A stretch of DNA of 64,000 nt from NCBI GenBank assembly GCA_963719495.1, contig CAVRCI010000014.1, positions 96,001 to 160,000 of the forward strand, read 5' to 3'. Origin of the DNA: an uncultured Verrucomicrobiae bacterium. Lineage in GTDB: Bacteria; Verrucomicrobiota; Verrucomicrobiia; Chthoniobacterales; JAATET01. Positions 1 to 64,000 of the stretch are shown piece after piece (position 1 is the first letter of the stretch; every line of letters starts with the position of its first letter). Under the pieces are notes generated by a model that was not told where the DNA came from, made no database searches, and worked only from the letters and a program-made list of their open reading frames with translations. A program made the translations under genes and the position numbers.

Positions 1-333
1 GAGATGGTGGACCTACAGGACCGGATGGATCATTTTCCGTCGCAGATGTCGGGGGGGCAGCAGCAGCGGGTCGCGATCGCAAGGGCGATTGCGAAGCGGC
101 CGGAGGTGTTGTTGTGCGATGAGCCGACGGGTGCGCTGGACGTGAAGACGGGGATCACGGTGCTGGAGGCGATCGAGCGGGTGAACCGGGATCTGGGGAC
201 GCTGACCGTTCTCATTACTCACAACGCGGTGCTGTCGGAGATGGCGGACCGGGTGATTCACCTTTCGGATGGGCGGATTTCGCACATCGACTCGGTGGCG
301 GAGAAGCGGCCGGTGCGGACGTTGGAGTGGTGA
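1..333 (+). CDS. ABC transporter ATP-binding protein (LolD/MacB-like), 5'-truncated by window edge
   Basis: [14 protein letters not shown] signature, [11 protein letters not shown]alker B/D-loop, ITHN H-loop. Confidence 0.93.
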
Positions 334-349
334 TGGGATTCCTCCCGAT

Positions 350-565
350 CTGTCATCTTGAGCGGAGCGAAAGATCTCTGGCTTCTTCAGCCTCTCCGTG
401 CGTTCGAATGCAGTGTAAGCCAGAGATTCTTCGCTTTGCTCAGAATGACAGGTTTAGGGAGGGGAGCGCGCTCTCAGGCTTGATTCTGTTCAAGCCAAAG
501 ATTGCCTTTCTGGTTTGGAGAAGAAGTGTAAGCCAGAGATTCTTCGCTTTGCTCAGAATGACAGG
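350..565. repeat. REP-like palindromic element (TGTCAT..GAGC..AGCGAA / TTCTTCGCTTTGCTCAGAATGACA family)
   Basis: Left arm 350-384 is an imperfect reverse complement of 418-451; AGTGTAAGCCAGAGATTCTTCGCTTTGCTCAGAATGACAGG occurs twice (412-452, 525-565). Confidence 0.85.
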
Positions 566-603
566 GTTTGGGGGGATGTGGCCCTGGCGGGCTTGAGTTA
601 GCT

Positions 604-2967
604 ATGCATCCGCTTGACCTGAAACTCGTTCGCGACCTGCTCAAGATGAAGGGGCAGGTGGTCGCCGTGGGGCTGGTGATGGCCTGCGGGCTGGCGATGA
701 TGATTATGGCCCGGAGTCTGATTCTGTCGCTGAACACGACCCGGGCGGCCTACTACTCGGAGAACCGGTTCGCGGACGTGTTCGCGGATCTGAAGCGGGC
801 TCCGAATTCGTTGCGGAGTCGGTTGGCGGAGATTCCGGGGGTGGCGGCGGTGGAGACTCGGGTGGTGGGGGGGATGCGGCTGGATCTGCCGGGGTTGGCG
901 GAGCCGGCGGATGGGACGATCCTTTCGATCCCGGAGGATCGACCGATGCAGTTGAACCGATTGACGCTGCGGGCCGGGCGGATGCCGGAGGCGGGAAAGG
1001 CGGACGAGGTGGTGCTCGGGGAGTCGTTCGCGCAGGCGCACGGGTTCACGCCGGGGGACTCGGTGGACGTGCTGCTGCGGGGGGCGCGCGAGCGACTCGA
1101 GATCGTGGGGATCGCGTTGTCGCCGGAATTTGTGTTCGAGGCGAGGCCGGGCGAGACGTTGCCCGATCCCGAGCGGTTCGGGGTGTTTTGGATGAACGAG
1201 CGGGACTTGGCGACGGCCTACGATCTGGACGGCGCGTTCAATAACGTGGTGATCGACGTGGCTCCGGGGGAGGGGACGGCGGGGGTGCTGGCGGCGGTGG
1301 ATCGGATTCTGGAGCCTTACGGCGGGTTGGTCGCTTACGACCGGACGGACCACGCTTCGGCGCGGCAGCTCGACGACGAGATCGGGGTGCTCAATGGGTT
1401 GTCGGTGGCGTTTCCGATCGTGTTTCTGAGCATCGCGACGTTCCTGACGAGCGCGGTACTCGCGCGGTTGATCCGGATGCAGCGGGAGCAGATCGCGCAG
1501 TTGAAGGCGTTCGGGTATTCGTCGCGGGCGGTGGGTTGGCACTACCTCAAGTTCGCGCTGGTGATCGTGGTGATCGGGACGGTGGCGGGCGCGGGGATGG
1601 GGATGTGGCTGGGGTCGCACGTGGTCGAGCTCTACCAGAAGTTCTTCAAATTCCCGGAGCTGGCGTTTCACCCGGATTTCAACGCGATGGTGTTGGCGCT
1701 CGGGGTGAGCGCGGGGGCGACGTTTCTGGGGGTGATCGGGGCGGTGCGGCAGGCAGTGCGGCTGCCGCCGGCGGAGGCGATGCGGCCGGAGGCACCGGCG
1801 GAGTTTCGGCCTTCGGTGGTGGAGCGGTTGGGCTTGCAGAAGTTGCTGAGTCCGTCGCTGCGGATGGCGTTTCGCAATCTGGAGCGGCGGCCCTGGAGTT
1901 CGTTTTTCACGGCGTTCGGGTTGGCGCTGGCGACGGGGATTCCCATCGTGCCGGGGGCGATGCGGGACGGGATCGGGTATTTGTTGGATTTCCAGTGGGA
2001 CCTGGCGCAGCGGCAGGACGCGACGGTGGCGTTGATCGAGCCGACTTCGGCGTCGGTGGCGAGCGACATCGCGCGGTTGCCGGGCGTGATCGCGGCGGAG
2101 CCGTTTCGGAGCGTGCCGACGCGGTTGCGGTTTGGGAATCGGTCGTGGCGGACGGGGGTGGTGGGGTTGTCGCCGGGGAGCCGGCTCAACCGGGCGCTGG
2201 ACGCGGCGGGCGAGCCGTTGCCGATCCCGCCGGATGGGGTGATCATGTCGGCGAAGCTGGCGGAGATTCTGGGGGTGCGGCCGGGGGAGAGCGTGACGAT
2301 GGAGGTGCAGGAGGGTCGACGACCCAAGCGGGACGTGGTGGTGCAGGGGTTGATCACGGATTACTCGGGGCTGCAGGTTTACATGGACCGGGACGCGCTG
2401 CATCGGCTGATGCAGGAGGGGGACTCGGTGAGCGGGGCGCACGTGGCCGTGGACGGGGCGCGGTGGGACGAATTCTACGCCGCCGTGAAGGAGGCTCCGC
2501 GGGTGGCGAATCTGGGGATCAAGGCGGCGGTGCGGGACAGTTTTCGGAAGACGACGGCGGAATCGATCAATCTGATTCAGGGCGTGTATTTTCTATTTTC
2601 GATCATCGTGTCGTTCGGGGTGGTCTACAACAGCGCGCGGATTTCGTTGTCGGAGAGTGCGCGGGACCTGGCGACGTTGCGGGTGGTGGGGTTCACGAAT
2701 CGGGAGGTGGCGGGGGTGATGATCGGGGAGTTGTCGATGCTGACGCTCATCGCGCTGCCGGTCGGGTTGTGGATTGGCGGGGGGCTGGCGGGTCTCATCG
2801 TGGCGAGCGCGAGCACGGAGTCGATCCGGCTGCCGCTGGTTCTCACGAGTCGGAGTTACGCGACGGCGGTGCTAATCGTGTTGCTTTCGGCGGGGATCTC
2901 GTTTGCGGTGGTGAGTCGACAAATTCGCAACCTCGACCTGCTGGGGGTGCTGAAGGCGCGGGATTGA
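604..2967 (+). CDS. ABC transporter permease, FtsX/MacB-like with duplicated periplasmic and TM domains
   Basis: Two permease halves (REQIAQLKAFGYS; RDLATLRVVGFT), multiple TM segments; ATG at 604. Confidence 0.9.
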   Translation: MHPLDLKLVRDLLKMKGQVVAVGLVMACGLAMMIMARSLILSLNTTRAAYYSENRFADVFADLKRAPNSLRSRLAEIPGVAAVETRVVGGMRLDLPGLAEPADGTILSIPEDRPMQLNRLTLRAGRMPEAGKADEVVLGESFAQAHGFTPGDSVDVLLRGARERLEIVGIALSPEFVFEARPGETLPDPERFGVFWMNERDLATAYDLDGAFNNVVIDVAPGEGTAGVLAAVDRILEPYGGLVAYDRTDHASARQLDDEIGVLNGLSVAFPIVFLSIATFLTSAVLARLIRMQREQIAQLKAFGYSSRAVGWHYLKFALVIVVIGTVAGAGMGMWLGSHVVELYQKFFKFPELAFHPDFNAMVLALGVSAGATFLGVIGAVRQAVRLPPAEAMRPEAPAEFRPSVVERLGLQKLLSPSLRMAFRNLERRPWSSFFTAFGLALATGIPIVPGAMRDGIGYLLDFQWDLAQRQDATVALIEPTSASVASDIARLPGVIAAEPFRSVPTRLRFGNRSWRTGVVGLSPGSRLNRALDAAGEPLPIPPDGVIMSAKLAEILGVRPGESVTMEVQEGRRPKRDVVVQGLITDYSGLQVYMDRDALHRLMQEGDSVSGAHVAVDGARWDEFYAAVKEAPRVANLGIKAAVRDSFRKTTAESINLIQGVYFLFSIIVSFGVVYNSARISLSESARDLATLRVVGFTNREVAGVMIGELSMLTLIALPVGLWIGGGLAGLIVASASTESIRLPLVLTSRSYATAVLIVLLSAGISFAVVSRQIRNLDLLGVLKARD

Positions 2968-2968
2968 T

Positions 2969-4183
2969 ATGGCGGACAAAGCGAAGAACGGAAAACGGAA
3001 GAAGGGGGCTTGGCGGAAGTTTGTGCCGTGGGTGCTGGGACTGGGACTGTTGGCGTTCATCGTCGTCGGGTTGTTGCCGAAGCCGGTGGTCGTGGACGCG
3101 GCGGAGGTGACGCGCGGGCCGCTGCGGGTGTCGGTGCTCGAGGAGGGGAAGACGCGGATTCGGAATCGCTACGTGGTGTCGCCGCCGGTGTCGGGGTATC
3201 TGCGGCGGGTGCCGGTGCGGGCGGGGGATCCGATCGTGGAGGGCGAGACGGTGCTGGCGGAGGTGGTGTCGATGGGGTCGGGGTTTTTGGATCCGCGGGC
3301 ACGGGCGCAGGCGGAGGCGGCCGTGCAGTCGGCGGAGGCTGGGCGGATGCAGCGGAACGAGCAGATCAACAGCGCGACGTCGGAGCTAACGCTGGCGCGG
3401 AAGGAATTGGCGCGGACGAAGACGCTGCGCGACAAGGGCGCGGTGTCGGGGCGGGAATACGACGCGGCTTCGAGCCGGGTGGACGTGCTGGTGAATCAGG
3501 TGGACTCGGCGAAGTTCGGGTTGAAGGTCGCGGAGTTCGAGTTGGCGCAGGCGCAGGCGGCGCTCATGCAGTCGGATTCGCCGGAGGACGCGACGCCGAT
3601 TGCGATCACGGCCCCGGTGAGCGGCGCGGTGCTCAACGTTTTCGAGGAGAACGCGCGGGCGGCGGCGGCGGGGTTGCCGATCATGGAAGTGGGCGACCCG
3701 GCGGACTTGGAAATGGAGATCGAGCTGCTGTCGAGCGACGCGGTGAACGTGCGGCCGGGCGCGGACGTGTCGGTGGAGCAGTGGGGCGGCGGCGAGCCGT
3801 TGGCGGGCAAGGTGACGGTGGTGGAGCCGGGAGGGTTTACGAAGATTTCGGCACTGGGCGTGGAGGAGCAGCGGGTGAAGGTGCGGGCGGACTTTGTCGA
3901 GTTACCGGACGGGGTTTTTGGGGACCGTTATCGGGTTGAAGCGCGGATCACGACGTGGTCCGGGGACGATGTCTTGCGGGTGCCGGTGGGGGCTTTGTTT
4001 CGGAAGGGGAACGAGTGGAAGACGTTCGTGATCGATGGCGGGGTGGCTGGGCTGGTGTCGGTCGAAATCGGGCACAATGATGGGATTTTGGCGGAGGTAG
4101 TCGGCGGGTTGAGCGCGGGGGAACGGGTGATCCAGCATCCGCCGGATTCGGTGGCGGACGGGAAGCGCGTGGAGGTGCGGTGA
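2969..4183 (+). CDS. Efflux membrane-fusion (periplasmic adaptor, HlyD-like) protein
   Basis: N-terminal TM anchor, lipoyl-like halves (VSPPVSG; ITAPVSG), coiled coil, TKISALGVEEQRV motif; operonic with ABC genes. Confidence 0.9.
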   Translation: MADKAKNGKRKKGAWRKFVPWVLGLGLLAFIVVGLLPKPVVVDAAEVTRGPLRVSVLEEGKTRIRNRYVVSPPVSGYLRRVPVRAGDPIVEGETVLAEVVSMGSGFLDPRARAQAEAAVQSAEAGRMQRNEQINSATSELTLARKELARTKTLRDKGAVSGREYDAASSRVDVLVNQVDSAKFGLKVAEFELAQAQAALMQSDSPEDATPIAITAPVSGAVLNVFEENARAAAAGLPIMEVGDPADLEMEIELLSSDAVNVRPGADVSVEQWGGGEPLAGKVTVVEPGGFTKISALGVEEQRVKVRADFVELPDGVFGDRYRVEARITTWSGDDVLRVPVGALFRKGNEWKTFVIDGGVAGLVSVEIGHNDGILAEVVGGLSAGERVIQHPPDSVADGKRVEVR

Positions 4184-4464
4184 AGCGGCGGCCGCCTCCG
4201 GAGGTTTGCCCGGTTTGTGGGGAGGACGTGCCGCGGAACGCGGCGGCTTGCCGGGAATGTGGCGCGGATTACCGGTCGGGGTGGCGGGAGGACGCGGACC
4301 TGGATGGACTGGGGATCGAGGACGAGGATGACTTCGATTATGAGGATTTTGTGGCGCGGGAGTTTGGGGGTGGGGCACCGCCGAAGGGAATTGGGTGGGT
4401 CTGGTGGACTGCGGGGGTTGTCGTTTTGGTCGCATTCTTTCTGTTTATGGTTCTGAGGTTTTGA
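4180..4464 (+). CDS. Small zinc-ribbon membrane protein
   Basis: CPVCG...CRECG, acidic linker, C-terminal TM; GTGA overlap with upstream stop. Confidence 0.75.
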   Translation: MKRRPPPEVCPVCGEDVPRNAAACRECGADYRSGWREDADLDGLGIEDEDDFDYEDFVAREFGGGAPPKGIGWVWWTAGVVVLVAFFLFMVLRF

Positions 4465-4559
4465 CCGCGGATTATGCGGATAGAGCGGATGATACAGATA
4501 CGGAGTGGTTGGAATTCAGAGTTTCCGCACCATCCGCGTTCATCCGCGTAATCCGCGGT
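4464..4559. repeat. 9-mer-unit inverted repeat (GCGGAT-type hairpin) between convergent genes
   Basis: ACCGCGGATTATGCGGATAGAGCGGATG (4464-4491) pairs with CATCCGCGTTCATCCGCGTAATCCGCGGT (4531-4559). Confidence 0.8.
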
Positions 4560-4565
4560 TAAAAT

Positions 4566-7301
4566 TCACCCGGATAGCGCTCTCAGCTTTTTCTGATGGG
4601 CGGTGAGCCAGGTCTTTAGCTTGGCGTGGGCGGGGTCCTCGAGTTGCGGGTCGGTTTCGAAGATCGCTCTCGCTTGGTCGCGGGCTTGGAGCATTTCGGC
4701 TTGGTCGCGGTGGAGGTCGCCGAGGCGGAGGGGGGGGAGGCCGGTTTGGGCGGTGCCGATGAGGTCGCCGGGGCCGCGGAGGGCGAGGTCGGCTTCGGCG
4801 ACCCGGAAGCCGTCGGTGGTTTGCTCGAGGACGCTGAGCTTTTCGCGGGCTTCGGGAGTGTCTTTGCCGGGGACGAGGATGCAGTAGCTGGTGTGGGTGC
4901 CGCGGCCGATGCGGCCGCGGAGTTGGTGGAGCTGCGCCAAGCCGAAGCGCTCGGCATTTTCGATGAGCATGACGGTGGCGTTGGGGACGTCGACGCCGAC
5001 TTCGATGACGGTCGTGCTGACGAGGACCTTGGTCTCGGCGGTGCGGAAGGCGGTCATGGCCGCTTCCTTTTCGTCGGGCTTGAGGCGGCCGTGGAGGAGG
5101 CCGCAGGGGTGGGGGGACAGGAGTTCGCTCCAACGGGTGAACTCTTCGGTGGCGGCTTTGGCGGCGAGTTTTTCCGATTCTTCGATGAGGGGGTAGACGA
5201 TGTAAATCTGGCGTCCGGCTTCGATCTGGTCGCGGAGGAATTTTGCGGCTTCGGGGAGTTTGCTGGTGGGGCGGATGCCGGTGATGATTCTGCCGCGGCC
5301 GGGGGGGAGTTCGTTCAGCGTGGTGACGTCGAGGTCGCCGTAGGCGGTCTGCGCGAGGGTGCGGGGGATGGGGGTGGCGGTCATGACGAGGACGTCGGGG
5401 GTGCCGGGTCCGTCGATGAGCTTGGCGCGCTGGAGGACGCCGAATTTGTGCTGCTCGTCGATGATGACGAGGCCGGGATCGGCGAGTTCGGCGGGGTCGT
5501 GCAGGAGGGCGTGCGTGCCGATGAGGAGTTGGGGAGCGCGCCCGTCCCGGGTGCGGGCTTCGGCGTTCCGCCGAAGCGCGGGCGGCGGGGACGCCGCCCG
5601 CTCGCACGCGGGGACGCGTGCGCTCCCCAGAGCGATGCGGGCGGATTCCATTTCTTTTTCCGGCCACCAGACGTGGGGGTAGTCGCTGTTTTCGTCCGCC
5701 AGGTTGGCGGTCCATGGGTTGCGGCAGATGTAGTGGAATTTTTCCTGGAGGTCGGCCTCGAAGCGGATGATTCGGTCGAAGCTCTCTTTTTCCCAGAGCG
5801 GACCCTTTTTTTGTTCGCGGTGGTTGATCTCGTGGACGGTGTAGGATTTGAGGCTGTGGAGGAGGGTGGCCAGGCGATGGAAAACGGGGCGGCCTTCGGC
5901 GTCTTCGCTTTCGACTTGTGGCTCGACGAGGATGTGGACGTGGTCGGGCATGACGCAAGCGGCGTAGAGGTGCCACTTGGACGCGTCGCGGATGTGGAGG
6001 ATGGCGTCGAGGACGATCTGGCGGGCCGCCGGAGTGAGGTGGCGGCGGGCAATCGTCGTGAAGGTGATCATGTATTTGGCCCAGGGGCGCTCGAAGTGGG
6101 GGAGGTTGCGTTTCGAGTAGCGGGTTTCGGTGGGCGGGGCGGGGGTCTCTCGTGGAATGCGCGGCGGCGGGACGCCGCCGCTCGCACCCGGGACGGGTGC
6201 GTTCCCCATGCGGAGCTTGACTTCGACTCCGAGGGGTTCGCAGAGGTGTTTTAGGTTTTTGTAATGCTGGTTTGCGAGGATCTGAGTCGGGGCCATGAGG
6301 ATGGCTTGGTGGCCGGCTTCGATGCCGGTGAGGGCGGCGGCCAGGGCTACCAGGGTTTTTCCGCTGCCGACGTCGCCTTGGAGGAGGCGGGTCATGCGGG
6401 TGGGCTTGGCGAGGTCCTTTTTGATCTCGGCGATGGCCTGGGCTTGGGCGTCGGTGAGGAGGAAGGGAAGGGTGGCGAGGAGTTCGCGGAGGAGGGTGCC
6501 TTCGGGGGCTTTGGGGGAGCCGGGGAGGGTGGCGACGTGGGCTCGGCGGGAGGCGATGAGGGCCTGCATGGCAAAGAATTCTTCGCCGACGAGGGCGCGG
6601 CGGGCGGTTTCGTAGGCTTCGAAGGTGGGTGGGAAATGGAGGGGGCGGAGGTGATCGGTGAATGGGGAATGGTGAATGGTGGGTCTGAGGGTAGGGATCT
6701 GGCTTAGGTCGGTGGCCTCGAGGGCTTCGTGGATGAGTTCGCGGAGCTTTCTTGGGGTGATGCCTTCTCCGGCGGGGTGGACGGGGACGATGCGGTTGAG
6801 GTGAACGAAATCGGTGGGATCGCCTTCTTCGAGGATCTCGAATTCGGGGAAGTCGATGATCGTTCGTTTTCCGCGGAGTTTGGTGCGGCCGTAGACGACG
6901 AGCTGCTGGCCGACGGCGAGCTGTTTGCCGATGTAGGGCATGTTGAACCATCGGCAGGTGACGCGGGCGCCGAAGCCGCTGGGTTCTTCGAGGGTGGCCT
7001 CGTAGCCCTTTTTCCATCCGCCGTAGGGGAGGAAGCGGGCCGAGACGAGGGTGCCGCTGAGGAGGACGGGGTCGACGCTTTCGCCGTCGGGGTAGGGGGC
7101 GAAGTGGCGGCGGTCTTCGTGCCGTCGCGGGTAGTGGGTGACGAGGTCGGCGAGGGTCTCGAGGCCGACTTTGCGGAGGCTGGTGGCCTGTTTGCGGGTG
7201 ATGAAGGGGGCGTCGCTGAGGGGGGTGGTGGGGGGGAGGAGGGGGGGGGCGTGATTGGTGAATGGTGAATGGTGAATGGTGGGGGGGTGCTCGTGGCTCA
7301 T
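4566..7301 (-). CDS. recG: ATP-dependent DNA helicase RecG with an in-frame RAYT transposase insertion
   Basis: YPRRHEDR wedge start, LLQGDVGSGKT, MAPTQILA, IGTHALL, DEQHKFG, MTATPIPRTLA, STTVIEVGVDVP, QLRGRIGRG, DLALRGPGD. Confidence 0.96.
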   Translation of the reverse strand: MSHEHPPTIHHSPFTNHAPPLLPPTTPLSDAPFITRKQATSLRKVGLETLADLVTHYPRRHEDRRHFAPYPDGESVDPVLLSGTLVSARFLPYGGWKKGYEATLEEPSGFGARVTCRWFNMPYIGKQLAVGQQLVVYGRTKLRGKRTIIDFPEFEILEEGDPTDFVHLNRIVPVHPAGEGITPRKLRELIHEALEATDLSQIPTLRPTIHHSPFTDHLRPLHFPPTFEAYETARRALVGEEFFAMQALIASRRAHVATLPGSPKAPEGTLLRELLATLPFLLTDAQAQAIAEIKKDLAKPTRMTRLLQGDVGSGKTLVALAAALTGIEAGHQAILMAPTQILANQHYKNLKHLCEPLGVEVKLRMGNAPVPGASGGVPPPRIPRETPAPPTETRYSKRNLPHFERPWAKYMITFTTIARRHLTPAARQIVLDAILHIRDASKWHLYAACVMPDHVHILVEPQVESEDAEGRPVFHRLATLLHSLKSYTVHEINHREQKKGPLWEKESFDRIIRFEADLQEKFHYICRNPWTANLADENSDYPHVWWPEKEMESARIALGSARVPACERAASPPPALRRNAEARTRDGRAPQLLIGTHALLHDPAELADPGLVIIDEQHKFGVLQRAKLIDGPGTPDVLVMTATPIPRTLAQTAYGDLDVTTLNELPPGRGRIITGIRPTSKLPEAAKFLRDQIEAGRQIYIVYPLIEESEKLAAKAATEEFTRWSELLSPHPCGLLHGRLKPDEKEAAMTAFRTAETKVLVSTTVIEVGVDVPNATVMLIENAERFGLAQLHQLRGRIGRGTHTSYCILVPGKDTPEAREKLSVLEQTTDGFRVAEADLALRGPGDLIGTAQTGLPPLRLGDLHRDQAEMLQARDQARAIFETDPQLEDPAHAKLKTWLTAHQKKLRALSG
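5531..6207 (-). mobile_element. REP-flanked REP-associated tyrosine transposase (RAYT / Y1 HUH) cassette in frame within recG
   Basis: RNLPHF, YMITF, VMPDHVH (HUH), LKSYT, W-x3-SFDRIIR, YICRNP (catalytic Tyr); REP doublet 5531-5628 and REP 6161-6207. Confidence 0.9.
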
Positions 7302-7346
7302 CGACCAATAACCAAAAATTAATAACCAACAACCGGCGCGCAGCGC

Positions 7347-9038
7347 CTACGCGGCTGCCCGGATGTCGAGGATCTGGAGTTGGGCGCTGACCCGGCCGTT
7401 CCATTCGTTGCGTTCGAGATGGAACGCGAGGTCCCAGGGGGGGCTGGGGAGGTCGTCGGTGGCTCCGTTGAAGAAGATGGCGGAGAGGGAGCGGCGACCG
7501 ACGGGGAGGTCGAAGCGGAGGTGCTTCTCTTTGAGGACGCGGGGTTCGGCGGTGGGGGTGACTCGGCGGACGAGGAGGACGGGCTGGGGATTCGCCATGC
7601 CGAAGGGTTCGAGCAGCGACTGGCTCTCGAGGAAGTCTTCGTCGAAGGAGGCGAGGGGAATCTCGGCGTCGAGGCGGAGGGTGGGGACGAGGGGGTCGGT
7701 GCCGAGGAGGGTGCGGGCGGCTTGTTCGAAGGCGGCGCGGAAGGCGGGGAAGTCGTCTTCGTGGACCTGGAGGCCGGCGGCCATGTCGTGGCCGCCGAAG
7801 TTGCCGAGGTGAGTGGCGCATTGGCCGAGGGCTTCGACGAGGGAGAGACCGGCGATGCTGCGGCCGCTACCTTTGCCCTGGCCGGTTTCGTCGAATCCGA
7901 CGACGAGGGTGGGGCGGTGGTGGCGGCGCATGACGCGGGAGGCGACGATGCCGAGGACGCCGGTGTGCCAGTCGCGTTGGCCGGCGACGATGGTGGTGTC
8001 GCGGGTGGGGTCGAAATTTTCCGCGATCCAGGCGTCGACTTCGGTGGCGACGGCGCGCTCGATGGATTGGCGTTCGCGGTTCTGCTCGTCGAGGCTGGTG
8101 GCGAGGGTGGCGGCTTCCTGCGGGTCGTTGGTGAGGAGGAGGGAGAGGGAATCCTGGGCGGTGCCGAGGCGGCCGGTGGCGTTGATGCGGGGGCCGAGGC
8201 GGAAGCCGACGTCGGAGGCGCGGATGGGGGCGGAGACGGCGGCGACGCTCATGAGGGCGGCGAGGCCGGGCCAGCGGGTGGTGGCCATCTGGCGGAGGCC
8301 GTGGCGGACGAAGACGCGGTTTTCGCCTTCGAGGGGGACGAGGTCGCAGAGGGTGGCGAGGGCGACGAGGTCGAGGAGATCGCGGAGCTCGAAGCCGGGG
8401 AGGGGGGTGCTTTTGAGGAGAGCGTGGGCGGTCTTGAAGGCGATGCCGGCGCTGCAGAGGGTGTGGAAATCGGTGCCGCCGCACTTGGGGTTGACGCGGG
8501 CGACGCAGTCGGGGCGGTCGCCGTCGGGTTCGTGGTGGTCGAGGACGATGACGTCGATGCCGCGAGCGCGGAGGCTGGCGATTTCGGCGGTGGAATTCGT
8601 GCCGCAGTCGACGGCGATGAGGAGGTCGGGAGTGTGGAGTTCGAGGCAGCGCTCGAGGCCGGCGGCGCTGAGGCCGTAACCTTCGTCGACGCGGTGGGGG
8701 AGGAAGCTGTCGACGCGACCGCCGTAGGCGTGGAGGATACGGTGGAGGATGGTGAGGGAGGTGACGCCGTCGACGTCGTAGTCGCCGTAGAGGGCGATGC
8801 GCTCGTTGGCGCGGAGGGCGGCTTCGATGCGGGTGACGGCGGCGGGCATCTCGGGGAGGAGATTCGGGTCGCGGAGGCGGCGGAGACGGGGCTGGAGAAA
8901 ATCCGCAACGGTGTCTTCGTCGGCGAAACCCTTGGCGGCGACGAGGCTGGCGACGAAGGGGGGGAGGCGGAAGGCGTGCGCGAGTTCGCGGATGATGCCG
9001 GGGTCTCCGGCGGTGGGGAGGATCCAACGACGTTGCAT
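7347..9038 (-). CDS. recJ: Single-stranded-DNA-specific exonuclease RecJ
   Basis: YGDYDVDG, VDCG, LDHH, PRINATGR, GSGRS, GGHDMAAG, LEPFGMANP. Confidence 0.96.
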   Translation of the reverse strand: MQRRWILPTAGDPGIIRELAHAFRLPPFVASLVAAKGFADEDTVADFLQPRLRRLRDPNLLPEMPAAVTRIEAALRANERIALYGDYDVDGVTSLTILHRILHAYGGRVDSFLPHRVDEGYGLSAAGLERCLELHTPDLLIAVDCGTNSTAEIASLRARGIDVIVLDHHEPDGDRPDCVARVNPKCGGTDFHTLCSAGIAFKTAHALLKSTPLPGFELRDLLDLVALATLCDLVPLEGENRVFVRHGLRQMATTRWPGLAALMSVAAVSAPIRASDVGFRLGPRINATGRLGTAQDSLSLLLTNDPQEAATLATSLDEQNRERQSIERAVATEVDAWIAENFDPTRDTTIVAGQRDWHTGVLGIVASRVMRRHHRPTLVVGFDETGQGKGSGRSIAGLSLVEALGQCATHLGNFGGHDMAAGLQVHEDDFPAFRAAFEQAARTLLGTDPLVPTLRLDAEIPLASFDEDFLESQSLLEPFGMANPQPVLLVRRVTPTAEPRVLKEKHLRFDLPVGRRSLSAIFFNGATDDLPSPPWDLAFHLERNEWNGRVSAQLQILDIRAAA

Positions 9039-9122
9039 CGGGGGAGTGTAGGGGGTGATTGGTGATTAGTGAATGGTGAATGGTGGGGCTTTGGCTCTCT
9101 CGCTTTGCTCGAGTTGCCTGGC

Positions 9123-9167
9123 GCGGGCGGGACGCCCCGCTCGCACGCGGGGACGCGTGCGTTCCCC
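9123..9167. repeat. REP type A (same family as the RAYT-flanking REPs)
   Basis: GCGGGCGGGACGCCCCGCTCGCACGCGGGGACGCGTGCGTTCCCC, near-identical to 5578-5628. Confidence 0.85.
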
Positions 9168-9211
9168 GGTGAGCTTGATTTTCGGGGGGTGGTTGGCGAT
9201 TCTCGGCTTTC

Positions 9212-9679
9212 ATGGCGATGGAGCGGACTCTTTTGGCGGCGCAGGGCTACGTGGAGCTGTCGATGACGGATGACGCTCTCGCGGAGCTGGATGGGCTTTC
9301 CGCTGAGGAGAACGATTTGCAGGAAGTGCTGCAGGTGCGGCTTTTTGTGCTGATGCGGGGGCGGCGGTGGGCGGATGCGTTCGACGTGTGCGAGCGCTTG
9401 GTGGAACTTTTTTCTTCGGAGACGACGGGGTTCATTCACGGGGCGTTTTGTTTGCACGAGCTGGACCGGACCCGGGAGGCGAAGGACCTTCTATTACGGG
9501 GACCGGCGAGTTTGCTGCGGGAGGCGACGTATTATTACAACATGGGTTGCTACGAGGCTGTGCTGGGGAACATCGAGGATGCGCAGCACGCGCTGGAGAT
9601 CAGCTTTCGGATGGATGATAAATTTCGGCAGATCGCGAAGATCGATCCGGATCTGAAGGTGATGCCGAATTTGATATGA
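9212..9679 (+). CDS. TPR-like protein
   Basis: AQGYVEL, YYNMGCY, DPDL helical repeat pattern. Confidence 0.8.
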   Translation: MAMERTLLAAQGYVELSMTDDALAELDGLSAEENDLQEVLQVRLFVLMRGRRWADAFDVCERLVELFSSETTGFIHGAFCLHELDRTREAKDLLLRGPASLLREATYYYNMGCYEAVLGNIEDAQHALEISFRMDDKFRQIAKIDPDLKVMPNLI

Positions 9680-10827
9680 GTGAGTTGGCGGATCGGGTGG
9701 GCGCGGCGTTCGAGGAGAACTTCGAACGGCACGGGGAGGTGGGGGCGGCGGTGGCCGTGTGGGACGCGGACGGGGTGGTCGCGGAGACTTGCGGGGGGTT
9801 TCGGGATCTGGCGCTGACGCAAGCTTGGAAGGACGATACGCTGGTGCTGATCTGGTCGGCGACGAAGGGGCTGGCGGCCTCGTGCGTGCTGCACGCGATG
9901 GCGGAGCGGGGGATTCCGATCGAGGCGCGGGTCGCGGAATTTTGGCCGGAATTCGGGCAGTGCGGGAAGGAGGCGATCACGGTGGGGCAGGTGCTTTCGC
10001 ACCGGGCGGGGTTGAGCGCGTTGGACGCGAGGGATCTCTCGGTGCTGAACCACGATGGGGTGGCGCGGGCGGTGGAGCGTCAGGTTCCTTTGTGGGACGA
10101 TGGGGCGCACGGGTATGGGCCGCGGACGTTTGGGTTCGTGGTCGACGAGATGGTTCGGCGGCTGGCTGGCGGGAAAACTTTGGGGGAATATTGGCGGGAG
10201 GTTTTTGCGGAGCCGCTGGGGTTGGATGCGTGGATCGGGTTGCCGGAGGAGCATCATGGCCGGGTGGCGCAGATGATCGCGGCGCGGGGGACGGGGTGCC
10301 TGGATGGGCAGGATGATTTCCTGGAGGCGATGGGAGATCCTTCGTCGTTGTCGCGCAAATCCTTCGGGACGCCGGGGGGCGTGTTGGGGGCGACTTCGAT
10401 GAACAGTCCGGCGATCCGGGGGGCCTCGTTGCCGTCGATGGGCGGGATTGCGACGGCGGGGGCGTTGGCGAAATTCTACGCGATGCTGGCGAACGGCGGG
10501 GTCTGGGGCGGGGCGCGGTTTTTTGGCGAGGAGAGTTTGCGTCACATGACGACGACGCTTTCGCAGGGGCGGGACAAGGTGCTCTTACTGGAGACGGCGT
10601 TTTCGGCTGGGTTCATGCGCGACCCGGTGGGGAACGATGGGGGGAAATTGCGGAAGACGTTCGGGCCTTCGGCGCGGGCGTTCGGGCATCCGGGGGCGGG
10701 GGGGAGTCTGGCTTTCGCGGATCCGGAGCGGGGGATTGGGTTTGCTTACGTGATGAATCAGATGGGCATGGGGGTGCTGCCGCAGGATCGGGCGGCTTCG
10801 CTGGTAAAAGCGGTTTATGCGAATTAG
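9676..10827 (+). CDS. Serine hydrolase, beta-lactamase/EstB family
   Basis: SxxK (WSATK), LSHRAGL, FGHPGAGG. Confidence 0.9.
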   Translation: MSELADRVGAAFEENFERHGEVGAAVAVWDADGVVAETCGGFRDLALTQAWKDDTLVLIWSATKGLAASCVLHAMAERGIPIEARVAEFWPEFGQCGKEAITVGQVLSHRAGLSALDARDLSVLNHDGVARAVERQVPLWDDGAHGYGPRTFGFVVDEMVRRLAGGKTLGEYWREVFAEPLGLDAWIGLPEEHHGRVAQMIAARGTGCLDGQDDFLEAMGDPSSLSRKSFGTPGGVLGATSMNSPAIRGASLPSMGGIATAGALAKFYAMLANGGVWGGARFFGEESLRHMTTTLSQGRDKVLLLETAFSAGFMRDPVGNDGGKLRKTFGPSARAFGHPGAGGSLAFADPERGIGFAYVMNQMGMGVLPQDRAASLVKAVYAN

Positions 10828-10890
10828 AAATTGGAAATGCGGAATTAGAAATTGGCTTGGTGGGGCGATTTCACTAGTGCGGGGACTGTG

Positions 10891-11667
10891 ATGGATGCGG
10901 CTGAATTACTAGAGCGGGTCGAGGGGGTTCGGCTGGGCGGGGACGTGGCGTTCGATTTTACGGATCGGCTGGCTTCGGAGAATGGGTGGTCGCGGTCGTT
11001 CGCGGAGGAGGTGGTCGCGGAGTATCGGAAGTTCGTGGTGATGGGCGCGGTTTCGCCGGTGCCAGTGACGCCGTCGGACGCGGTGGATCAGGCGTGGCAC
11101 CTGCACCTGGTTTACACGCGGTCGTATTGGGAGGACTTGTGCCGCGACGTGCTCGGTAAGCCTTTGCACCATGGGCCGACGGAGGGCGGCGGGGCGGAAC
11201 GGGCGAAGTTTTTCGATTGGTATTCGCGGACGCTCGCGTTTTACGAGGAGACGTTCGGGACGCGGCCGCCGGTGGCGGTTTGGCCGGAGCCGGAGGCCCG
11301 GTTTAGCGGGCGGTTCCGGCGGGTCGACGTGGGGCGGAGTTGGGTGGTGCCGAAGCCGGGTTGGACGGTCGCTGGCGCGGTGGGGTTGGCCGTGGGGTTG
11401 GTGACGGTGGTCGGGTGTGAGGCTGGTGGGAAGGGGGATGATTCGAAATTCGTCGTGCTGGGAGTGGTGCTGGTGCTGTTTTTCCTAATTGGGACCGCGA
11501 TGTCCCGCGTGGTGAATCGAGGCAGGGGGTCCGGTAAGCGGCGACGGAACGGGGGTGACGCCGGATCGTCGTGGTGGGGTGGAACCGGCTGCGGGGGTGG
11601 CGGGAACGACCATCATGGAGATGGTGGTGGGTGCGGGGGTGGAGGTGGTGGGTGCGGTGGGGATTGA
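10891..11667 (+). CDS. Glycine-rich-domain membrane protein (GRDP/TIGR04222-like)
   Basis: EYRKF, PSDAVDQAWHLH, LHHGP; two TMs; C-terminal GCGGGGGGCGG tail. Confidence 0.8.
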   Translation: MDAAELLERVEGVRLGGDVAFDFTDRLASENGWSRSFAEEVVAEYRKFVVMGAVSPVPVTPSDAVDQAWHLHLVYTRSYWEDLCRDVLGKPLHHGPTEGGGAERAKFFDWYSRTLAFYEETFGTRPPVAVWPEPEARFSGRFRRVDVGRSWVVPKPGWTVAGAVGLAVGLVTVVGCEAGGKGDDSKFVVLGVVLVLFFLIGTAMSRVVNRGRGSGKRRRNGGDAGSSWWGGTGCGGGGNDHHGDGGGCGGGGGGCGGD

Positions 11668-11708
11668 GGCCGCGGAATGAGCCTGACCTTATCTCGAGCG
11701 ATACACGT

Positions 11709-11764
11709 GACGGCGGGCGACCGGCAGGGATGCCGGTCGTGACAGGCAGGATGCCTGTTTTCCC
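11709..11764. repeat. REP type B (…GACAGGCAGGATGCCTGTTTTCCC)
   Basis: Double hairpin; related copies at ~12567-12611, 15653-15700, 17172-17219. Confidence 0.8.
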
Positions 11765-11772
11765 TTAGCGAC

Positions 11773-12462
11773 CTACACCAATTGGTGGGATTCAGGTTGG
11801 AGGACGTATTCCGATAGGACGAGGTGCGGGGGGGCGTCGATGGCGGATAGGAGCGCGTCGGCGGCGACTTCGGGGGTGATGACTTTTGACGGGTCGAGCT
11901 TGAGGGCGAGGTCGTCCCAGAAGGGGGTGGCGACTCCGCCGAAGAAGAAGAGGCTGAAGTGGATGTTGGCGCGGCGGTATTCTTCGGCGAAGCTTTTGAT
12001 CAGGCCGGTGACGGCATACTTGCTGGAGATGTAGGCGGAGGCGTTTTTCATGACGGCTTTGCCGAGGATGCCGGGGGGGACGATGATGAGGCCGGATTTC
12101 TGCTCGGCCATGATCTTGCAGGCGGCTTGGGCGACGAGGAAGGTGGTGCGGAGGTTGACGTTGACGATGCGGGCGAACTCGGCGTCGGTGGTGTCGGCGA
12201 TGGGCTTGATGAGGCCGGCTCCGCAGAGGTGGACGACGCAGTCGAGACCTTCCATGGCGGCGGCGGCATCTTCGACGACTTTGGCGGCGGCTCCGGGGGT
12301 CATGAGGTCGGCGGGGAGTTTGGCGGCGGAGTCCGGGAGCTCGGCGAGGCCGGATTCGGAGCGACCGGTGAGGGCGAGGGTGACGTCCTCGCGGTCGGTG
12401 AGTTTGGTGACGAGGGCGCGGCCGATGCCGCCGGTGGCTCCGGTGATGAGAATCTTTTTCAT
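11773..12462 (-). CDS. Short-chain dehydrogenase/reductase
   Basis: ITGATGGIG, YxxxK (YISSK). Confidence 0.92.
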   Translation of the reverse strand: MKKILITGATGGIGRALVTKLTDREDVTLALTGRSESGLAELPDSAAKLPADLMTPGAAAKVVEDAAAAMEGLDCVVHLCGAGLIKPIADTTDAEFARIVNVNLRTTFLVAQAACKIMAEQKSGLIIVPPGILGKAVMKNASAYISSKYAVTGLIKSFAEEYRRANIHFSLFFFGGVATPFWDDLALKLDPSKVITPEVAADALLSAIDAPPHLVLSEYVLQPESHQLV

Positions 12463-12647
12463 GTGGTGGTGGTTACGTTTTTGGGGCGGGGGGTGGATTG
12501 TTCTTTGGAGCGTGGGGTGATGAGGAGTGCCCGCTGCGCGGGGTTGGTTACGTGGCGTTGGGTCCGGCAGCCGCCGGACCCGACGCGACCGGCAGAATGC
12601 CTGTTTTCCCCGGGTGGTGGGGGTCGTTTGGTGTTAGGTCTCTTCTT

Positions 12648-15605
12648 ATGAAGATCCTGATTCCCCTCGTTTACCTGGTTTGGACATTTGGTTTCGCGGG
12701 TTTTGCCGTCGCCGATTACGTGGGGGCGGAGGAGGTTCTCGAGCGGGCGGCGGCGCTGGCGGACGCGGAGGACGAGGGTGGGAAGCCGACTTCGCTGGGT
12801 GAGATTCGGGCTGAGATCGCGGCTTTGCGGGAGGTCGAGGGGGCACCGACCGATCTGGCGAAGCGGTGGATCGCGCTGAACGATGGGGCGTTGACGCTGC
12901 TGCAGTCGGGGGTGGGGAACAGTTACGAATTGCAATTCAGCGAGATCCTCGGGGCGCTGCCCGGACCGGCGGCTTGGCCGGAACTTCGTGACCTGGCGGG
13001 ACCATCCGACGAGATGAAGTTTCCGGCGAGGTTGGAGCGATTGCACCTCACGTGGCTGGCGGATCGATTACTGGGTGACTCGGCGGCGGTGGTGGCGGAC
13101 TACCGGGCTATTCTGGCGGAAGTCGAGCAATTCGGATCAAGCACGCCGATGTTCAGTCGTTATTTCGGTGACCTGGCGGAGGCGACGATGAAGGTCGCGG
13201 GGGATCCGCGGGTGGTGGCGGAGATTCTCAACGCACGGCTGGACCTCGAGATCAGGGACGCCGAGAAGGCTCCGTCGAGCTACGGATCGCGCAGCTACCG
13301 ATTGCCGCGGGATCTGGGGTTGCTGGGGGAGGCGGGGCAGCGGGCTTTTTTGGTGAAGGCTTTGACGACGTTTTCGGGGGAGTTGCAATTCGTGGGTGAC
13401 CTGACTCTTGCGCGGGAGGTGGCGCTGGAGCGGGTGGATGAATTGGCCTCGCCGCCGTGGGCGTTGGCGGTGTCGCTGCGGAGCGGTGAACTCTTCGACC
13501 AACTGATGGAGCGTTTTCCGGATTCGAGGGACGGGCGGGGTTTTTCCGAGGCTCTTGCTTACGCGATTGGGCGGGCTTTGGTGGCGGATAACGTCGAGCG
13601 GGCCTTGGAGCTGGCTAAAAATTTCGACCTCGCGGATGCGAGTTACGACCTGTGGTCGGACGTCGCGAATGCGGGTGGGGCCGGGGTGGCGTGCGAGTTT
13701 TGGAATCAGATTTTGGCGGCGGATCCGGGGGTCGATGGGTGGGATTCGTATCTGGAGGTGGCGCTGCGGGCGAACCGGACGGATGAGTTGATGACGCTGC
13801 TGGGTGCGACTCTGGCGAAGGAGGATTTGGCGGCGGACGTGCGGGCGAAGTTGGTGAAAACAGAGTTGGGGGTGACGTTGGGCGCGGACCGGGTGGAGGA
13901 TGGTGTCGAGCTGATCCGGGGGCGGCTGGCGGCGGATGGCGCGGGTCTGGAGGCGGCCAATCTCAGGGTGAAGCTGGCAACGATTGGGCGGTTGGAGGAT
14001 CGGGCGGATTGGTTCGAGGAAGGGATCGCGGCGGCGCGGGCGGCGGTCGCGGGGTTTGTCGGCGGGCCGGGGCAGTCGGAGTCGGCGGCGAGCGTGACGG
14101 CGGACATTTCGAGATTGCTGCTGGCGGCGGGTCGGGGTGAGGAGGCGGAGGCGCTGTGGATCGACGTGCTGGGTGCGACGATGGCGGGCGAGACGCAGGG
14201 GATGCTTTCCCGGTATTCGGCGCGGGGATCGGCGGAGGCGTTGGTCAATCTGGTGGGAATCTACTCCGCGGCGGGGCGTTTTGCGGACGTGATGACGCTG
14301 GTGAATTCGGCCGAGGGGTGGAACGCGCGGGACCTCGTGGAGATCGCGGATTTCGACGTTCCGACGGGCGCGCGGACTTCCGAGCCGCTGGCGGTGAGCG
14401 TGGCGCGGGCGTTGGCGGAGACGGGCCGCGAGGAGGATGCGGTGCGGGCGCTGGAGGCGCTTTTGCCGGAGTTGTCGGGGGAGGATTCGGCTTACGCGTT
14501 GTATGTGAGGTTGCGGGGGGCGGAGGCGGTGCCTTTATTGGACCGGATCGCCTCGGTGCAGGCTTACGAGGAGCGGCCTTTGATCTGGAAGGCACGAATT
14601 TTTTTGGACGAAGGGAAATTGGACGAGGCGAAGGCGGTGGCGGAAGCGGCGATTCGGATCGACCCGTCGGATGGTGAACAGGGATCGGGGGATCGGATGC
14701 GGGTGTATTCGGTGCTGGCGGACGTGGTGGCGGCGCGGGGGGACGCGGAGCGGGCGGAGTTTTTTCGCGATGTCGTGCGGAGTATTCGGTTGTCGGAGCG
14801 GGGGGATGCGTTCTGGGCGGCGGGTTTGCTGGCGACGGCGATTGGGATTTACGAGGAGTCGCTGGGCTACTTTTCCGACGCGTATTGCGTGCAGTCGCGG
14901 CTGGCGCTGCGGCTGACCGAGCAGGGCAAGTGGGAGGAGGCGGAGGAGCATTACCGGCGGGCGTATGAGCTGATGCCGGAGAGCTTCGGGCGGGTGGAGA
15001 GTCATTGCTTCGGGTGCGAGCGGGCGTTTGCGGGCGAGCGGCAGCAGACGATTGCGGAGCGGGTATTCCGCAAGCTGGCGGTCGAGCAGCCTGAGAATCC
15101 GCGGGTGCATTACCTGCTGGGATATTTGCTGCAGGAGCGGGGACTGGACGCGGAGGCGGTGAAGGAATTTCGCCGGGCCGTGGAGTTGGATCCGGAGTAT
15201 CTGAACGCGTGGAAGAAGCTCGCGGGCTCGCCGCTGTCGGCGCTCACGCCAGAGGATCGGAACGTGGTCGCGGCGAAATTGATCGAGCTGGATCCGGCGG
15301 GGACGCGTCGGCGGTTGGATCTGAGTGGGGTGACGGATCTGGCGACGGTGTGGGGATTGCTGGAGGAGGCGGAGAAGCTGGTGCCGGTGGTGCCGGAGGA
15401 ATTGCTGCCGCTGCGGGCTTCGGCCGATTCGGTGGACCGGCGGGCGGCGGAGTCGGAGGAAGTGGCGAGAGAGCTGGCGCGGCTCGAGGAGCGAGAAGAG
15501 CGGGATTTGAGTCCGGCGGGAGTTTTCGCGGATCAATCGTTTCTGGAAGCGGCCGGGGTTTGGATGCAGATGGCGGGGATGGCGAATCGTGGGGTGGTGT
15601 TCTGA
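12648..15605 (+). CDS. Large secreted TPR-repeat protein
   Basis: Signal peptide MKILIPLVYLVWTFGFAGFAVA; C-terminal TPRs (HYLLGYLL, AVELDPEYLNAW); HCFGCE motif. Confidence 0.82.
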   Translation: MKILIPLVYLVWTFGFAGFAVADYVGAEEVLERAAALADAEDEGGKPTSLGEIRAEIAALREVEGAPTDLAKRWIALNDGALTLLQSGVGNSYELQFSEILGALPGPAAWPELRDLAGPSDEMKFPARLERLHLTWLADRLLGDSAAVVADYRAILAEVEQFGSSTPMFSRYFGDLAEATMKVAGDPRVVAEILNARLDLEIRDAEKAPSSYGSRSYRLPRDLGLLGEAGQRAFLVKALTTFSGELQFVGDLTLAREVALERVDELASPPWALAVSLRSGELFDQLMERFPDSRDGRGFSEALAYAIGRALVADNVERALELAKNFDLADASYDLWSDVANAGGAGVACEFWNQILAADPGVDGWDSYLEVALRANRTDELMTLLGATLAKEDLAADVRAKLVKTELGVTLGADRVEDGVELIRGRLAADGAGLEAANLRVKLATIGRLEDRADWFEEGIAAARAAVAGFVGGPGQSESAASVTADISRLLLAAGRGEEAEALWIDVLGATMAGETQGMLSRYSARGSAEALVNLVGIYSAAGRFADVMTLVNSAEGWNARDLVEIADFDVPTGARTSEPLAVSVARALAETGREEDAVRALEALLPELSGEDSAYALYVRLRGAEAVPLLDRIASVQAYEERPLIWKARIFLDEGKLDEAKAVAEAAIRIDPSDGEQGSGDRMRVYSVLADVVAARGDAERAEFFRDVVRSIRLSERGDAFWAAGLLATAIGIYEESLGYFSDAYCVQSRLALRLTEQGKWEEAEEHYRRAYELMPESFGRVESHCFGCERAFAGERQQTIAERVFRKLAVEQPENPRVHYLLGYLLQERGLDAEAVKEFRRAVELDPEYLNAWKKLAGSPLSALTPEDRNVVAAKLIELDPAGTRRRLDLSGVTDLATVWGLLEEAEKLVPVVPEELLPLRASADSVDRRAAESEEVARELARLEEREERDLSPAGVFADQSFLEAAGVWMQMAGMANRGVVF

Positions 15606-15711
15606 TGCGGGCGGGGCGGTGGGGAGTGTCCGCTTCGCGGATTGGATGCGAGGAGCCGGGCAGGATGCCCGGCTCGACAGGCAGGATGCCTGTTTTCCCC
15701 GGGGAGGAGCG

Positions 15712-17139
15712 ATGAGGGCATTTCGGTTTTGGCTGGCGGTGGGGGCGGCGGTTTTAGTGCTCGGGGGATTGGGGTATGCGTTCGTGGATTGGTGGGGGGC
15801 GCGCGAGTGGGACCGGGTGGCGGCGAAGATGAAGGGATTGGGTGAGCCGCTGACTGTCGGAGAGATCGAGGCGGCGGCGGTCCCTGATGACGAGAATTTC
15901 GCGGCGGCACCGATCTTTGCGGAGATTTTCTCGAAGCCGGAGCAGGATTGGCGAATCTCCAAGATCGCCCGTTTCTCAGGGTCGGGGGTGGGAAAGGCAG
16001 GCGACTCGCCAATGGTGCGGGCGGCGCGGAGGGTCGACTCCGTTTTTCGAGGGACCGATGAGGAGGCGGCAAGGCTGGTCTTGGCCACAATTGATCGGGA
16101 ACGTGAAGTGTGGCGAGAGGTGCGTGAAGCCTCGCTTAGGCCGGGATTGCGCTGGCCGAACGACTACTCCGAAGGACCTGCGATGCAGTTTCCGCAGCTC
16201 GGTCCGATGCTTTCGCTAGGTCAGTCGCTGAGTGCTCGAATTAGGGCAAACTTGATTCTCAAACGATCTTCCACGGCGTTGGACGACTTACTTCTCTTGA
16301 TCGATCTAGCAGAGCGAAACCGGGAACCGCGGATCATCATCACGCATTTGGTGCAGCTTTCGATGCTCAAGATGGCACTCGATCTCGTTCGATTTGGAAT
16401 CGCCGATCGGGTCTGGTCGGCGGAGCAGTTGGGCAAAATTGCGGCGACCCTCCGGAAAATCGATCTACGACCGGACTTGCAGATGGCGTTACGGGGAGAT
16501 CGGGTGACGTTCATCGTCTTGGCAGACCGCATGGAAGGCCACGCTGCACCGGGTTCGTCGAAAAAGCTTTTCGGACGCTTGGTGACCGAAAATCACACGC
16601 TGCCAAGTCTGCTATCAAACCTCGTTCCAACGGGATTTTTTCTAAACGACAGCGCTCGCTACGTTGAGATGTATCAGGGCGTGATCGACTCTCTGGCTGC
16701 TCCTTCAAGTGTTCCGGACATCGTTGACTCCAACAAAGCAAAGTATGGTGGGGCGTCTGGGTTGGCGGCATTGGGGAAACCCATGACTGCTTCTGCGACG
16801 GAACTTCTGGAAAGGATCGCTCGGCGAATGCTTCACGTGCAAGCGACAATCGAAATGGCGGCGATTGCCTGTGACATCGAACGATTCCGAATTGGGTATG
16901 GGCGGCTGCCGCAGGGTTTGAATGAATTGGTGCCGGAATTTTTCGCAGTAGTGCCGGTGGATTCTTTGGTGGAGGAAGTCTTCCGTTTCCGGGTCGTCGA
17001 TGGCGTCGATGGAGTCGACGGCGAGGGCTATCTGCTCTACAGCGTGGGGTGGAATCAGGTGGACGATGGGGGGAGTTCGGTGCGGCCGAAGGAGCGGGCG
17101 TTCGACGAGGCGGAGGATTGGGTGTGGGGGGTGGAGTGA
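15712..17139 (+). CDS. Membrane-anchored hypothetical protein, paralog 1 (GspG-like C-terminal motif)
   Basis: N-terminal TM, LGEPLT, NFAAAP, GRLP..L.ELVP, LLYSVGWNQVDDGG, DWVWG. Confidence 0.8.
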   Translation: MRAFRFWLAVGAAVLVLGGLGYAFVDWWGAREWDRVAAKMKGLGEPLTVGEIEAAAVPDDENFAAAPIFAEIFSKPEQDWRISKIARFSGSGVGKAGDSPMVRAARRVDSVFRGTDEEAARLVLATIDREREVWREVREASLRPGLRWPNDYSEGPAMQFPQLGPMLSLGQSLSARIRANLILKRSSTALDDLLLLIDLAERNREPRIIITHLVQLSMLKMALDLVRFGIADRVWSAEQLGKIAATLRKIDLRPDLQMALRGDRVTFIVLADRMEGHAAPGSSKKLFGRLVTENHTLPSLLSNLVPTGFFLNDSARYVEMYQGVIDSLAAPSSVPDIVDSNKAKYGGASGLAALGKPMTASATELLERIARRMLHVQATIEMAAIACDIERFRIGYGRLPQGLNELVPEFFAVVPVDSLVEEVFRFRVVDGVDGVDGEGYLLYSVGWNQVDDGGSSVRPKERAFDEAEDWVWGVE

Positions 17140-17227
17140 GGGGTTTGTCCGCTTCGCGGGTTGGTGACGAGGCACCGGGCAAGGATGCCCGGCGCGACAG
17201 GCAGGAGGCCTGTTTTACCTTGGATTC

Positions 17228-18655
17228 ATGAGAAAGGTTTTTGCGGTTGGGGTCGTTTTATTGGGGCTGGGACTCGTCTCGATCGCGGGGGCTTACCTGT
17301 ACCTGGACTTCGTCGGGAAGCGGTCCTGGCGGGAATTGGAAAGTCGGTTGCGGGACCTGGGGGAACCGCTGACGGTGGCTGACATCGATCCCGGTCCGAT
17401 ATCGGACGACGAGAATCTGGCGGCGGCTCCGATTTTCGCTGAAGCGTTCGAGAAACCGTTGGGGGAGTCGCGGCTGGCGAAGATTGAAAATTTTCGCGGA
17501 GTTCGGACCGGCGGAGTTTCCGCGGTGGCCAAGCTGGCTTTGGAGATCGATCCCGCGTTCGAGGGGACGGCTCGTGAAGCGGCGGATATCGTGCTCGAGA
17601 CCGCGGCAAGTGAGGGACCGATTTGGGGGGAAGTTCGCGAAGCGGCGCGACGGCCGAGGGTTCGGTGGCCGGTTGATTTCGCGAAGGGGACCGCGATGGA
17701 CGTGCCACAGCTGGTTCCGATGCTCAAGCTGGGCCAATCGCTGAATGCGCAAGCGCGAAGTCATCTGGCGCGTGGCGAGGCGGGCCTCGCTTGGGCAGAT
17801 CTCGATTTGCTGCTGAATTTGGCGGATCGAAACCTTCATCCGCCGATTTTGATCAGCCACTTGGTTCGGATTTCGATGGTTTCGCTGGCGGTCGACGCGG
17901 TGGCGGACGGGATCGAGTTGGCGGCGTGGTCGGACGGGGAATTGGCCGCTATTACCGAGCGATTGGGGGCGTTCGATCTTGTCGGTGACCTCGTTGAAAC
18001 TCTGCGGGGCGAGCGGGTGCTTTCCCTCGTCGCAACGGACCGTCCACGAGCGGACAAACTGAGGGAGGCTGCCGCGATCCTTTTCGACGATCCGGAAATG
18101 CTACGGGCGGCGGCGGTTTTGGATTGGAATTGGGCGCGTCCGGAAGGGTTCGACTTCGAGGAGCGGGCAAGTTGGGCTGCGTTTCTTCAGGAAATGATCG
18201 AAGGGGTCGCGACCCCGTCTGACTGGCCCGAGCGGGCATCGGATTTGGAGTCGAAAATTGGCATCCGGATGGCGGATCCGATTCAGTTCTTCAGGACTCC
18301 GATCAGTCTCATCGGATCTCGGACGGGATTACCGATCGCGAAGCGGACGATGTTTTCTCAGAATCAGATCGGACTGGCGATTGTGGCTTGTGAAATCGAG
18401 CGGTATCGGCTGCGGGAGGGGCGGTTGCCGATGGAGTTGGGTGGGTTAGTGCCACGGTTTATTGCGAAGATGCCGATGGATCTGATGTCGGGAGAGGTTT
18501 TTCGGTATCGGGCCGTGGATGGCGGCGAGGGTTATCTGCTTTATGGGATCGGTTGGAATCAGCGTGACGACGGCGGGAGTGCGATGAGGCCCGCTGGGGT
18601 GGCGGCGGGCGACGGGGAAGATTGGGTGTGGGGGGTGACGGTAGAGCTTCGTTGA
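17228..18655 (+). CDS. Membrane-anchored hypothetical protein, paralog 2
   Basis: Same conserved N- and C-terminal motifs as 15712-17139. Confidence 0.8.
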   Translation: MRKVFAVGVVLLGLGLVSIAGAYLYLDFVGKRSWRELESRLRDLGEPLTVADIDPGPISDDENLAAAPIFAEAFEKPLGESRLAKIENFRGVRTGGVSAVAKLALEIDPAFEGTAREAADIVLETAASEGPIWGEVREAARRPRVRWPVDFAKGTAMDVPQLVPMLKLGQSLNAQARSHLARGEAGLAWADLDLLLNLADRNLHPPILISHLVRISMVSLAVDAVADGIELAAWSDGELAAITERLGAFDLVGDLVETLRGERVLSLVATDRPRADKLREAAAILFDDPEMLRAAAVLDWNWARPEGFDFEERASWAAFLQEMIEGVATPSDWPERASDLESKIGIRMADPIQFFRTPISLIGSRTGLPIAKRTMFSQNQIGLAIVACEIERYRLREGRLPMELGGLVPRFIAKMPMDLMSGEVFRYRAVDGGEGYLLYGIGWNQRDDGGSAMRPAGVAAGDGEDWVWGVTVELR

Positions 18656-18695
18656 CGCGGATGGGGGAAGTGCCCGCTTCGCGGGTTGGGTTGGT

Positions 18696-18744
18696 GGTTT
18701 CGGCGGGACGCCGAAACCTGCACGCAGGGACGCGTGCGTTCCCC
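18696..18744. repeat. REP type A
   Basis: GGTTTCGGCGGGACGCCGAAACC-TGCACGCAGGGACGCGTGCGTTCCCC. Confidence 0.85.
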
Positions 18745-18806
18745 CGTTTGATAGACAAATGTTGGTCATTTTTCGTCTGGGTTGTTGAGTCCGATTCTTC
18801 TTCCCC

Positions 18807-19303
18807 GTGAATTCCCGCCAGCTTGAACGCCTTTACGATGACCACGCTTCGCGGGTCTTTGCATTTTTGGTGAACTTGACGCGGTCGGAGGCCGACGCGG
18901 CGGATCTCGTGCAGGAGGTTTTTGCGAAGGTGGCTCGGCGTCCGTTTTTTTGGTGCGGGAGCCTCGGCGGTATCTGCTGCGGGCGGCGCACAATGCGTTC
19001 GTGGATCTGGTGCGGCGCGAGAGTCGGCGGCGGGGGGCGGTGGAGGAGTTTCGGCTGGCGGGGGATTCGTTTTGGATTTGTGCGGATGAATCGGAGGATG
19101 TCGAGCGGTTGATGGAGGAGTTGGCGGGATTGCCGGAGGAGCAGCGGGCGGTGGCCCATCTCAAGATTTGGGAGGAGCTGACGTTTCGCGAGATTGCGGG
19201 GACGCTGGGGATTCCGGCGAACACGGCGGCGAGCCGGTATCGCTACGCGATAGACAAATTGCGGGGGGCGGCGCGTCTCCATTCTGAAAATGAATCCGCC
19301 TGA
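18807..19303 (+). pseudogene. ECF sigma-70 factor split by a frameshift at a T7 tract (18945-18951)
   Basis: Region 2 (LYDDH…DAADLVQEVF) in one frame; YLLRAAHNAFVD and region 4 (LPEEQR…TFREIA..LGIPANTAASRYRYA) in another. Confidence 0.85.
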
Positions 19304-19637
19304 TCCCGAGCCCGAAAAAATTATGCGCTCGGTGCGGCTGCGCGAGGCGCCGGGTAGGCTGAAGCGGCGGGTGCTGGCTGGGCGTTCGCGGGGCGGGACG
19401 GTGTTGCGGCGGGTCGAGCGGTCGGTTTGGGGGGCGGTCGGCGTGGCTTGGTTGGTGATTGTGGCTCTGAAATGGACCACGCCGGAGATGCCGCGGGTGG
19501 AGGGCGGGAGAGTCGACGTCGCGGCGACGATCCGGGGTTGGGAGGCGACGCGGCGGTTTGCGCTGACGGGGGAACTGGCACCCGAGCCACGGCGGATCGA
19601 GTTGGAAAGCTTCATTATCGTGAAACCAAAATCGTAG
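19290..19637 (+). CDS. Putative anti-sigma factor (single TM)
   Basis: Overlaps the sigma 3' end; LREAPGRLKRRVL motif followed by TM. Confidence 0.6.
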   Translation: MNPPDPEPEKIMRSVRLREAPGRLKRRVLAGRSRGGTVLRRVERSVWGAVGVAWLVIVALKWTTPEMPRVEGGRVDVAATIRGWEATRRFALTGELAPEPRRIELESFIIVKPKS

Positions 19638-19641
19638 AATT

Positions 19642-21030
19642 ATGAAAAAGAAATCGGTCCGAATTGGGTTGGCGCTGGTGGCGTTAGTTGTCACGGCAGT
19701 GGTGCTGGGCTACGCGGCGATCAACTGGTGGGGGGCGCGGGTGTGGGCGGAGACGGAGGCCCGGTTGACGGCGCTGGGGGAGCCGTTGACGATTGCGGAG
19801 ATCGAGGCGGAGCCGATTCCGGATGAGCTGAATTTTGCGGCGGCTCCGGTGTTTACGGAGTTGTTTGTGAAGCCGAAGGGGGATGCGCGGCTATCTAAAA
19901 TCTCGAGTTATGCCGGAGGTGGGAAGGTAGGAGATCCGCCGATGATTCGCGGTGCCAGAAGCGTTGACCCGGAGTTTTCTGGAAGCGACGGGGAGGCGGC
20001 CCGGTTGGTTCTCGATGACGCGGAATCCGTAAAATTGATTTGGGATGAGATCCGTTCGGCGTGCGAGCGACCGGGAACGGCTTGGCCCTTTGATCTGGCT
20101 GCCGGTTTTCCAATCGAATCGAGTGCCCTCAATGGCATGCTGACACTGGGGCAGTCGTTGGGCATGCAGATTCGGGCGCATTTGATCGTCGGGGACTCCG
20201 CCTCCGCGGCTCGCGATTTGGAGTTGTTGATGAATTTATCGGAGCGGGTGCGGGAGCCGAAGGTGCTCATCAATCATCTCGTCCGACTTTCAATGGTTTC
20301 GATGGTGCTTTCCGGGATTGAATCCGGGATCGAGCTGTCGGCGTGGCGTCCCGAAGACTTGGAGCGGATGGCGGCGTTGCTTGATTCGGTCGACTTGATC
20401 CATGAATTGCAAACCACATTGCGAGGGGAACGAGTTCTCATTCAGAACATTCTTTCGCAGGTCGCAGAAGACGGCTTTGGTGCCCTTCCAGGTCCGGGCG
20501 AGGGGGGGGAAGCCATCTCCGCCATGATGCGTTTTGTTCCGAAGGGGTTGATCCTTAGTGCTCGGAGGGACTCGGCGGAAGATCTGCAAGGCTTGATCGA
20601 GGCGTTGGGTGATCGCACGGCATTGGTTTCGAGCGTGAATCGGATTGAAGACCAATGGGCTCGGGAGAAGGACTCGCCGGTGAGGTTCGCCCGCCTTCCG
20701 CTTCCCGACGCTTCGCGGCCAGCCTTGGATTCAACGCTGCGTCGGTCGGTTTATTTTCAGAGTCAGGTCGAGATGACGGTTGTGGCGTGCGCCATTGAGC
20801 TGTTTCGTCTGCGAAATGGGCGCTTGCCGACGGCGTTGGATGAGCTGGCGACGGAGGTGCCGGTGGATTTTATTTCGGGGGAGGCTTTGCGGTATCGGGT
20901 CGACGGTCGGGGCGTGGGGTTCCTGCTCTACGGGGTCGGGTGGAATCTGGTGGATGACGGGGGGAGTGATGCGCGGCCTTCGCCGAAGGCTTTCGCGAAG
21001 GCCGAGGATTGGGTTTTGGGGGCGTGGTGA
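19642..21030 (+). CDS. Membrane-anchored hypothetical protein, paralog 3
   Basis: WWGAR, LGEPLT, NFAAAP, GRLP, LLYGVGWNLVDDGG, EDWV. Confidence 0.8.
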   Translation: MKKKSVRIGLALVALVVTAVVLGYAAINWWGARVWAETEARLTALGEPLTIAEIEAEPIPDELNFAAAPVFTELFVKPKGDARLSKISSYAGGGKVGDPPMIRGARSVDPEFSGSDGEAARLVLDDAESVKLIWDEIRSACERPGTAWPFDLAAGFPIESSALNGMLTLGQSLGMQIRAHLIVGDSASAARDLELLMNLSERVREPKVLINHLVRLSMVSMVLSGIESGIELSAWRPEDLERMAALLDSVDLIHELQTTLRGERVLIQNILSQVAEDGFGALPGPGEGGEAISAMMRFVPKGLILSARRDSAEDLQGLIEALGDRTALVSSVNRIEDQWAREKDSPVRFARLPLPDASRPALDSTLRRSVYFQSQVEMTVVACAIELFRLRNGRLPTALDELATEVPVDFISGEALRYRVDGRGVGFLLYGVGWNLVDDGGSDARPSPKAFAKAEDWVLGAW

Positions 21031-21032
21031 AT

Positions 21033-21167
21033 TTTCGGAGGGACGCCGAAACTCGCACGCGAGGACGCGTGCGATCCCCGATGCAATGCGGTTTGTCCGC
21101 TTCGCGGGTTTGTTGCGAGCGTCCGAGCTGGAAGCTCGGACGGGCGGGCTGGAAGCCCGCGGTCCCC
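21033..21167. repeat. REP cluster: type A (21033-21079) plus CCGCTTCGCGG leader and type C (21116-21167)
   Basis: Hairpins CGCACGCGAGGACGCGTGCG; GTCCGAGCTGGAAGCTCGGAC; GCGGGCTGGAAGCCCGC-GGTCCCC. Confidence 0.8.
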
Positions 21168-21176
21168 GACCGGCTT

Positions 21177-23984
21177 TTAGCCGGTGGTTCTTAGGCCGCT
21201 GGCTATGGCGTTGATGCTTAGGAGGACCCTCGGGAGGATTTCGTTGGCGGACTCGCCTTCGGCGTTGCGCCACTCTTTTAGCAATTCGATTTGGCGGCGA
21301 TGGAGGACCAGGAGGGCGTCGGCTCGTAGCTCCAACGTTTTGATCATCCTCGGGCGGCGCTTTTCGACGGCTCCCTGGAAGATTTCGTCGAGCATCTTCT
21401 TGGTTAAGTCGAACTCGGCTTGGATTCTGCCCAGGAAGTGGTCTCTGATTTTTTCGTCGGGGACGAGGGCGGCGTATTCGGTCATGATGGCCGGGTCGGC
21501 GCTGGCTACGTTGGTTTCGACGTTGGTTAGGACGTAGTAAAGGACGGGGCGGCTGCGGATGTCTTCGCGGACTTTGGCGAAGAGGTCGGGCTTTTCGTTG
21601 GCGAGGGCTTGGAGGCCGGAGCCGACTCCGAACCAGCCGGGGAGGTAGGTGCGGCTTTGGTTCCAACTGAAGACCCAGGGGATGGCTCGGAGGTCGGCGA
21701 GGGATCTTTTTCCCGTGCGGCGGGCGGGGCGGGAGCCGATGCGGGTGTTTTCCAACGCGTCGATGGGGGTGGCGTGACTGTAGAAGTCGATGAAGCCTTC
21801 GGCGTGGATGAAGTCCTGATAGGTCTTGGTGCTGGCTCGGTCGAGGATGGTCCAGATGGCGTCGACCTCGGGACGGGGGGGGATTTTTCCGCCGGCTTGT
21901 TCCAAGGAGACGGCGGTGACTCCGCCGACGAGGAGTTCGAGATTGTGGGCGGCGATGGGGACGGTGCCGTATTTTTGGGCGATGGTCTCGCCTTGCTCGG
22001 TGAGGCGGAAGTCGGCCTGGATGGTGCCGTCGGGGAGGGCGTCGAGGAAGCGGTGGGTCGGGCCGGCGCCGCGGCTGATGGTGCCGCCGCGGCCGTGGAA
22101 GAAGCGGATCTGCACGCCGCTGTCGTCGCCGGCGGCGGTGAGTTCGCGCTGGGCGCGGTAGAGGGTCCACTGGCTGGCGAGGATGCCGCAGTCTTTGTTG
22201 GAGTCGGAGTATCCGATCATGACCTGCTGGACGGGGCGGGTGGCGGTGCGGCTCTGGGTGCGGTGGTGCTCGATGGAGGCCTTGGTCACGGGGTGTGCGA
22301 GGAAGGCGCGCATGAGGTCGGGGCTGCGTCGGAGGTCGTCCTGGGTCTCGAAGAGGGGGACGACGGGGAATTCGCAGACGAGGGTGCCGTCGATCCATTG
22401 GGTGAGGCCGGCTTCGCGGGCGAGGACGTAGACGACGAGGAGGTCGGAGAGGGATCGGGTCATCGAGATGATGAGGGAGCCGATGCCCTTGGGGCCGTAG
22501 TCGCGGAGGTGGCAGCGGAGGGTGCCGTAGCAGGCGAGGACGGCGTCGGCTTCGGTGCCGATGCCGGTGTCGCCGTAGAGGAACGGGCGGGGAGATTGCA
22601 GTTCGGCGGTGAGGAATTCGAGGCGTTGGTCTTCGGTCCAGTCGGCAAAGTCGGTGCCGGGGAGGTCGGCGGCGGCGAGGATCTGGCCGAGGGCTTTGTC
22701 GTGGAACGTGCTGTTTTGGCGGACGTCGAGGGCGGCGAGGTGGAATCCGAAGACGTCGACGGCGCGGCGGACGGGCCAGACGGAGGCGGCGTCGAGGCGG
22801 TGGGCTCCGATGGCGGTGAGCGAGTCGTGGAGGAGGGTGAGGTCGCCGTCGAGCTCGTGGGCGTGGCGGTAGGCGTGGGGGGCGTCGAGGAGCTCGGCAT
22901 TGGTGTCGCGGTGGTCCGCGAGGGGGAGGCGGGCGCGGAGGAGGTGGACGAATTGCCGCCAGGGTTCGTCGGGTTGCTGGGTGGCGATGACGTCGGCGCG
23001 GGGGCCGAGGAGGGTGGTGTATTCGTCGATGCGGGCGGTGAGGTTGGCGCTCGGGGCCTGGACGCTGCTGGAGAGGGGGAGGGCGTCGGCGAGGTCGCGG
23101 AGGTCCTGATCGAGGACGACGAGGGCGTTGCGGCGGAGTTCCTGGAGGGTCTCGCGGGTGACGTCGGCGGTGACGAGGGCGTGGCCGTCGCGGTCGCCGC
23201 CGACCCAGGTGCCGAAGCGGAGGCGGGGCCAGGTGTGGGGATTGGCGAGGAGCTGGCGATCGAAGCCGGCGGCGTCCCAGGCGTCGATGAGGCGTTGGTC
23301 GACGACGGGGAGGGAGCGGGGGAAGACTTCGCGGAGGTGGAAGAGGATGCCGGTGCGTTCGGCGGCGATCTGGGGTTTATCGAGGAGGATTTCGCCGGAG
23401 CGCCAGAGGCGTTCGAGCGCGACTTCGAGGGTCTCGTGGAGTCGGGCTCGCTCGGACTTGGACAGGGCGGCGTTGTCGATTTTTTCCAGGAGGCCGTGGA
23501 GGACGCGGTGCTGGGCGAGGACGGCGGGGCGCTTGGATTCGGTGGGGTGCGCGGTGAGGACGGGCTCGACGCGGACGTGGGGGAGGAACTCGGCGATGGC
23601 TTCGCCGGTGAAGCCGCCTTCCTTGAGGCGGGCCAGGTAGTAGGGCCAGGTGCCGCGGTTGCGGGCGGCGTCGTCGCTCTGCTCGCGGAGGCGGCGGGTG
23701 CGGCCGGCGGCGTTTTCCTCGACCATGTTGAGGAGCTGGAAGGCGATGGAGTAGGCCTGCTCGGTGGCGGTGGATGGGTCGAGGGTCGAGGGTCGAGGGT
23801 CGAGGGCTGGTGAGTCGCCGGTGCGCCAGGGGAGGGCGGCGGCGGTGTCGGGTTCGCCGAGGTCGACGAGGATGCCGCGGAGGCTGTCGATGAGCGTCCG
23901 GATGTCGGCGTCGATGCGGGCAATGCCCGTGGCGATGTAGTCGGATGTCGTGGTCTGAGTGGTTGGCGCCTCCTTGGTCTGCAT
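21177..23984 (-). CDS. ppc: Phosphoenolpyruvate carboxylase
   Basis: VLTAHPTE, WVGGDRDG, VPLFET, QVMIGYSDSNKD, FHGRGGTISRG, TEQGE, LRAIPWVF, GLRTTG. Confidence 0.97.
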   Translation of the reverse strand: MQTKEAPTTQTTTSDYIATGIARIDADIRTLIDSLRGILVDLGEPDTAAALPWRTGDSPALDPRPSTLDPSTATEQAYSIAFQLLNMVEENAAGRTRRLREQSDDAARNRGTWPYYLARLKEGGFTGEAIAEFLPHVRVEPVLTAHPTESKRPAVLAQHRVLHGLLEKIDNAALSKSERARLHETLEVALERLWRSGEILLDKPQIAAERTGILFHLREVFPRSLPVVDQRLIDAWDAAGFDRQLLANPHTWPRLRFGTWVGGDRDGHALVTADVTRETLQELRRNALVVLDQDLRDLADALPLSSSVQAPSANLTARIDEYTTLLGPRADVIATQQPDEPWRQFVHLLRARLPLADHRDTNAELLDAPHAYRHAHELDGDLTLLHDSLTAIGAHRLDAASVWPVRRAVDVFGFHLAALDVRQNSTFHDKALGQILAAADLPGTDFADWTEDQRLEFLTAELQSPRPFLYGDTGIGTEADAVLACYGTLRCHLRDYGPKGIGSLIISMTRSLSDLLVVYVLAREAGLTQWIDGTLVCEFPVVPLFETQDDLRRSPDLMRAFLAHPVTKASIEHHRTQSRTATRPVQQVMIGYSDSNKDCGILASQWTLYRAQRELTAAGDDSGVQIRFFHGRGGTISRGAGPTHRFLDALPDGTIQADFRLTEQGETIAQKYGTVPIAAHNLELLVGGVTAVSLEQAGGKIPPRPEVDAIWTILDRASTKTYQDFIHAEGFIDFYSHATPIDALENTRIGSRPARRTGKRSLADLRAIPWVFSWNQSRTYLPGWFGVGSGLQALANEKPDLFAKVREDIRSRPVLYYVLTNVETNVASADPAIMTEYAALVPDEKIRDHFLGRIQAEFDLTKKMLDEIFQGAVEKRRPRMIKTLELRADALLVLHRRQIELLKEWRNAEGESANEILPRVLLSINAIASGLRTTG

Positions 23985-24118
23985 TTTTCAGACGGTAATT
24001 AGAAATTTGAAATGGGGAATGAGAAATGGGGCGTCTTGCGGGAGAGGATTTCTTTGGCCGCGAAAAGGCGCAGAAGGCACAAAGAGGAAGGATGCGGATT
24101 GGCCTGAATCCTGAAGGG

Positions 24119-24237
24119 GACAGGATTTACAGGATGGACAGGATTTGTTTCAGCTTCTGATTCGGAAGGGGCCTTCCTGAAATCGGTGGGAGATTCATTT
24201 CAGCTCAGGCCATCCTGTAAATCTTGTTAATCATGTC
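24119..24237. repeat. ACAGGATT 9-mer inverted repeat, empty copy
   Basis: GACAGGATTTACAGGATGGACAGGAT (24119-24144) / ATCCTGTAAATCTTGTTAATCATGTC (24212-24237). Confidence 0.85.
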
Positions 24238-24252
24238 TGAACTTTCCGAGAT

Positions 24253-25677
24253 TTACCTCGCCTCGATTTGGTCGGCGAGGTCTTCGGCTGGGTAGGTCCA
24301 GATTTCGCTTAAAGTTGGGTGGTAGTGGGGGATGGCGGCGAGTTGGGCGGCGGTGGAGTGGAAGGCCATGGCGACGACGATCTCGTGGATGAGGTCGGTG
24401 GCGTGGGGGCCAACGCAGGCTCCTCCTAGAATTTCGCCGGTCTGGGGGTCGGCGATGAGCTTCACCATTCCGTGAAGCTCGCCCATGACCATGCTTTTCC
24501 CGTGGTCGTCGAAGGGGTAGCTGGCGGTGAGGATGGGGATGTTTTTTTGTTTAGCCTGGGTCTCGGTGAGGCCGACGGCGGCGACCTGGGGCTCGGTGAA
24601 GACCCCGAAGAGGGCGAGGCGGTAGTCCATTTTCTCGAAGGTGTCGGCGGGTTCGTCGCGGAGGAGGCGGCCGGCGTTGCGGGCGGCGATTTCGCCCTGG
24701 GTGACGGCGAGGTGGACGATTTCGAACGGGCCGCAAACGTCTCCGGCGGCGAAGATGTGGTCGGCGCTGACGCTTTGCATCGTGGGGTGGACGGCGACTT
24801 TACCGTGATCGGCGTCGACATTGGCGGCGGAGAGGTCAAGTGGTTCGGCGTTGGGTTTGCGACCGAGGCCGTTGAGGATGGCGGCGGTTTCGATCGTGGA
24901 GGTGGCTCCGTCCTTTTCGAAATGGACGCGGTAGCCAGTGGCGGTGGGTTCGATGCGGGTAACTTGGGCGCCGAGGTGGACGGTCATCCCGCGCTCCCGG
25001 TAGGCGTCGGTGACGGGGCCCGCGACCTCTGGGTCGAACCAACTGAGGACCTGGTCGCTGCGCTGAATGATGGTGACGGTGGTGCCGAGGGCGTGGAGGT
25101 AGTGGGCGAGCTCGAGAGCAACGGGGCCGCCGCCGAGGACGGTGATGGTGGGTGGAAGCTCGGTGAGGTCGAGGATGTCGTCGCTGGTGAGGATGCCGGG
25201 ATGATCAAGGCCGGGGATCGGAATGGTCTTGATGACCGAGCCGGTCGCGATGAGGAAGGCGCGGGCGGTGATCCGGCGGGTGGTGCCATCGGCGTGGTTG
25301 GTGAGTTCGAGCGTGTGGGGGTCGACGAAGGTGGCGCGGGCGCGGATGAACGCGAAGTCGCCGGTCTCGAGTTGGTCGCGGCGGTAGTCGGCGAACTCGG
25401 TGATGAGCCGGCGCTTGCGGGCGACGATGGCGGCAGGGTCGGCGGAGAAATTCTCGGCGTGGAGACCGAACTCGGCGGCGTCTTTGATCACGTTGGCGCG
25501 GTTGGCGGATTCGAGGAGGGTCTTGCTGGGCATGCAGCCGCGGAGGATGCAGAGGCCGGCGACCTCGTCACCGCCTTCGATGACGGCGGTGCGGAGTCCG
25601 GCGGAAGTGGCGGTGCGGGCGGCGGCGTATCCGGCGCTGCCGCCTCCGATGATGGCGTAGTCGTAGTCGTAGTTCAT
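24253..25677 (-). CDS. Pyridine nucleotide-disulfide oxidoreductase (dihydrolipoamide dehydrogenase-like)
   Basis: GGGSAG, redox CILRGCMPSK, GGGPVALE, AAGD, HYHPTLSE. Confidence 0.92.
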   Translation of the reverse strand: MNYDYDYAIIGGGSAGYAAARTATSAGLRTAVIEGGDEVAGLCILRGCMPSKTLLESANRANVIKDAAEFGLHAENFSADPAAIVARKRRLITEFADYRRDQLETGDFAFIRARATFVDPHTLELTNHADGTTRRITARAFLIATGSVIKTIPIPGLDHPGILTSDDILDLTELPPTITVLGGGPVALELAHYLHALGTTVTIIQRSDQVLSWFDPEVAGPVTDAYRERGMTVHLGAQVTRIEPTATGYRVHFEKDGATSTIETAAILNGLGRKPNAEPLDLSAANVDADHGKVAVHPTMQSVSADHIFAAGDVCGPFEIVHLAVTQGEIAARNAGRLLRDEPADTFEKMDYRLALFGVFTEPQVAAVGLTETQAKQKNIPILTASYPFDDHGKSMVMGELHGMVKLIADPQTGEILGGACVGPHATDLIHEIVVAMAFHSTAAQLAAIPHYHPTLSEIWTYPAEDLADQIEAR

Positions 25678-25869
25678 GGGAATGAATGCTGAGGCTTTGT
25701 CCGCAGATTAGACAGAGTGACGCGGATTTTATTTCAATCCAGGAAGTATAGATCTGCGAAATTTGGCGACCATTGCCGTCCGGAGAAGGAGGATTGCAAG
25801 AAATACGACGGTAAAGAATGGCCGCCACCAGCAACGGAGGCAGATGTGTCAAGTCGAAAGTCTCATTAG

Positions 25870-26357
25870 CCAAGTCGAAAAATCAGCCATCCGGCGCGGC
25901 GTGCCGAACGGAGTGGCCGTTTCGAAGACAATTCCCACCATTTTCCCGTCAGCGTCGAAAGCTCCCGCATCGGTGCGCGCCGCTTTGTATTCGCCGCACT
26001 GGCGCTCGTCTTTCTCACTGTATCGCAACAGGTCACGATGCATCTGTTTCAGATCGTTCTCGGTGACGGGAATGTCTCATCTCGCCATGCCTGAAACACG
26101 GTTTCCATGATTAGGCATAGCCCGCGACTTCCTACTCGTCGCGGGTCTCGGAATTGCAGATCTCCAGTTTGCCCAAATGCCGCTTAACCTCGCGGTCGCT
26201 CGGCTTGCTGTCTTCGATGCGGGTCGAAGATCCAATGCTCTCGATGGTCGCCACTCGGCGTAGCGCGCCCAAGGCGCGCCAAGCCCTTGAACTCGTCGAC
26301 TTCAGACGGCATCGCCAATAATTCGGGCGTGATCTGGCCGGTGTCCGTTCGAATCAT
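25870..26357 (-). pseudogene. Fic-family protein N-terminal remnant
   Basis: MIRTDTGQITPELL…DEFKG; RRVATIESIGSSTRIE; TRDE*EVAGYA*; HRDLLRYSEKDE…FETATP, with stops and frameshifts and no HPFxDGNGR core. Confidence 0.75.
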
Positions 26358-26583
26358 ACCTGATGAAATACCGGAGTATACCGAAGTATTTACCTGACTG
26401 ATTGCCGGATTATGCCGGATAGCTCCTTCTCCATCGACACCCTCGGGCGCTGCTCCCGGAGTTGCGGAACGACGGTGAGGTGAAGCCGTTGGCCTCGACA
26501 CCAGCAGGGATATGCTTATGGGGCATCGCCCTCTGGGCAAAGCGGCCTCAGTGAGACCAGCTAAACAGAACCCGCCGGAGTCC

Positions 26584-27027
26584 CTACGACGAAGCGGCGT
26601 TAATGACGTTCATCTCCTGCAATCCGAAGTATGACGCAGCGGCGAGAAAGTGACGATCGTTGGAAAAGACTTCGTTGAAGCCATGCTCGGCGGCACAGGC
26701 GAGATGCAGGGCGTCGGCGGCACGGAGAAAGGTGGTGGCAGGTGCCGCGGCGAGAATGGCATCGAGACGGCTCAAAGTTGGTTCCGTGACAGGCAGCCAA
26801 GTGAACAAGGAGGCCGATTGGTCACTGGAAAACTGGCTGCGTTGGGCCTGGTAGGCCTCCTTGTCCAGTCGGCCCTCACGGAAGGCACGGTGAAAGGTGC
26901 AGAGAAGCTCCGCTTGTGCATGCCAGGAAGCGGCAATAGGCGCAGTTTCCGCGAGGCTCCGAACCGCAGCGGAACCGTTTTCGTCCAGGTAAAGCCGGAC
27001 GAGATAGGTGGTGTCGAAAAAGATCAT
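26584..27027 (-). CDS. vapC: PIN-domain toxin (VapC family)
   Basis: IFFDTT, AEL, RAADALHLA, SNDRH acidic PIN residues; ATG at 27027. Confidence 0.88.
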   Translation of the reverse strand: MIFFDTTYLVRLYLDENGSAAVRSLAETAPIAASWHAQAELLCTFHRAFREGRLDKEAYQAQRSQFSSDQSASLFTWLPVTEPTLSRLDAILAAAPATTFLRAADALHLACAAEHGFNEVFSNDRHFLAAASYFGLQEMNVINAASS

Positions 27028-27302
27028 AACGGACAATCCGCCCGATCTTCCGAAATGAGATCCGTGATATCGCGATCTCCGGGCCTGGGGCGAAAGGCAC
27101 CTGCGGCCTGGAGTCTGGCAAACTCGGGCAGAACCTTGCGATTCGCCCACGGGCCGGTGCCGGCCAACCCAGTGCCCGCCGCCGGATTCAGCTCTTTTTC
27201 CAAAGAAGTCAGGACGAGTTGCCTGAGCGTTTGGTGACGTTCTATGGAACGGATTTTTGCCTTCTTGTAGAGGGACTCCGGAATGTCGATGGTCGTTTTT
27301 AT
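27024..27302 (-). CDS. Cognate antitoxin (ribbon-helix-helix-like), ATA start codon; not in ORF track
   Basis: Manual translation (I)KTTIDIPESLYKKAKIRSIERHQTLRQLVLTSLEKEL…DLISEDRADCPL*, ATGA overlap with vapC. Confidence 0.75.
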   Translation of the reverse strand: MKTTIDIPESLYKKAKIRSIERHQTLRQLVLTSLEKELNPAAGTGLAGTGPWANRKVLPEFARLQAAGAFRPRPGDRDITDLISEDRADCPL

Positions 27303-27308
27303 GGCGCA

Positions 27309-27336
27309 ACCATACGGAAAAACAGTTTGCCGTCAA
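27309..27336 (-). promoter_or_regulatory. Putative sigma-70 promoter for the TA operon (leaderless)
   Basis: TTGACG-16 nt-TATGGT, 6 nt upstream of the antitoxin first codon. Confidence 0.5.
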
Positions 27337-27568
27337 TCCGTCTCTTTGCGCATGATTTAGGCTAAGCCACTTCGTGTTGTCAGTCATCGCCCCGCCCAAC
27401 GCTTCCTCTCTGCATGGGAATCGAGAAGCCAGCAGCCTGTCGGACTGACCCGAATGGCGCTGCTTTGAGCGGGAGTTCGGGAAGCAAGATGGAGGGATGT
27501 CCGACGGATGGGCTTGAGCCCAAACTGACGTGTCTGGTGTCACTGGGCAACGGCGCGCGTCGTGCAAG

Positions 27569-27780
27569 AAGTCAGAGATTGCCTTTTTAGAAGAGCTTTG
27601 AAGTGAAGGCTGTCTCGCTGCGCTCGATTCTTCATTGCATTCAGGATGACAGGCTTGAACGACGGCGTTGCTTCGAAACGAGAATGAACCGTGGTGCCCT
27701 TATGTCATTCTGAGGTCATCCGAAGAGCGATCGACCGCCTTTCACTTCTTTACTGTTCATCAAAAGGCAATCTCTGACTT
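27569..27780. repeat. ~210 bp nested-palindrome element (MITE/REP-like)
   Basis: Perfect 19 bp IR AAGTCAGAGATTGCCTTTT (27569-27587 / 27762-27780); inner arms GAAGTGAAGGC / GCCTTTCACTTC and CAGGATGACA / TGTCATTCTG. Confidence 0.75.
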
Positions 27781-27880
27781 TTCAGGACGAGAACGGCCGA
27801 AAACCCCCTTAAAGCAGCGCCATTCCGCCCCGACACCAAATTCACTCTGTCCCGCCCCCCTCCGCAAACGCCACGGCAAA

Positions 27881-28624
27881 CTAATCCCCCGCGCCTCCGA
27901 GCGAACGTCCCGCCGCCTCGAAAACCGCACCGCAATTCACTCCCGCCAGCGCCGCAAATTCCCACCCTGCCAACACCCCGCCAGCGTTCCGCGCCGCCCG
28001 GGCCAACCCCGTTGCCTGAGCGGTCAGGTGGCCCCGCCGCTCGTCGGACGCCACCCCCGCGCTCAGCCCGATCCCCACTCCCGGCACCGCCCGCCGCAAC
28101 CCCGTCGCGCCCGCCACCGCCGCCGCCGCAGTCCCGAAAAATACGCGCAAATCCGCGTCCAACTCCACCACGTCGCTCCCGCCCGCCACCGCCGACTCCA
28201 CGGCCTCGCTCCACTCGACACCCGACGCGTGAACGCAAAACCGCGCCATCGTCCGCACCGCACCGCCTTCATTTCCCGTCAGCGAACGCCCGGCCTCGTC
28301 GTCCCTCGGATTCAGCGCCCACATCGGCACCCCGGCCGCCGCCGCCCGCGCCACCAGGTCCGCCGTTCCCCCGGCCCCATCGCCGATCCGCCCGTCCCAC
28401 ACCGCCGCCAAGACCACGTCACCGCCCCATTCCCGTGCCCGTCGCAAGGCCGTTCCCAGAATGATCTCGTTGCCAAATCCCCACAGCGCCCCGCACGCCG
28501 CCTCCTCCCGTTGCGGCGATTCCCACACCGTTACAGCCGCCTCGCACGCTGCGTCGAATCGCTCCCGCCAATCCTCCCCGACACTCACCGCGGCGTAGCG
28601 CTCCCGCTCCATCGGCAGCACCAA
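27881..28624 (-). pseudogene. Fragment of SLOG/TRAF-binding-like protein with degenerate cyclase-like tail
   Basis: VVLP…WRERF…GNEIILG…AVWDG..GDGAGGTADLV motif; lacks its N-terminus. Confidence 0.55.
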
Positions 28625-29174
28625 CGTCGTGTCGACACCACCAGCGTCAGCCGCCGCCGCGCCCGTTCCTTGGCCAGTTCCTTCCGCAGCGACTCGACGC
28701 TAAGCTGCAGCTCCCGCGTCCGCGAATTCAGATCCTCCCGCGAATCGAACTCGGAATACAGCTCGTCCCGCTCCAGCCGCCGCCCCCGGTGCGCCAATTG
28801 CAGCGCCCGCTTGTCCTCCGGCTCCGGCTCGTGCTCGTCGAACGGATAACCCTTCCCGCACAAAAACACGTAGCACGGCAACCCCATCTCCACCGCGATC
28901 TCGTATTCCATCTGCGTGAAACTCCGCCGCTCCGGCGAGCCCTCCAGCACCGGCTGCGGCTCCGCCCCGTAGAAAAACCCCGCCAGATGCACCACCGCGT
29001 TAAAGATCTCCCGCTTCGTCCGCAGCATCTCCCGCACGCTTTTGTAATCCGGCGGGAAATCGTCCGCACGATCGGCAGACATTCCATCCGTCTGAGTCCC
29101 TCACTCACCAGCGTCCGAGCGGTCCGAAGATCCCGACGCGTCGCACTCACAAAAATCCTTGGCACCGGTTGCAT
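28600..29174 (-). pseudogene. DUF4062-domain protein, frameshifted and truncated
   Basis: RIFVSATRRDLRTAR in one frame; DDFPPDY…VVHLAGFFYG…RSFTQMEYEIA…PCYVF in another; shift near 29070. Confidence 0.75.
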
Positions 29175-29318
29175 CGGGGCACCCGAGGGAAAACCCAATG
29201 CCCGGCAACAATTCTGACCCTTGCAATCTGCTTGCACGGTCAGTCGACGCCGATTTTGTCGTAAATCGGCTGCGACCGCGTGATCGAATTCTCCACCCCC
29301 GCGGAGCCCTTCAACCGC

Positions 29319-29762
29319 TCAGCCGCCATCGCGCCAGCCTGCCGACTCGCCGCGGCTCATCCGCCCCCCCGGCAGCCCCTCGCTCACCGACATCCGGGCC
29401 GTCCGCGGGTCCCGACTCGTCGCACTCACAAAGATCCTTGGCACTGCCAGCTCGGATTTGCATGGACCCAGCTGACACAGGTCCTTGGGATTCTCCCGGA
29501 GGGCGAGGTATCGGGGATGACGCAGGATGTATTCGACGTGGCCGAAGCACTGTTGAAGCGGGATGACGTCGAGGCCCAGCTTTTCACAATGCCGGAGGAA
29601 CGCGGTGATTTCCTCGTCGGTGTAAGCGAACCGATTCGGGATGATCGGATGCACGCGGATGGGAAACGTGCCTTCCCACTCGATCAAGAGCGTGTTCAAA
29701 CCCGCCGTAGCCGCTTGATCCGCGCGTTTCAGCAGCGATCGGATCTGCGGACAACAGCTCAC
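29319..29762 (-). pseudogene. GH20/hexosaminidase-like fragment fused to a second DUF4062 N-terminus
   Basis: NTLLIEWEGTFP…AYTDEEI…VIPLQQCFGHVEYILRH, then VPRIFVSATSRD. Confidence 0.7.
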
Positions 29763-29779
29763 TGAGACTGAATTGGAGT

Positions 29780-29950
29780 CAGGATTCGGAAGTAGGGGTT
29801 GGTGTGGACGAGGGTGAAATCGGGGAGCGAGTTTGGTCGTTGGAAGAGGGGGGTGGCCAGGACGTTGGGCGTTGGGGTTTCGCCGAGGAGGACGCTGAAG
29901 GTCGAGATGAGGCGGTCGGGTTCGTAGGCGATGACGTAGCGGACCTCGCG
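29780..29950 (-). repeat. Direct repeat copy of the 3' end of the STT3-like gene (partner ~35638-35808)
   Basis: REVRYVIAYEPDRLIST…TPNVLATPLFQRP…NPYFRIL encoded at both sites with high nucleotide identity. Confidence 0.92.
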
Positions 29951-30084
29951 GTGCTGCAAATCAGACGGACCCGGTCGTCGACGGCGCACGGCGCAATTCC
30001 TTTCAGAAGGGATCGGATCCGAGAGATGAGTTTTCATGCTGAAGGGTTCAGTGCAGCGGTCGTTCGAGATTGGCTCGGAAGAGG

Positions 30085-33000
30085 TCAAGAATTTTTCCGA
30101 CGTCGTCGAAGTCGCACCAGAATGAGCGCGGCGGCGAGGGCGGGCGGCAGAAGGGCAAAGAACTTGGGTTCCGGGACGGCTACGGCGACGGCGGCGACGC
30201 GAAAGCCGAAGGAAGAAAGTTCCAAGGCCGGATCGGTTGTGAAGGGTTGCGCCGAATCGAGAAAGAATACCGGGGCGTTCCAGTGTCCGCCGCGCGCGAT
30301 CCGGGTCTCGGTGCCGGAGTCGATGAACCCGTCGGAAGGACTTTCGGTCCACTCGAAGACGTTGCCGATCTGACCGACCGTTCCGTAGAAGCTTTGCCCG
30401 CCGGCGTTGTCGACGGCAGCGGGACCGGCGAAGTTGCCGCGTTGATACACCGCGGTGTTTGCCAGGGTGCCGCCGCTGACGGACGTCGGCGCGGTATCAC
30501 TCCCGGTGGCGTAGTCGAAGTAAGTGTCCCCGCTTCCGCTGTAGAACGCCGCCTTATACCACTCGTTCTCGGTCGGCAGGAAATACACCGCGTTGCTGTT
30601 CCGGAAGGGATTGCTCGGATTGTAGCCCGGGTCGGCGGAGGTCCAGAGGAGGTTGCTGGCGTTGGCGTCGTAGCCGGAATCGCCGGACTGAAGGTCGAAC
30701 TTGTAGGCCGCGGAGTGGCCGTGACTGGTGTTGAGCCAGTTGACGAATCGGGCCGCCTCGAACCAGGAGATTCCCGACGCGGGTCGGTTGTCGCCGTTGC
30801 CCCGACCGACGTTGTTGCGGTCGTAATCGAAGACCGTGATCCCGAGGCCACCTCCACCGGAGGCGACTGGGGCGTTGGCGGCGAGGACGTTCGCCCGGCT
30901 GACCTCGAAGGTGCCCATCCGGAAAGGATTCGTCACCGCACCGGACGGAGCGAAAAAGCTGCCGGTCGTGCCACGATCGGCGGGATTCCCCGGATTGCCG
31001 ACCGTCACGAATTCCAGCGTGAACTCGTTCGTACCGCTCCCGAAGACGTCGGCCCGAAGCGCCGTCGGGGTCGACAGCGTCAAGCAACCGGTGAGTGCCA
31101 ACGCGACGACCGACCCGTTTGGGCTCACGGACTTCGCGCTTCTCCCGCGAAGTCGCCGAGCCATTAGCAACGTGCCACCGAGGGCAAGCAGGACGAGCGT
31201 GCCGGGTTCGGGGACGGCGACTACGGCGAGGGTGCCGGTCGCGGCGAAGGCGGACGTGTCCCAGGCAAGGCCGGCACCCAACGTGGGCAGTAGGAACTCG
31301 GCGTTCGCTCCGACGAGGATCGCGCCAGCGTCCACAAGGTCGTAGCGATCCCCAGCCGTGGGTCGGTAGTCGCCGAAGAGCGAGACTTCGAGGTCGCCCG
31401 AAAGCGTCAGGACGCCGTCGATCGTCAGGCGATCGAAGTTGTCGAGATCGAACAGGTCGAAAACGATGGTTCCGGCCAGATCGATCTCGACGTTGCCGGT
31501 GAAGGCGATCGTCGCCGTCCCGAGATCGTCGCCGGGGGCGAGGGTTCCGGAGAAGACGGCATCGCCGGTCCCGGTGAAACGGCCGCGGCCGGAAACGTCG
31601 CCGGTCAGGCGGGATTCGCCCGTCACGTCCACCGACGAGTTTCCGAAGGTGCGGAGCGTGCCGTCGATCGTGCCGTCATCGAGGGTGATGCGGGTGAAGT
31701 TGTCGATCCCGCCGACTCCGCCGTCGATGGAGCCGCCGAAGACCTGGAGGGTGCCGATATTCGTGATTCCCTCTTGCGCGACGAGCCGGCCGAGGACGAA
31801 CAGATCGTCCTGGTGGGTCAGCGCTCCCTCGTAGGTGAGCGACCCGTTGGTCGGCACGAACTCGTCGTTGCCGAAGAGGCCGGGGGAGCCGATGAAGTCG
31901 GTTTGCCCGGCGTTGCGGATGGTCACGTCGGTGTCGAACCACCGGAGATTGCCAACACCGCGGGTGACCTGGATGCTCTCGGCGCTGAAGGTGCCCCCCA
32001 CCAGCCGCAGGAGGGAGTCGAGGCGGACGCTGTCGGCGCGGAAGCTGCCCGACAACAGCTCGATGCCTACCAGCACGCCGCTCGTTTCCGAGCGGATCGT
32101 AACGTCGTTAGCCGTGACATCCCCGCCGTTGATGCGGAGCAACGAAATGTCGTTCAGGTCGAGCGTTCCGAAGTCGGCCGTGCCGCCGGCCAGAACCTCG
32201 GTGAATCCGCGAGGGGACAGAGACGACGACTGCGAGAGCTCGGTGGAGTCGGAACGGACGGTCCCGCCGGCCCCGATGGTGAAACTGCCGGACCCGGAGA
32301 CGAGCCGTTCGGCGGAAAGGACGCTGCGGCCGAGCGTGTCGAGCACCGCACTGCGAACGTCCACGACGGTGGTCGCGTTGAACGTCGCCTGGCTGCCCTG
32401 GGTGGAGTCGAGGGTCGAGTGGGCCAGGGTCGAGCCGTTGAGCACCTGGACGTCGAATCGCGCGTTGTCGGGGTTCGGGTCGGTGGTGGTGGCGCCGTAG
32501 AGACCGTTGCCCACCGCCAGGCTGCTTCCGGTGTTGAGCGTCAGCCGATCCGGTGCGGGAGTCTGATCGATCCGGTTGCTGCGGGCGAGGTCGAGTTCGC
32601 GCACCTCGCCGGTCGAGCCGCCTGTGAGCGAGAAAATCAATGCGCCGGATCCCTCCCCGCCGCGCACCAGGTTGGCGAAGAAGGTGGATCCGCCGATGAG
32701 ATTGATGGCGCCGCTGGCTCCGTTTGCTGCGAGCGACAGGCCGTCGAAGCGCACGTGCGAGCCCCCGCTCGCCTCGAGGCCGCCGCTGAATCCGTTGCCT
32801 TGCCCGATCGCCGAGGAGCCGCCGGCGATGAGGGTGGCCCCGTCCTCCACGGTCAATCGCGCGCCGTGCTGGGGAAGCGTGATGAAGTTGAAGCGATCGA
32901 TCTGTGCGGCGATGTTGAGCTGGCCGGTGTCGAGCGTGGCGTCGCCGTCGAAGTTCAGCAGGCGGACGGTGGTGAAGGTCCCGCCGACGTTGCCGCTGTT

Positions 33001-34065
33001 GGTCGCTCCGATGGTGACGTCCAAGGTCGACAGCAAGCCTTCGGGCATCAGGATCATCGACGCGTTGCCACCGAAGCGCAGGCGCTGCACGCTCGTGCCG
33101 TCGAAGATTCGCAGCCCGCCGGGGTTGATGATGGAGCGTTCGATGACGACCAGGTCGGTCCCGCTCGGGACGCGTCCGGGGGACCAGTTGCGCGAGTCGC
33201 CGAAGAACCGCGGGTTCACGACCGGCGAGTCGCCGGTGTAGAAGACGGTGGATTGCCCGTGGGCCGGTGCGGCAACGGACAAGGCAGCGGCGGCGAGCGC
33301 GACGGCGGGGGCGAGGCCCCGAAGGATCGAGCTGGGTGGAGAGTTGGTTGAAGCTCGGCTGCGGAGGCGACGTCGCCGAGCCAGCAGCAGCGCGGCACCC
33401 AGCGCGAACAGCGCGGCGTTGGCGGGCTCGGGGACAGGGACGGGATTGATCGTGAGAGTCAGGGTGTCCACCGCGGGCGTATCGAAGTCCATGCCGACGA
33501 GGTAGGTCCAGGTGTAGGTGCCCGGCGTGAGGCCGAGGCTGCCGTAGGTCGCGCCAGTGTAGGTGCTGCCGCCCAACAGGGTCAGGCCGGAGGTGTAGCC
33601 CTGCGGCACGACCAATCCGAAATTCGGGCCGCTCCCCGGCACCGCGCTGGGGTTGAACGACAGGCCGAATACGTCGCCGGTGTTGAAGTCGGCATTGGTG
33701 ATGTCGCTGCCGTCGCCGAAGGACGCGGGGCCTCCGCCAAGGGTGGCGTAAACATCGGGGGCCACGGATTCACCCACCGCCCAGAGGGGTAGGTTGGGCA
33801 GGATGCCGCCCCCGAGCGGCCCCGATGGCATCGCCGCCACTTCGGGAAGGTCCAGCGACCCGCCGCCGGTGAAGACGACGTCGTTGCCGACCTGATTGAC
33901 GCTGACGAGGACTGCGGCCGAGGCGGGTGCGGGGAGCAGCAGGCTCAGCATCCCGAGGATCGTGCCGACGGAGAGTGAGCGAAAGCGGGTGAAGGGGCTG
34001 GAGGTTTCCTGCGCCCCCCGGGGGGTGGCGAAGCAGGGGGCGAGGATCTGTTTTGTCTTTTTCAT
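30085..34065 (-). CDS. Triple PEP-CTERM polyprotein (small beta domain + beta-helix/autotransporter-like repeat domain + FGE-sulfatase-like domain)
   Basis: One open frame; VPEP-TM-RRR at 33424-33435, 31204-31215, 30166-30177; signal-peptide-like segments before each module; likely ATG at 34065. Confidence 0.88.
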   Translation of the reverse strand: MKKTKQILAPCFATPRGAQETSSPFTRFRSLSVGTILGMLSLLLPAPASAAVLVSVNQVGNDVVFTGGGSLDLPEVAAMPSGPLGGGILPNLPLWAVGESVAPDVYATLGGGPASFGDGSDITNADFNTGDVFGLSFNPSAVPGSGPNFGLVVPQGYTSGLTLLGGSTYTGATYGSLGLTPGTYTWTYLVGMDFDTPAVDTLTLTINPVPVPEPANAALFALGAALLLARRRRLRSRASTNSPPSSILRGLAPAVALAAAALSVAAPAHGQSTVFYTGDSPVVNPRFFGDSRNWSPGRVPSGTDLVVIERSIINPGGLRIFDGTSVQRLRFGGNASMILMPEGLLSTLDVTIGATNSGNVGGTFTTVRLLNFDGDATLDTGQLNIAAQIDRFNFITLPQHGARLTVEDGATLIAGGSSAIGQGNGFSGGLEASGGSHVRFDGLSLAANGASGAINLIGGSTFFANLVRGGEGSGALIFSLTGGSTGEVRELDLARSNRIDQTPAPDRLTLNTGSSLAVGNGLYGATTTDPNPDNARFDVQVLNGSTLAHSTLDSTQGSQATFNATTVVDVRSAVLDTLGRSVLSAERLVSGSGSFTIGAGGTVRSDSTELSQSSSLSPRGFTEVLAGGTADFGTLDLNDISLLRINGGDVTANDVTIRSETSGVLVGIELLSGSFRADSVRLDSLLRLVGGTFSAESIQVTRGVGNLRWFDTDVTIRNAGQTDFIGSPGLFGNDEFVPTNGSLTYEGALTHQDDLFVLGRLVAQEGITNIGTLQVFGGSIDGGVGGIDNFTRITLDDGTIDGTLRTFGNSSVDVTGESRLTGDVSGRGRFTGTGDAVFSGTLAPGDDLGTATIAFTGNVEIDLAGTIVFDLFDLDNFDRLTIDGVLTLSGDLEVSLFGDYRPTAGDRYDLVDAGAILVGANAEFLLPTLGAGLAWDTSAFAATGTLAVVAVPEPGTLVLLALGGTLLMARRLRGRSAKSVSPNGSVVALALTGCLTLSTPTALRADVFGSGTNEFTLEFVTVGNPGNPADRGTTGSFFAPSGAVTNPFRMGTFEVSRANVLAANAPVASGGGGLGITVFDYDRNNVGRGNGDNRPASGISWFEAARFVNWLNTSHGHSAAYKFDLQSGDSGYDANASNLLWTSADPGYNPSNPFRNSNAVYFLPTENEWYKAAFYSGSGDTYFDYATGSDTAPTSVSGGTLANTAVYQRGNFAGPAAVDNAGGQSFYGTVGQIGNVFEWTESPSDGFIDSGTETRIARGGHWNAPVFFLDSAQPFTTDPALELSSFGFRVAAVAVAVPEPKFFALLPPALAAALILVRLRRRRKNS

Positions 34066-34096
34066 TTGGGCATTTTTTCGAGGTTGCTGCGGCATG

Positions 34097-34223
34097 TTTA
34101 CTAATCGGTATAGTATAGAGCTCGACTTACAAATTTTTTCGTCGAAGAAATTGCGTGTAAGCTCGAAAAATAAAGTCATCGGGGGCATAAATCGCCGACC
34201 ACGAATGTCGACTAGTCAGTCGA
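34097..34223. promoter_or_regulatory. Candidate TetR operators in the divergent intergenic region
   Basis: Perfect 6-4-6 palindrome TCGACT-AGTC-AGTCGA (34208-34223); imperfect TTTACT-AATC-GGTATA (34097-34112). Confidence 0.5.
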
Positions 34224-34250
34224 GTTCTTTGGTGCGATGGTCTTCGCTTC

Positions 34251-34832
34251 ATGTCCCTCAAGCGCGAGCAAACCCTTCAGTCCGCCCGAAGGCTCTTCCT
34301 CGCGAACGGGTTCCACAAGACCAGCGTGGACGCGATTGCCGCGGACGCCGGGACCACCAAGATGACGGTTTACGCGCACTTCAAGACGAAGGACAATCTC
34401 ATCATCGAAGTCCTGCGGGAGGTTAGTGCGCTAACCCGCGGCGGGCTGCAGCGGGAACTGGCAAAACGCGCCGCGACGCCGCGGGAGCGCATTCTGGCGA
34501 CGTTCGACGTGATGGGCGAAGAGTTCGGGCGGCCGGATTTCCGGGGTTCGCTCTTCACGAATGCCGCGTCCGAGTTCACCGGACTCAACGAGCCGATCCT
34601 GGCGGCGGTCGCCAATCACAACGCGCTCGTGCAAGCGGACCTGGCCACGCTCTGTCAGGAAGCCGGAGCGGACCACCCGATCGAGCTGGCCGATCAGCTT
34701 TATTTTCTGATCGAAGGTGCCGCGGTGATGGCGCAAATTCGCCGGGAATCCAATCCGGCCGCGCTCGCCCGGCGATCCGCCGAAACCCTCCTCAATGCCA
34801 GCCTGCCAGCCCGCAAACGATTGAAGCCATGA
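34251..34832 (+). CDS. TetR/AcrR family regulator
   Basis: LFLANGFHKTSVDAIAADAGTTKMTVYAHFKTKDNL HTH. Confidence 0.93.
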   Translation: MSLKREQTLQSARRLFLANGFHKTSVDAIAADAGTTKMTVYAHFKTKDNLIIEVLREVSALTRGGLQRELAKRAATPRERILATFDVMGEEFGRPDFRGSLFTNAASEFTGLNEPILAAVANHNALVQADLATLCQEAGADHPIELADQLYFLIEGAAVMAQIRRESNPAALARRSAETLLNASLPARKRLKP

Positions 34833-35401
34833 CGACGGAAACTCCCGATTCACCCCAAGCGTCCCTCTTCCAAGCCGCCGGGCGGCTTTTCAACGAAGGC
34901 AGTTACCAAAGCGTCACCATCGAGGAACTGATCACCGCCGCCGGGGTGAGCCGGACGGTATTCGACGCGCTCTTCGAGACGAAGGAAGATCTCATCGTCG
35001 CCTACCTGGAGGATCGGGACCGGATGCTGCGCGGCTATTTTTTCACCGAGGTCACCAAGCGCGGCCACGACGACCCCCGCGCGACGTTGCTCGCGCTCTT
35101 CGACGTGCTGGGCGAATGGTTCCGCGACGAATCCTTCTACGGCTGCATCTTTTCCAACGCGTGCAGCGAATACGGACAGGGCGACCACCCGGTCCACCAG
35201 GTCGCGGCGCGGCACAAGAAGCGCTTCCGGGATTTCATCCTCGCCCGCGTCGAAGAAATCGGCTTCGACGATCCCGAGCAGAAGGCCGACGAGATCACCT
35301 TTCTCATGGAGGGTGCCATCATCACCGCGCACATCCGTCGCGACGCCCGCACCGCCCAGTCCGCCCGCAAGGCGGCGGAGGTCCTCTTGGGCGGGACGTA
35401 G
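34829..35401 (+). CDS. TetR/AcrR family regulator (second, paralogous)
   Basis: IEELITAAGVSRTVFDALFETKEDL; FYGCIFSNA; ATGA overlap with upstream TetR. Confidence 0.9.
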   Translation: MTTETPDSPQASLFQAAGRLFNEGSYQSVTIEELITAAGVSRTVFDALFETKEDLIVAYLEDRDRMLRGYFFTEVTKRGHDDPRATLLALFDVLGEWFRDESFYGCIFSNACSEYGQGDHPVHQVAARHKKRFRDFILARVEEIGFDDPEQKADEITFLMEGAIITAHIRRDARTAQSARKAAEVLLGGT

Positions 35402-35594
35402 TCGAACGCCATCAAGGAGGTGGTTGTAGTTTGTCGATGGGCTTGGCGACTTTTTGGATTCGCAAAGGAAAGTTCGCCCGTCCGTTTCGAGATGGGGAAC
35501 GGCTCGATCCCGGAGTCTGCCTCGTTCCGTGGTCTGGCTGTCGGCTTGCTCTGGTGTTGGATACTCCCGTGAAGCCGCGAAGAATCCCCGCCGA

Positions 35595-37202
35595 TCAATC
35601 GACCCCGCCGCGTCCCGGCGGAGTCGCTCGCTGGCTGAGGATGCGGAAGTAGGGGTTGGAATAGACGAGGGTGAAGTCGGGGAGGGTGGCGGGTCGTTGG
35701 AAGAGGGGGGTGGCCAGGACGTTGGGCGTTGGGGATTCGTCGAGGAGGATGCTGGAGGTCGAGATGAGGCGGTCGGGTTCGTAGGCGATGACGTAGCGGA
35801 CCTCGCGGCGGGCGAGGATGGCGAGGGCGTCGGCGGGATTTTTCGCCAAGTAGAAACGCGCGGTGTCGACGATGCCGGGGAGGCTCTGGTGGGAACTGCC
35901 GCCGACGCAGGGCTGACCCGACCAATACGCGATGGCGGGGCAGAGCCACCACGGGGCGAGGATCGGGGTGGTTTCGGTGGAGACGAGGGCGGTGGCCGCT
36001 TGGCGGAGGAGGATGTTTTCGGTGCGCTGGTCTTCGAGGGCGGCCTGGGCGGCGGGGGGCGGGTAGAGTTTGGTGTCCCAGGCGGAGAGAATGGGGAGGA
36101 GGCTGAGGGTGAAGATCGTGTAAGCGGCGAGGCGGGACGGGATGGCGACGAGGGCGGTTGGGAGGAGGAGGGCGGTGAAGGTGATGGCGAAGGGGGCCCA
36201 GCGGATTTGCCATGCGGTTAGGGCGAGGGTGGCGAGCGCTAGCGCGATGAGGAGGGGTGAATGGTGAATGGTGACTAGTGAATGGTGGGATGCGGGTGAG
36301 GCTTTCTGGCGAATTGTGCGCCAGATCGCGAGAGGCACGACTAGCGGGATGAGGTAGCCGAACCAGGCGAACCATCGGGTGGAGAGGATTGGGACTTGGC
36401 GGAGTTCGGCCAGGAGGGTGGCCCATCTTGGGAAGTATTCTCCGACTTCGGGCGGGAGGGGGCGGATTCGCCAGCCGTCGAAGAGGACCGCGACGGCGAG
36501 AACGGAGAGGGTAATGGCTGCGGCTAGGAGAAATGACCTCCTGCCGCTGACCTCCGACTTCTGGCCCGGGATGAGGCGGCTCAGGAGGACGAGGGTGAGG
36601 ATGATGACTGGCTCGAAGAGGGTGACCCAGAGGGCTGCGCCCCAGATGAGGCCCCAGGCGAGGGTCCAGGGTCGGGAGCGCGTGCGGCGGAGGGAGATCT
36701 CGGCGGCCAGGCCGGCGGCGAGGAGGGCGAGGGTGAGGGATTGGTGGTCGGGGCGGCCGATTTCGAAGGCTTGGACGACGATCGGGGAGGCCGCGAGGAT
36801 GAGGAGGGCGGGGAAGCGGTAGGGCCATTTCTCCCGGCCCATCCAGACCCAGAGGAAGGTGAGGAGGGCGAGGGAGAGGAGCGGGGAGATCCAGGCTCCG
36901 GCGAGTTCCATCGGGTCGGCGGTGAAGGGCGAGAGGGCGACCGTGAGCCCGGCGATGAGGAGGTCGAAGGGGGCGGTGGTGTGGGGGTCGGTGCCGGCGG
37001 GATGGTTTTCGAACTCGTGATGGTCGATGCGGGTGAACGGGTGCTCGAGGACTCGCTGGACGCGGGTCATTCGCGAGTAGCAATCGGCGTCGATGAAGTA
37101 GATGTCGCCGCCGACGAAGACTTCGTCGCGGTTCGCGGTGGTGGCTGCGAGGTTGAGCGCGAGGAGGATGACCAGAAGGGCGATGGAGCGGGCGGTTCGC
37201 AC
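35595..37202 (-). CDS. STT3/AglB-like membrane glycosyltransferase (oligosaccharyltransferase-like)
   Basis: FIDADCYSRMTRV, FENHPAG, RPDHQ, many TMs, LAPWWLCPAIAYW at the WWDYG position. Confidence 0.7.
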   Translation of the reverse strand: MRTARSIALLVILLALNLAATTANRDEVFVGGDIYFIDADCYSRMTRVQRVLEHPFTRIDHHEFENHPAGTDPHTTAPFDLLIAGLTVALSPFTADPMELAGAWISPLLSLALLTFLWVWMGREKWPYRFPALLILAASPIVVQAFEIGRPDHQSLTLALLAAGLAAEISLRRTRSRPWTLAWGLIWGAALWVTLFEPVIILTLVLLSRLIPGQKSEVSGRRSFLLAAAITLSVLAVAVLFDGWRIRPLPPEVGEYFPRWATLLAELRQVPILSTRWFAWFGYLIPLVVPLAIWRTIRQKASPASHHSLVTIHHSPLLIALALATLALTAWQIRWAPFAITFTALLLPTALVAIPSRLAAYTIFTLSLLPILSAWDTKLYPPPAAQAALEDQRTENILLRQAATALVSTETTPILAPWWLCPAIAYWSGQPCVGGSSHQSLPGIVDTARFYLAKNPADALAILARREVRYVIAYEPDRLISTSSILLDESPTPNVLATPLFQRPATLPDFTLVYSNPYFRILSQRATPPGRGGVD

Positions 37203-37334
37203 GGCGGTGGGAGTTTGGTCGAATCGCGCGGGTGGTGTCGATATGTTGCGTTGCGCGGGGCGCGAAACTCTAGGCGTTGTGTTTTGGGGCGCTGACGACT
37301 CGGGATTTTCTGTTGTGTCGCGGGTTTCCGCTGA

Positions 37335-39968
<2,634 letters not shown>

Positions 39969-40002
39969 AGCCAACTAAACGGGATTAACTGGATTTACAG
40001 GA

Positions 40003-40401
40003 TTGGAAAATACGGAGCTTAGCGGGAGGGTGATTGGGTGCGCCATGGCGGTGCATCGTGAGCTGGGCCCGGGTTTTCTGGAGTCGGTCTATAAGAATTC
40101 ATTAGTCCTTGAGTTGCGCGAAGCAGGCTTGGAAGTCGAAATCGAAAAGCGGATTTCGGTATTTTATATGGGCGTCGTTGTTGGAGAGTTTTTGGTCGAT
40201 TTATTCGTCGGAGGCCATTTGGTCATTGAATTGAAAGCCAACGCGTCCATCGGGAAAATGGATGAAATCCAAGTCGTCAATTATCTCAACGCGACGCGTC
40301 AAAAATTCGGATTGTCGCTGAATTTTGGTGCTTCCTCGCTCGAATTCAAACGCAAGTATTCGAAGGGAAATAATCCTGAAAATCCTGTCAATCCTGTCTA
40401 A
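40003..40401 (+). CDS. GxxExxY family protein (PD-(D/E)xK-like)
   Basis: LGPGFLESVY, DLFV, IELKA, NYLNAT, LNFG; TTG start and C-terminus lie within the flanking 9-mer IR arms. Confidence 0.92.
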   Translation: MENTELSGRVIGCAMAVHRELGPGFLESVYKNSLVLELREAGLEVEIEKRISVFYMGVVVGEFLVDLFVGGHLVIELKANASIGKMDEIQVVNYLNATRQKFGLSLNFGASSLEFKRKYSKGNNPENPVNPV

Positions 40402-40407
40402 AACGCC

Positions 40408-43005
40408 ATGTTTCACCTGAACGAAAAAGTTGAGAAGATCGATGTCTCGAAGGAGATGTCGACTTCGTTTCTCGACTACTCGATGTCGGTCATTATTTCC
40501 CGGGCTTTGCCCGATGCCCGGGATGGTCTGAAGCCTTCGCAGCGCCGAATTCTCTTTGCCATGAACGATCTCGGCGTGCAGCCGAATCGGAAACACCTCA
40601 AGTGCGCGAAGATCGTCGGTGAGACGATGGGTAACTATCACCCGCACGGCGATCAGGCGATCTACCCGACGCTCGTTCACATGGCGCAGCCTTGGGCGAT
40701 GCGGGAGATGCTCGTGGACGGGCAGGGCAATTTTGGTTCGGTCGAAGGCGATCCGCCGGCGTCGATGCGTTACACCGAGGCCCGGTTGCGGCACCTCGGC
40801 GCGGCGCTGATGACGGACATGGACAAGGACACCGTGGATTTCGTCAACAACTACGACGAGACCCGGCAGGAGCCGACCGTTTTCCCGGCGGCGTTCCCGA
40901 ATCTCTTAGTCAATGGCGGCACCGGTATCGCGGTCGGCATGGCGACGAACATTCCGCCGCATAATCTGGGCGAGCTGATCGAGGGCATCTTCGCACAGAT
41001 CGACAATCCCGACATCACGCTGGACGAACTGATGGTTCACATCAAGGGACCGGATTTCCCGACGGGCTGCATCATCCAGGGCGGGGCCGGCATTCGGTCC
41101 TACTTCGAGGGCGGCAAGGGGTCGGTGCGCGTGCGGGGTCGGATGGCGCTCACCGAGGTGAAGGGCGGCCGGGAGCAGATGATCGTTTCCGAGATTCCTT
41201 ACGGCGTGAACCGGGCGGAGTTGGTGAAGCGGATTGCGGCTTTGGTGAACGACAAAATCCTCACCGGGATTTCCGACGTCCGGGACGAGTCGGACGAGAA
41301 CACGCGGGTCGTGATCGATCTCAAGCGGGACGCGAATCCGAAGATTCTTCAGAACATGCTGTATAAGCACACGGCGCTCGAGAATTCGTTCAGCGTCGCG
41401 ATGCTGGCGATCGACCGGGGCAAGCCGCGGCTGCTTTCGCTCAAGGATGCGCTCACGGCCTACATCGAGCATCGGCGCGAGGTGATTCTGCGTCGGACGC
41501 GCTATTTGCTCCGGGAAGCGGAGAAGGATGCCGAGCGGCTCGAGGCCTTGCTCGTCGCGTTGGCGAACCTCGATGATTTCATCAAGATCATTCGCGATTC
41601 CAATGACCGCGAGCACGCCAAGCAGCGGTTGCTGGCGCTGGAATGGACGCAGAAGGCGGTCGAGCAGATCGGGGTGCTGATCACCGATCCGGCGAAGATC
41701 GTCGACGGGAAGTATAAGTTCAACGAGCGGCAGGCGCTCGCAATTTTGGATCTGCGTTTGTATCAGCTCACCGGGCTCGAGCAGGACGCGATCAAGACCG
41801 AATACGACAAGCTACTCGATAAGATCAAAGACCTCCTCGACATCCTGGCTAAGGAGGCGCGCGTGCTGGCGATCATCAAGGGTGAGCTGACGGAGATTAA
41901 GGAGAAATACGCGGGTCCGCGGTTGACCGCGATCGTGCCGGACGAGGGCGAGATCAACATGGAGGACCTCATCGCGAACGAGGGCTGCATCATTACGATC
42001 ACGCACAAAGGGTTCATCAAGCGAACGGCGGTGAGCGCCTACCGGGCGCAGCGGCGCGGCGGGAAGGGCGTGATCGGCATGGCGACGCGCGAGGCGGCGC
42101 ACGAGGACGAGGCGGATGATTTCGTCGAGCACCTTTTCACGGCCAGCACGCACGATTACCTGATGTTTTTCACGAAGACGGGGCGGGTTTACGTGGAGAA
42201 GGTTTACGAGATTCCGGAAATGGGGCGGGCGTCGAAGGGGCGTTCGATTGCGAATTTGCTGAGTCTGCAGTCGGGCGAGAAGATCGCGGCGACGTTGCGG
42301 ATTCAGGCGAAGATCACGGGCGTGGGTGCCGCGGCGGTGGATTCGACCTGGACCGATGAGAATTCGATCTTCTTCACGACCCGGACCGGTGTGGTGAAGA
42401 AGACGACGCTTTCGAAATTCTCGAACATTCGCTCGGGTGGAATCATTGCGATCAAGATCGAGGACGGGAACGAGCTGATCGACGTAAGGCTGACCGACGG
42501 GAACAGCGAGATCGTGCTGGTGACCCGCAAGGGGATCAGCATCCGCTTCGAGGAGGGGCAGCTCCGGGATCAGGGTCGCGACACGGTTGGCGTGTGGGGC
42601 ATCCGGCTCGGCTCGGGTGACGAGGTGATTGGCGCGGCATTGGTCGTGCCGAACGCGGCGTTGTTGGTTGCTGGCGAAAACGGAATTGGGAAGCGAACGA
42701 CCTTCGACGAATACCGGCTGCAATCGCGGGGTGGCAAGGGGATCATCACGATGAAGACCGGGGATAAGACCGGCCTGGTCGTGGGGGCGCTGACCGTGAG
42801 CGATCCGGATGAGATCATGCTCATCACGAGTGCGGGTCAGATGGTGCGGACGCGGGTGTCGGAGATTCGCGAGGTCGGGCGGAACACGATGGGTGTGCGG
42901 CTGATGAACTTTGCCGCGAAGGAGAAACTGCAGGCGATCGCGCCGGTGGTGAGCACGGCGGCGGAGGAAGAGGCTGGGGGCGAGGGGCCTAGCCTTGGGT
43001 TGTGA
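40408..43005 (+). CDS. gyrA: DNA gyrase subunit A
   Basis: [23 protein letters not shown] catalytic Tyr, GyrA-box QRRGGKG, C-terminal pinwheel repeats. Confidence 0.97.
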
Positions 43006-43058
43006 CGGCGGTTTCCGACGATCTACGTCGAGCGGCTTTTCTCGGGCTTAGCCAACTA

Positions 43059-44224
43059 GTGTGGCGTCCAGTAATTGAGTATAAAAAACCTCAAGCGTGA
43101 GTTTCGGCGAGTTTTTGACGTGCGCGCTGGATTTTTTGAAGGATGACTTCGCCCTGAGCACGCCAGCGGTAGGGCTTGGGATGGAGATTACGTTCGGCGA
43201 GGTAGTCTTCAATGTCGCGGACGAGTTCGCGCACGCTTTGAAAGCTACCGGCGCTGATCACGTCGGCGCTCAGATCGGCGAAGAAGCGTTCAACGAGATT
43301 GAGCCACGAACTACTCGTGGGAACGAAGTGAAGATGGAAGCGGGGGCGGCGCTTCAGCCAAGCCCGGACTTTCTCGTGTTTGTGAGTCCAGTAGTTGTCG
43401 ACAACGAGATGCACGTCGAGTTCGGACGGTGTCTCACGTTCGATTTGCTTGAGGAATCGAAGCCACTCGACATGGGTGTGGCGTTCTTCGGTGCGCGTGA
43501 AGAGCTTTCCGTCGAGGTAATCCAGCGCGGCGAAGAGCGTGATCGTGCCATGGCGTTTGTAGTCGTGGGTGCGGGTTCTGACCTGTCCGACCCCCAGTGG
43601 AAGCCCCGGTTGCGTGCGTTCCAGCGCTTGGCACTGACTTTTCTCGTCACAGCACAAGACCAAGGCCCGCTCGGGAGGATCGAGATACAGCCCGATGACG
43701 TCCCAGAATTTCTCTTCGAATTTTGGATCGGTGGAAACCTTGAAGGTCCGGGTGAGATGCGGCTTGAGATCGTTGGCGCGCCAGATCGCATTGACGCTGC
43801 CATGGGAAATGCCGACTTCCCGCGCCATCGAACGCACGCTCCAACGCGTTCTACCCTTAGGCGGACGAGTCACCTCTCCGATGACTTTTTCCACCTTCTC
43901 GCTAGCCAACCGAGGCTTGCGTCCTCGTCCCGGCCGATCAACCAACCCCGCCAGCCCTTCCTGGGAAAAACGCTTCGACCACTTGCTCACGCTCGGCAGA
44001 CTGATTCCCAGTTCCTCAGCTAAATCAACTTCCCTGATTCCCTCGGACCGCCGTAAGACGATCTCTGCCCTCACATGATCCCTCTTCGTCGTCGTCGGTG
44101 ATCGCACTCGATCCTCCAGAATTTTCCTTTCTTGCTCTGTCAACTCGAGTTCTTCGATCGGGCGGCTCATACCACACCGTGTCACCCTCAGATATTATTT
44201 CAACTCAATTACTGGACGGCACAC
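43059..44224 (-). mobile_element. IS630-family insertion sequence, apparently intact
   Basis: IRs CTAGTGTGGCGTCCAGTAATTGAGT (43056-43080) / ACTCAATTACTGGACGGCACACTAG (44203-44227), 24/25 match; TA duplication at 43057-43058 and 44225-44226. Confidence 0.95.
43091..44170 (-). CDS. IS630 transposase
   Basis: HTH, LCCDEKSQCQALER, THDYKRHGT, VVDNY, SSWLNLVERFF (DDE). Confidence 0.95.
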   Translation of the reverse strand: MSRPIEELELTEQERKILEDRVRSPTTTKRDHVRAEIVLRRSEGIREVDLAEELGISLPSVSKWSKRFSQEGLAGLVDRPGRGRKPRLASEKVEKVIGEVTRPPKGRTRWSVRSMAREVGISHGSVNAIWRANDLKPHLTRTFKVSTDPKFEEKFWDVIGLYLDPPERALVLCCDEKSQCQALERTQPGLPLGVGQVRTRTHDYKRHGTITLFAALDYLDGKLFTRTEERHTHVEWLRFLKQIERETPSELDVHLVVDNYWTHKHEKVRAWLKRRPRFHLHFVPTSSSWLNLVERFFADLSADVISAGSFQSVRELVRDIEDYLAERNLHPKPYRWRAQGEVILQKIQRARQKLAETHA

Positions 44225-44346
44225 TAGACAGGATTAACTCGATTGGGAATGAAGGGTCTGAAGTTCCCTCTGAAAAAATCCTGTTAATCCTGTAAATCGA
44301 GTTCATCGCGTTTAGTTGGCTGAGGGGTTCGTTGGCACGAGCGGCT

Positions 44347-45228
44347 TTAGAACTTGGGGGCTTTGACGGTGCCGGCGGCGGTGTCGGTGCGGCGGCGGTT
44401 GACGATTCTTCCGGCGATTTCGTGGACCATTTCTTCGAGGAGGAGTCTGAGGTGGCTGCCTCGGCGGAAGTCGGAGGGGGCGATGTTTTTCACCCGGTCG
44501 GCGTGGACGCAGAGTTGGTAGCATTTCTTGAAGGAGGAGCGGGTGGGGTCTTCGGCGTTGTAGACGGCGATGGCCTGGCCGCCGTTGCGGCGCATGACGG
44601 TGAAGCAGGGGACGTCGGTGGGGCCGTCGCCGACGTAGACCATGTTGGGGAACGGGATGGGCCGGAGGTCGGGGGCGAGGTGATCGTTCACGTCTTCGGT
44701 CATGTCGAGCATGCCTTTGTTGATGCGGAAGAGGTATTGGGTCTTCTGGGTGTGACTGATGGTGCGGCGGGGGAAGCTGATGCGGCCATCTTTGTCTTCG
44801 GCGAATTCGCAGCCGAAGATGGCGCGGATGTAGGGCGCGAGGCGGCTGCCTTCGATGAGGATCTTGAGGCCGGATGAGATGATGTAGTGCTCGACGGTGA
44901 TGCCGTGGGCTTCGTGCTCGGGGGTGAGGAGGCCGCTCTGGAACTCCTGAAACATCTCGGGGAGGCCGGCGTAGAAGTTCATTTTCTCGCCGAGTTGGCG
45001 GAGTTCGTCGTTGGTCGGGCGGTCCATGCCGAGGGTGTCGAGCATGACCTTCATGTAGGCGAGTTCGCTGTCGTAGCCTTCGTCGTTGACGAGTTCGGTG
45101 CAGCGCTCCCAGAAGCTCTTTGGGTTGATGCCGAAGTGCGGGAAGATGGCCTCGTCCTGCATGTAGTTGGGACTGAGCGTCTGATCGTAGTCGTAGACGA
45201 TCGCGATGATGTTTTGCGGTGATGCCAT
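44347..45228 (-). CDS. HAD-superfamily hydrolase
   Basis: YDYDQTL motif I, ISSG, KTQYLFRINKG, YVGDGPTDVP. Confidence 0.88.
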   Translation of the reverse strand: MASPQNIIAIVYDYDQTLSPNYMQDEAIFPHFGINPKSFWERCTELVNDEGYDSELAYMKVMLDTLGMDRPTNDELRQLGEKMNFYAGLPEMFQEFQSGLLTPEHEAHGITVEHYIISSGLKILIEGSRLAPYIRAIFGCEFAEDKDGRISFPRRTISHTQKTQYLFRINKGMLDMTEDVNDHLAPDLRPIPFPNMVYVGDGPTDVPCFTVMRRNGGQAIAVYNAEDPTRSSFKKCYQLCVHADRVKNIAPSDFRRGSHLRLLLEEMVHEIAGRIVNRRRTDTAAGTVKAPKF

Positions 45229-45258
45229 GGTGGGTTTTGAAGCTTAGGATGAGACTGA

Positions 45259-45389
45259 GACAGGATTTACGGGATTTTCAGGATTATGCGGAGGGAGTTT
45301 CGGGTCGTGAGTCCGGCGCTCTGACCGCGGAGCGGTGCACGCTTTCTGACGAATTGAAATTAAATCCTCTCAATCTTGTTAATCCTGTC
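45259..45389. repeat. ACAGGATT 9-mer inverted repeat, empty copy
   Basis: GACAGGATTTACGGGATTTTCAGGATT (45259-45285) / AATCCTCTCAATCTTGTTAATCCTGTC (45363-45389). Confidence 0.85.
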
Positions 45390-47414
45390 GGTTTCCGGGG
45401 TTGGATTGAATTGCCAAGTGGTTGGGCCGTGGGTTGCCTCGTGTTGGGCGATGACCGATTGGATGGTGGCGTTGAGCTGGTCCCACTCGACGGGTTTCGT
45501 CATGTGGCGGGTGAAGCGGCCGGCGCGGGAGCGCTCGACGTCCTCGTCGAGGCCGAAACCGGTGAGGGCGATGGTGGCGGTGCGTTTGGGATCGATGCAG
45601 GGAATGAGCTCGAGGCCGGAGCCATCGGGCAGACCGAGGTCGGAGATCAGGAGGTCGTAAGTGTCCGCGGACAGCGCCGCTTTGGCGTCGGCGATGGTCG
45701 TGGCGGTGGTGACATCGTGACCGGAACGCGCGATGAGTCGAGAGAGGATCGTGAGGGTCGAGTCGTGATCCTCGGTGATGAGGACTTTGAGACTGGCGGG
45801 GTCCGGGGTGCGCGCGGGTGCCTCGGTTGCGGCTGAGTGGGCGGGGCGGGGGAGGGTGTCGAATTCCACGCTGAAGGTGGAGCCGGTGCCGGGACCGTCG
45901 CTGGCGGCGCGGATGGTGCCGTGGTGGCCGTCGACGAGGGCTTTGGCGATGGCGAGTCCGAGCCCGAGACCGCCGAATTGGGCGGTGATGTTGCGGCCGC
46001 CCTGTTCGAACGCGTCGAAGATGGTGGCGATGCGTTCGGGGGGGATGCCGACTCCGGTGTCCTGGACTTCGATGAGGAGTCGGTCGGGGCGGGGGTTGCG
46101 GGTGCGGATGGTGACGGTGCCGCCGTCCTGGCTGAATTTGACGGCGTTCTGCACGAGATTCCAAACGATTTGCTGGAGGCGGGAGCTGTCGCCTTCGATG
46201 TAATGATCGTTGGCGGTGGTCTCGATGAGGATGGGGACCTGGGCGCGGGCGGCGGTGCTGACGGCGCAGATGCCGCGAACGGTCTCGAGCAGCTGGTGGC
46301 AATCGACGGTCTCGAAGCGGAGTTCGAGTTTGCCCTGGACGACGCGGGTGAGGTCGAGGAGGTCGTCGATGAGGCGGGCTTCGAGTTCGACGTTGCGCTG
46401 GATCATGGCGAGGTCGTCGCGAAGATCGTCGGGCAGGCCGCCCTGCGAGTTGCGGAACGAGAGGCACATGAGGATGGGGGTGAGGGGGGTGCGGAGCTCG
46501 TGCGAAAGGGTGGCGAGAAAGTGGTCCTTGGCGGCGTTCGCGGCTTCGGCTTGAGCTTTGGCTTCGCGGAGGGCGGCCTCGGCGCGTTTGCGTTTGGTGA
46601 TGTTCATCGTGACGCCGATGAAGCGTTTGATGCCGAGGGCGGGGTCTTCGAGGAAACGGCCGGCGGCGGCGACCCAGCGTTCGATTTTGTCATCGAAACC
46701 GATGGTGCGGTATTCGACTTCGTAACGGCCGCTGCCGCCGGGGGCGAGGCTTGCGGCCACGGCGGACTCCACGAGTGCGACGTCGTCGGGGTGGAGGCAG
46801 GTGAGAAACCGTTCGTAGGTGGCGGGTGTGCCGGGTGCCATGCCGAAGTGGGCGCGGCAGCGGTCGTCCCAAACGAGCACATCCGTCTCGGGGGTGAATT
46901 CCCACGATCCCACTCCCGCGGATTCGGCGGCGATGCTGAGTCGGTTTTCGCTATCGTCCTGGGCTCGGGAGGCGGCGTCGCGCTGGGTGAGCAAGTCGCG
47001 CACCTGCCATTGCCGGATGCGGGCGCGGAGAGCGGTGCGGGTGATCGAGACGAGGGTCGACGGTCGGTAGGGACGCTCGACGATCGAGACGAAGGTCGCG
47101 GGGGCGAGTTGGAGGGTCGGGTCATCGCCGGGGCCCGGGTCGGCGGATTCGCGGGTGAGCAGGATGATGGGCAGATCGGACCAGGCGGGGCGGTCGACGG
47201 TTTTCCCGAGGAAGGATTCGAACGCGGGGCCGGTGAGAATTTCCTCCGCCAGAATGATCGCGCCGACGTCCTCGCGAATGGCGGCGGTGAGCGTGGCGAG
47301 GTCGGGGAAGATCGTGGTCCGGATCTCGGCTTCGACGAGAAGACGGCTGACGTTGGCGGCGTCGTCGACGGTCGGAGCGACGATGAGGACCGGGCCGGGT
47401 AAGTAGTCGCGCAT
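45360..47414 (-). CDS. Hybrid sensor histidine kinase (pseudo-REC, PAS, HisKA, HATPase, REC)
   Basis: SHELRTPL, NLVQNAVKF, DTGVGI, GGLGLGL, LISDLGLPD. Confidence 0.93.
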   Translation of the reverse strand: MRDYLPGPVLIVAPTVDDAANVSRLLVEAEIRTTIFPDLATLTAAIREDVGAIILAEEILTGPAFESFLGKTVDRPAWSDLPIILLTRESADPGPGDDPTLQLAPATFVSIVERPYRPSTLVSITRTALRARIRQWQVRDLLTQRDAASRAQDDSENRLSIAAESAGVGSWEFTPETDVLVWDDRCRAHFGMAPGTPATYERFLTCLHPDDVALVESAVAASLAPGGSGRYEVEYRTIGFDDKIERWVAAAGRFLEDPALGIKRFIGVTMNITKRKRAEAALREAKAQAEAANAAKDHFLATLSHELRTPLTPILMCLSFRNSQGGLPDDLRDDLAMIQRNVELEARLIDDLLDLTRVVQGKLELRFETVDCHQLLETVRGICAVSTAARAQVPILIETTANDHYIEGDSSRLQQIVWNLVQNAVKFSQDGGTVTIRTRNPRPDRLLIEVQDTGVGIPPERIATIFDAFEQGGRNITAQFGGLGLGLAIAKALVDGHHGTIRAASDGPGTGSTFSVEFDTLPRPAHSAATEAPARTPDPASLKVLITEDHDSTLTILSRLIARSGHDVTTATTIADAKAALSADTYDLLISDLGLPDGSGLELIPCIDPKRTATIALTGFGLDEDVERSRAGRFTRHMTKPVEWDQLNATIQSVIAQHEATHGPTTWQFNPTPETDRINKIERI

Positions 47415-47451
47415 GGACGGGCGGGATGGTGAAAGCGGTGGGGTGCCAGCG

Positions 47452-48558
47452 TCAATCGAAGATTAGGATCAGATACGCGAGGAAGAGGACGAGGTGGACG
47501 GCACCTTGGAGGATGTTCGTCTTGCCGCCGGAGAAGGTGATGAACGCGCTACCGAGGGTGACGACGAGGAGGATGGAATTCGCGGGATTGAGCCCGAGGG
47601 TGAGCGGGTGGCCGGTGAAGAGGGTGATGATGACGACGGCGGGAATGGTGAGGCCGATGGACGCGACGGCGGAGCCGAGGAGGAGATTGATGGAGCGTTG
47701 GAGGCGGTTGTCGAGCGCGGCGAAGAGGGCGCTGAGGCCCTCGGGGGCGAGGACCATGATGGCGACGATCACGCCGCCGAGGGCCTGGGGCGCGCCGAGG
47801 TCGGCGATGGCGTAGTCGACGGTGTAGCCGAGGTTTTTGGCGAGAAGGACGATGGGGACGAGGTAGGCGAGGAGCAGGACGACGTGATAGCCGATGGAGG
47901 GTTTCGGTTTTTCCGAGTCCTCGGAGGAGTCGGCGGAGTCGGTGGGTTCGGCGAAGAACTCGCGGTGGCGGGCGGTTTGGATGGCGAGGAAGACGCCGTA
48001 GATGAGGAAGGCGATGAGGCCGACGAAGATGAGCTGGGGCGTCGAGAAGGTGCCCTCGGACGTGGAGCGGGTGAAATTCGGGAGGATGAGGACGCAGACC
48101 GAGAGCGGGAGGAGGACGCCGAGGTAGGATTGGGCGGACTGGAGATTGTAGGTCTGTTCGTGGTGGCGGATACCGCCGAGGAGGAGGGCGAGGCCGGCGA
48201 GGCCGTTGATCACGATCATGATGACGGCGAACATCGTGTCGCGGGCGATGCCGGCGTTCGGCTCGCCGGTGAACATGACGGCGGCGATGATGCTGACCTC
48301 GATGCACATCACCGCGAGCGTGAGGACGAGGGTGCCGAGGGGCTCGCCGAGTTCGTGGGCGATGACGTCGGCGTGGCGCAGGACGGAGAAGGCGGCCCAG
48401 AGGATGATGCCGACGAGCCAGACGGTGAAGAGTGAGAAGGCGCCGAGGCTGCCGACGTTTTTTACCGGATCGGCGAGGACGGTGAAGAAGAGCGCGGTGG
48501 AGATCAGGCAGCCGATGAGGGCGGCTTCGCGGCGGAGAAAGGAGGCGAGGGCGGTCAA
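47452..48558 (-). CDS. chaA: Ca2+/H+ antiporter (CaCA family)
   Basis: [45 protein letters not shown]. Confidence 0.88.
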
Positions 48559-49439
48559 TCGTCGAGGACGGCGGTGAGCGCCGATGCAACGGTAGGAAAG
48601 CGGAATTCATAACCGCTGGCCAGCGTGGCTTTGGGGAGCACGCGCTGGCTGTCGAGGAGGAGGTGGGAGAGCTCGCCGAGGGTGATTTTGAGCAGGAGCG
48701 CGGGAGCGGGGATGACGGCGGGGCGGTGGGCGGCCTTGGCGGCGGCGAGGGTGAACTCCGCGTTGCGGACGGGTTCGGGGACGACGGCGTTGAGCGGGCC
48801 GGAGACGCCTTCGGTCTCGATCGCGTGAAGGATGAGTCCGGCGACGTCATCGACGTGGACGCAGGACATCCATTGCTGGCCATCGCCGAGGCGGCCGCCG
48901 AGTCCGGCTTTGAAGACGGGGCCGACGAGTTTCATCGCGCCGCCTTCGCCGATCACGAAGCCGGTGCGGAGTGCGACCGTGCGGACGCGGTCGGGGGCCT
49001 GATCGGCTTCGGCTTCCCAGAGGCGGGCGACCTTGGCGAGGAAGCCGGTGCCGGCGGGTTCCGATTCGTCTACGGCGGTGTCGCCGGTGTCGCCGTAGTA
49101 GCCGATGGCGGAGCCGCAGATGAAGATGCCGGGGCCGTGGTCGGAGGCGCGGAGGGCTTCGACGACGCGGCGGGTGCCGTCGATGCGGCTATCGAGGATG
49201 CGGCGTTTTTTCGACGGGGTCCAGAGTCCCATGATGGATTCGCCAGCGAGGTGGACGATGGCGTCGAGGCCGGAGAGATCGGGGATCTCGTCGGTGGCGA
49301 AGTGGCGGGTTTCGACGAAGCCAGGGGTGGGTTTTTTCGCGGTGCGGGAGAAGGCGACGAGCTCGTGTCCGTGGTCGCGGGCTTGCTGGGCGAGGTGGCT
49401 GCCGATGAAGCCGGTGGCTCCGGTGATTCCGATTTTCAT
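48555..49439 (-). CDS. TIGR01777/YfcH-like NAD-dependent epimerase
   Basis: [40 protein letters not shown]. Confidence 0.9.
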
Positions 49440-49485
49440 TTGGTCTGGATACGTGTGTCGGGGGTGGGGTGGGTGGCTTTTGGAG

Positions 49486-49558
49486 TGCGGCTTCGCCGGG
49501 TTGGGGACGGGTGCCGACCTGGAAGGTCGGCACGGCGACCAGGATGGTCGCGGTCCCC
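49486..49558. repeat. REP type C with leader
   Basis: CGGCTTCGCCG leader, GTGCCGACCTGGAAGGTCGGCAC, GCGACCAGGATGGTCGC-GGTCCCC; similar copy ~51752-51826. Confidence 0.75.
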
Positions 49559-49613
49559 GGGGCGCGGCGCGCCCTTGTCAGGGTGGTGTGCGGGCATTAT
49601 TGGTTTCGGCCTG

Positions 49614-50708
49614 ATGGGGAGTGTTTTTGGTAGTTTGTTTCGAATTTCGACCTGGGGCGAGTCCCACGGTGGGGGCGTGGGCGTGGTGATCGATGGGTGT
49701 CCGGCTCTTTTGCCTTTGACGGAGGCCGACCTTCAGCCGGCTTTGGATCGGCGACGACCGGGTCAGAGTGAGATCGTGACTCCGCGGAAGGAGTCGGATA
49801 CGTGTCGGATTCTGAGTGGGACCTTCGAGGGGAAGACTCTGGGGACGCCGATTTCGATCATGGTCCCGAACACGGATGCGCGGCCCGAGGCCTATTCCGA
49901 GATGGAGACGATGTATCGGCCTTCGCACGCGGATTACACCTACGACGCCAAATACGGGATTCGGAATTGGCAGGGTGGCGGTCGGGCTTCGGCGCGGGAG
50001 ACGATCGGGCGCGTGGCGGCTGGGGCGGTGGCGGAGAAGTGGCTGCGGTCGGTTTACGAGGGGCTGGAAATCGTGGCCTGGGTGAGTGGGATTCACGATC
50101 TGGGGTCGGAGGTGAACGCGGCGACGGTGTCGCGGGACGACGTGGAGGCGAACGTGGTGCGGTGTCCGGACGGGGCGGCGGCGGAGCGGATGATCGAGCG
50201 GATCAAGGCCGTGCGGAGCGAGGGGGATTCCATCGGCGGGGTGATCGAGTGCGTTCTGCGGGGTGTGCCGGCGGGACTGGGTGAGCCGGTTTTTGATAAG
50301 TTGGAGGCGGATCTGGCGAAGGCGATGATGAGTCTGCCGGCAACGAAGGGGTTCGAGATCGGGTCGGGGTTTGCCGGGACGCGGATGCGCGGGTCGGAGC
50401 ACAACGATGCGTTTGAGATGCGCGATGGGAAGGTCGGGACTGCGACGAATCTTTCGGGTGGCGTGCAGGGGGGGATTTCGAACGGCGAGACGATCGCGTT
50501 TCGGATCGCGTTCAAACCGACGGCGACGATCTCGCGGGCGCAGCGGACGGTCACGTCGGGCGGCGAGGCGGCGGAACTGAAGGCGCGCGGTCGGCACGAC
50601 GCGTGCGTGCTGCCGCGGGCGGTGCCGATGGTCGAGGCGATGGCGGCTTTGGTGGTGGCTGATCACGCGCTGCGGCAGCGGGCGGTGGGTCGGCCGCTGC
50701 GGCCGTGA
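49614..50708 (+). CDS. aroC: Chorismate synthase
   Basis: [43 protein letters not shown] at 49614. Confidence 0.97.
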
Positions 50709-50826
50709 TTGGTGAATGGTGAAGGGTGAATGGTGGGATGCGCTTTTTGCGGGCGTCGTGGGTAGTTCGCGGGGGTATTCGCATTTCCACCCTTCACCGT
50801 TCCCCCTTCACTCATAACCAGCTCCC

Positions 50827-51693
50827 ATGCCCGAAGGATCGTCCATTTACAGTAGCGCGTTCCTGATCTGGACGATCTTGACGATCGCTTGGTCGACTTG
50901 GGTCGGGTGGAAGAGGGGGGTGGTGCGGTCGATCGTTTCGTTGGCCGGGATGTTGGCGGGCTTTTTCGCCGGGATGGCGGCGGCGGGGGTGGTTGCTCCA
51001 TTATTGGGGTGGCTGATTCCGGTGCCAGCGGTGGTGATCGGAGTCGTCGTGGGATTGGTGGTTGGGATCGGGGTTTGGGCGGTGATCGCGATTTTCGGCG
51101 CGATTTTGTTCAAGACGACGGAGCATCAGGGTTCGTTTTTGCTGCGCCTGTTTTACGGTGGTGGTGGGGCGGTCATTGGGGTCCTGCTGGGATTGACGTG
51201 GGTCTGGGGGGCGCTGTTTTTGGTGCGGGGTTTGGGGGCGTTTTCGGAGCCGCGGTTTGGCGACGTGGCGAAGTATTACGGGGTGCCGGAGCCGGGGTTT
51301 CTCGAGGAAATGGCGGTGCGGATCAATCAATCGATCGAGGTCGGATCGGTCGGGCACGTGCTGGAGGCGATGGATCCGATGCCGGAGAGCACCTACCGAA
51401 TGATGGGGAAGGTCGGGCGGCTTGCGTCGGATCCGTCGGCCTTGCAGCGGCTGTTGGATCAGCCGCAGATCCGGGAGCTGACCGGCGACGAGACGTTCGT
51501 GGAGCTGGCGGCGGATGACGGGGTGAACGCAGCGGCGCGGAGCGGGGAGGTGAAGAATCTGCTTACGAACGAGAAGTTGCTGCGGGCGGCGAGCGATCCG
51601 GGATTGATCGAGAAGATGCGGGCGATCGACTTCGAGGCGGCCTTGGATGGGGCTTTGGAAGATCAGCCGCCGATGAACGGTGATTTGGAATGA
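50827..51693 (+). CDS. CvpA-like membrane protein
   Basis: GWKRGVVRSI N-terminal motif, four TMs, soluble C-terminus. Confidence 0.7.
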   Translation: MPEGSSIYSSAFLIWTILTIAWSTWVGWKRGVVRSIVSLAGMLAGFFAGMAAAGVVAPLLGWLIPVPAVVIGVVVGLVVGIGVWAVIAIFGAILFKTTEHQGSFLLRLFYGGGGAVIGVLLGLTWVWGALFLVRGLGAFSEPRFGDVAKYYGVPEPGFLEEMAVRINQSIEVGSVGHVLEAMDPMPESTYRMMGKVGRLASDPSALQRLLDQPQIRELTGDETFVELAADDGVNAAARSGEVKNLLTNEKLLRAASDPGLIEKMRAIDFEAALDGALEDQPPMNGDLE

Positions 51694-51908
51694 GGAATCG
51701 CGGAATTCGCGGATTTCGCGGATGGTGAAATTTGCGGTTGCGGAGAGGGGAGTGCCGCTTCGCGGGGTTGGTTTGGATGCGTCGAGCTGGAAGCTCGCCG
51801 CTGCGACCAGGATGGTCGCGGTCCCCCGGCGCACTTCGTGCGCCAGGGCAACGCGATATTTTCATTTTTCGGCGTTATCTGCGTAGTCTGGGCTCCCAAT
51901 TTTTATTT

Positions 51909-53369
51909 ATGTCTGATCTCGAATACGTCGCCACGATTGGCCTGGAAGTTCACGTGCAGCTCAAGACCCGGAGCAAGATGTTCTGCGGGTGCGCGGTGGA
52001 GTTTGGCGCTGAGCCGAATACCCACGTTTGCCCGGTCTGTCTCGGGATGCCGGGCGCGCTGCCGGTGATGAACGAGGAGGCGCTGCGGCTGACGGCGCTG
52101 GCGGGGTTGATGCTGGGGTGCGGCATCGCTCCGCGGTGCAAGTTCGACCGGAAGAATTACTTCTACCCGGACATGCCGAAGAACTATCAGATTTCGCAAT
52201 ACGATCTGCCGATTTGCCTGAATGGCGCGGTGCCGTTGCATGACCTCGCTTACCCGAAGGACGCGCAGAAGACGATCTCGACCAAGGACAAACGCGTGCG
52301 GTTGACGCGGATTCATTTGGAGGAGGATGTTGCGAAGAGCACGCACGGCGAGGCCGGGACGGCGATTGATTTCAACCGGGCGGGGACGCCGTTGATGGAG
52401 ATCGTGAGCGAGCCGGACATCGCTTCGCCGGAGGAGGCGTTCGCCTACCTGACGGTGCTGCAGCAGGTGATGATTTATGGTGGCGTGAGCGACGCGGACA
52501 TGGAGAAGGGGATGCTGCGTTGCGACGTGAACGTTTCCGTGGCTCCGGTCGGGTCGAAGGAGTGGGGGACGAAGATCGAGGTGAAGAACATGAACTCGAT
52601 CAGCGGCGTGCGGCGCGCGTTGGCGTTCGAGATCCCGCGGCAGATCGCGGCCTACCGGGCGGGCGAGACTTTGGATCAGGAAACCCGGCGCTGGGACGAC
52701 ACGATCGGTGAGACGACGCTCATGCGGATCAAGGAGTCGGCGCACGATTACCGCTACTTTCCCGATCCGGATTTGCTCCCGGTCGAGACGGCGGATCTCG
52801 TGGCGACGGCTCGGGACCGGATGCCGGAGCTGCCCTGGGACAAGCGGGCGCGGTTCGTGGCGGATTACGAGGTGAGCGAGTCGGACGCGGGGACGTTGGC
52901 GAACGACCTGGCGCTGGCGACGTATTTCGAGACGGCGGCGAAGGGGGCGAAGAAGCCGAAGAGCGTGGCGAATTGGATCCTCAACGACCTGCAGAGTTCG
53001 CTGGCGACGGAGGGCGTGGCGATCGCGGATTGCCCGATTGCACCGGAGGCTTTGGATGAGTTGGTCGGCTTGATCGACGCGGGGAAGATCAGCGGCAAAC
53101 AAGGGAAGGAAGTGTTCGCGGAGATGTTCGCGACGCGGAAAGCGGCGGCGGAAATCGTGAAGGAGAAGGGGCTCGAGCAGGTGAGCGACTCGGGGGCGAT
53201 CGAGGCCTTTGCGGACGAGGTGATTGCGGCGAACCCCGGACCGGTGGCGGAATACAAGGCGGGGAAGACCTCGGTGATCAACTTTCTCAAAGGTCAAGTG
53301 ATGAAGGCTTCGCGGGGGAAGGCGAACCCAGCTCTGGCGGGTGAAGTGCTCGAGCGGAAGCTGGGATAG
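51909..53369 (+). CDS. gatB: Asp/Glu-tRNA amidotransferase subunit B
   Basis: IGLEVHVQL, FDRKNYFYPD, HLEED, NRAGTPLMEIVSEP, YRYFPDPDL, GQVMKASRGKANP. Confidence 0.97.
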   Translation: MSDLEYVATIGLEVHVQLKTRSKMFCGCAVEFGAEPNTHVCPVCLGMPGALPVMNEEALRLTALAGLMLGCGIAPRCKFDRKNYFYPDMPKNYQISQYDLPICLNGAVPLHDLAYPKDAQKTISTKDKRVRLTRIHLEEDVAKSTHGEAGTAIDFNRAGTPLMEIVSEPDIASPEEAFAYLTVLQQVMIYGGVSDADMEKGMLRCDVNVSVAPVGSKEWGTKIEVKNMNSISGVRRALAFEIPRQIAAYRAGETLDQETRRWDDTIGETTLMRIKESAHDYRYFPDPDLLPVETADLVATARDRMPELPWDKRARFVADYEVSESDAGTLANDLALATYFETAAKGAKKPKSVANWILNDLQSSLATEGVAIADCPIAPEALDELVGLIDAGKISGKQGKEVFAEMFATRKAAAEIVKEKGLEQVSDSGAIEAFADEVIAANPGPVAEYKAGKTSVINFLKGQVMKASRGKANPALAGEVLERKLG

Positions 53370-53384
53370 GCGTCGGGGAATACC

Positions 53385-53979
53385 AATACAAATACCGAAC
53401 CACGGCCGAGCGAAGCGAGACAGCCTGTCGGTGCCGAAGCGCCGTTCGATCTTGCCCGTGGCCCGCGGGGGTGGGAGCTACGAGGTGAGCGGAACCGAGG
53501 CTCAGCATGGCGCGCTTGAACCCGCTTTTGGGATCGCGGGAAGAGCCCAGCGCGCGAAGGCTTCGCGGGAGTGCTCGAAGTGGAGCCAAGTGGTGTCCGA
53601 CCCGACGAAGCGGCCCGCCAGATTGAGTCCGGAGGTGTCGTCCACGGCAAGTAGGAGGGTTTGCTCGGAGTTGCCCGGCCACCACTGGTGGATGGAGCTG
53701 TCGTGTTGCCAGAGTTCTCCGATGTGCTCGCGGCGGAAGCGTCGGTAAACCCGGGGCGGGCGGGCCGCAGAGGGCGCCAAGTGCGCGTAGAGTGCTTTGA
53801 CGGGGGCCTCGACCGTGGAGCGCGCCAGCGCGGGAAGCGCCTTTCCGTTGGCCTTCGCTACGCTTCGGCTTCCTCCGAGGCGCTTCCCGCGCTGCTTCCA
53901 AGCCCCCCCAGTCCGGTTTTGAACTGTCTCCCAATCCGGTTTTGCTCCGTCTCTGTCCGGTTTTGCTCCGGCCCCGACA
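53385..53979 (-). mobile_element. Degenerate IS remnant (IS1202/ISNCY-like transposase fragment plus left end)
   Basis: YRRFRREHIGELWQHDSSIHQWW…AVDDTSG…WALP; end TGTCGGGG at 53979 with three TCCGGTTTTG repeats (53912, 53935, 53956). Confidence 0.7.
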
Positions 53980-55810
53980 GCACGGAATTCGGGCCTGAAC
54001 GCGGGCGGTTTTCGAGACCCGACCGGAGGGTGTCCAGGAGGTCGGCGAGGTGGATGGGCTTGGTGAGGAAGCCGTCCATGCCGGCGCTGGCGCAGCGGTG
54101 GCGGTTCTCGGCCATGGCGTCGGCGGAGATGCCGACGATGTGGGTGTGGGTAGTACCGTTCTCGGCGGCGCGGATCCGGCGGGTCGCTTCGCACCCGTCG
54201 ACCTGGGGCATGAAGACGTCCATGAGAATGACGTCGAAAGGTTGGTCGGCGGCCAGGACGATGGCTTCGGAGCCGTCTTTCGCAAATTCCGGCGTGTAGC
54301 CGATTTTGCCCAGAAAGGAGGCGAGCAGCTTGCGGTTGATGGCGACGTCGTCGACGACGAGGATCCGGGCGGGGTGGGTGGCGGCAAGGTGGGGGAATTC
54401 GATGCCGCGGGTGGGCGGGGACGACGGGTCGGGGTGTTGGGCGGGATGGGCCTGGACCGAGAATTGAAAGGTGGAGCCCTCGCCGAGCTGGCTTGCGACG
54501 TCGATCCGGCCGCCCATGAGGTGGCAAAGGTCGCGGCAGATGGCGAGGCCGAGCCCGGTGCCGCCGAAGCGGCGTTGGATGGAGTGGTGGGCTTGGCCGA
54601 AGGGGTTGAAGATGCGTTCGAGGGCTTCCGGTGGAATGCCGTCGCCGGTGTCGCGGACGACGCAGTCGAGGGTGACGGCGGTGGCGGAGGTCTCGCTGGA
54701 TCGAATGCCGATGCGGATCACGCCGTGGTCGGTGAATTTGACCGCATTGCCGACGATGTTCATGAGCATCTGGCGGTAGCGGCCGAAGTCGAGCTCGAGG
54801 ACCTCGGGGACTCCCGGGTCGACGTCGAAGTGGAGCGCGACGTTTTTCTGTTCGGCGAGTTTCGCGAGGGTGGCGATGTCGGGCGCGAGGCATTCGCGGA
54901 AGGCGCCGGTGGTGGGCTGGAGTTCGATGGCTCCGGACTCGATGCGGGCGAGGTCGAGCAGATCGTTGATGAGGCGCAGGAGGGTGCGACCGCTGGAGGC
55001 GATGGTGTCGAGGCTGTCGCGGTGTCCGTCGGAGAGATCGTCGGCGAGGAGGAGGTCGACGAACCCGAGAATGCCGTTGAGGGGGGTGCGCATCTCGTGG
55101 CTCATGGTGGCGAGGAAGGTCGATTTGGCTTCGTTGGCGGCGGCGGCTCGTTCGTGCTCGAGTTGGGCGTCCTCGATGAGGGAGAGGGCGACGCGGCGAC
55201 CGCGTTTGAGCTCGGCGGCCTGCTCGGCGAGTTGGGCGTTGGCTTCGATGAGTTCGCGACGGGTGAGGTCGTTCTCGATGGCGCTGCCGAGGCTGGCGGC
55301 GAAGGCTTCGAGGAGATGGATCTCTTCGACCGCCCAGAGTCGATCCGAGCGACAGTTGTCGAAGCCGACGAAGCCCCAGAATCGGCTGCGGGCGAAAATT
55401 GGGACGACCGCGATGGCGAGGATGTCCTGCGGCTCGAGGAGGATCCGCTCCGAGGCCGGCCGGTCGGCGATCCGGGCCGTGATGGACTCGCGGCGGCGCA
55501 GGGTGTCGCGCCAAGCCGTGAACCCGGGTTCGAAGGGAAGGTTCTGGAGTTCGGCGTTGTCAATTTGCGGGGAGCTCCCCGCGGACGTCCATTCGAAGAG
55601 TTGGCGCATGGCGGCGGGCTCGCCGGAGGTGTCGGGCAGAACGTCGAAGACGTAGACCCGGTCGGCCGAGCTGGCGTCGCCGATGATCTCGAGGGCCGCC
55701 CGGATGCCATCGTCGAACTGGTGCCCGTCGAGGAGCGCCTGCAAGGCCCGGGCGAGGCCGTCGAGGAGCCGGACCTCGCGCTGCGCTTCGCTATTGGACG
55801 GGGTCGACAC
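53858..55810 (-). CDS. Hybrid histidine kinase (GAF, HisKA, HATPase, REC)
   Basis: ADRVYVF…GFVGFD GAF, SHEMRTPLN, GNAVKFT, GGTGLGL, ILMDVFMP; probable GTG start at 55810. Confidence 0.88.
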   Translation of the reverse strand: MSTPSNSEAQREVRLLDGLARALQALLDGHQFDDGIRAALEIIGDASSADRVYVFDVLPDTSGEPAAMRQLFEWTSAGSSPQIDNAELQNLPFEPGFTAWRDTLRRRESITARIADRPASERILLEPQDILAIAVVPIFARSRFWGFVGFDNCRSDRLWAVEEIHLLEAFAASLGSAIENDLTRRELIEANAQLAEQAAELKRGRRVALSLIEDAQLEHERAAAANEAKSTFLATMSHEMRTPLNGILGFVDLLLADDLSDGHRDSLDTIASSGRTLLRLINDLLDLARIESGAIELQPTTGAFRECLAPDIATLAKLAEQKNVALHFDVDPGVPEVLELDFGRYRQMLMNIVGNAVKFTDHGVIRIGIRSSETSATAVTLDCVVRDTGDGIPPEALERIFNPFGQAHHSIQRRFGGTGLGLAICRDLCHLMGGRIDVASQLGEGSTFQFSVQAHPAQHPDPSSPPTRGIEFPHLAATHPARILVVDDVAINRKLLASFLGKIGYTPEFAKDGSEAIVLAADQPFDVILMDVFMPQVDGCEATRRIRAAENGTTHTHIVGISADAMAENRHRCASAGMDGFLTKPIHLADLLDTLRSGLENRPRSGPNSVLSGPEQNRTETEQNRIGRQFKTGLGGLGSSAGSASEEAEA

Positions 55811-57404
55811 GGTAGACGAGGGGTTGATCGTGACGGGCGCAGAGGGCGTTGATCTCGGCCTTGAGCTCGATGATGCGTTCCTCGCGACCGAGCATTGCCC
55901 GGTTGAAGCGCTCGATCTCCGAGAGGCTGTCGCGGAGTTCGGATTCGGCGCGGCGCCGATCCGTGGTGGCGTGGAGGGTGACGACGAGGCCGTCCTCCCA
56001 AGGGGCGGCGGAGATTTGAAACCAATGCCCGTCGCGAGCGTCGCATCCGGCGATCTCTTCGGTGACCGACTCGCCGGATCGCGTGGCGGCCAGGAGGCGG
56101 TCGCGGAGCGATGAGGCGAGGATCTCCGGAAAACACGCTGCGAGTGGCTGGCCGATGAGGCTGTCGGCCGGACGGTCGAGGATGCGCTGCGCGGCGGTAT
56201 TCGTGCGGACGATGACGAAGGTGGGCGGGTCCTGCCCGGCCGCGGGGGCGGCGCGGAGGGCGATGACGCCTTCGACGCTCGACTGGAGGATGCCCGCGAC
56301 GAGGGTGCGCTCGCGCTGCAGCGCGTGGCCATTGGATTGGATCGCGTCGAGCATGCGATTCGCGGCGGAGGCGAGGGTGGCGAATTCGTCGTCGCCGGAG
56401 ATGGCCAGTTGATCGGCGGTGTCGCCGGACTCGGCGACGCGGGTCATTTCGCTGGTGAGGACGGTGATGGGGCGGAGGACCAGCCACTCCATGAGGAGCA
56501 GAAGGCTGAGAATGAGGATGCCACCGCCGAGGATGGGGTAGACCAGGCTTTGCCGCCAACCTTCGATGGCGATGTCGAGGAGGTTGCTCGGGAGGGTGGC
56601 GACGAGACCGACGGGGGCGCCTTCGCTCGCGGGAAGTCGGATGGTGGCCGGGGGCATGGCGTCGGTTTGCCAGATGGATTCGATGGGAGGGAAGGATGCG
56701 GTGGCGGAAGGGATGGTTTCGGCCGGGAGCTCGATGGCGATCTCGTCGAAGGGGGCGGTGCCGACCGGATCTTCGACGGTGAGAGTGAGCACGCCGCTGA
56801 TGCGTTTGGCTTGGTCGAGGATGGTGCCGTCGAGCGTCCGAACGTAGGTCAGGACCCCGAGGGGATCGCCCGAGCCGTCGGTGGGATGAACTCCGGAGCT
56901 GGCGAAGAGCACGGGGCCGGCGGCGGTGTGCAGTAATCCGCGGGCTTGGTCCGTCGCTGGATCGATCCGCGAGCTGAGGATCAGGGCGGAGGCGTCGATC
57001 CCGGCGGGGGTGCCGGGGCGCAGACCGTCCTCGGCGATGTGGGCCGCTCCGACGAGTTGCCCGGCGAGGTCCCAGACGAGGATGACGTCGAAATCGTTGA
57101 TGACGCTGGTGATCTCGTAAAAATTGGCTTCGAGGTAATCCGGTCGATCACCGGCGAGGAATTCGACCGTCTCGTCCCAGAGGGCGTTTTCGGTGACGTC
57201 GGCCTGGAGTTTTTCCGCGGTTTGATCGATCTGAATGACCACGCGCTCGAGTTGTTGGCGGATGGTCGCGGTCTGGAGCTTGCAGACGCTTTCGTTGAGC
57301 CGCATCGACAGGGGGATGAGCATCCCGAGGAGCAGCGCCGCCAAAATGGCCCCGTTGATCAGGACGGCTTTGGACTTGAGCGAAAGCTTCAACTGGCGGG
57401 TCAT
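55791..57404 (-). CDS. CHASE4-HAMP-PAS sensor protein without kinase domain
   Basis: TM, ALWDETVEF (CHASE4-like), TM, VLRPI…DDEFATL HAMP, PAS, ERFNRAMLGREERIIELKAEIN coiled coil. Confidence 0.8.
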   Translation of the reverse strand: MTRQLKLSLKSKAVLINGAILAALLLGMLIPLSMRLNESVCKLQTATIRQQLERVVIQIDQTAEKLQADVTENALWDETVEFLAGDRPDYLEANFYEITSVINDFDVILVWDLAGQLVGAAHIAEDGLRPGTPAGIDASALILSSRIDPATDQARGLLHTAAGPVLFASSGVHPTDGSGDPLGVLTYVRTLDGTILDQAKRISGVLTLTVEDPVGTAPFDEIAIELPAETIPSATASFPPIESIWQTDAMPPATIRLPASEGAPVGLVATLPSNLLDIAIEGWRQSLVYPILGGGILILSLLLLMEWLVLRPITVLTSEMTRVAESGDTADQLAISGDDEFATLASAANRMLDAIQSNGHALQRERTLVAGILQSSVEGVIALRAAPAAGQDPPTFVIVRTNTAAQRILDRPADSLIGQPLAACFPEILASSLRDRLLAATRSGESVTEEIAGCDARDGHWFQISAAPWEDGLVVTLHATTDRRRAESELRDSLSEIERFNRAMLGREERIIELKAEINALCARHDQPLVYRVDPVQ

Positions 57405-57513
57405 GAAGACCCTAACTTATGGTGCTGGTGCGTCTTAGAGCAATTTCTATTCCTTCGTTTGGTGAAACTTAAGTTTCATTGGTGTGCCGCTCGATGAAAC
57501 GTTTGGGACAAAA

Positions 57514-58416
57514 TCAATCCGGCGCGAGGAGGGAGAGGATCGCCTTTTGAGTGTGGAGGCGATTTTCGGCTTGTTGGAAGATCGTGTCTGCGTGGGTTTC
57601 AAGGACTTCATCGGTGATTTCCTTGCCGCGGTAGGCGGGGAGGCAATGGAGGACGAGGGGATGGCCGGACGATTTCAGAAGTTCGGTGTCGATCTGGTAG
57701 CCGGAGAGTTGGGCGATGCGGAAGGCGGATTCTTCCTCCTTGCCCATGCTGACCCAAACGTCGGTGTAGAGGGCGTCGACGCCGTCGGCGGCGGCGCGGA
57801 GGTCGGTGGTGACGTGGATGTTGGAGGCGGAGTTCGCGGCGGCGAGGAGGGTCGGGTCGGGCTGGTATTTCGACGGGGCGGCGATGCGGAGTTCGAACCC
57901 GAGCTTCGAGGCGGCCCAGATCCAGGAGACCGGGACGTTGCAGGCGCCGTCGCCGACGAAGCAGATCTTCATCTTTTCGATGTCCTGGCCGAGCTCGCGC
58001 AGGGTGAAGAGGTCGGCGAGGATCTGGCAGGGGTGTTCCTCGTCGGTGAGGGCGTTGATGGTGGGGATGCCGCTGTATTCGGCGAATTCCTCGACGTCGG
58101 TCTGCGCGAAGGTGCGGATGACGGCTCCGTGGAGCATGCGGCCCATGACGCGGGCGGTGTCCTTGATGGGTTCGCCGCGGCCGAGTTGGATCTCGCGGGA
58201 GGACATGAAGACGGGGTCGCCGCCGAGTTCACGGATGCCGACCTCGAAGCTGACGCGGGTGCGGGTGGAGCTTTTGGAAAAAAGGATGGCCCAGCACTGG
58301 TGGCGCAGCGGGTGCTCGGCGTGGTGGCCGCGGGAGCGCTTCATGGTGGCCGAGAGATCGACGATCTCGAGGATTTCGTCGCGGGAGAGCGCGGCGATGG
58401 AGAGGAGGTTTTTCAT
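57514..58416 (-). CDS. argF: Ornithine carbamoyltransferase
   Basis: SSTRTRVSFE, HPCQILAD, YTDVWVSMG, HCLP, QAENRLH; ATG at 58416. Confidence 0.96.
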   Translation of the reverse strand: MKNLLSIAALSRDEILEIVDLSATMKRSRGHHAEHPLRHQCWAILFSKSSTRTRVSFEVGIRELGGDPVFMSSREIQLGRGEPIKDTARVMGRMLHGAVIRTFAQTDVEEFAEYSGIPTINALTDEEHPCQILADLFTLRELGQDIEKMKICFVGDGACNVPVSWIWAASKLGFELRIAAPSKYQPDPTLLAAANSASNIHVTTDLRAAADGVDALYTDVWVSMGKEEESAFRIAQLSGYQIDTELLKSSGHPLVLHCLPAYRGKEITDEVLETHADTIFQQAENRLHTQKAILSLLAPD

Positions 58417-58422
58417 GCGATG

Positions 58423-58825
58423 CGAAATGCTTTGAACAAATGGTAACGAAGGGAACGAAGGATACAGAAGGGGATTCGATACAAATGCGTTTTGAACAGA
58501 ACACCAGAAGCTGGGAGCACCGGCGGCTGGGAAGCCGCGGGGCAGACTACTTTGGCTCTGCAATGTAGCCCGAAGGGCGAGACGAGCGGGAGCGAGCGAG
58601 TCAACACTCGGGGTCGACTACTTTGGCTCTGCAATGTAGCCTGAAGGGCGAGACACTGGAGCCGACTGGAGCCGACTGGAGTCGAGCGACAGAGCCTGCC
58701 GATTGGCAGCCCAAAGGGCGGCGCTGCGGGAACAGCGACGGCAACCGGGAGCGAGCGAGTCAACTTACACCGTCCGGAATGCAAATACGGTTTTTGAACA
58801 GAAGACCGCGAAGAGCGCGAAGGGG
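58423..58825. repeat. Composite intergenic repeat cluster
   Basis: 39 bp DR (58545-58583, 58616-58654), 19 bp DR (58587-58605, 58746-58764), (ACTGGAGCCG)x3 at 58655-58684, TTTGAACA(G/A)A x3. Confidence 0.8.
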
Positions 58826-58839
58826 TGAAAGAAGCTGAA

Positions 58840-61599
58840 TTACATCCAGCGGCGGAGCGTTTCGGCGAAGCGGTTGTAGAAGAAGCCGATGAGGAGGAGG
58901 ACCGTGCCGAGGACGACGAAGCTGAGGATCCGGGTGAGGGTGTCGAATTGCCAGACGTCGAAGAGCACGAGTCGACCGATCGCGGCGAGGAGGATGCCGA
59001 GTCCGGCGTGGCGGTAGGTGCGCTCGCGGAGCGCGAAGCCGAGAGCGAGGATGGCGGTCGCGAGGAGGGACCACGACGCGGTGATGAGGATGCCGTCGGC
59101 AAAGGTGGCGACGAGCCGGCCGACGGTCAGCCAAAGGCCCGCGATCGCGACGAGGCTGAGCGCCGCTTGGATGGGCGATGTGAAATCGGGAAGCGGTTGG
59201 CGTTTTCCGATTTGCTGAGCGGCGAGGAGGAGTGGGAATCCGAACGCGTCGGGAAGGAACGCGGGGTGGCCGGTGAGAAGCCGTGCTCCGAAGACCGCCA
59301 AGCCGACGGCGGCGAGGGCGGCGGCTTGATGAATGATCTCACGACCCGGGACGCGGGTGGCGGCGGTCAGGAAGGCCAGGCCGCTGGCGGTGAAGATCAG
59401 GAAATGCCATTGGCCGGGGGTGAAGACGAGGACGATGCCGCTCGCCAGAACGAAGGTGATCGCCCGCAGGAATCGACGGGCGTGGAGGAGCGGGGTCGCG
59501 CTTCGAGCGGGGGCTCGGGCGGCGAGGGCTGCGATCACGAGCGACTGCGAGAAAATGAGGGCGGTCGCGAGGGTGGTCTCCAGCCACGAGTCGCGGAAAA
59601 CGATCGCGTGGGCCGTCAGCGCGGTCGCGGCCAGGGTGAAAAGGGCGCTGCCAGCGGCGATGGTCCAGGCGCGGGTCGCGAATCCGTAGACCAGGAGGAT
59701 CAGGGCCAGAACCGCGAAAAGGATTGGGAAGGGGCTCTCCGGTGAAAGGTTGATCATCCACTTCGCGAGGGCCGCGAGTGGGAGGATGGTGTGCAGGGCC
59801 TGACCAGTGAGCGAGGTCTCCGCCGAGGCCGGGAGGGCGCGCTGGCGCTGCCACCAATGGACCAGGGCGAGTCCCGAAATGAGAACAAAGGACAGAGGAA
59901 GGAGGTCGGTCGGAGCTGCCTGGAACCACAGCGCACCGCCGAGGATCACGAAGGTCTGCCCGATGAGGGCGAGTTCCGGGAGGCGGGTCAGGCGGACCGC
60001 GAACGGTGCCGCGAGACCGAAAGCGAGGAACCAAGCGAGACGGGCGTCGCCGGTCGTGGTCTGGAAAATGACGGCCCCGGTGAGGAACGTCGCGAGCGAG
60101 ACGAACGCGGCGGCTCGGTATTGCAACGAAAGCGGTGCGAGCACATTGCGCTGGAGTTTGAAGAGGAACGCGCAGCTGCCGAGGATCGTGGCGACGGCGA
60201 TTGCCACGAGGGCGGCGTGGTGAACTCCGGCGACGAGCGATTCCGTTGCAAGACCGGTCGCGAGCACGGCGGCCAGGGCGGAGAAGATTTGGTAGATGCG
60301 ACCGTGTCGACCGAGGCTCAGTTTGAGCAGGAGCGCGCTCTGGAAGGCGAAGATGAGGGCGCGCTGGTAACCGGTGAATTCGAGGAGGACCCCGGCGAAG
60401 ACGAGGCCGAGGCCCTGCGTGAGGTAAGTGCCGCTGGTGCTCGCGTTGAGCCGGGACAGTCCGATGAGTGCCGCACCGAAGACCAGGGTCGACCAGCCGA
60501 GGGCGTCGGGGTGCGTCCCGGCGATGACGGGCGCGATGAGGCCGTAGAAAGCGGCGTTGTTGAACGTGAGAAAGGTGGTGAGCTGGTCCTTCGGGAAGAC
60601 GCGGTCGCGACCGAGAATGACGGCGGTCGTGAAGACGACCCAGTAGCAGGCGGGGAACGCGATGGCCGTCCAGAATAGCGTTTCGGAAGGGGCGTCGAAG
60701 TCCGAGATGGTTCCGGTATTGACGAGCCGCCAGAACGCGAAAGCGCCGTAGGTCCCGACGAGGCTGAGGAAGGTGACGGTCGTCCAGCGGTGACGCAGGA
60801 GGAGGACGACGCCGACCTTGGCGAGGACGAGGTTGCTGAAGAGCGAGAATTCCGTGAGGGGATTGATCGCGGCGGTGTAGAACGCGAGCGCGATCGTGAC
60901 GGCGGCGATGGTCTGGGACCGGAGTCGGTCGGCGAGCCAGAGGATGGCTCCGCCGCAGGCGAGCAGCAGAGTGCCGCCGAGGAGGGAATTGGTGATGACG
61001 CGGAGTGGCTCGACGAAGTGGGCGGCGTAGGCGGCGTAGTAGGCGGTGGCGAGGGCTCCGCCGGTGAGGACGCGGCCGTAATTCGCGAGGCTGGCCCGGC
61101 GACGGACGAAATGCCCGATGCCGGCAAGGGCCCCCGCGGCGAGGACGAGGAGAGCGAGCTTCCCGGCGGGGCCGAGGCGCGGGATGAATTCGTGGTAGGC
61201 GAAGTTGCCGAGGAAGACGAGGCCGGTGAGCAGGACGACGATGCCGATGCGGACGAGCCAGACGCGACCGATCTGGAGCTCGACGTCGGAATTGGACCCG
61301 GCGGGCGTGCTCGAGGATTTGGGCGGCGCGGGCGGCGGAGTGGGTTTTGGCTCTTCGACCGCGGGTGGGAGCGGCGGGACTTCGACTTTCGGGCGCAGCG
61401 GCGCGGGGGCGGCGTTTTCGGGTGGGAGGAAGTGCTCTCGCTTCGCTCGAGTCAGGTCGATGCGATCGGCTGGAAGCCGATCGCGACACGCGGGACGCGT
61501 GTGCTCCCCAGCTTGGCGCTCGAGGGTGGTGATGCGATTTTCGAGCCGGTCGTGGATCGCTCGGATGGACCGGACTTCGGCGGTGAATGCTTCGTTCAT
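58840..61599 (-). CDS. DUF2339-like multi-pass membrane protein
   Basis: Pro-rich N-terminus, ELQIGRVWLVRIG, many TMs, KL/RLVLFD…RILSF C-terminus. Confidence 0.85.
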   Translation of the reverse strand: MNEAFTAEVRSIRAIHDRLENRITTLERQAGEHTRPACRDRLPADRIDLTRAKREHFLPPENAAPAPLRPKVEVPPLPPAVEEPKPTPPPAPPKSSSTPAGSNSDVELQIGRVWLVRIGIVVLLTGLVFLGNFAYHEFIPRLGPAGKLALLVLAAGALAGIGHFVRRRASLANYGRVLTGGALATAYYAAYAAHFVEPLRVITNSLLGGTLLLACGGAILWLADRLRSQTIAAVTIALAFYTAAINPLTEFSLFSNLVLAKVGVVLLLRHRWTTVTFLSLVGTYGAFAFWRLVNTGTISDFDAPSETLFWTAIAFPACYWVVFTTAVILGRDRVFPKDQLTTFLTFNNAAFYGLIAPVIAGTHPDALGWSTLVFGAALIGLSRLNASTSGTYLTQGLGLVFAGVLLEFTGYQRALIFAFQSALLLKLSLGRHGRIYQIFSALAAVLATGLATESLVAGVHHAALVAIAVATILGSCAFLFKLQRNVLAPLSLQYRAAAFVSLATFLTGAVIFQTTTGDARLAWFLAFGLAAPFAVRLTRLPELALIGQTFVILGGALWFQAAPTDLLPLSFVLISGLALVHWWQRQRALPASAETSLTGQALHTILPLAALAKWMINLSPESPFPILFAVLALILLVYGFATRAWTIAAGSALFTLAATALTAHAIVFRDSWLETTLATALIFSQSLVIAALAARAPARSATPLLHARRFLRAITFVLASGIVLVFTPGQWHFLIFTASGLAFLTAATRVPGREIIHQAAALAAVGLAVFGARLLTGHPAFLPDAFGFPLLLAAQQIGKRQPLPDFTSPIQAALSLVAIAGLWLTVGRLVATFADGILITASWSLLATAILALGFALRERTYRHAGLGILLAAIGRLVLFDVWQFDTLTRILSFVVLGTVLLLIGFFYNRFAETLRRWM

Positions 61600-61650
61600 G
61601 CCGCTGGTTTTATCCGAAATCTTCGGATTCCCGAAATCGATAAAGATTTC

Positions 61651-63516
61651 CTATCTATTGACTGAATCGATATCGAGGCGGGCGAGGGGCTCGAGTGCCC
61701 GATGGAGCTCGGCGAGTTTGAAGGGTTTGGGAAGAAAGTGATTCATGCCGACTTCGAAGCAGCGGTCGCGCTCCTCCTGGAAGACGGCGGCGGAGAGCGC
61801 GATGATGGGGATCGACGACGGGACGTCGAGATGGTTGGGCTCGGCCCGGATGCGGCGGGTCGTTTCCCATCCGTCGAGTTGCGGCATGTGGCAGTCCATG
61901 AGAATGACGTCGGGGGCCGATTTGCCTCGGAGGATGGTGAGAGCCTCCTCGCCGTGGGCGGCGAGGGTGCATCGGCAACCGATCTTGCCGAGCTGGGCGG
62001 CGAGGATGCGTCGATTCACCGCGTTATCCTCGACGACGAGGACGTGCAGATCGAGCGGGGTGAGCGGGGTGCTGGTGGCGGGAGCGTCGGGTCCGGGGGC
62101 GGCGGGTTCGAGCGGGACGATGAACGAAAACGTGGACCCGCGACCCGGCGAGCTCTCGGCGGCGAGTTGCCCGCCCATCATGACGACCAATCGGGAGCTG
62201 ATGGCCAGGCCGAGGCCGGTGCCGCCGAAGCGGCGAGTGGTGGAGGAATCGGCCTGGGTGAATCGGTCGAAGACGCGGGCGAGGGTCGGGGTGTCCATGC
62301 CGATCCCGTTGTCGCGCACCGCGAAGCGCAGCGGCGCCGGATTGGATCCGGGGTGCGCGCAGGTCACGGTGACTTCGATGCGCCCGTCGGCGGGCGTGAA
62401 CTTGCGGGCGTTGGAAACGAGATTGATCAGGATCTGGCGAAGGCGAAGGCCGTCGCCGCAAAAGTGGCCGCCGACGGGGGTGGCGACTTCGAAGCCGACC
62501 GGGGCGCGGTCGGATCCCGCCTGGCCGACAGCGAGCGCGACGCTGTCGGCAACCAAGCGACGGAGATCGAATGGCCGGCACTCGAGTTCGAGCTGTCCGG
62601 CTTCGACCTTGGAGAAATCGAGGATGTCTCCGATGAGGCGCGCGAGCAATTCCCCGGAATCGACGATCAACCTGGCGTGCTCGACGACGGGAGGCGGGAG
62701 TTCGTTGTGACCGAGGAGCAGGTCGGCCGAGGCGACGATTCCGTTGAGCGGGGTGCGGATTTCGTGGCTGACGTTGGCGAGGAAGTCGCTCTTGGCTCGG
62801 GAGGCCTCGTTGGCGCGCCGGGTGGCGTTTTCGAAATCGAGGGTGCGTTCGCGGACGAGGCGCTCGAGGGTTTCGTTCGATGCGCGGGTGGCGGCCAGGG
62901 ATTCTTTGCTGCTTCTCTGGGTGGAATCGAGGATTCGAACGAGCGCAAATCCAACGGCGAAAAAGAATCCCGTCGCAAGCAATCCGTCCCGCAGGATCGT
63001 GAGAGCGGCGGGATGGATCGTGGCGGACAGCGAGGCGTGCTGAAACGCGGTGACGTGGAAGCCGATCTGGCTCGTGGCAACGAGGACAAAGACGACGGTT
63101 GCCACGACCGGCGCGGCGAAGACCAGGGCGATGAACAGAACGACGAGCCCAAACATGAGAATCTGGAAGGCTCCGCTGAGCGGAGTGGGGTAGTCGGATG
63201 CCAGGAAGATGATCGCGAAAACGCCGCCCGTCGCCAGAAGAACGAAATGGTTCGCCGCGGATCGAGCGTGTCCGCGAAAGACCAGCCGGAGGGAGTGGGC
63301 GGCCGCCAGAAACAGGACCGCGTTGATGGCCAGGCGGTAGGGGACGGCGGATGGCTGGATCAGCAGGATCTTTCCGACGTTGAATGGGACGAAGGCGAGG
63401 ACGAGGACGTTGACGGCGGCGAGCAGGCGGGCTTTCAGACCCGCGAAGGAGGACTGCCCGCGGTAGGCGGAGTCGAGGCGATCGAAGATTCCTTTCAGGT
63501 TGGCGGGCGTTCTCAA
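61651..63516 (-). CDS. Membrane-bound hybrid histidine kinase (6TM, HisKA, HATPase, REC)
   Basis: SHEIRTPLN, SNARKFT, FTQADSSTTRRFGGTGLGL, LMDCHMP; start uncertain (TTG 63516). Confidence 0.88.
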   Translation of the reverse strand: MRTPANLKGIFDRLDSAYRGQSSFAGLKARLLAAVNVLVLAFVPFNVGKILLIQPSAVPYRLAINAVLFLAAAHSLRLVFRGHARSAANHFVLLATGGVFAIIFLASDYPTPLSGAFQILMFGLVVLFIALVFAAPVVATVVFVLVATSQIGFHVTAFQHASLSATIHPAALTILRDGLLATGFFFAVGFALVRILDSTQRSSKESLAATRASNETLERLVRERTLDFENATRRANEASRAKSDFLANVSHEIRTPLNGIVASADLLLGHNELPPPVVEHARLIVDSGELLARLIGDILDFSKVEAGQLELECRPFDLRRLVADSVALAVGQAGSDRAPVGFEVATPVGGHFCGDGLRLRQILINLVSNARKFTPADGRIEVTVTCAHPGSNPAPLRFAVRDNGIGMDTPTLARVFDRFTQADSSTTRRFGGTGLGLAISSRLVVMMGGQLAAESSPGRGSTFSFIVPLEPAAPGPDAPATSTPLTPLDLHVLVVEDNAVNRRILAAQLGKIGCRCTLAAHGEEALTILRGKSAPDVILMDCHMPQLDGWETTRRIRAEPNHLDVPSSIPIIALSAAVFQEERDRCFEVGMNHFLPKPFKLAELHRALEPLARLDIDSVNR

Positions 63517-63593
63517 GGAAACGAAAGTATCGTGAGGTGCCTGCCCGGGGCGACGCGCAAATTCACCGTGGGCACCGCCGGTGACCGGAGCGG

Positions 63594-64000
63594 TCAGGCC
63601 ATTTTTCCGAGGATGCTGGTGAGGTAGGGGAGGAGCTGTTTTTTGCGCGAGACGACGCCGTCCATTTGCCAGAGGTGGGGGCCGAGTTCGGGGTAGTCGA
63701 TGTGCTTGGTGTAGCCCTTGTCGCCGCGGACGATCAGCACGGAATTCTGCGTGTTGATGTCGGTCACGAGGAGGGCCGAGAAGAGCAGGTTTTTCCCGCT
63801 TCGGAAGGTTTCGAGCGCCTCGATGAGGGCGTCTTTTTTCTCGTCGAAGTGCGAGAAGCTGAGCTCCTCGATCTGCGCGACCGAGAAGGCCTGGCCGCGC
63901 TCGGTGTAGTCCTTGCAATCGGCGGTGACCGCCTGGTCGGCGGTCATGGTGAGGAGCGGCGAGCCGACGGAAAAAATCTCCTCCGCGAGTTTCGCGGGTT
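63594..64000 (-). CDS. ppaC: Mn-dependent inorganic pyrophosphatase, C-terminal DHHA2 domain (partial)
   Basis: DCKDY, VAQIEE, LLVTDI, GVVSRKKQLLP. Confidence 0.85.
   Translation of the reverse strand, partial: PAKLAEEIFSVGSPLLTMTADQAVTADCKDYTERGQAFSVAQIEELSFSHFDEKKDALIEALETFRSGKNLLFSALLVTDINTQNSVLIVRGDKGYTKHIDYPELGPHLWQMDGVVSRKKQLLPYLTSILGKMA

Follow-up and report, generated by a model that had tools for sequence, protein, structure and literature searches.

Introduction

The closest described relatives of the element analysed here are the REPtrons, in which a RAYT (REP-associated tyrosine transposase) is flanked by REP and inverted REP (iREP) sequences that are also dispersed in the genome (E. 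coli TnpA-REP, 4ER8; PMC6006769; PMC3479197; PMC8266576). The class 2 TnpA-Y1 signature is an HUH motif together with Y-xxx-NP (PMC6006769), and 4ER8 is a monomer (PMC3479197). RAYTs of known REPtrons are described as free-standing, extragenic and non-jumping; they are said to be inherited vertically, and there is no evidence that they transpose themselves (10.1101/2021.07.10.451892). In the survey of PMC6006769, members that were longer than expected were taken for fused genes or faulty annotations and left out. Palindromes in coding sequence are also known: the intragenic REPs of Opitutus terrae, from the same phylum as our host, and the Rickettsia palindromic elements lie in frame in housekeeping genes, many of them for DNA repair and tRNA synthetases. 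In contrast to the element below they mostly add 20–30 residues and no enzyme, and neither RecG nor a transposase appears in the four supplements searched (PMC3733652).

Here we analyse a RAYT cassette that lies in frame within recG of a Verrucomicrobiota genome. It shares with REPtrons the HUH and Y-xxx-NP motifs, the fold, the flanking REP and iREP, a tetranucleotide foot and the many dispersed REP copies, but it sits within a host reading frame, translation is predicted to run through its REPs, and at fixed sites it is found repeatedly, exchanged or lost. The clade, in frame and mobile, is unlike the extragenic, vertical RAYTs in print, and a search of mainly open-access literature returned no account of a host gene that carries a RAYT in its reading frame. 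Nucleases in conserved genes are otherwise familiar from inteins, group I introns with homing endonucleases and IStrons, which are found at recurrent sites, are patchily distributed and swap alleles together with their flanks. The cassette differs from these in having no protein or RNA splicing apparatus, in its single-strand HUH nuclease and in its site, a variable loop rather than an active-site motif. IS200/IS605 TnpA has the same HUH-Y1 fold and hairpin ends; however, the cassette has Y-xxx-NP, not Y-xxx-Q, and no identical multicopy spread in the genome, and an IS200/IS605 assignment was rejected (21.2 bits against a cut-off of 55).

Results and discussion

A RAYT cassette in frame within the only recG

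Positions refer to the window, the whole 64,000-nucleotide stretch of DNA that was analysed (Table 1); G000 is the genome analysed here and other G-numbers are genomes of relatives. The recG reading frame is free of internal stops, and the original prediction of a RAYT cassette of 225 codons set in frame into the RecG core was confirmed in both coordinates and frame. M365 is encoded at 6209–6207 and G366 starts at 6206, while P590 occupies 5534–5532 and Q591 starts at 5531. The whole protein passes the RecG equivalog cut-off (NF008168, 735 vs 718), its structure model has RecG 1gm5 as the best match, and the wedge domain and SF2 motifs are all present. The RecG motifs had been said to be intact on both sides, as they are: nine helicase motif strings, assigned to what we take to be their motif names, were all found, two N-terminal and seven C-terminal of the insert. 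Host recG evolves with dN/dS of 0.06–0.31, and we infer that RecG function is unharmed by the insert. The protein offers a case for studying how an SF2 helicase domain accommodates an insert of 225 residues at its centre.

Table 1. Features of the recG locus, in window coordinates.
Feature	Position	Strand	Remark
recG with cassette, 911 aa	4566..7301	(-)	only recG found in assembly
RecG C-terminal half: GTHAL, DEQH, motifs III–VI, domain 3	4566..5531	(-)	
Inverted REP at cassette close: 5558–5576, 5531–5555	5531..5576	(-)	predicted translated
Cassette REP–RAYT–REP–iREP, 225 codons	5532..6206	(-)	
Second REP, direct orientation: GGAG foot and hairpin 5603–5627, second hairpin 5578–5601	5578..5627	(-)	predicted translated
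RAYT (HUH/Y1) domain, aa 394–545; H454-V-H456 at 5942–5934, Y524 at 5732–5730	5667..6122	(-)	
Left REP: GGAA foot and hairpin 6183–6206, second hairpin 6162–6180	6162..6206	(-)	predicted translated
RecG N-terminal half: wedge domain, motif I 6377–6354, motif Ia 6296–6264	6207..7301	(-)	
Co-exchanged flank, host codons 336–365, ~90 bp	6207..6296	(-)	travels with cassette allele
recJ, directly upstream of recG, 45-nt gap	7347..9038	(-)	same strand
Dispersed copy of the cassette's REP, upstream of recJ	9142..9166	(-)	another starts at 21054

Could this be a misassembly, or a spare copy of the gene? The recG of G003 contains the same cassette at identical junctions, and therefore the insert is not a misassembly. 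Three DNA sequencing runs gave short contig pieces that leave the junctions unspanned among the matches listed, and they are not counted as evidence. A tblastn search of the assembly (98.6% complete) found no second recG, the other strong match being Mfd-like, so that RecG with the insert is present in a single copy.

The bounding REP hairpins of the original prediction are genuine REPs, as they form 50-nt inverted arms at 84% identity and have 84 exact-pattern copies dispersed in G000, although the right end is not a single hairpin but a direct REP copy followed by an inverted one. The direct REP repeats are spaced by 579–581. The foot is GGAG or GGAA here and GTAG at the same place in the relatives G161 and G196 (canonical GT[AG]G). 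Alignment with RecG relatives defines the empty site as a loop of variable length (11–36 residues), which the cassette replaces rather than being a pure addition; at the junctions, G366 and A589-P590 could each be of host or REP origin. All 17 recG inserts compared are in frame despite 12 different lengths (588–699 nt). Both linkers are long, REP-derived, variable between relatives and predicted to be disordered. In the whole-protein model (pTM 0.58, built on 20 sequences) the RAYT and RecG are each folded, while linkers 366–403 and 554–587 have pLDDT below 50. Where REPtron RAYTs are extragenic with their own start and stop, here the left linker has no in-frame start codon and the cassette has no stop. 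Together with the frame kept at both junctions in 18/18 recG places, this makes it most likely that the RAYT is expressed from the host gene, as had been proposed, and recJ is the probable source of the recG transcript.

Identity and selection of the embedded RAYT

The insert matches Pfam Y1_Tnp with 30.1 bits (cut-off 23) and NCBIfam REP_Tyr_transpos NF047646 with 84.2 bits (cut-off 80), and contains the motifs noted earlier, VMPDHVH (450–456), SFDRIIR and YICRNP (with Y524). The HUH and Y524-ICR-NP motifs are conserved in an alignment. H-x-H and Y-xxx-NP are intact in 140/145 RAYT rows, and the tyrosine is absent in 3/28 RecG-borne rows. A PDB search with the single RAYT sequence gave no match, but a profile search retrieved 4ER8 at E 1.4e-4, and the RAYT modelled alone (pLDDT 86.9) also has 4ER8 as the best match (TM 0.65, rmsd 3.3). 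The domain has probably retained nuclease activity on single-stranded REPs. Judged by dN/dS, it is under purifying selection (0.16 for G000–G003, 0.10 for G044–G133). Against this, the ratio is 0.4–0.6 in several within-genus pairs, and selection for folding within the host could be an alternative cause of values below 1. An assignment to TIRYTs (subclass 2.1) was rejected since the GGGG[AT][CG]A[CG] inverted repeats and the C-terminal HTH extension are missing at the recG cassette. Such TIRYT features do occur at other, free-standing family matches of G000.

Host genes and the proposed mechanism

A six-frame search, which would also report broken copies, found the RAYT clade at 57 places across 201 genomes of the order. 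In line with the suggested survey for further in-frame RAYTs, 52 of these lie in housekeeping genes, in frame at both junctions and without internal stops: AlaRS (22), RecG (18), ThrRS (8), CarB (2), MetH (1) and LeuRS (1). The other places comprise four free-standing copies and one unclassified. G000 itself has 12 family matches, with in-frame RAYTs in recG, alaS and leuS. In a phylum-wide sample the clade was found in 5/301 genomes (E 1e-45), so that it is uncommon outside the order in the genomes searched, and a family-level search for further recG alleles added zero genomes. Since the clade occupies several unrelated housekeeping genes, RecG looks like a tolerant host, not a partner.

The reading that we favour, and consider likely, is that of a translated passenger which relies on its host for expression and still takes part in the spread of REPs, its own movement occurring through insertion and recombination. 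Under this reading the unit, REPtron-like in its order of REP, RAYT gene and inverted REP, belongs to a clade whose centre is this Verrucomicrobiota order. It would be translated as an internal part of conserved housekeeping proteins, and would here have neither a promoter nor a start or stop codon that belongs to it. The GC-rich hairpins would be read as flexible linkers without stops, therefore allowing RAYT and host to fold separately within what we infer to be one chain. Insertions would survive only if they keep the frame and fall in a surface loop that tolerates them, the RecG loop between motif Ia and GTHAL being one such site. The catalytically intact RAYT would probably still cut single-stranded REPs and aid their spread. 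The site would gain units from different lineages, related species would exchange them via recombination in flanking host sequence, and deletions that preserve the frame, many of them between directly repeated REPs, would remove units. The persistence of the RAYT and its REP ends as a passenger in a RecG loop, as originally put forward, is supported by the intact frame of all the recG places.

Gain, loss and exchange at the RecG site

Among close relatives this one site is empty in some alleles and filled in others; further alleles are swapped, retain REPs alone or have an internal deletion, and at least three RAYT lineages are involved. In a census of 119 parsed RecG relatives, 21 have a RAYT and ~26 only a REP-derived loop, one of the latter being an in-frame internal deletion; the REP-only alleles resemble the intragenic palindromes of PMC3733652. 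Presence and absence of the cassette on the RecG tree (47 rows) need 11 changes, at least 10 of them forced. RecG-borne RAYTs form one clade in 0% of 200 bootstrap trees, with at least three changes forced, and their monophyly is rejected (AU p 2e-23). Conclusions on RAYT lineages rest on a 55-row tree, not on the 145-row tree, which is a quick one with long branches and site labels from motifs.

Within the genus, cassette alleles are swapped together with ~90 bp of upstream recG, as judged from divergence. In codons 336–365, 23/23 informative sites group with the cassette, compared to 27/93 in the remaining recG. The low-divergence tract, seen in two same-genus pairs, comprises the cassette and ~90 bp upstream and ends within ~10 codons downstream. 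According to these trees and tracts, the RecG site gains, swaps and loses the unit, and inheritance of the RAYT is not vertical, its tree not agreeing with the host's. The polyphyly and exchange set it apart from the vertical inheritance of REPtrons.

What drives the exchange? It is possible, although we think it somewhat doubtful, that the RAYT does so itself, by nicks in single-stranded DNA close to the REPs that bound it or at a matching host site, which would promote one-way copying of the cassette, along with a short stretch upstream, into alleles that are empty or already filled. Such self-driven homing would add a motor to the translated passenger rather than replace it. The coincidence of the tract with the cassette and its short flank points in this direction, as do the contrasts in divergence: dS is 0.057 for the RAYT vs 0.337 for the host in G001–G004, while identity is 90% for the host and 56% for the RAYT in G000–G004, and 94% and 56% in G034–G020. 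The lowest divergence among the 177 windows of G001–G004 is that of the cassette, and the background tracts seen are 2–6 kb long. On the other hand, the genus recombines elsewhere too, as windows at ≤5% divergence occur in three of five pairs (28/137, 0/177, 0/102, 15/139 and 10/156), and the tract has its ends in the closest conserved motifs, which is also where crossovers of ordinary recombination would be expected. No exchange tract was found at alaS between G000 and G002, where the cassettes are no more alike than the host gene, the cassettes of G001–G005 and G044–G133 look vertical, and no self-transposition is seen for published RAYTs (10.1101/2021.07.10.451892). Tentatively, the cassette could be a homing element that is autonomous and needs no splicing: a single-strand HUH nuclease, made within a working host enzyme, would by its own nicking drive the unit into and between host alleles and leave a short upstream co-conversion tract. 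If true, no earlier RAYT had been shown to move the gene that encodes it, and introns and inteins would be joined by a third arrangement in which conserved genes house a nuclease. These alleles offer natural donor, target and product sequences for RAYT self-movement and for REP entry into coding sequence.

The same data make it rather improbable that the cassette is a neutral relic; in that case each gene would have received a single insertion long ago and passed it on vertically while it decays, and the domain would persist only because losses that keep the frame are slow. RAYTs do group by host site (12 changes vs 27.6 when shuffled), and remnants and catalytic mutants exist. However, catalytic residues are intact in nearly all rows, and the many in-frame losses indicate that loss is easy. 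This explanation is already weakened by the exchange tract and the monophyly test.

REP copies across genomes

The REP pattern reaches at least five copies in 32/43 genomes with the clade vs 9/158 without it, an association whose p-value is overstated since the genomes are kin; the nine clade-free genomes carry 5–132 copies. Copy number tracks the cognate RAYT only loosely. G003 has 7 copies against the 84 of G000 despite a 94% identical RAYT; 32 REPs are found in G003 along with only two family matches, one being the recG copy. In G002, with an alaS-borne RAYT, the patterns tried matched the two REPs of the cassette and no dispersed one. G000 also shows an equal expansion of a second REP family (79 vs 0–8), which is linked to a free-standing RAYT and lies within 170 nt of 26/84 REP copies, and crediting the 84 copies to the recG-borne RAYT is therefore not established. 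This clade bears on the benefit of RAYTs and on the mode of REP spread.

The original prediction also suggested that tethering to a fork/D-loop helicase could supply the RAYT with substrate for REP spreading. The corresponding reading, in which RecG brings the RAYT to stalled forks or D-loops and feeds it single-stranded REP hairpins, the fusion being selected for that, we regard as very unlikely. Among hosts RecG ranks second in frequency, with at least three separate entries. As a weak hint, the median REP count is 38 in genomes whose RecG-borne RAYT was known at the time of the count vs 12, but this comparison is biased by a pattern taken from recG-flanking REPs, two RecG hosts identified later had already been counted in that group, and kin are not independent. 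A link to replication seemed to be indicated by strand polarity, as the foot is on the C-rich strand in 121/125 REPs of G000, and strand-polarised single REPs are found in genus members G000 and G003. We dropped this argument because heptamer repeats show a like bias (122/126) and the RecG hosts G020 and G023, outside the genus, have mostly REP doublets among the places listed. Moreover, AlaRS is a commoner host, non-DNA enzymes hold 34/52 embedded RAYTs, some copies stand alone, RecG-borne RAYTs are not one lineage, the unit is repeatedly lost from RecG, and the linkers are not conserved.

Removal of the cassette after transcription or translation, giving normal mature RecG, is most unlikely: pairing of the two cassette ends as RNA could draw the junctions close to each other, but window positions 5000–6800 gave zero Rfam matches at E up to 1, with no catalytic core of a group I/II intron or IStron among them, and the 3' frame, for which an RNA intron has no need, is kept in 52/52 embedded places and in deletion remnants. 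Inteins start with C, S or A, end with H-N and are followed by C, S or T; the cassette has G, P and Q at its junctions and no Hint domain, as expected from the earlier statement that splicing residues are absent. Chimeric database names, such as RecG-like helicase/RayT, are explained as real genes.

The RAYT insert and its host frame

The recG frame (window 4566..7301, minus strand) runs stop-free through 911 residues, and the 225 codons between M365 and Q591 (window 5532-6206) represent, on sequence evidence, a real in-frame RAYT. The insert scores above the cut-offs of both Pfam Y1_Tnp (30.1 against 23), the profile proposed as a check in the original prediction, and NCBIfam REP_Tyr_transpos (84.2 against 80). 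Identity as an IS200 transposase was rejected, this model giving 21.2, far below its cut-off of 55. The entire protein, insert included, passes a RecG family cut-off and contains all nine of the helicase motif strings searched for, so the claim of intact RecG motifs on both sides of the insert holds. A second recG, which would have weakened the prediction, was not found by tblastn with both RecG halves in the assembly of G000, the genome of the window (98.6% complete); the next-best match is an Mfd-like frame. The insert position corresponds to residues 354-370 of the solved RecG chain 9wm0, and alignment with empty alleles (those lacking the cassette) from this order defines the site as a loop whose length varies over 11-36 residues. 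RecG also contains two translated copies of a heptamer tandem repeat, TIHHSPFT at aa 8 and 208.

Features of the recG locus and further RAYT-bearing genes of G000 (coordinates in the window unless a contig is named)
Feature	Coordinates	Strand	Remarks
Left REP	6206-6162	minus	coding sense; GGAA foot (tetranucleotide beside the hairpin), hairpin, second hairpin
RAYT	~6122-5667	minus	after left REP
Direct copy of REP	5627-5578	minus	GGAG foot
Inverted REP	5576-5531	minus	closes cassette
Heptamer repeat	7257-7280	minus	in recG
Heptamer repeat	6657-6680	minus	in recG
alaS	G000:C13:378008-381496		in-frame RAYT cassette (L003)
leuS	G000:C10:1252-4539		in-frame RAYT cassette (L004)

The host M365 codon, which directly precedes the left REP, is Thr in the congeners G001 and G004, and the left linker contains no in-frame ATG, GTG or TTG. 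Since the two direct REPs are spaced by 579-581 nt, a crossover in their foot-proximal part would give an in-frame REP-only allele. In an AlphaFold model of RecG with the insert (pLDDT 73.9, pTM 0.58, from 20 sequences) the RecG and RAYT parts are both folded and 366-403 and 554-587 are disordered, and the best structural match of the full-length model is RecG 1gm5. Modelled alone, the RAYT reaches pLDDT 86.9 and best matches TnpA-REP 4ER8, described in PMC3479197 as a monomer, which would suit existence as an internal domain.

Probable translation with the host protein

There is a strong indirect case that the cassette is translated as part of the host protein. At all 52 embedded places of the RAYT clade to which the cassette belongs, both junctions are in frame, and the remnant alleles at the recG site are likewise in frame, so the REP ends are probably translated with the host gene, as had been proposed. 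The 17 recG inserts compared come in 12 distinct lengths (588-699 nt between fixed anchors). The host gene is present in one copy, and its dN/dS of 0.06-0.31 across 14 pairs indicates purifying selection. Conservation of the downstream frame speaks against an RNA intron, which could do without it, and the cassette scan gave no Rfam match. Neither a Hint domain in the insert-bearing RecG nor a splicing residue at the junctions was found, in line with the original remark that intein splicing residues are missing. The RAYT itself appears to be maintained: the H-x-H and Y-xxx-NP motifs are intact in 140 of 145 RAYT rows (25 of 28 RecG rows), and the G000-G003 comparison gives a dN/dS of 0.16 and that of G044-G133 one of 0.10, but several within-genus pairs have values of 0.4-0.6.

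Host genes of the clade

The survey suggested for other housekeeping genes indicates that RAYT insertion is not special to RecG. When 201 genomes of the order were searched without bias in six frames, the clade turned up in 43 of them, at 57 places, none with an internal stop. All places were read: 52 are embedded in six kinds of host, namely AlaRS (22, one from the unpublished genome G168), RecG (18), ThrRS (8), CarB (2), MetH (1) and LeuRS (1); four are free-standing and one is unclassified. In the free-standing units (L052, L068, L071 and L107, family f15) the frame runs through the REPs and stops just past the inverted REP; the stop codon overlaps the start of the next gene in L052 and L071, and L052 and L068 have similar genes downstream. 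Across the phylum, 5 of 301 sampled genomes match at E 1e-45. A search restricted to longer proteins gave 1508 matches among 1771 candidates; the 120 matches listed are fusions with AlaRS, ThrRS, MetH, RecG (20), CarB, pyruvate formate-lyase and two others; thirteen of these proteins (P0002-P0014, AlaRS and MetH) carry two RAYT cassettes in one chain, at different loops.

G000 has 12 family matches, three of them in frame inside recG, alaS and leuS, each cassette with its own REP type. The alaS and leuS hosts were identified by sequence motifs, alaS also by comparison, and the leuS RAYT belongs to a different, more distant subclade. Among the congeners alaS is filled in G002 and empty in G001, G003 and G004; alaS of G001 (L094, L097; G001:C1 near 506122) is split into two frames near the C-terminal third. 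Two long frames of G000 (C2 near 414202 and C8 near 95773, crude gene calls) contain in-frame REP-derived peptides without a RAYT.

Gain, loss and exchange at the RecG site

Nine of the 30 recG loci retrieved from 41 genomes are filled and 21 empty. A RecG tree of 47 rows, built from sequences stripped of the insert after removal of two duplicates, requires 11 changes of presence and absence, at least 10 of them forced; filled rows are enriched in it by the mode of discovery. On the RAYT tree (55 rows, made up of G005 and 54 of the 57 places; one regex miss, the LeuRS copy and the unclassified copy are excluded) RecG-borne RAYTs occupy at least three places, adjoining AlaRS-borne and free-standing ones, and their monophyly was rejected by a tree test. 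Among the 119 parsed of the best 120 RecG relatives, 21 contain a RAYT; by visual assessment, about 26 have REP-derived loops alone. Some of these loops are solo copies of a unit that, in sister proteins, occurs as a direct repeat on each side of the RAYT, and one allele has a RAYT internally deleted in frame. The locus adds a complete allele series and a sharply bounded exchange tract, all at one site.

Exchange of the cassette between congeners is shown, at the sequence level, by the grouping of informative sites, the drop in divergence and the control windows. G000, G003, G001 and G004 form one clade on the host RecG tree, but one cassette allele is common to G000 and G003 and another to G001 and G004, grouping with G005. 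Identity between G000 and G004 is 90% in the host and 56% in the RAYT, and dS between G001 and G004 is 0.337 in the host and 0.057 in the RAYT. All 179 informative sites in the cassette and all 23 in host codons 336-365 back the cassette grouping, compared with 27 of 93 in the remaining recG. In both sharing pairs divergence falls, mostly to 2-5%, over a stretch that starts at about codon 330-337 and ends at about 590-599. In the recombination control (~80 kb per genome, five pairs) other low-divergence tracts, 2-6 kb long, occur in three of the five pairs; for G001-G004 the cassette has the lowest divergence among 177 windows. No comparable exchange tract is seen between the alaS cassettes of G000 and G002. 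The exchange may be driven by the RAYT itself, or it may reflect ordinary recombination with crossovers in the nearest conserved motifs.

Elsewhere on C14, the contig of the window, ~125.8-131.8 kb (window ~29.8-35.8 kb) is nearly identical to G003, and 108-110 and 114-116 kb (window ~12-14 and 18-20 kb) to G001. As these genomes are otherwise 13-14% diverged, the tracts point to recent cross-species recombination.

Relation to known systems

The cassette RAYT appears to work as a REPtron does, but since it is neither free-standing nor vertically inherited it falls outside the classical members. PMC8266576 shows strand-specific cleavage of REPs. Published RAYTs, as described in 10.1101/2021.07.10.451892 and 10.1101/119735, are extragenic, single-copy and largely vertical, whereas here the RAYT is embedded in a host frame and exchanged between alleles. 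PMC6006769 defines class 2 by Y-xxx-NP and leaves out long members, which it takes for fusions or mistakes in annotation, while the long fusion here is a real reading frame. Opitutus terrae genes contain short in-frame REPs (PMC3733652), in contrast to REPs enclosing a complete RAYT, and no RAYT inside a gene was found in the text of that paper that was searched. The literature searched, with incomplete coverage, yielded no description of a RAYT in frame inside a host gene; database pipelines already give chimeric names to such fusion proteins.

REP copies and the proposed link to RecG

Of the 43 genomes with the clade, 32 contain at least five copies of the general REP pattern, as do 9 of the 158 that lack the clade, related genomes not being independent. 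There are 32 such REPs in G003 and just two family matches, one in recG. In G002, the sole member of the genus whose recG is empty, neither recG REP type has a copy. Speaking against a simple RAYT-REP link are the copy numbers of G000 and G003 (84 and 7), the equal expansion of a second REP family in G000, and the nine genomes with REPs but without a clade match. This second family (79 copies) flanks a free-standing RAYT on contig C4, and both families are about tenfold commoner in G000 than in congeners.

The original prediction also suggested that tethering to RecG could supply the embedded RAYT with substrate for REP spreading. A functional tether of this kind is very improbable: 34 of 52 embedded copies sit in enzymes not acting on DNA, RecG sheds the cassette repeatedly, and the linkers around the RAYT are unconserved. 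Of 125 REP copies in G000, 121 do have the foot on the C-rich strand (for comparison, 58% of crudely called genes are on the G-rich strand), and the 32 REPs of G003 change strand with GC skew in the nine blocks sampled, but heptamer repeats share this strand bias. The REP count is higher in RecG hosts, though this comparison is confounded, and the RecG hosts G020 and G023 have mostly REP doublets among the places listed. GC skew reaches ~0.2-0.3. Genome-wide, G000 has 126 heptamer arrays, 122 on the C-rich strand, and a related heptamer repeat fills the right linker of the recG cassette in G005. The REPs of G000 and G003 are nearly all single rather than in doublets, and strongly strand-polarised; many dispersed ones in G000 belong to a compound unit that has additional hairpins and sometimes includes the second REP family.

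Follow-up and report, generated by a model that had tools for sequence, protein, structure and literature searches.

How many proteins does a bacterium make from a single reading frame that carries a sorting tag not only at its end but twice along its length? In the usual view, bacteria co-express proteins by way of operons, polyproteins are mostly viral, and a PEP-CTERM tag by definition sits at the end of a protein. The locus described here, on the minus strand of a 64,000-nucleotide window (the whole stretch of DNA that was analysed) from the Verrucomicrobiae genome G000, appears to depart from all of these expectations.

Three tagged modules in one frame

The frame is free of stops from 34188 to 30085 and encodes 1367 aa from its first ATG. 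P0001 denotes the 1336-aa version from ATG 34095 and P0016 the database gene call of 1326 aa from ATG 34065; the latter start is the likelier of the two, and the Met-Lys start region of the related protein P0018 matches that of the gene. A promoter scan gave 0 sigma-70-like sites, and terminator-like sites were at chance level. The preliminary description had proposed three full modules in this single stop-free frame, and they are there: about 1330 aa hold three complete units of signal peptide, domain, and PEP-CTERM tag, with VPEP-helix-Arg motifs at residues 221, 961, and 1307 of P0001 (33435, 31215, and 30177) and with the predicted mature starts QSTVFY (33255) and DVFGSG (31050) in place (Table 1). 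The frame thus contains several complete proteins, as a polyprotein does; modules 1 and 3 have stand-alone relatives, and module 2 has only distant tagged relatives.

Table 1. Features of the three-module gene and its surroundings (window coordinates)
Feature	Positions	Strand	Remarks
Three-module (predicted polyprotein) ORF	30085..34095	-	1336 aa from ATG 34095
N-terminal signal peptide 1	33916..34065	-	predicted cut after APASA; hydrophobic segment aa 40-66 of P0001
Module 1, mature domain	33436..33915	-	160 aa, all-beta; model pLDDT 91; best fold match Z 3.4
Internal PEP-CTERM tag 1	33364..33435	-	VPEP, helix, Arg cluster; TIGR02595 27.8 bits; PF07589 19.6
Basic linker (cytoplasmic) plus internal signal peptide 2 (predicted)	33256..33363	-	predicted cut after APAHG; hydrophobic segment aa 260-278
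Module 2, mature domain	31216..33255	-	680 aa; beta-helix resembling autotransporter passengers (low-confidence model)
Internal PEP-CTERM tag 2	31150..31215	-	TIGR02595 28.6 bits; PF07589 26.3 bits
Basic linker plus internal signal peptide 3 (predicted)	31051..31149	-	predicted cut after TALRA; -1 Ala kept in family
Module 3, mature domain	30178..31050	-	291 aa, FGE-sulfatase family; PF03781 E 1.4e-13
Terminal PEP-CTERM-like tag 3 and stop codon	30085..30177	-	divergent; VPEP-helix-RRRRK by sequence
Two TetR-family regulator genes	34251..35401	+	divergent from three-module gene; PF00440 in both
Direct repeat (171 bp) bounding cassette, left copy	29781..29951	.	91.8% identical to 35638-35808
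Direct repeat, right copy	35638..35808	.	inside 3' end of STT3-like membrane protein gene
STT3-like membrane protein gene	35595-37202	-	TIGR04154 match weak (E 1.4e-4), far under its cut-off

Each tag was scanned alone against TIGR02595 (cut-off 16 bits) and PF07589 (20.7 bits). Three TIGR02595 matches had been predicted. Both internal tags supply one, and for PF07589 the first falls just below the cut-off and the second above it; the terminal tag alone gave no TIGR02595 match at E<=0.5 and no Pfam match at E<=1, leaving two of the three. The degenerate tag is therefore the terminal one, and the whole protein passes both models (24.9 bits for TIGR02595 and 21.3 for PF07589). The protein resembles known substrates of the PEP-CTERM/exosortase (EpsH, Xrt) system in its PEP motif, helix, Arg cluster, and N-terminal signal peptide (by hydropathy, a hydrophobic segment ending APASA), as well as in coming from a genome with many tags (56 frames) and exosortase genes, here two PF09721 genes scoring 154 and 144 bits. 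Signal peptidase I is encoded in the same genome. In contrast to canonical substrates, two full-scoring tags lie mid-chain, 1116 and 376 aa from the end rather than at the extreme C-terminus, and each is followed by a predicted second signal peptide and a whole module. Only 1 of the 56 tag-bearing frames has more than one motif.

Module 1 belongs to a widespread family of stand-alone PEP-CTERM proteins of about 200 aa (207 homologs); 114 of the 120 homologs listed end in a tag and 0 of the 120 carry an internal one. Its model found no fold match at Z>=5 among 48,161 chains, which does not show a new fold, and the best ESM Atlas score was 0.82, a lead only. For module 2 there was no Pfam or NCBIfam match, and Foldseek returned nothing at E<=0.001. 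The model of this module, which is of low confidence (mean pLDDT 48.5), aligned with Vag8 (Z 20.8, rmsd 4.6, 361 residues aligned) and pertactin (Z 16.7) and suggests that module 2 is probably an adhesin; unlike autotransporter passengers, it ends in a PEP tag and not in a barrel. The FGE-sulfatase-like character claimed for module 3 held up (PF03781, 51.5 bits against a cut-off of 23.3), with Treponema denticola variable protein 1 as the best solved relative (E 3e-15), and this module is probably a binding protein. A catalytic formylglycine-generating enzyme or EgtB was rejected, since TIGR03440 gave 17.3 bits against 360 and the mature sequence is without Cys. Also rejected was a diversity-generating retroelement, an idea that came from the TvpA match; a search of the genome for another copy of module 3's 3' end found none. 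Taken together, the predicted products look like surface binding or adhesion proteins.

The junctions in relatives and in other proteins

Signal peptides were assessed with a heuristic, hydropathy and the -3/-1 rule. By this test both internal segments have n-, h-, and c-regions and a -3/-1 site, the third signal peptide weakly; its hydrophobic core is the weakest of the three, with no 15-residue window reaching a mean of 1.9, and Leu occupies its -3 position. The loop ahead of signal peptide 2 has a net charge of +7. The predicted internal sites in G000, A-H-G and L-R-A, are not ideal Ala-X-Ala. Within the module-3 family, Ala is found at -1 in 13/13 fused and 14/15 stand-alone modules, and the -3 residue is small or aliphatic in 13/13 of the fused members, a set of which 6 came from the junction profile discussed below and 3 are the present gene and close relatives of it.

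The argument of the preliminary description, that a pair of similar junctions speaks against accidental read-through, is weak when taken alone. Shuffled linkers stay open in 71-82% of cases (0.71-0.82 per linker) in this GC-rich DNA, so open linkers were rejected as evidence, and the two junctions may not be independent events because their DNA is alike (76% identical over 76 nt). Both junctions are open in G003 (96-98% identical), in G005 (82%), and in P0018, an intact triple of 1391 aa, so this is not a unique fusion whose homologs are all separate genes. The junctions of G005 and P0018 have diverged and changed in length. From tag start to mature start G005 has 57 and 71 aa where G000 has 60 and 55, differences of whole codons, and the mature starts are the same in both despite the change. 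Junction dS is 0.8-1.1 (from few codons), and the triple has been kept across lineages with strongly diverged junction DNA. Modules 2 and 3 are under purifying selection (dN/dS 0.16-0.22; 0.17-0.22 for module 2 against G005). Given this selection, and since no in-frame ATG, GTG, or TTG ahead of either internal hydrophobic core is common to G000 and G005, both downstream modules appear to be produced, the simplest route being translation from the upstream start.

A shifted frame, a truncation, and separate copies also occur. In G003 the frame of module 2 is shifted by a one-base difference within a G run, and in G005 module 3 is truncated at about 70 aa. A search with this query did not turn up the triple in three further members of the genus, G001, G002, and G004 (93, 97, and 88% complete), the first two of which have a stand-alone module 3. 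Tags near module-3 relatives are internal in only 3/93 and 2/86 cases. Because most relatives of module 1 and of module 3 are stand-alone proteins, the fusion is derived. Fixed stoichiometry as the purpose of the arrangement, which had been suggested earlier, is unsupported, given the truncation in G005 and the stand-alone module-3 genes of close relatives.

A junction profile search returned 2,773 protein clusters, with internal tags in 148 of the best 150, up to ten modules per protein, and very short linkers (median 11 aa). Among these best 150 matches, whose statistics are biased because the signal part belongs to the profile that picked them, 257/267 internal tags have a second uncharged hydrophobic segment within the next 60 aa (204/2632 for random windows), Ala-X-Ala comes after the second segment in 194/257 against 130 expected by shuffling, and Met occurs in only 69/257 linkers. 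When the junction profile was left aside, 7/14 whole-protein homologs had internal tag and signal junctions, one of them with seven modules. Frames with an internal tag plus signal peptide, which were to be sought in PVC genomes, were seen among the profile matches. In a phylum-wide genome search (401 genomes, only 15 candidates scored in each), no stop-free full junction outside G000 was among the 37 matches listed. The comparative data support well that the polyprotein architecture is real, as claimed, and that it recurs. We lean slightly toward a more general reading, in which PEP-CTERM tag, basic loop, and signal peptide make up a reusable junction that turns unrelated surface proteins into virus-like polyproteins of 2-10 modules, mainly from PVC bacteria where the organism is named, that would be cut by signal peptidase I and exosortase.

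Proposed processing and its alternatives

The product of the present gene is probably a secretory polyprotein that is cut by signal peptidase I and exosortase. This reading has its observed basis in the anatomy of the frame, its conservation, the selection acting on modules 2 and 3, and a genome that encodes both enzymes. Signal peptide 1 would begin Sec export of module 1, and the first PEP-CTERM helix would stop transfer, the Arg cluster staying in the cytoplasm, as expected from the positive-inside rule. The basic loop would supply an n-region to the hydrophobic segment after it, and this segment would re-enter the translocon as an internal signal and lead to export of module 2; the same step would be repeated for module 3. 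Signal peptidase I would cut after each internal signal to give membrane-anchored proteins beginning AVLVSV, QSTVFY, and DVFGSG, and exosortase would act at each PEP motif and leave short two-helix remnants in the membrane. Cleavage included, we hold with fair confidence that the gene arose by fusion of three formerly separate PEP-CTERM genes.

The protein might instead be exported with its internal signals uncut or partly cut, either as a multi-pass protein or with exosortase alone freeing the upstream module while the next stays tethered by a two-helix hairpin. Proteins in which an N-out helix, a short basic loop, and a signal-anchor precede a large periplasmic domain normally stay uncut, E. 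coli leader peptidase being an example, and the nonideal G000 sites fit this rival as well. We nevertheless regard it as unlikely in view of the Ala at -1 and the small or aliphatic residue at -3 kept in all 13 fused family members, the enrichment of Ala-X-Ala, and internal tags that outscore the terminal one. Still less probable is operon-like translation, in which internal starts would be the main source of modules 2 and 3 and the read-through tails would be incidental. Candidate starts do exist, as junction 2 of G000 holds an in-frame ATG (31164) and GTG (31128) and junction 1 of G005 several GTG. However, the ATG is CTG in G003, junction 1 has no in-frame ATG, GTG, or TTG before the hydrophobic core in G000 or G003, and junction 2 of G005 has only a TTG just before the core. 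No clear Shine-Dalgarno-like run was seen by eye ahead of the internal starts (nor before the real start), and without stops the first start still yields the full chain. An assembly or base-calling artefact that joined three genes can hardly be credited. Although the G-run difference in G003 shows that indels occur in these assemblies, both open junctions are common to four separate, divergent assemblies. Among contigs of four runs, a short-read contig, perhaps from the source sample, covers 33037-33427, across junction 1, without difference; none of the contig pieces listed spans junction 2. One hot-spring contig has 219 letters where junction 1 has 162 (a difference of 57) and was not counted as evidence.

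Whether the fusion brings any benefit is more evenly balanced. In-frame tandem genes could have lost their stops and starts in a tolerated accident, with a product that is cut apart and no selective gain; this is compatible with the cleavage mechanism, and we place it a little short of even. A homologous gene pair of the same family occurs as two genes in G013 (TAA, 17 codons, ATG) and as a fusion in G015, with both modules 47-49% identical, which favors the accident, as do the rarity of internal tags near module-3 relatives, the loss of most of module 3 in G005, and module 3 standing alone in G001 and G002. Persistence of the triple across lineages whose junction DNA has strongly diverged and the existence of arrays that run to ten modules joined by very short linkers weigh against it.

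Precedents, significance, and genomic setting

Precursors cut by signal peptidase at an internal signal to give separate membrane or exported proteins are known from FbcH of Bradyrhizobium japonicum and from viral polyproteins. FbcH yields the two subunits of a single fixed complex and is not known to carry sorting tags, whereas the predicted polyprotein strings unrelated surface modules in variable combinations. Single internal tags have precedent, and the three-module layout goes further. HVO_0405 of Haloferax volcanii is, in the available part of its description, a two-gene fusion with a mid-chain tag at which archaeosortase cuts experimentally, and its fused form is strain-specific and unstable when uncut (PMC7157517). 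As in the polyprotein, gene fusion leaves a sorting tag mid-chain, but HVO_0405 is archaeal, a single strain-specific fusion with one internal tag, and the portion of text at hand contains no statement of a second export signal. Excerpts on MXAN_5598 of Myxococcus xanthus describe an internal tripartite MYXO-CTERM with a proposed two-gene fusion and proposed processing (PMC11980579). The tripartite tag and proposed fusion origin are shared with the polyprotein; the tag type and enzyme are different, there is one internal tag, and these excerpts make no mention of an internal signal peptide or repeated modules. A literature search found no description of PEP-CTERM polyproteins or of bacterial polyproteins with internal signals. 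In the available text of Haft et al. 2006, the median distance between a canonical PEP-CTERM tag and the C-terminus is three residues, and tags with long tails are suggested to be possibly nonfunctional (PMC1569441). Exosortases were then without experimental analysis according to the accessible part of a 2018 review (PMC6098224).

If the polyprotein reading is correct, a conserved, repeatable tag-plus-signal junction would overturn the operon and end-tag rules within one class of surface proteins, and the annotation of many long PVC proteins would be corrected. On the more general reading given above, thousands of proteins annotated as "multi-domain" would be precursors, and the junction would be a natural tool to export several proteins from one frame. 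The loss of 25 residues by exosortase cleavage is hard to see; here the question is easy to test because tens of kilodaltons separate the cut from the uncut form, the same kind of size difference that was exploited with HVO_0405 for archaeosortase in the available text of that study (PMC7157517).

The two TetR-family genes likely encode regulators, and the TetR region also adjoins the gene in G003 and G005. Both copies of the direct repeat are also present in G003.

Three tagged modules in one reading frame

The triple-tag polyprotein is real, conserved and recurrent. VPEP-helix-Arg motifs at aa 221, 961 and 1307 of a single uninterrupted frame bear out the preliminary description's claim of three tagged modules, and this is the only one of the 56 tag-bearing frames of the genome to carry multiple tags. 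The version used for analysis, P0001, has 1336 aa; the start of the public gene call, P0016, is the likelier one since it agrees with the start region of P0018, a homologous triple found elsewhere. Recognition by TIGR02595, anticipated for all three tags, held for the internal two (27.8 and 28.6 bits, cut-off 16) and failed for the terminal tag, which gave no match. With each tag scanned alone, the internal tags are thus the better ones, the opposite of what Haft et al. 2006 (PMC1569441) say of long-tailed tags. Behind the internal tags, a basic loop with a net charge of +7 at the first and +5 at the second leads into a hydrophobic stretch and then a -3/-1 site. The internal signal peptides were assessed by hydropathy and visual inspection, by which the third of the three signals is the weakest.

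Coordinates of features in the window and at comparative loci
Feature	Position	Strand	Remark
PIN-domain gene	26584-27567	minus	flanks region
Putative cassette	29774-36226		6.4 kb
Polyprotein frame	34188-30085	minus	1367 codons
P0001 start	34095		ATG
P0016 start	34065		ATG, public gene call
Module 1	33436-33915	minus	
Short-read contig match	33037-33427		zero differences
STT3-like membrane protein	35595-37202	minus	
DNA gyrase B gene	37374-39968	plus	flanks region
G005, module 3	L021, about 10556-10590		
G013, tandem gene pair	L201, tag near 1704	minus	
G015, fused pair	L206, tag near 1638	minus	
Two-module gene	L184, 1510	plus	
Two-module gene	L212, 1860	plus	
Frame with early tag	L044, near 9594	plus	

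Each module amounts to a whole protein. For module 1 there are 207 homologs, each about 200 aa long, with the tag at the end in 114 of the 120 listed and internal in none of them; its structure model is confident (pLDDT 91) and all-beta, and fold comparison gave no match above Z 3.4. The module 1 family is an unnamed, widespread group of small PEP-CTERM proteins. Module 2 had no family match in domain-profile scans. Its weak model (pLDDT 48.5) aligns with autotransporter-passenger beta-helices (best Vag8, Z 20.8), and a PEP-type tag terminates each of its seven distant homologs. Module 3 is PF03781, with Treponema denticola variable protein 1 as the closest solved structure.

By its motif, its signal peptide and the enzymes encoded alongside it in the genome, the polyprotein is a PEP-CTERM protein, but two of its three tags fail the defining C-terminal position, and we regard it as a variation on a known sorting system. 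Two reports describe a central tag cleaved by archaeosortase in HVO_0405 (PMC7157517) and an internal MYXO-CTERM, with processing proposed, in MXAN_5598 (PMC11980579). Repeated tag and signal modules are not described in the portions consulted of bioRxiv 10.1101/2023.06.07.544157, PMC12188702, PMC6098224 and PMC4960237. A literature search of incomplete coverage, with key papers outside it, found no account of repeated PEP-CTERM tag and signal modules, and this layout is apparently undescribed for PEP-CTERM.

Proposed threading and processing, and probable use of the read-through

In the mechanism we favor, the PEP-CTERM helix of each tag would act as a stop-transfer sequence and its Arg cluster as the n-region for the following signal, signal peptidase I would cleave behind every internal signal, and each PEP motif would be processed by one of two exosortases. 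The genome encodes signal peptidase I and two exosortases. Cleavage at internal signals has precedents in viral polyproteins and in FbcH of Bradyrhizobium. We consider it probable that the chain threads out-in-out-in-out, and we infer that it is cut by signal peptidase I with its PEP motifs processed by exosortase. The main mechanistic rival, a multi-pass protein left uncut or cut in part, appears unlikely. With the cut site in module 3 relatives placed by homology, Ala occupies -1 in all 13 fused relatives (6 from the junction profile and 3 the polyprotein gene and close kin) and in 14 of 15 stand-alone ones. The suggestion that the modules are released in fixed stoichiometry is without direct support.

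Open linkers are themselves little proof that the read-through is used, because shuffled linkers remain open 71-82% of the time. Between the genome under study (G000) and G005, of the same genus, the distance from tag to mature start goes from 60 to 57 aa and from 55 to 71 aa, both whole-codon changes, and the junctions have diverged heavily yet retain the hydrophobic stretch and identical mature starts. No in-frame ATG, GTG or TTG upstream of either hydrophobic core is common to the two genomes, and junction 1 of G000 has none before its core. The dN/dS values for modules 2 and 3 (0.17, 0.22 and, over 64 codons, 0.16) indicate purifying selection; those for linker plus signal are 0.6-0.8 and that for module 1 is 0.57. 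Given the lack of shared internal start codons and the purifying selection, the simplest reading of the sequences is that the downstream modules would be made from a single upstream start. As for why the fusion persists, a benefit and a tolerated accident that the export machinery repairs are about equally likely.

Conservation, probable exchange and origin of the fusion

Among 41 genomes searched, the triple was found in two of the same genus. Both junctions are open in G003 (96-98% identity), which has one base extra or missing within a G run of module 2, and in G005 (82% identity), where module 3 ends after ~70 aa and gives way to unrelated sequence through deletion or misassembly. P0018 (1391 aa, on another contig) has junctions of the G005 type and an intact module 3. 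An assembly artefact is largely ruled out by the open junctions that G003, G005 and P0018 share. A short-read contig, possibly from the source sample itself, spans junction 1; no short-read contig piece among those listed spans junction 2.

Direct repeats of 171 bp, copies of the 3' end of the neighboring STT3-like gene, enclose the polyprotein gene together with two TetR genes divergent from it. Identity to G003 is 96.5% inside this region versus 82-88% in its flanks, and together with the repeats this makes the region look like a cassette or island recently exchanged between species. The STT3-like membrane protein weakly matches an archaeosortase-associated STT3 oligosaccharyl transferase (E 1.4e-4) and could glycosylate PEP-CTERM proteins.

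A natural before/after comparison comes from two genomes of the same family. In G013, two tandem genes are in frame, spaced by TAA, 17 codons and ATG; in G015, homologs of both (47-49% identity for each module) are fused via a short linker. The comparison shows the fusion route to be loss of stop and spacer between tandem genes. Junctions 1 and 2 of the polyprotein gene are 76% identical over 76 nt, and the sequence that opens the linker of G000 junction 1 recurs at G005 junction 2, a hint that the junction itself was duplicated or converted. At L213-L215 and at G000:C5 near 141584, in four genomes of the genus, a PEP-CTERM gene ends in a single stop, beyond which a long ORF continues in the same frame; this ORF opens with a hydrophobic stretch and lacks an obvious nearby ATG.

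Recurrence of tag and signal junctions

Other ORFs with internal PEP-CTERM and signal peptide, a search for which had been proposed in the preliminary description, do exist. Seven of 14 whole-protein homologs, found without using the junction, carry such junctions; two of the seven are the close relatives described above, and the seven also include a seven-module protein from Pirellulales. A profile built from 8 junctions matched 2,773 of 1.84 billion cluster representatives (E<=0.001), which beyond the best 150 may include ordinary single-tag proteins. Within the best 150, 148 have an internal tag and 147 have 2 to 10 motifs. A second hydrophobic stretch follows 257 of 267 internal tags (7.8% of random windows), after linkers with a median of 11 aa that contain Met in 69/257 cases, and Ala-X-Ala occurs in 194/257 against 130 expected by shuffling; these statistics are inflated because the profile itself selected the matches. 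Cutting 157 proteins gave 420 modules in 175 clusters. Among the named domains of 25 scanned proteins, lectin-like and carbohydrate-binding ones were the most frequent. Four of the ten top matches looked up are named Planctomycetales.

Closer to G000, three further two-module genes of its family were seen in G013 and G015 among 30 loci and 6 regions examined, and a phylum-wide junction search, scoring 15 candidates per genome, gave no additional stop-free junction among the matches listed. Two-module genes of the same family lie at L184 and L212, the junction of the latter preceding a different kind of domain. At another locus, L044, a frame of 1255 aa carries an internal PEP-CTERM 1021 aa from its end, and the sequence directly behind this tag shows no clear signal peptide. 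The closest relatives with names belong to Verrucomicrobiota and Planctomycetota, which suggests a PVC host. Around module 3 relatives, tags are internal in 3/93 cases at 78 genome loci and in 2/86 at 79 metagenome loci; with nearly all tags terminal, the fusion is the derived state.
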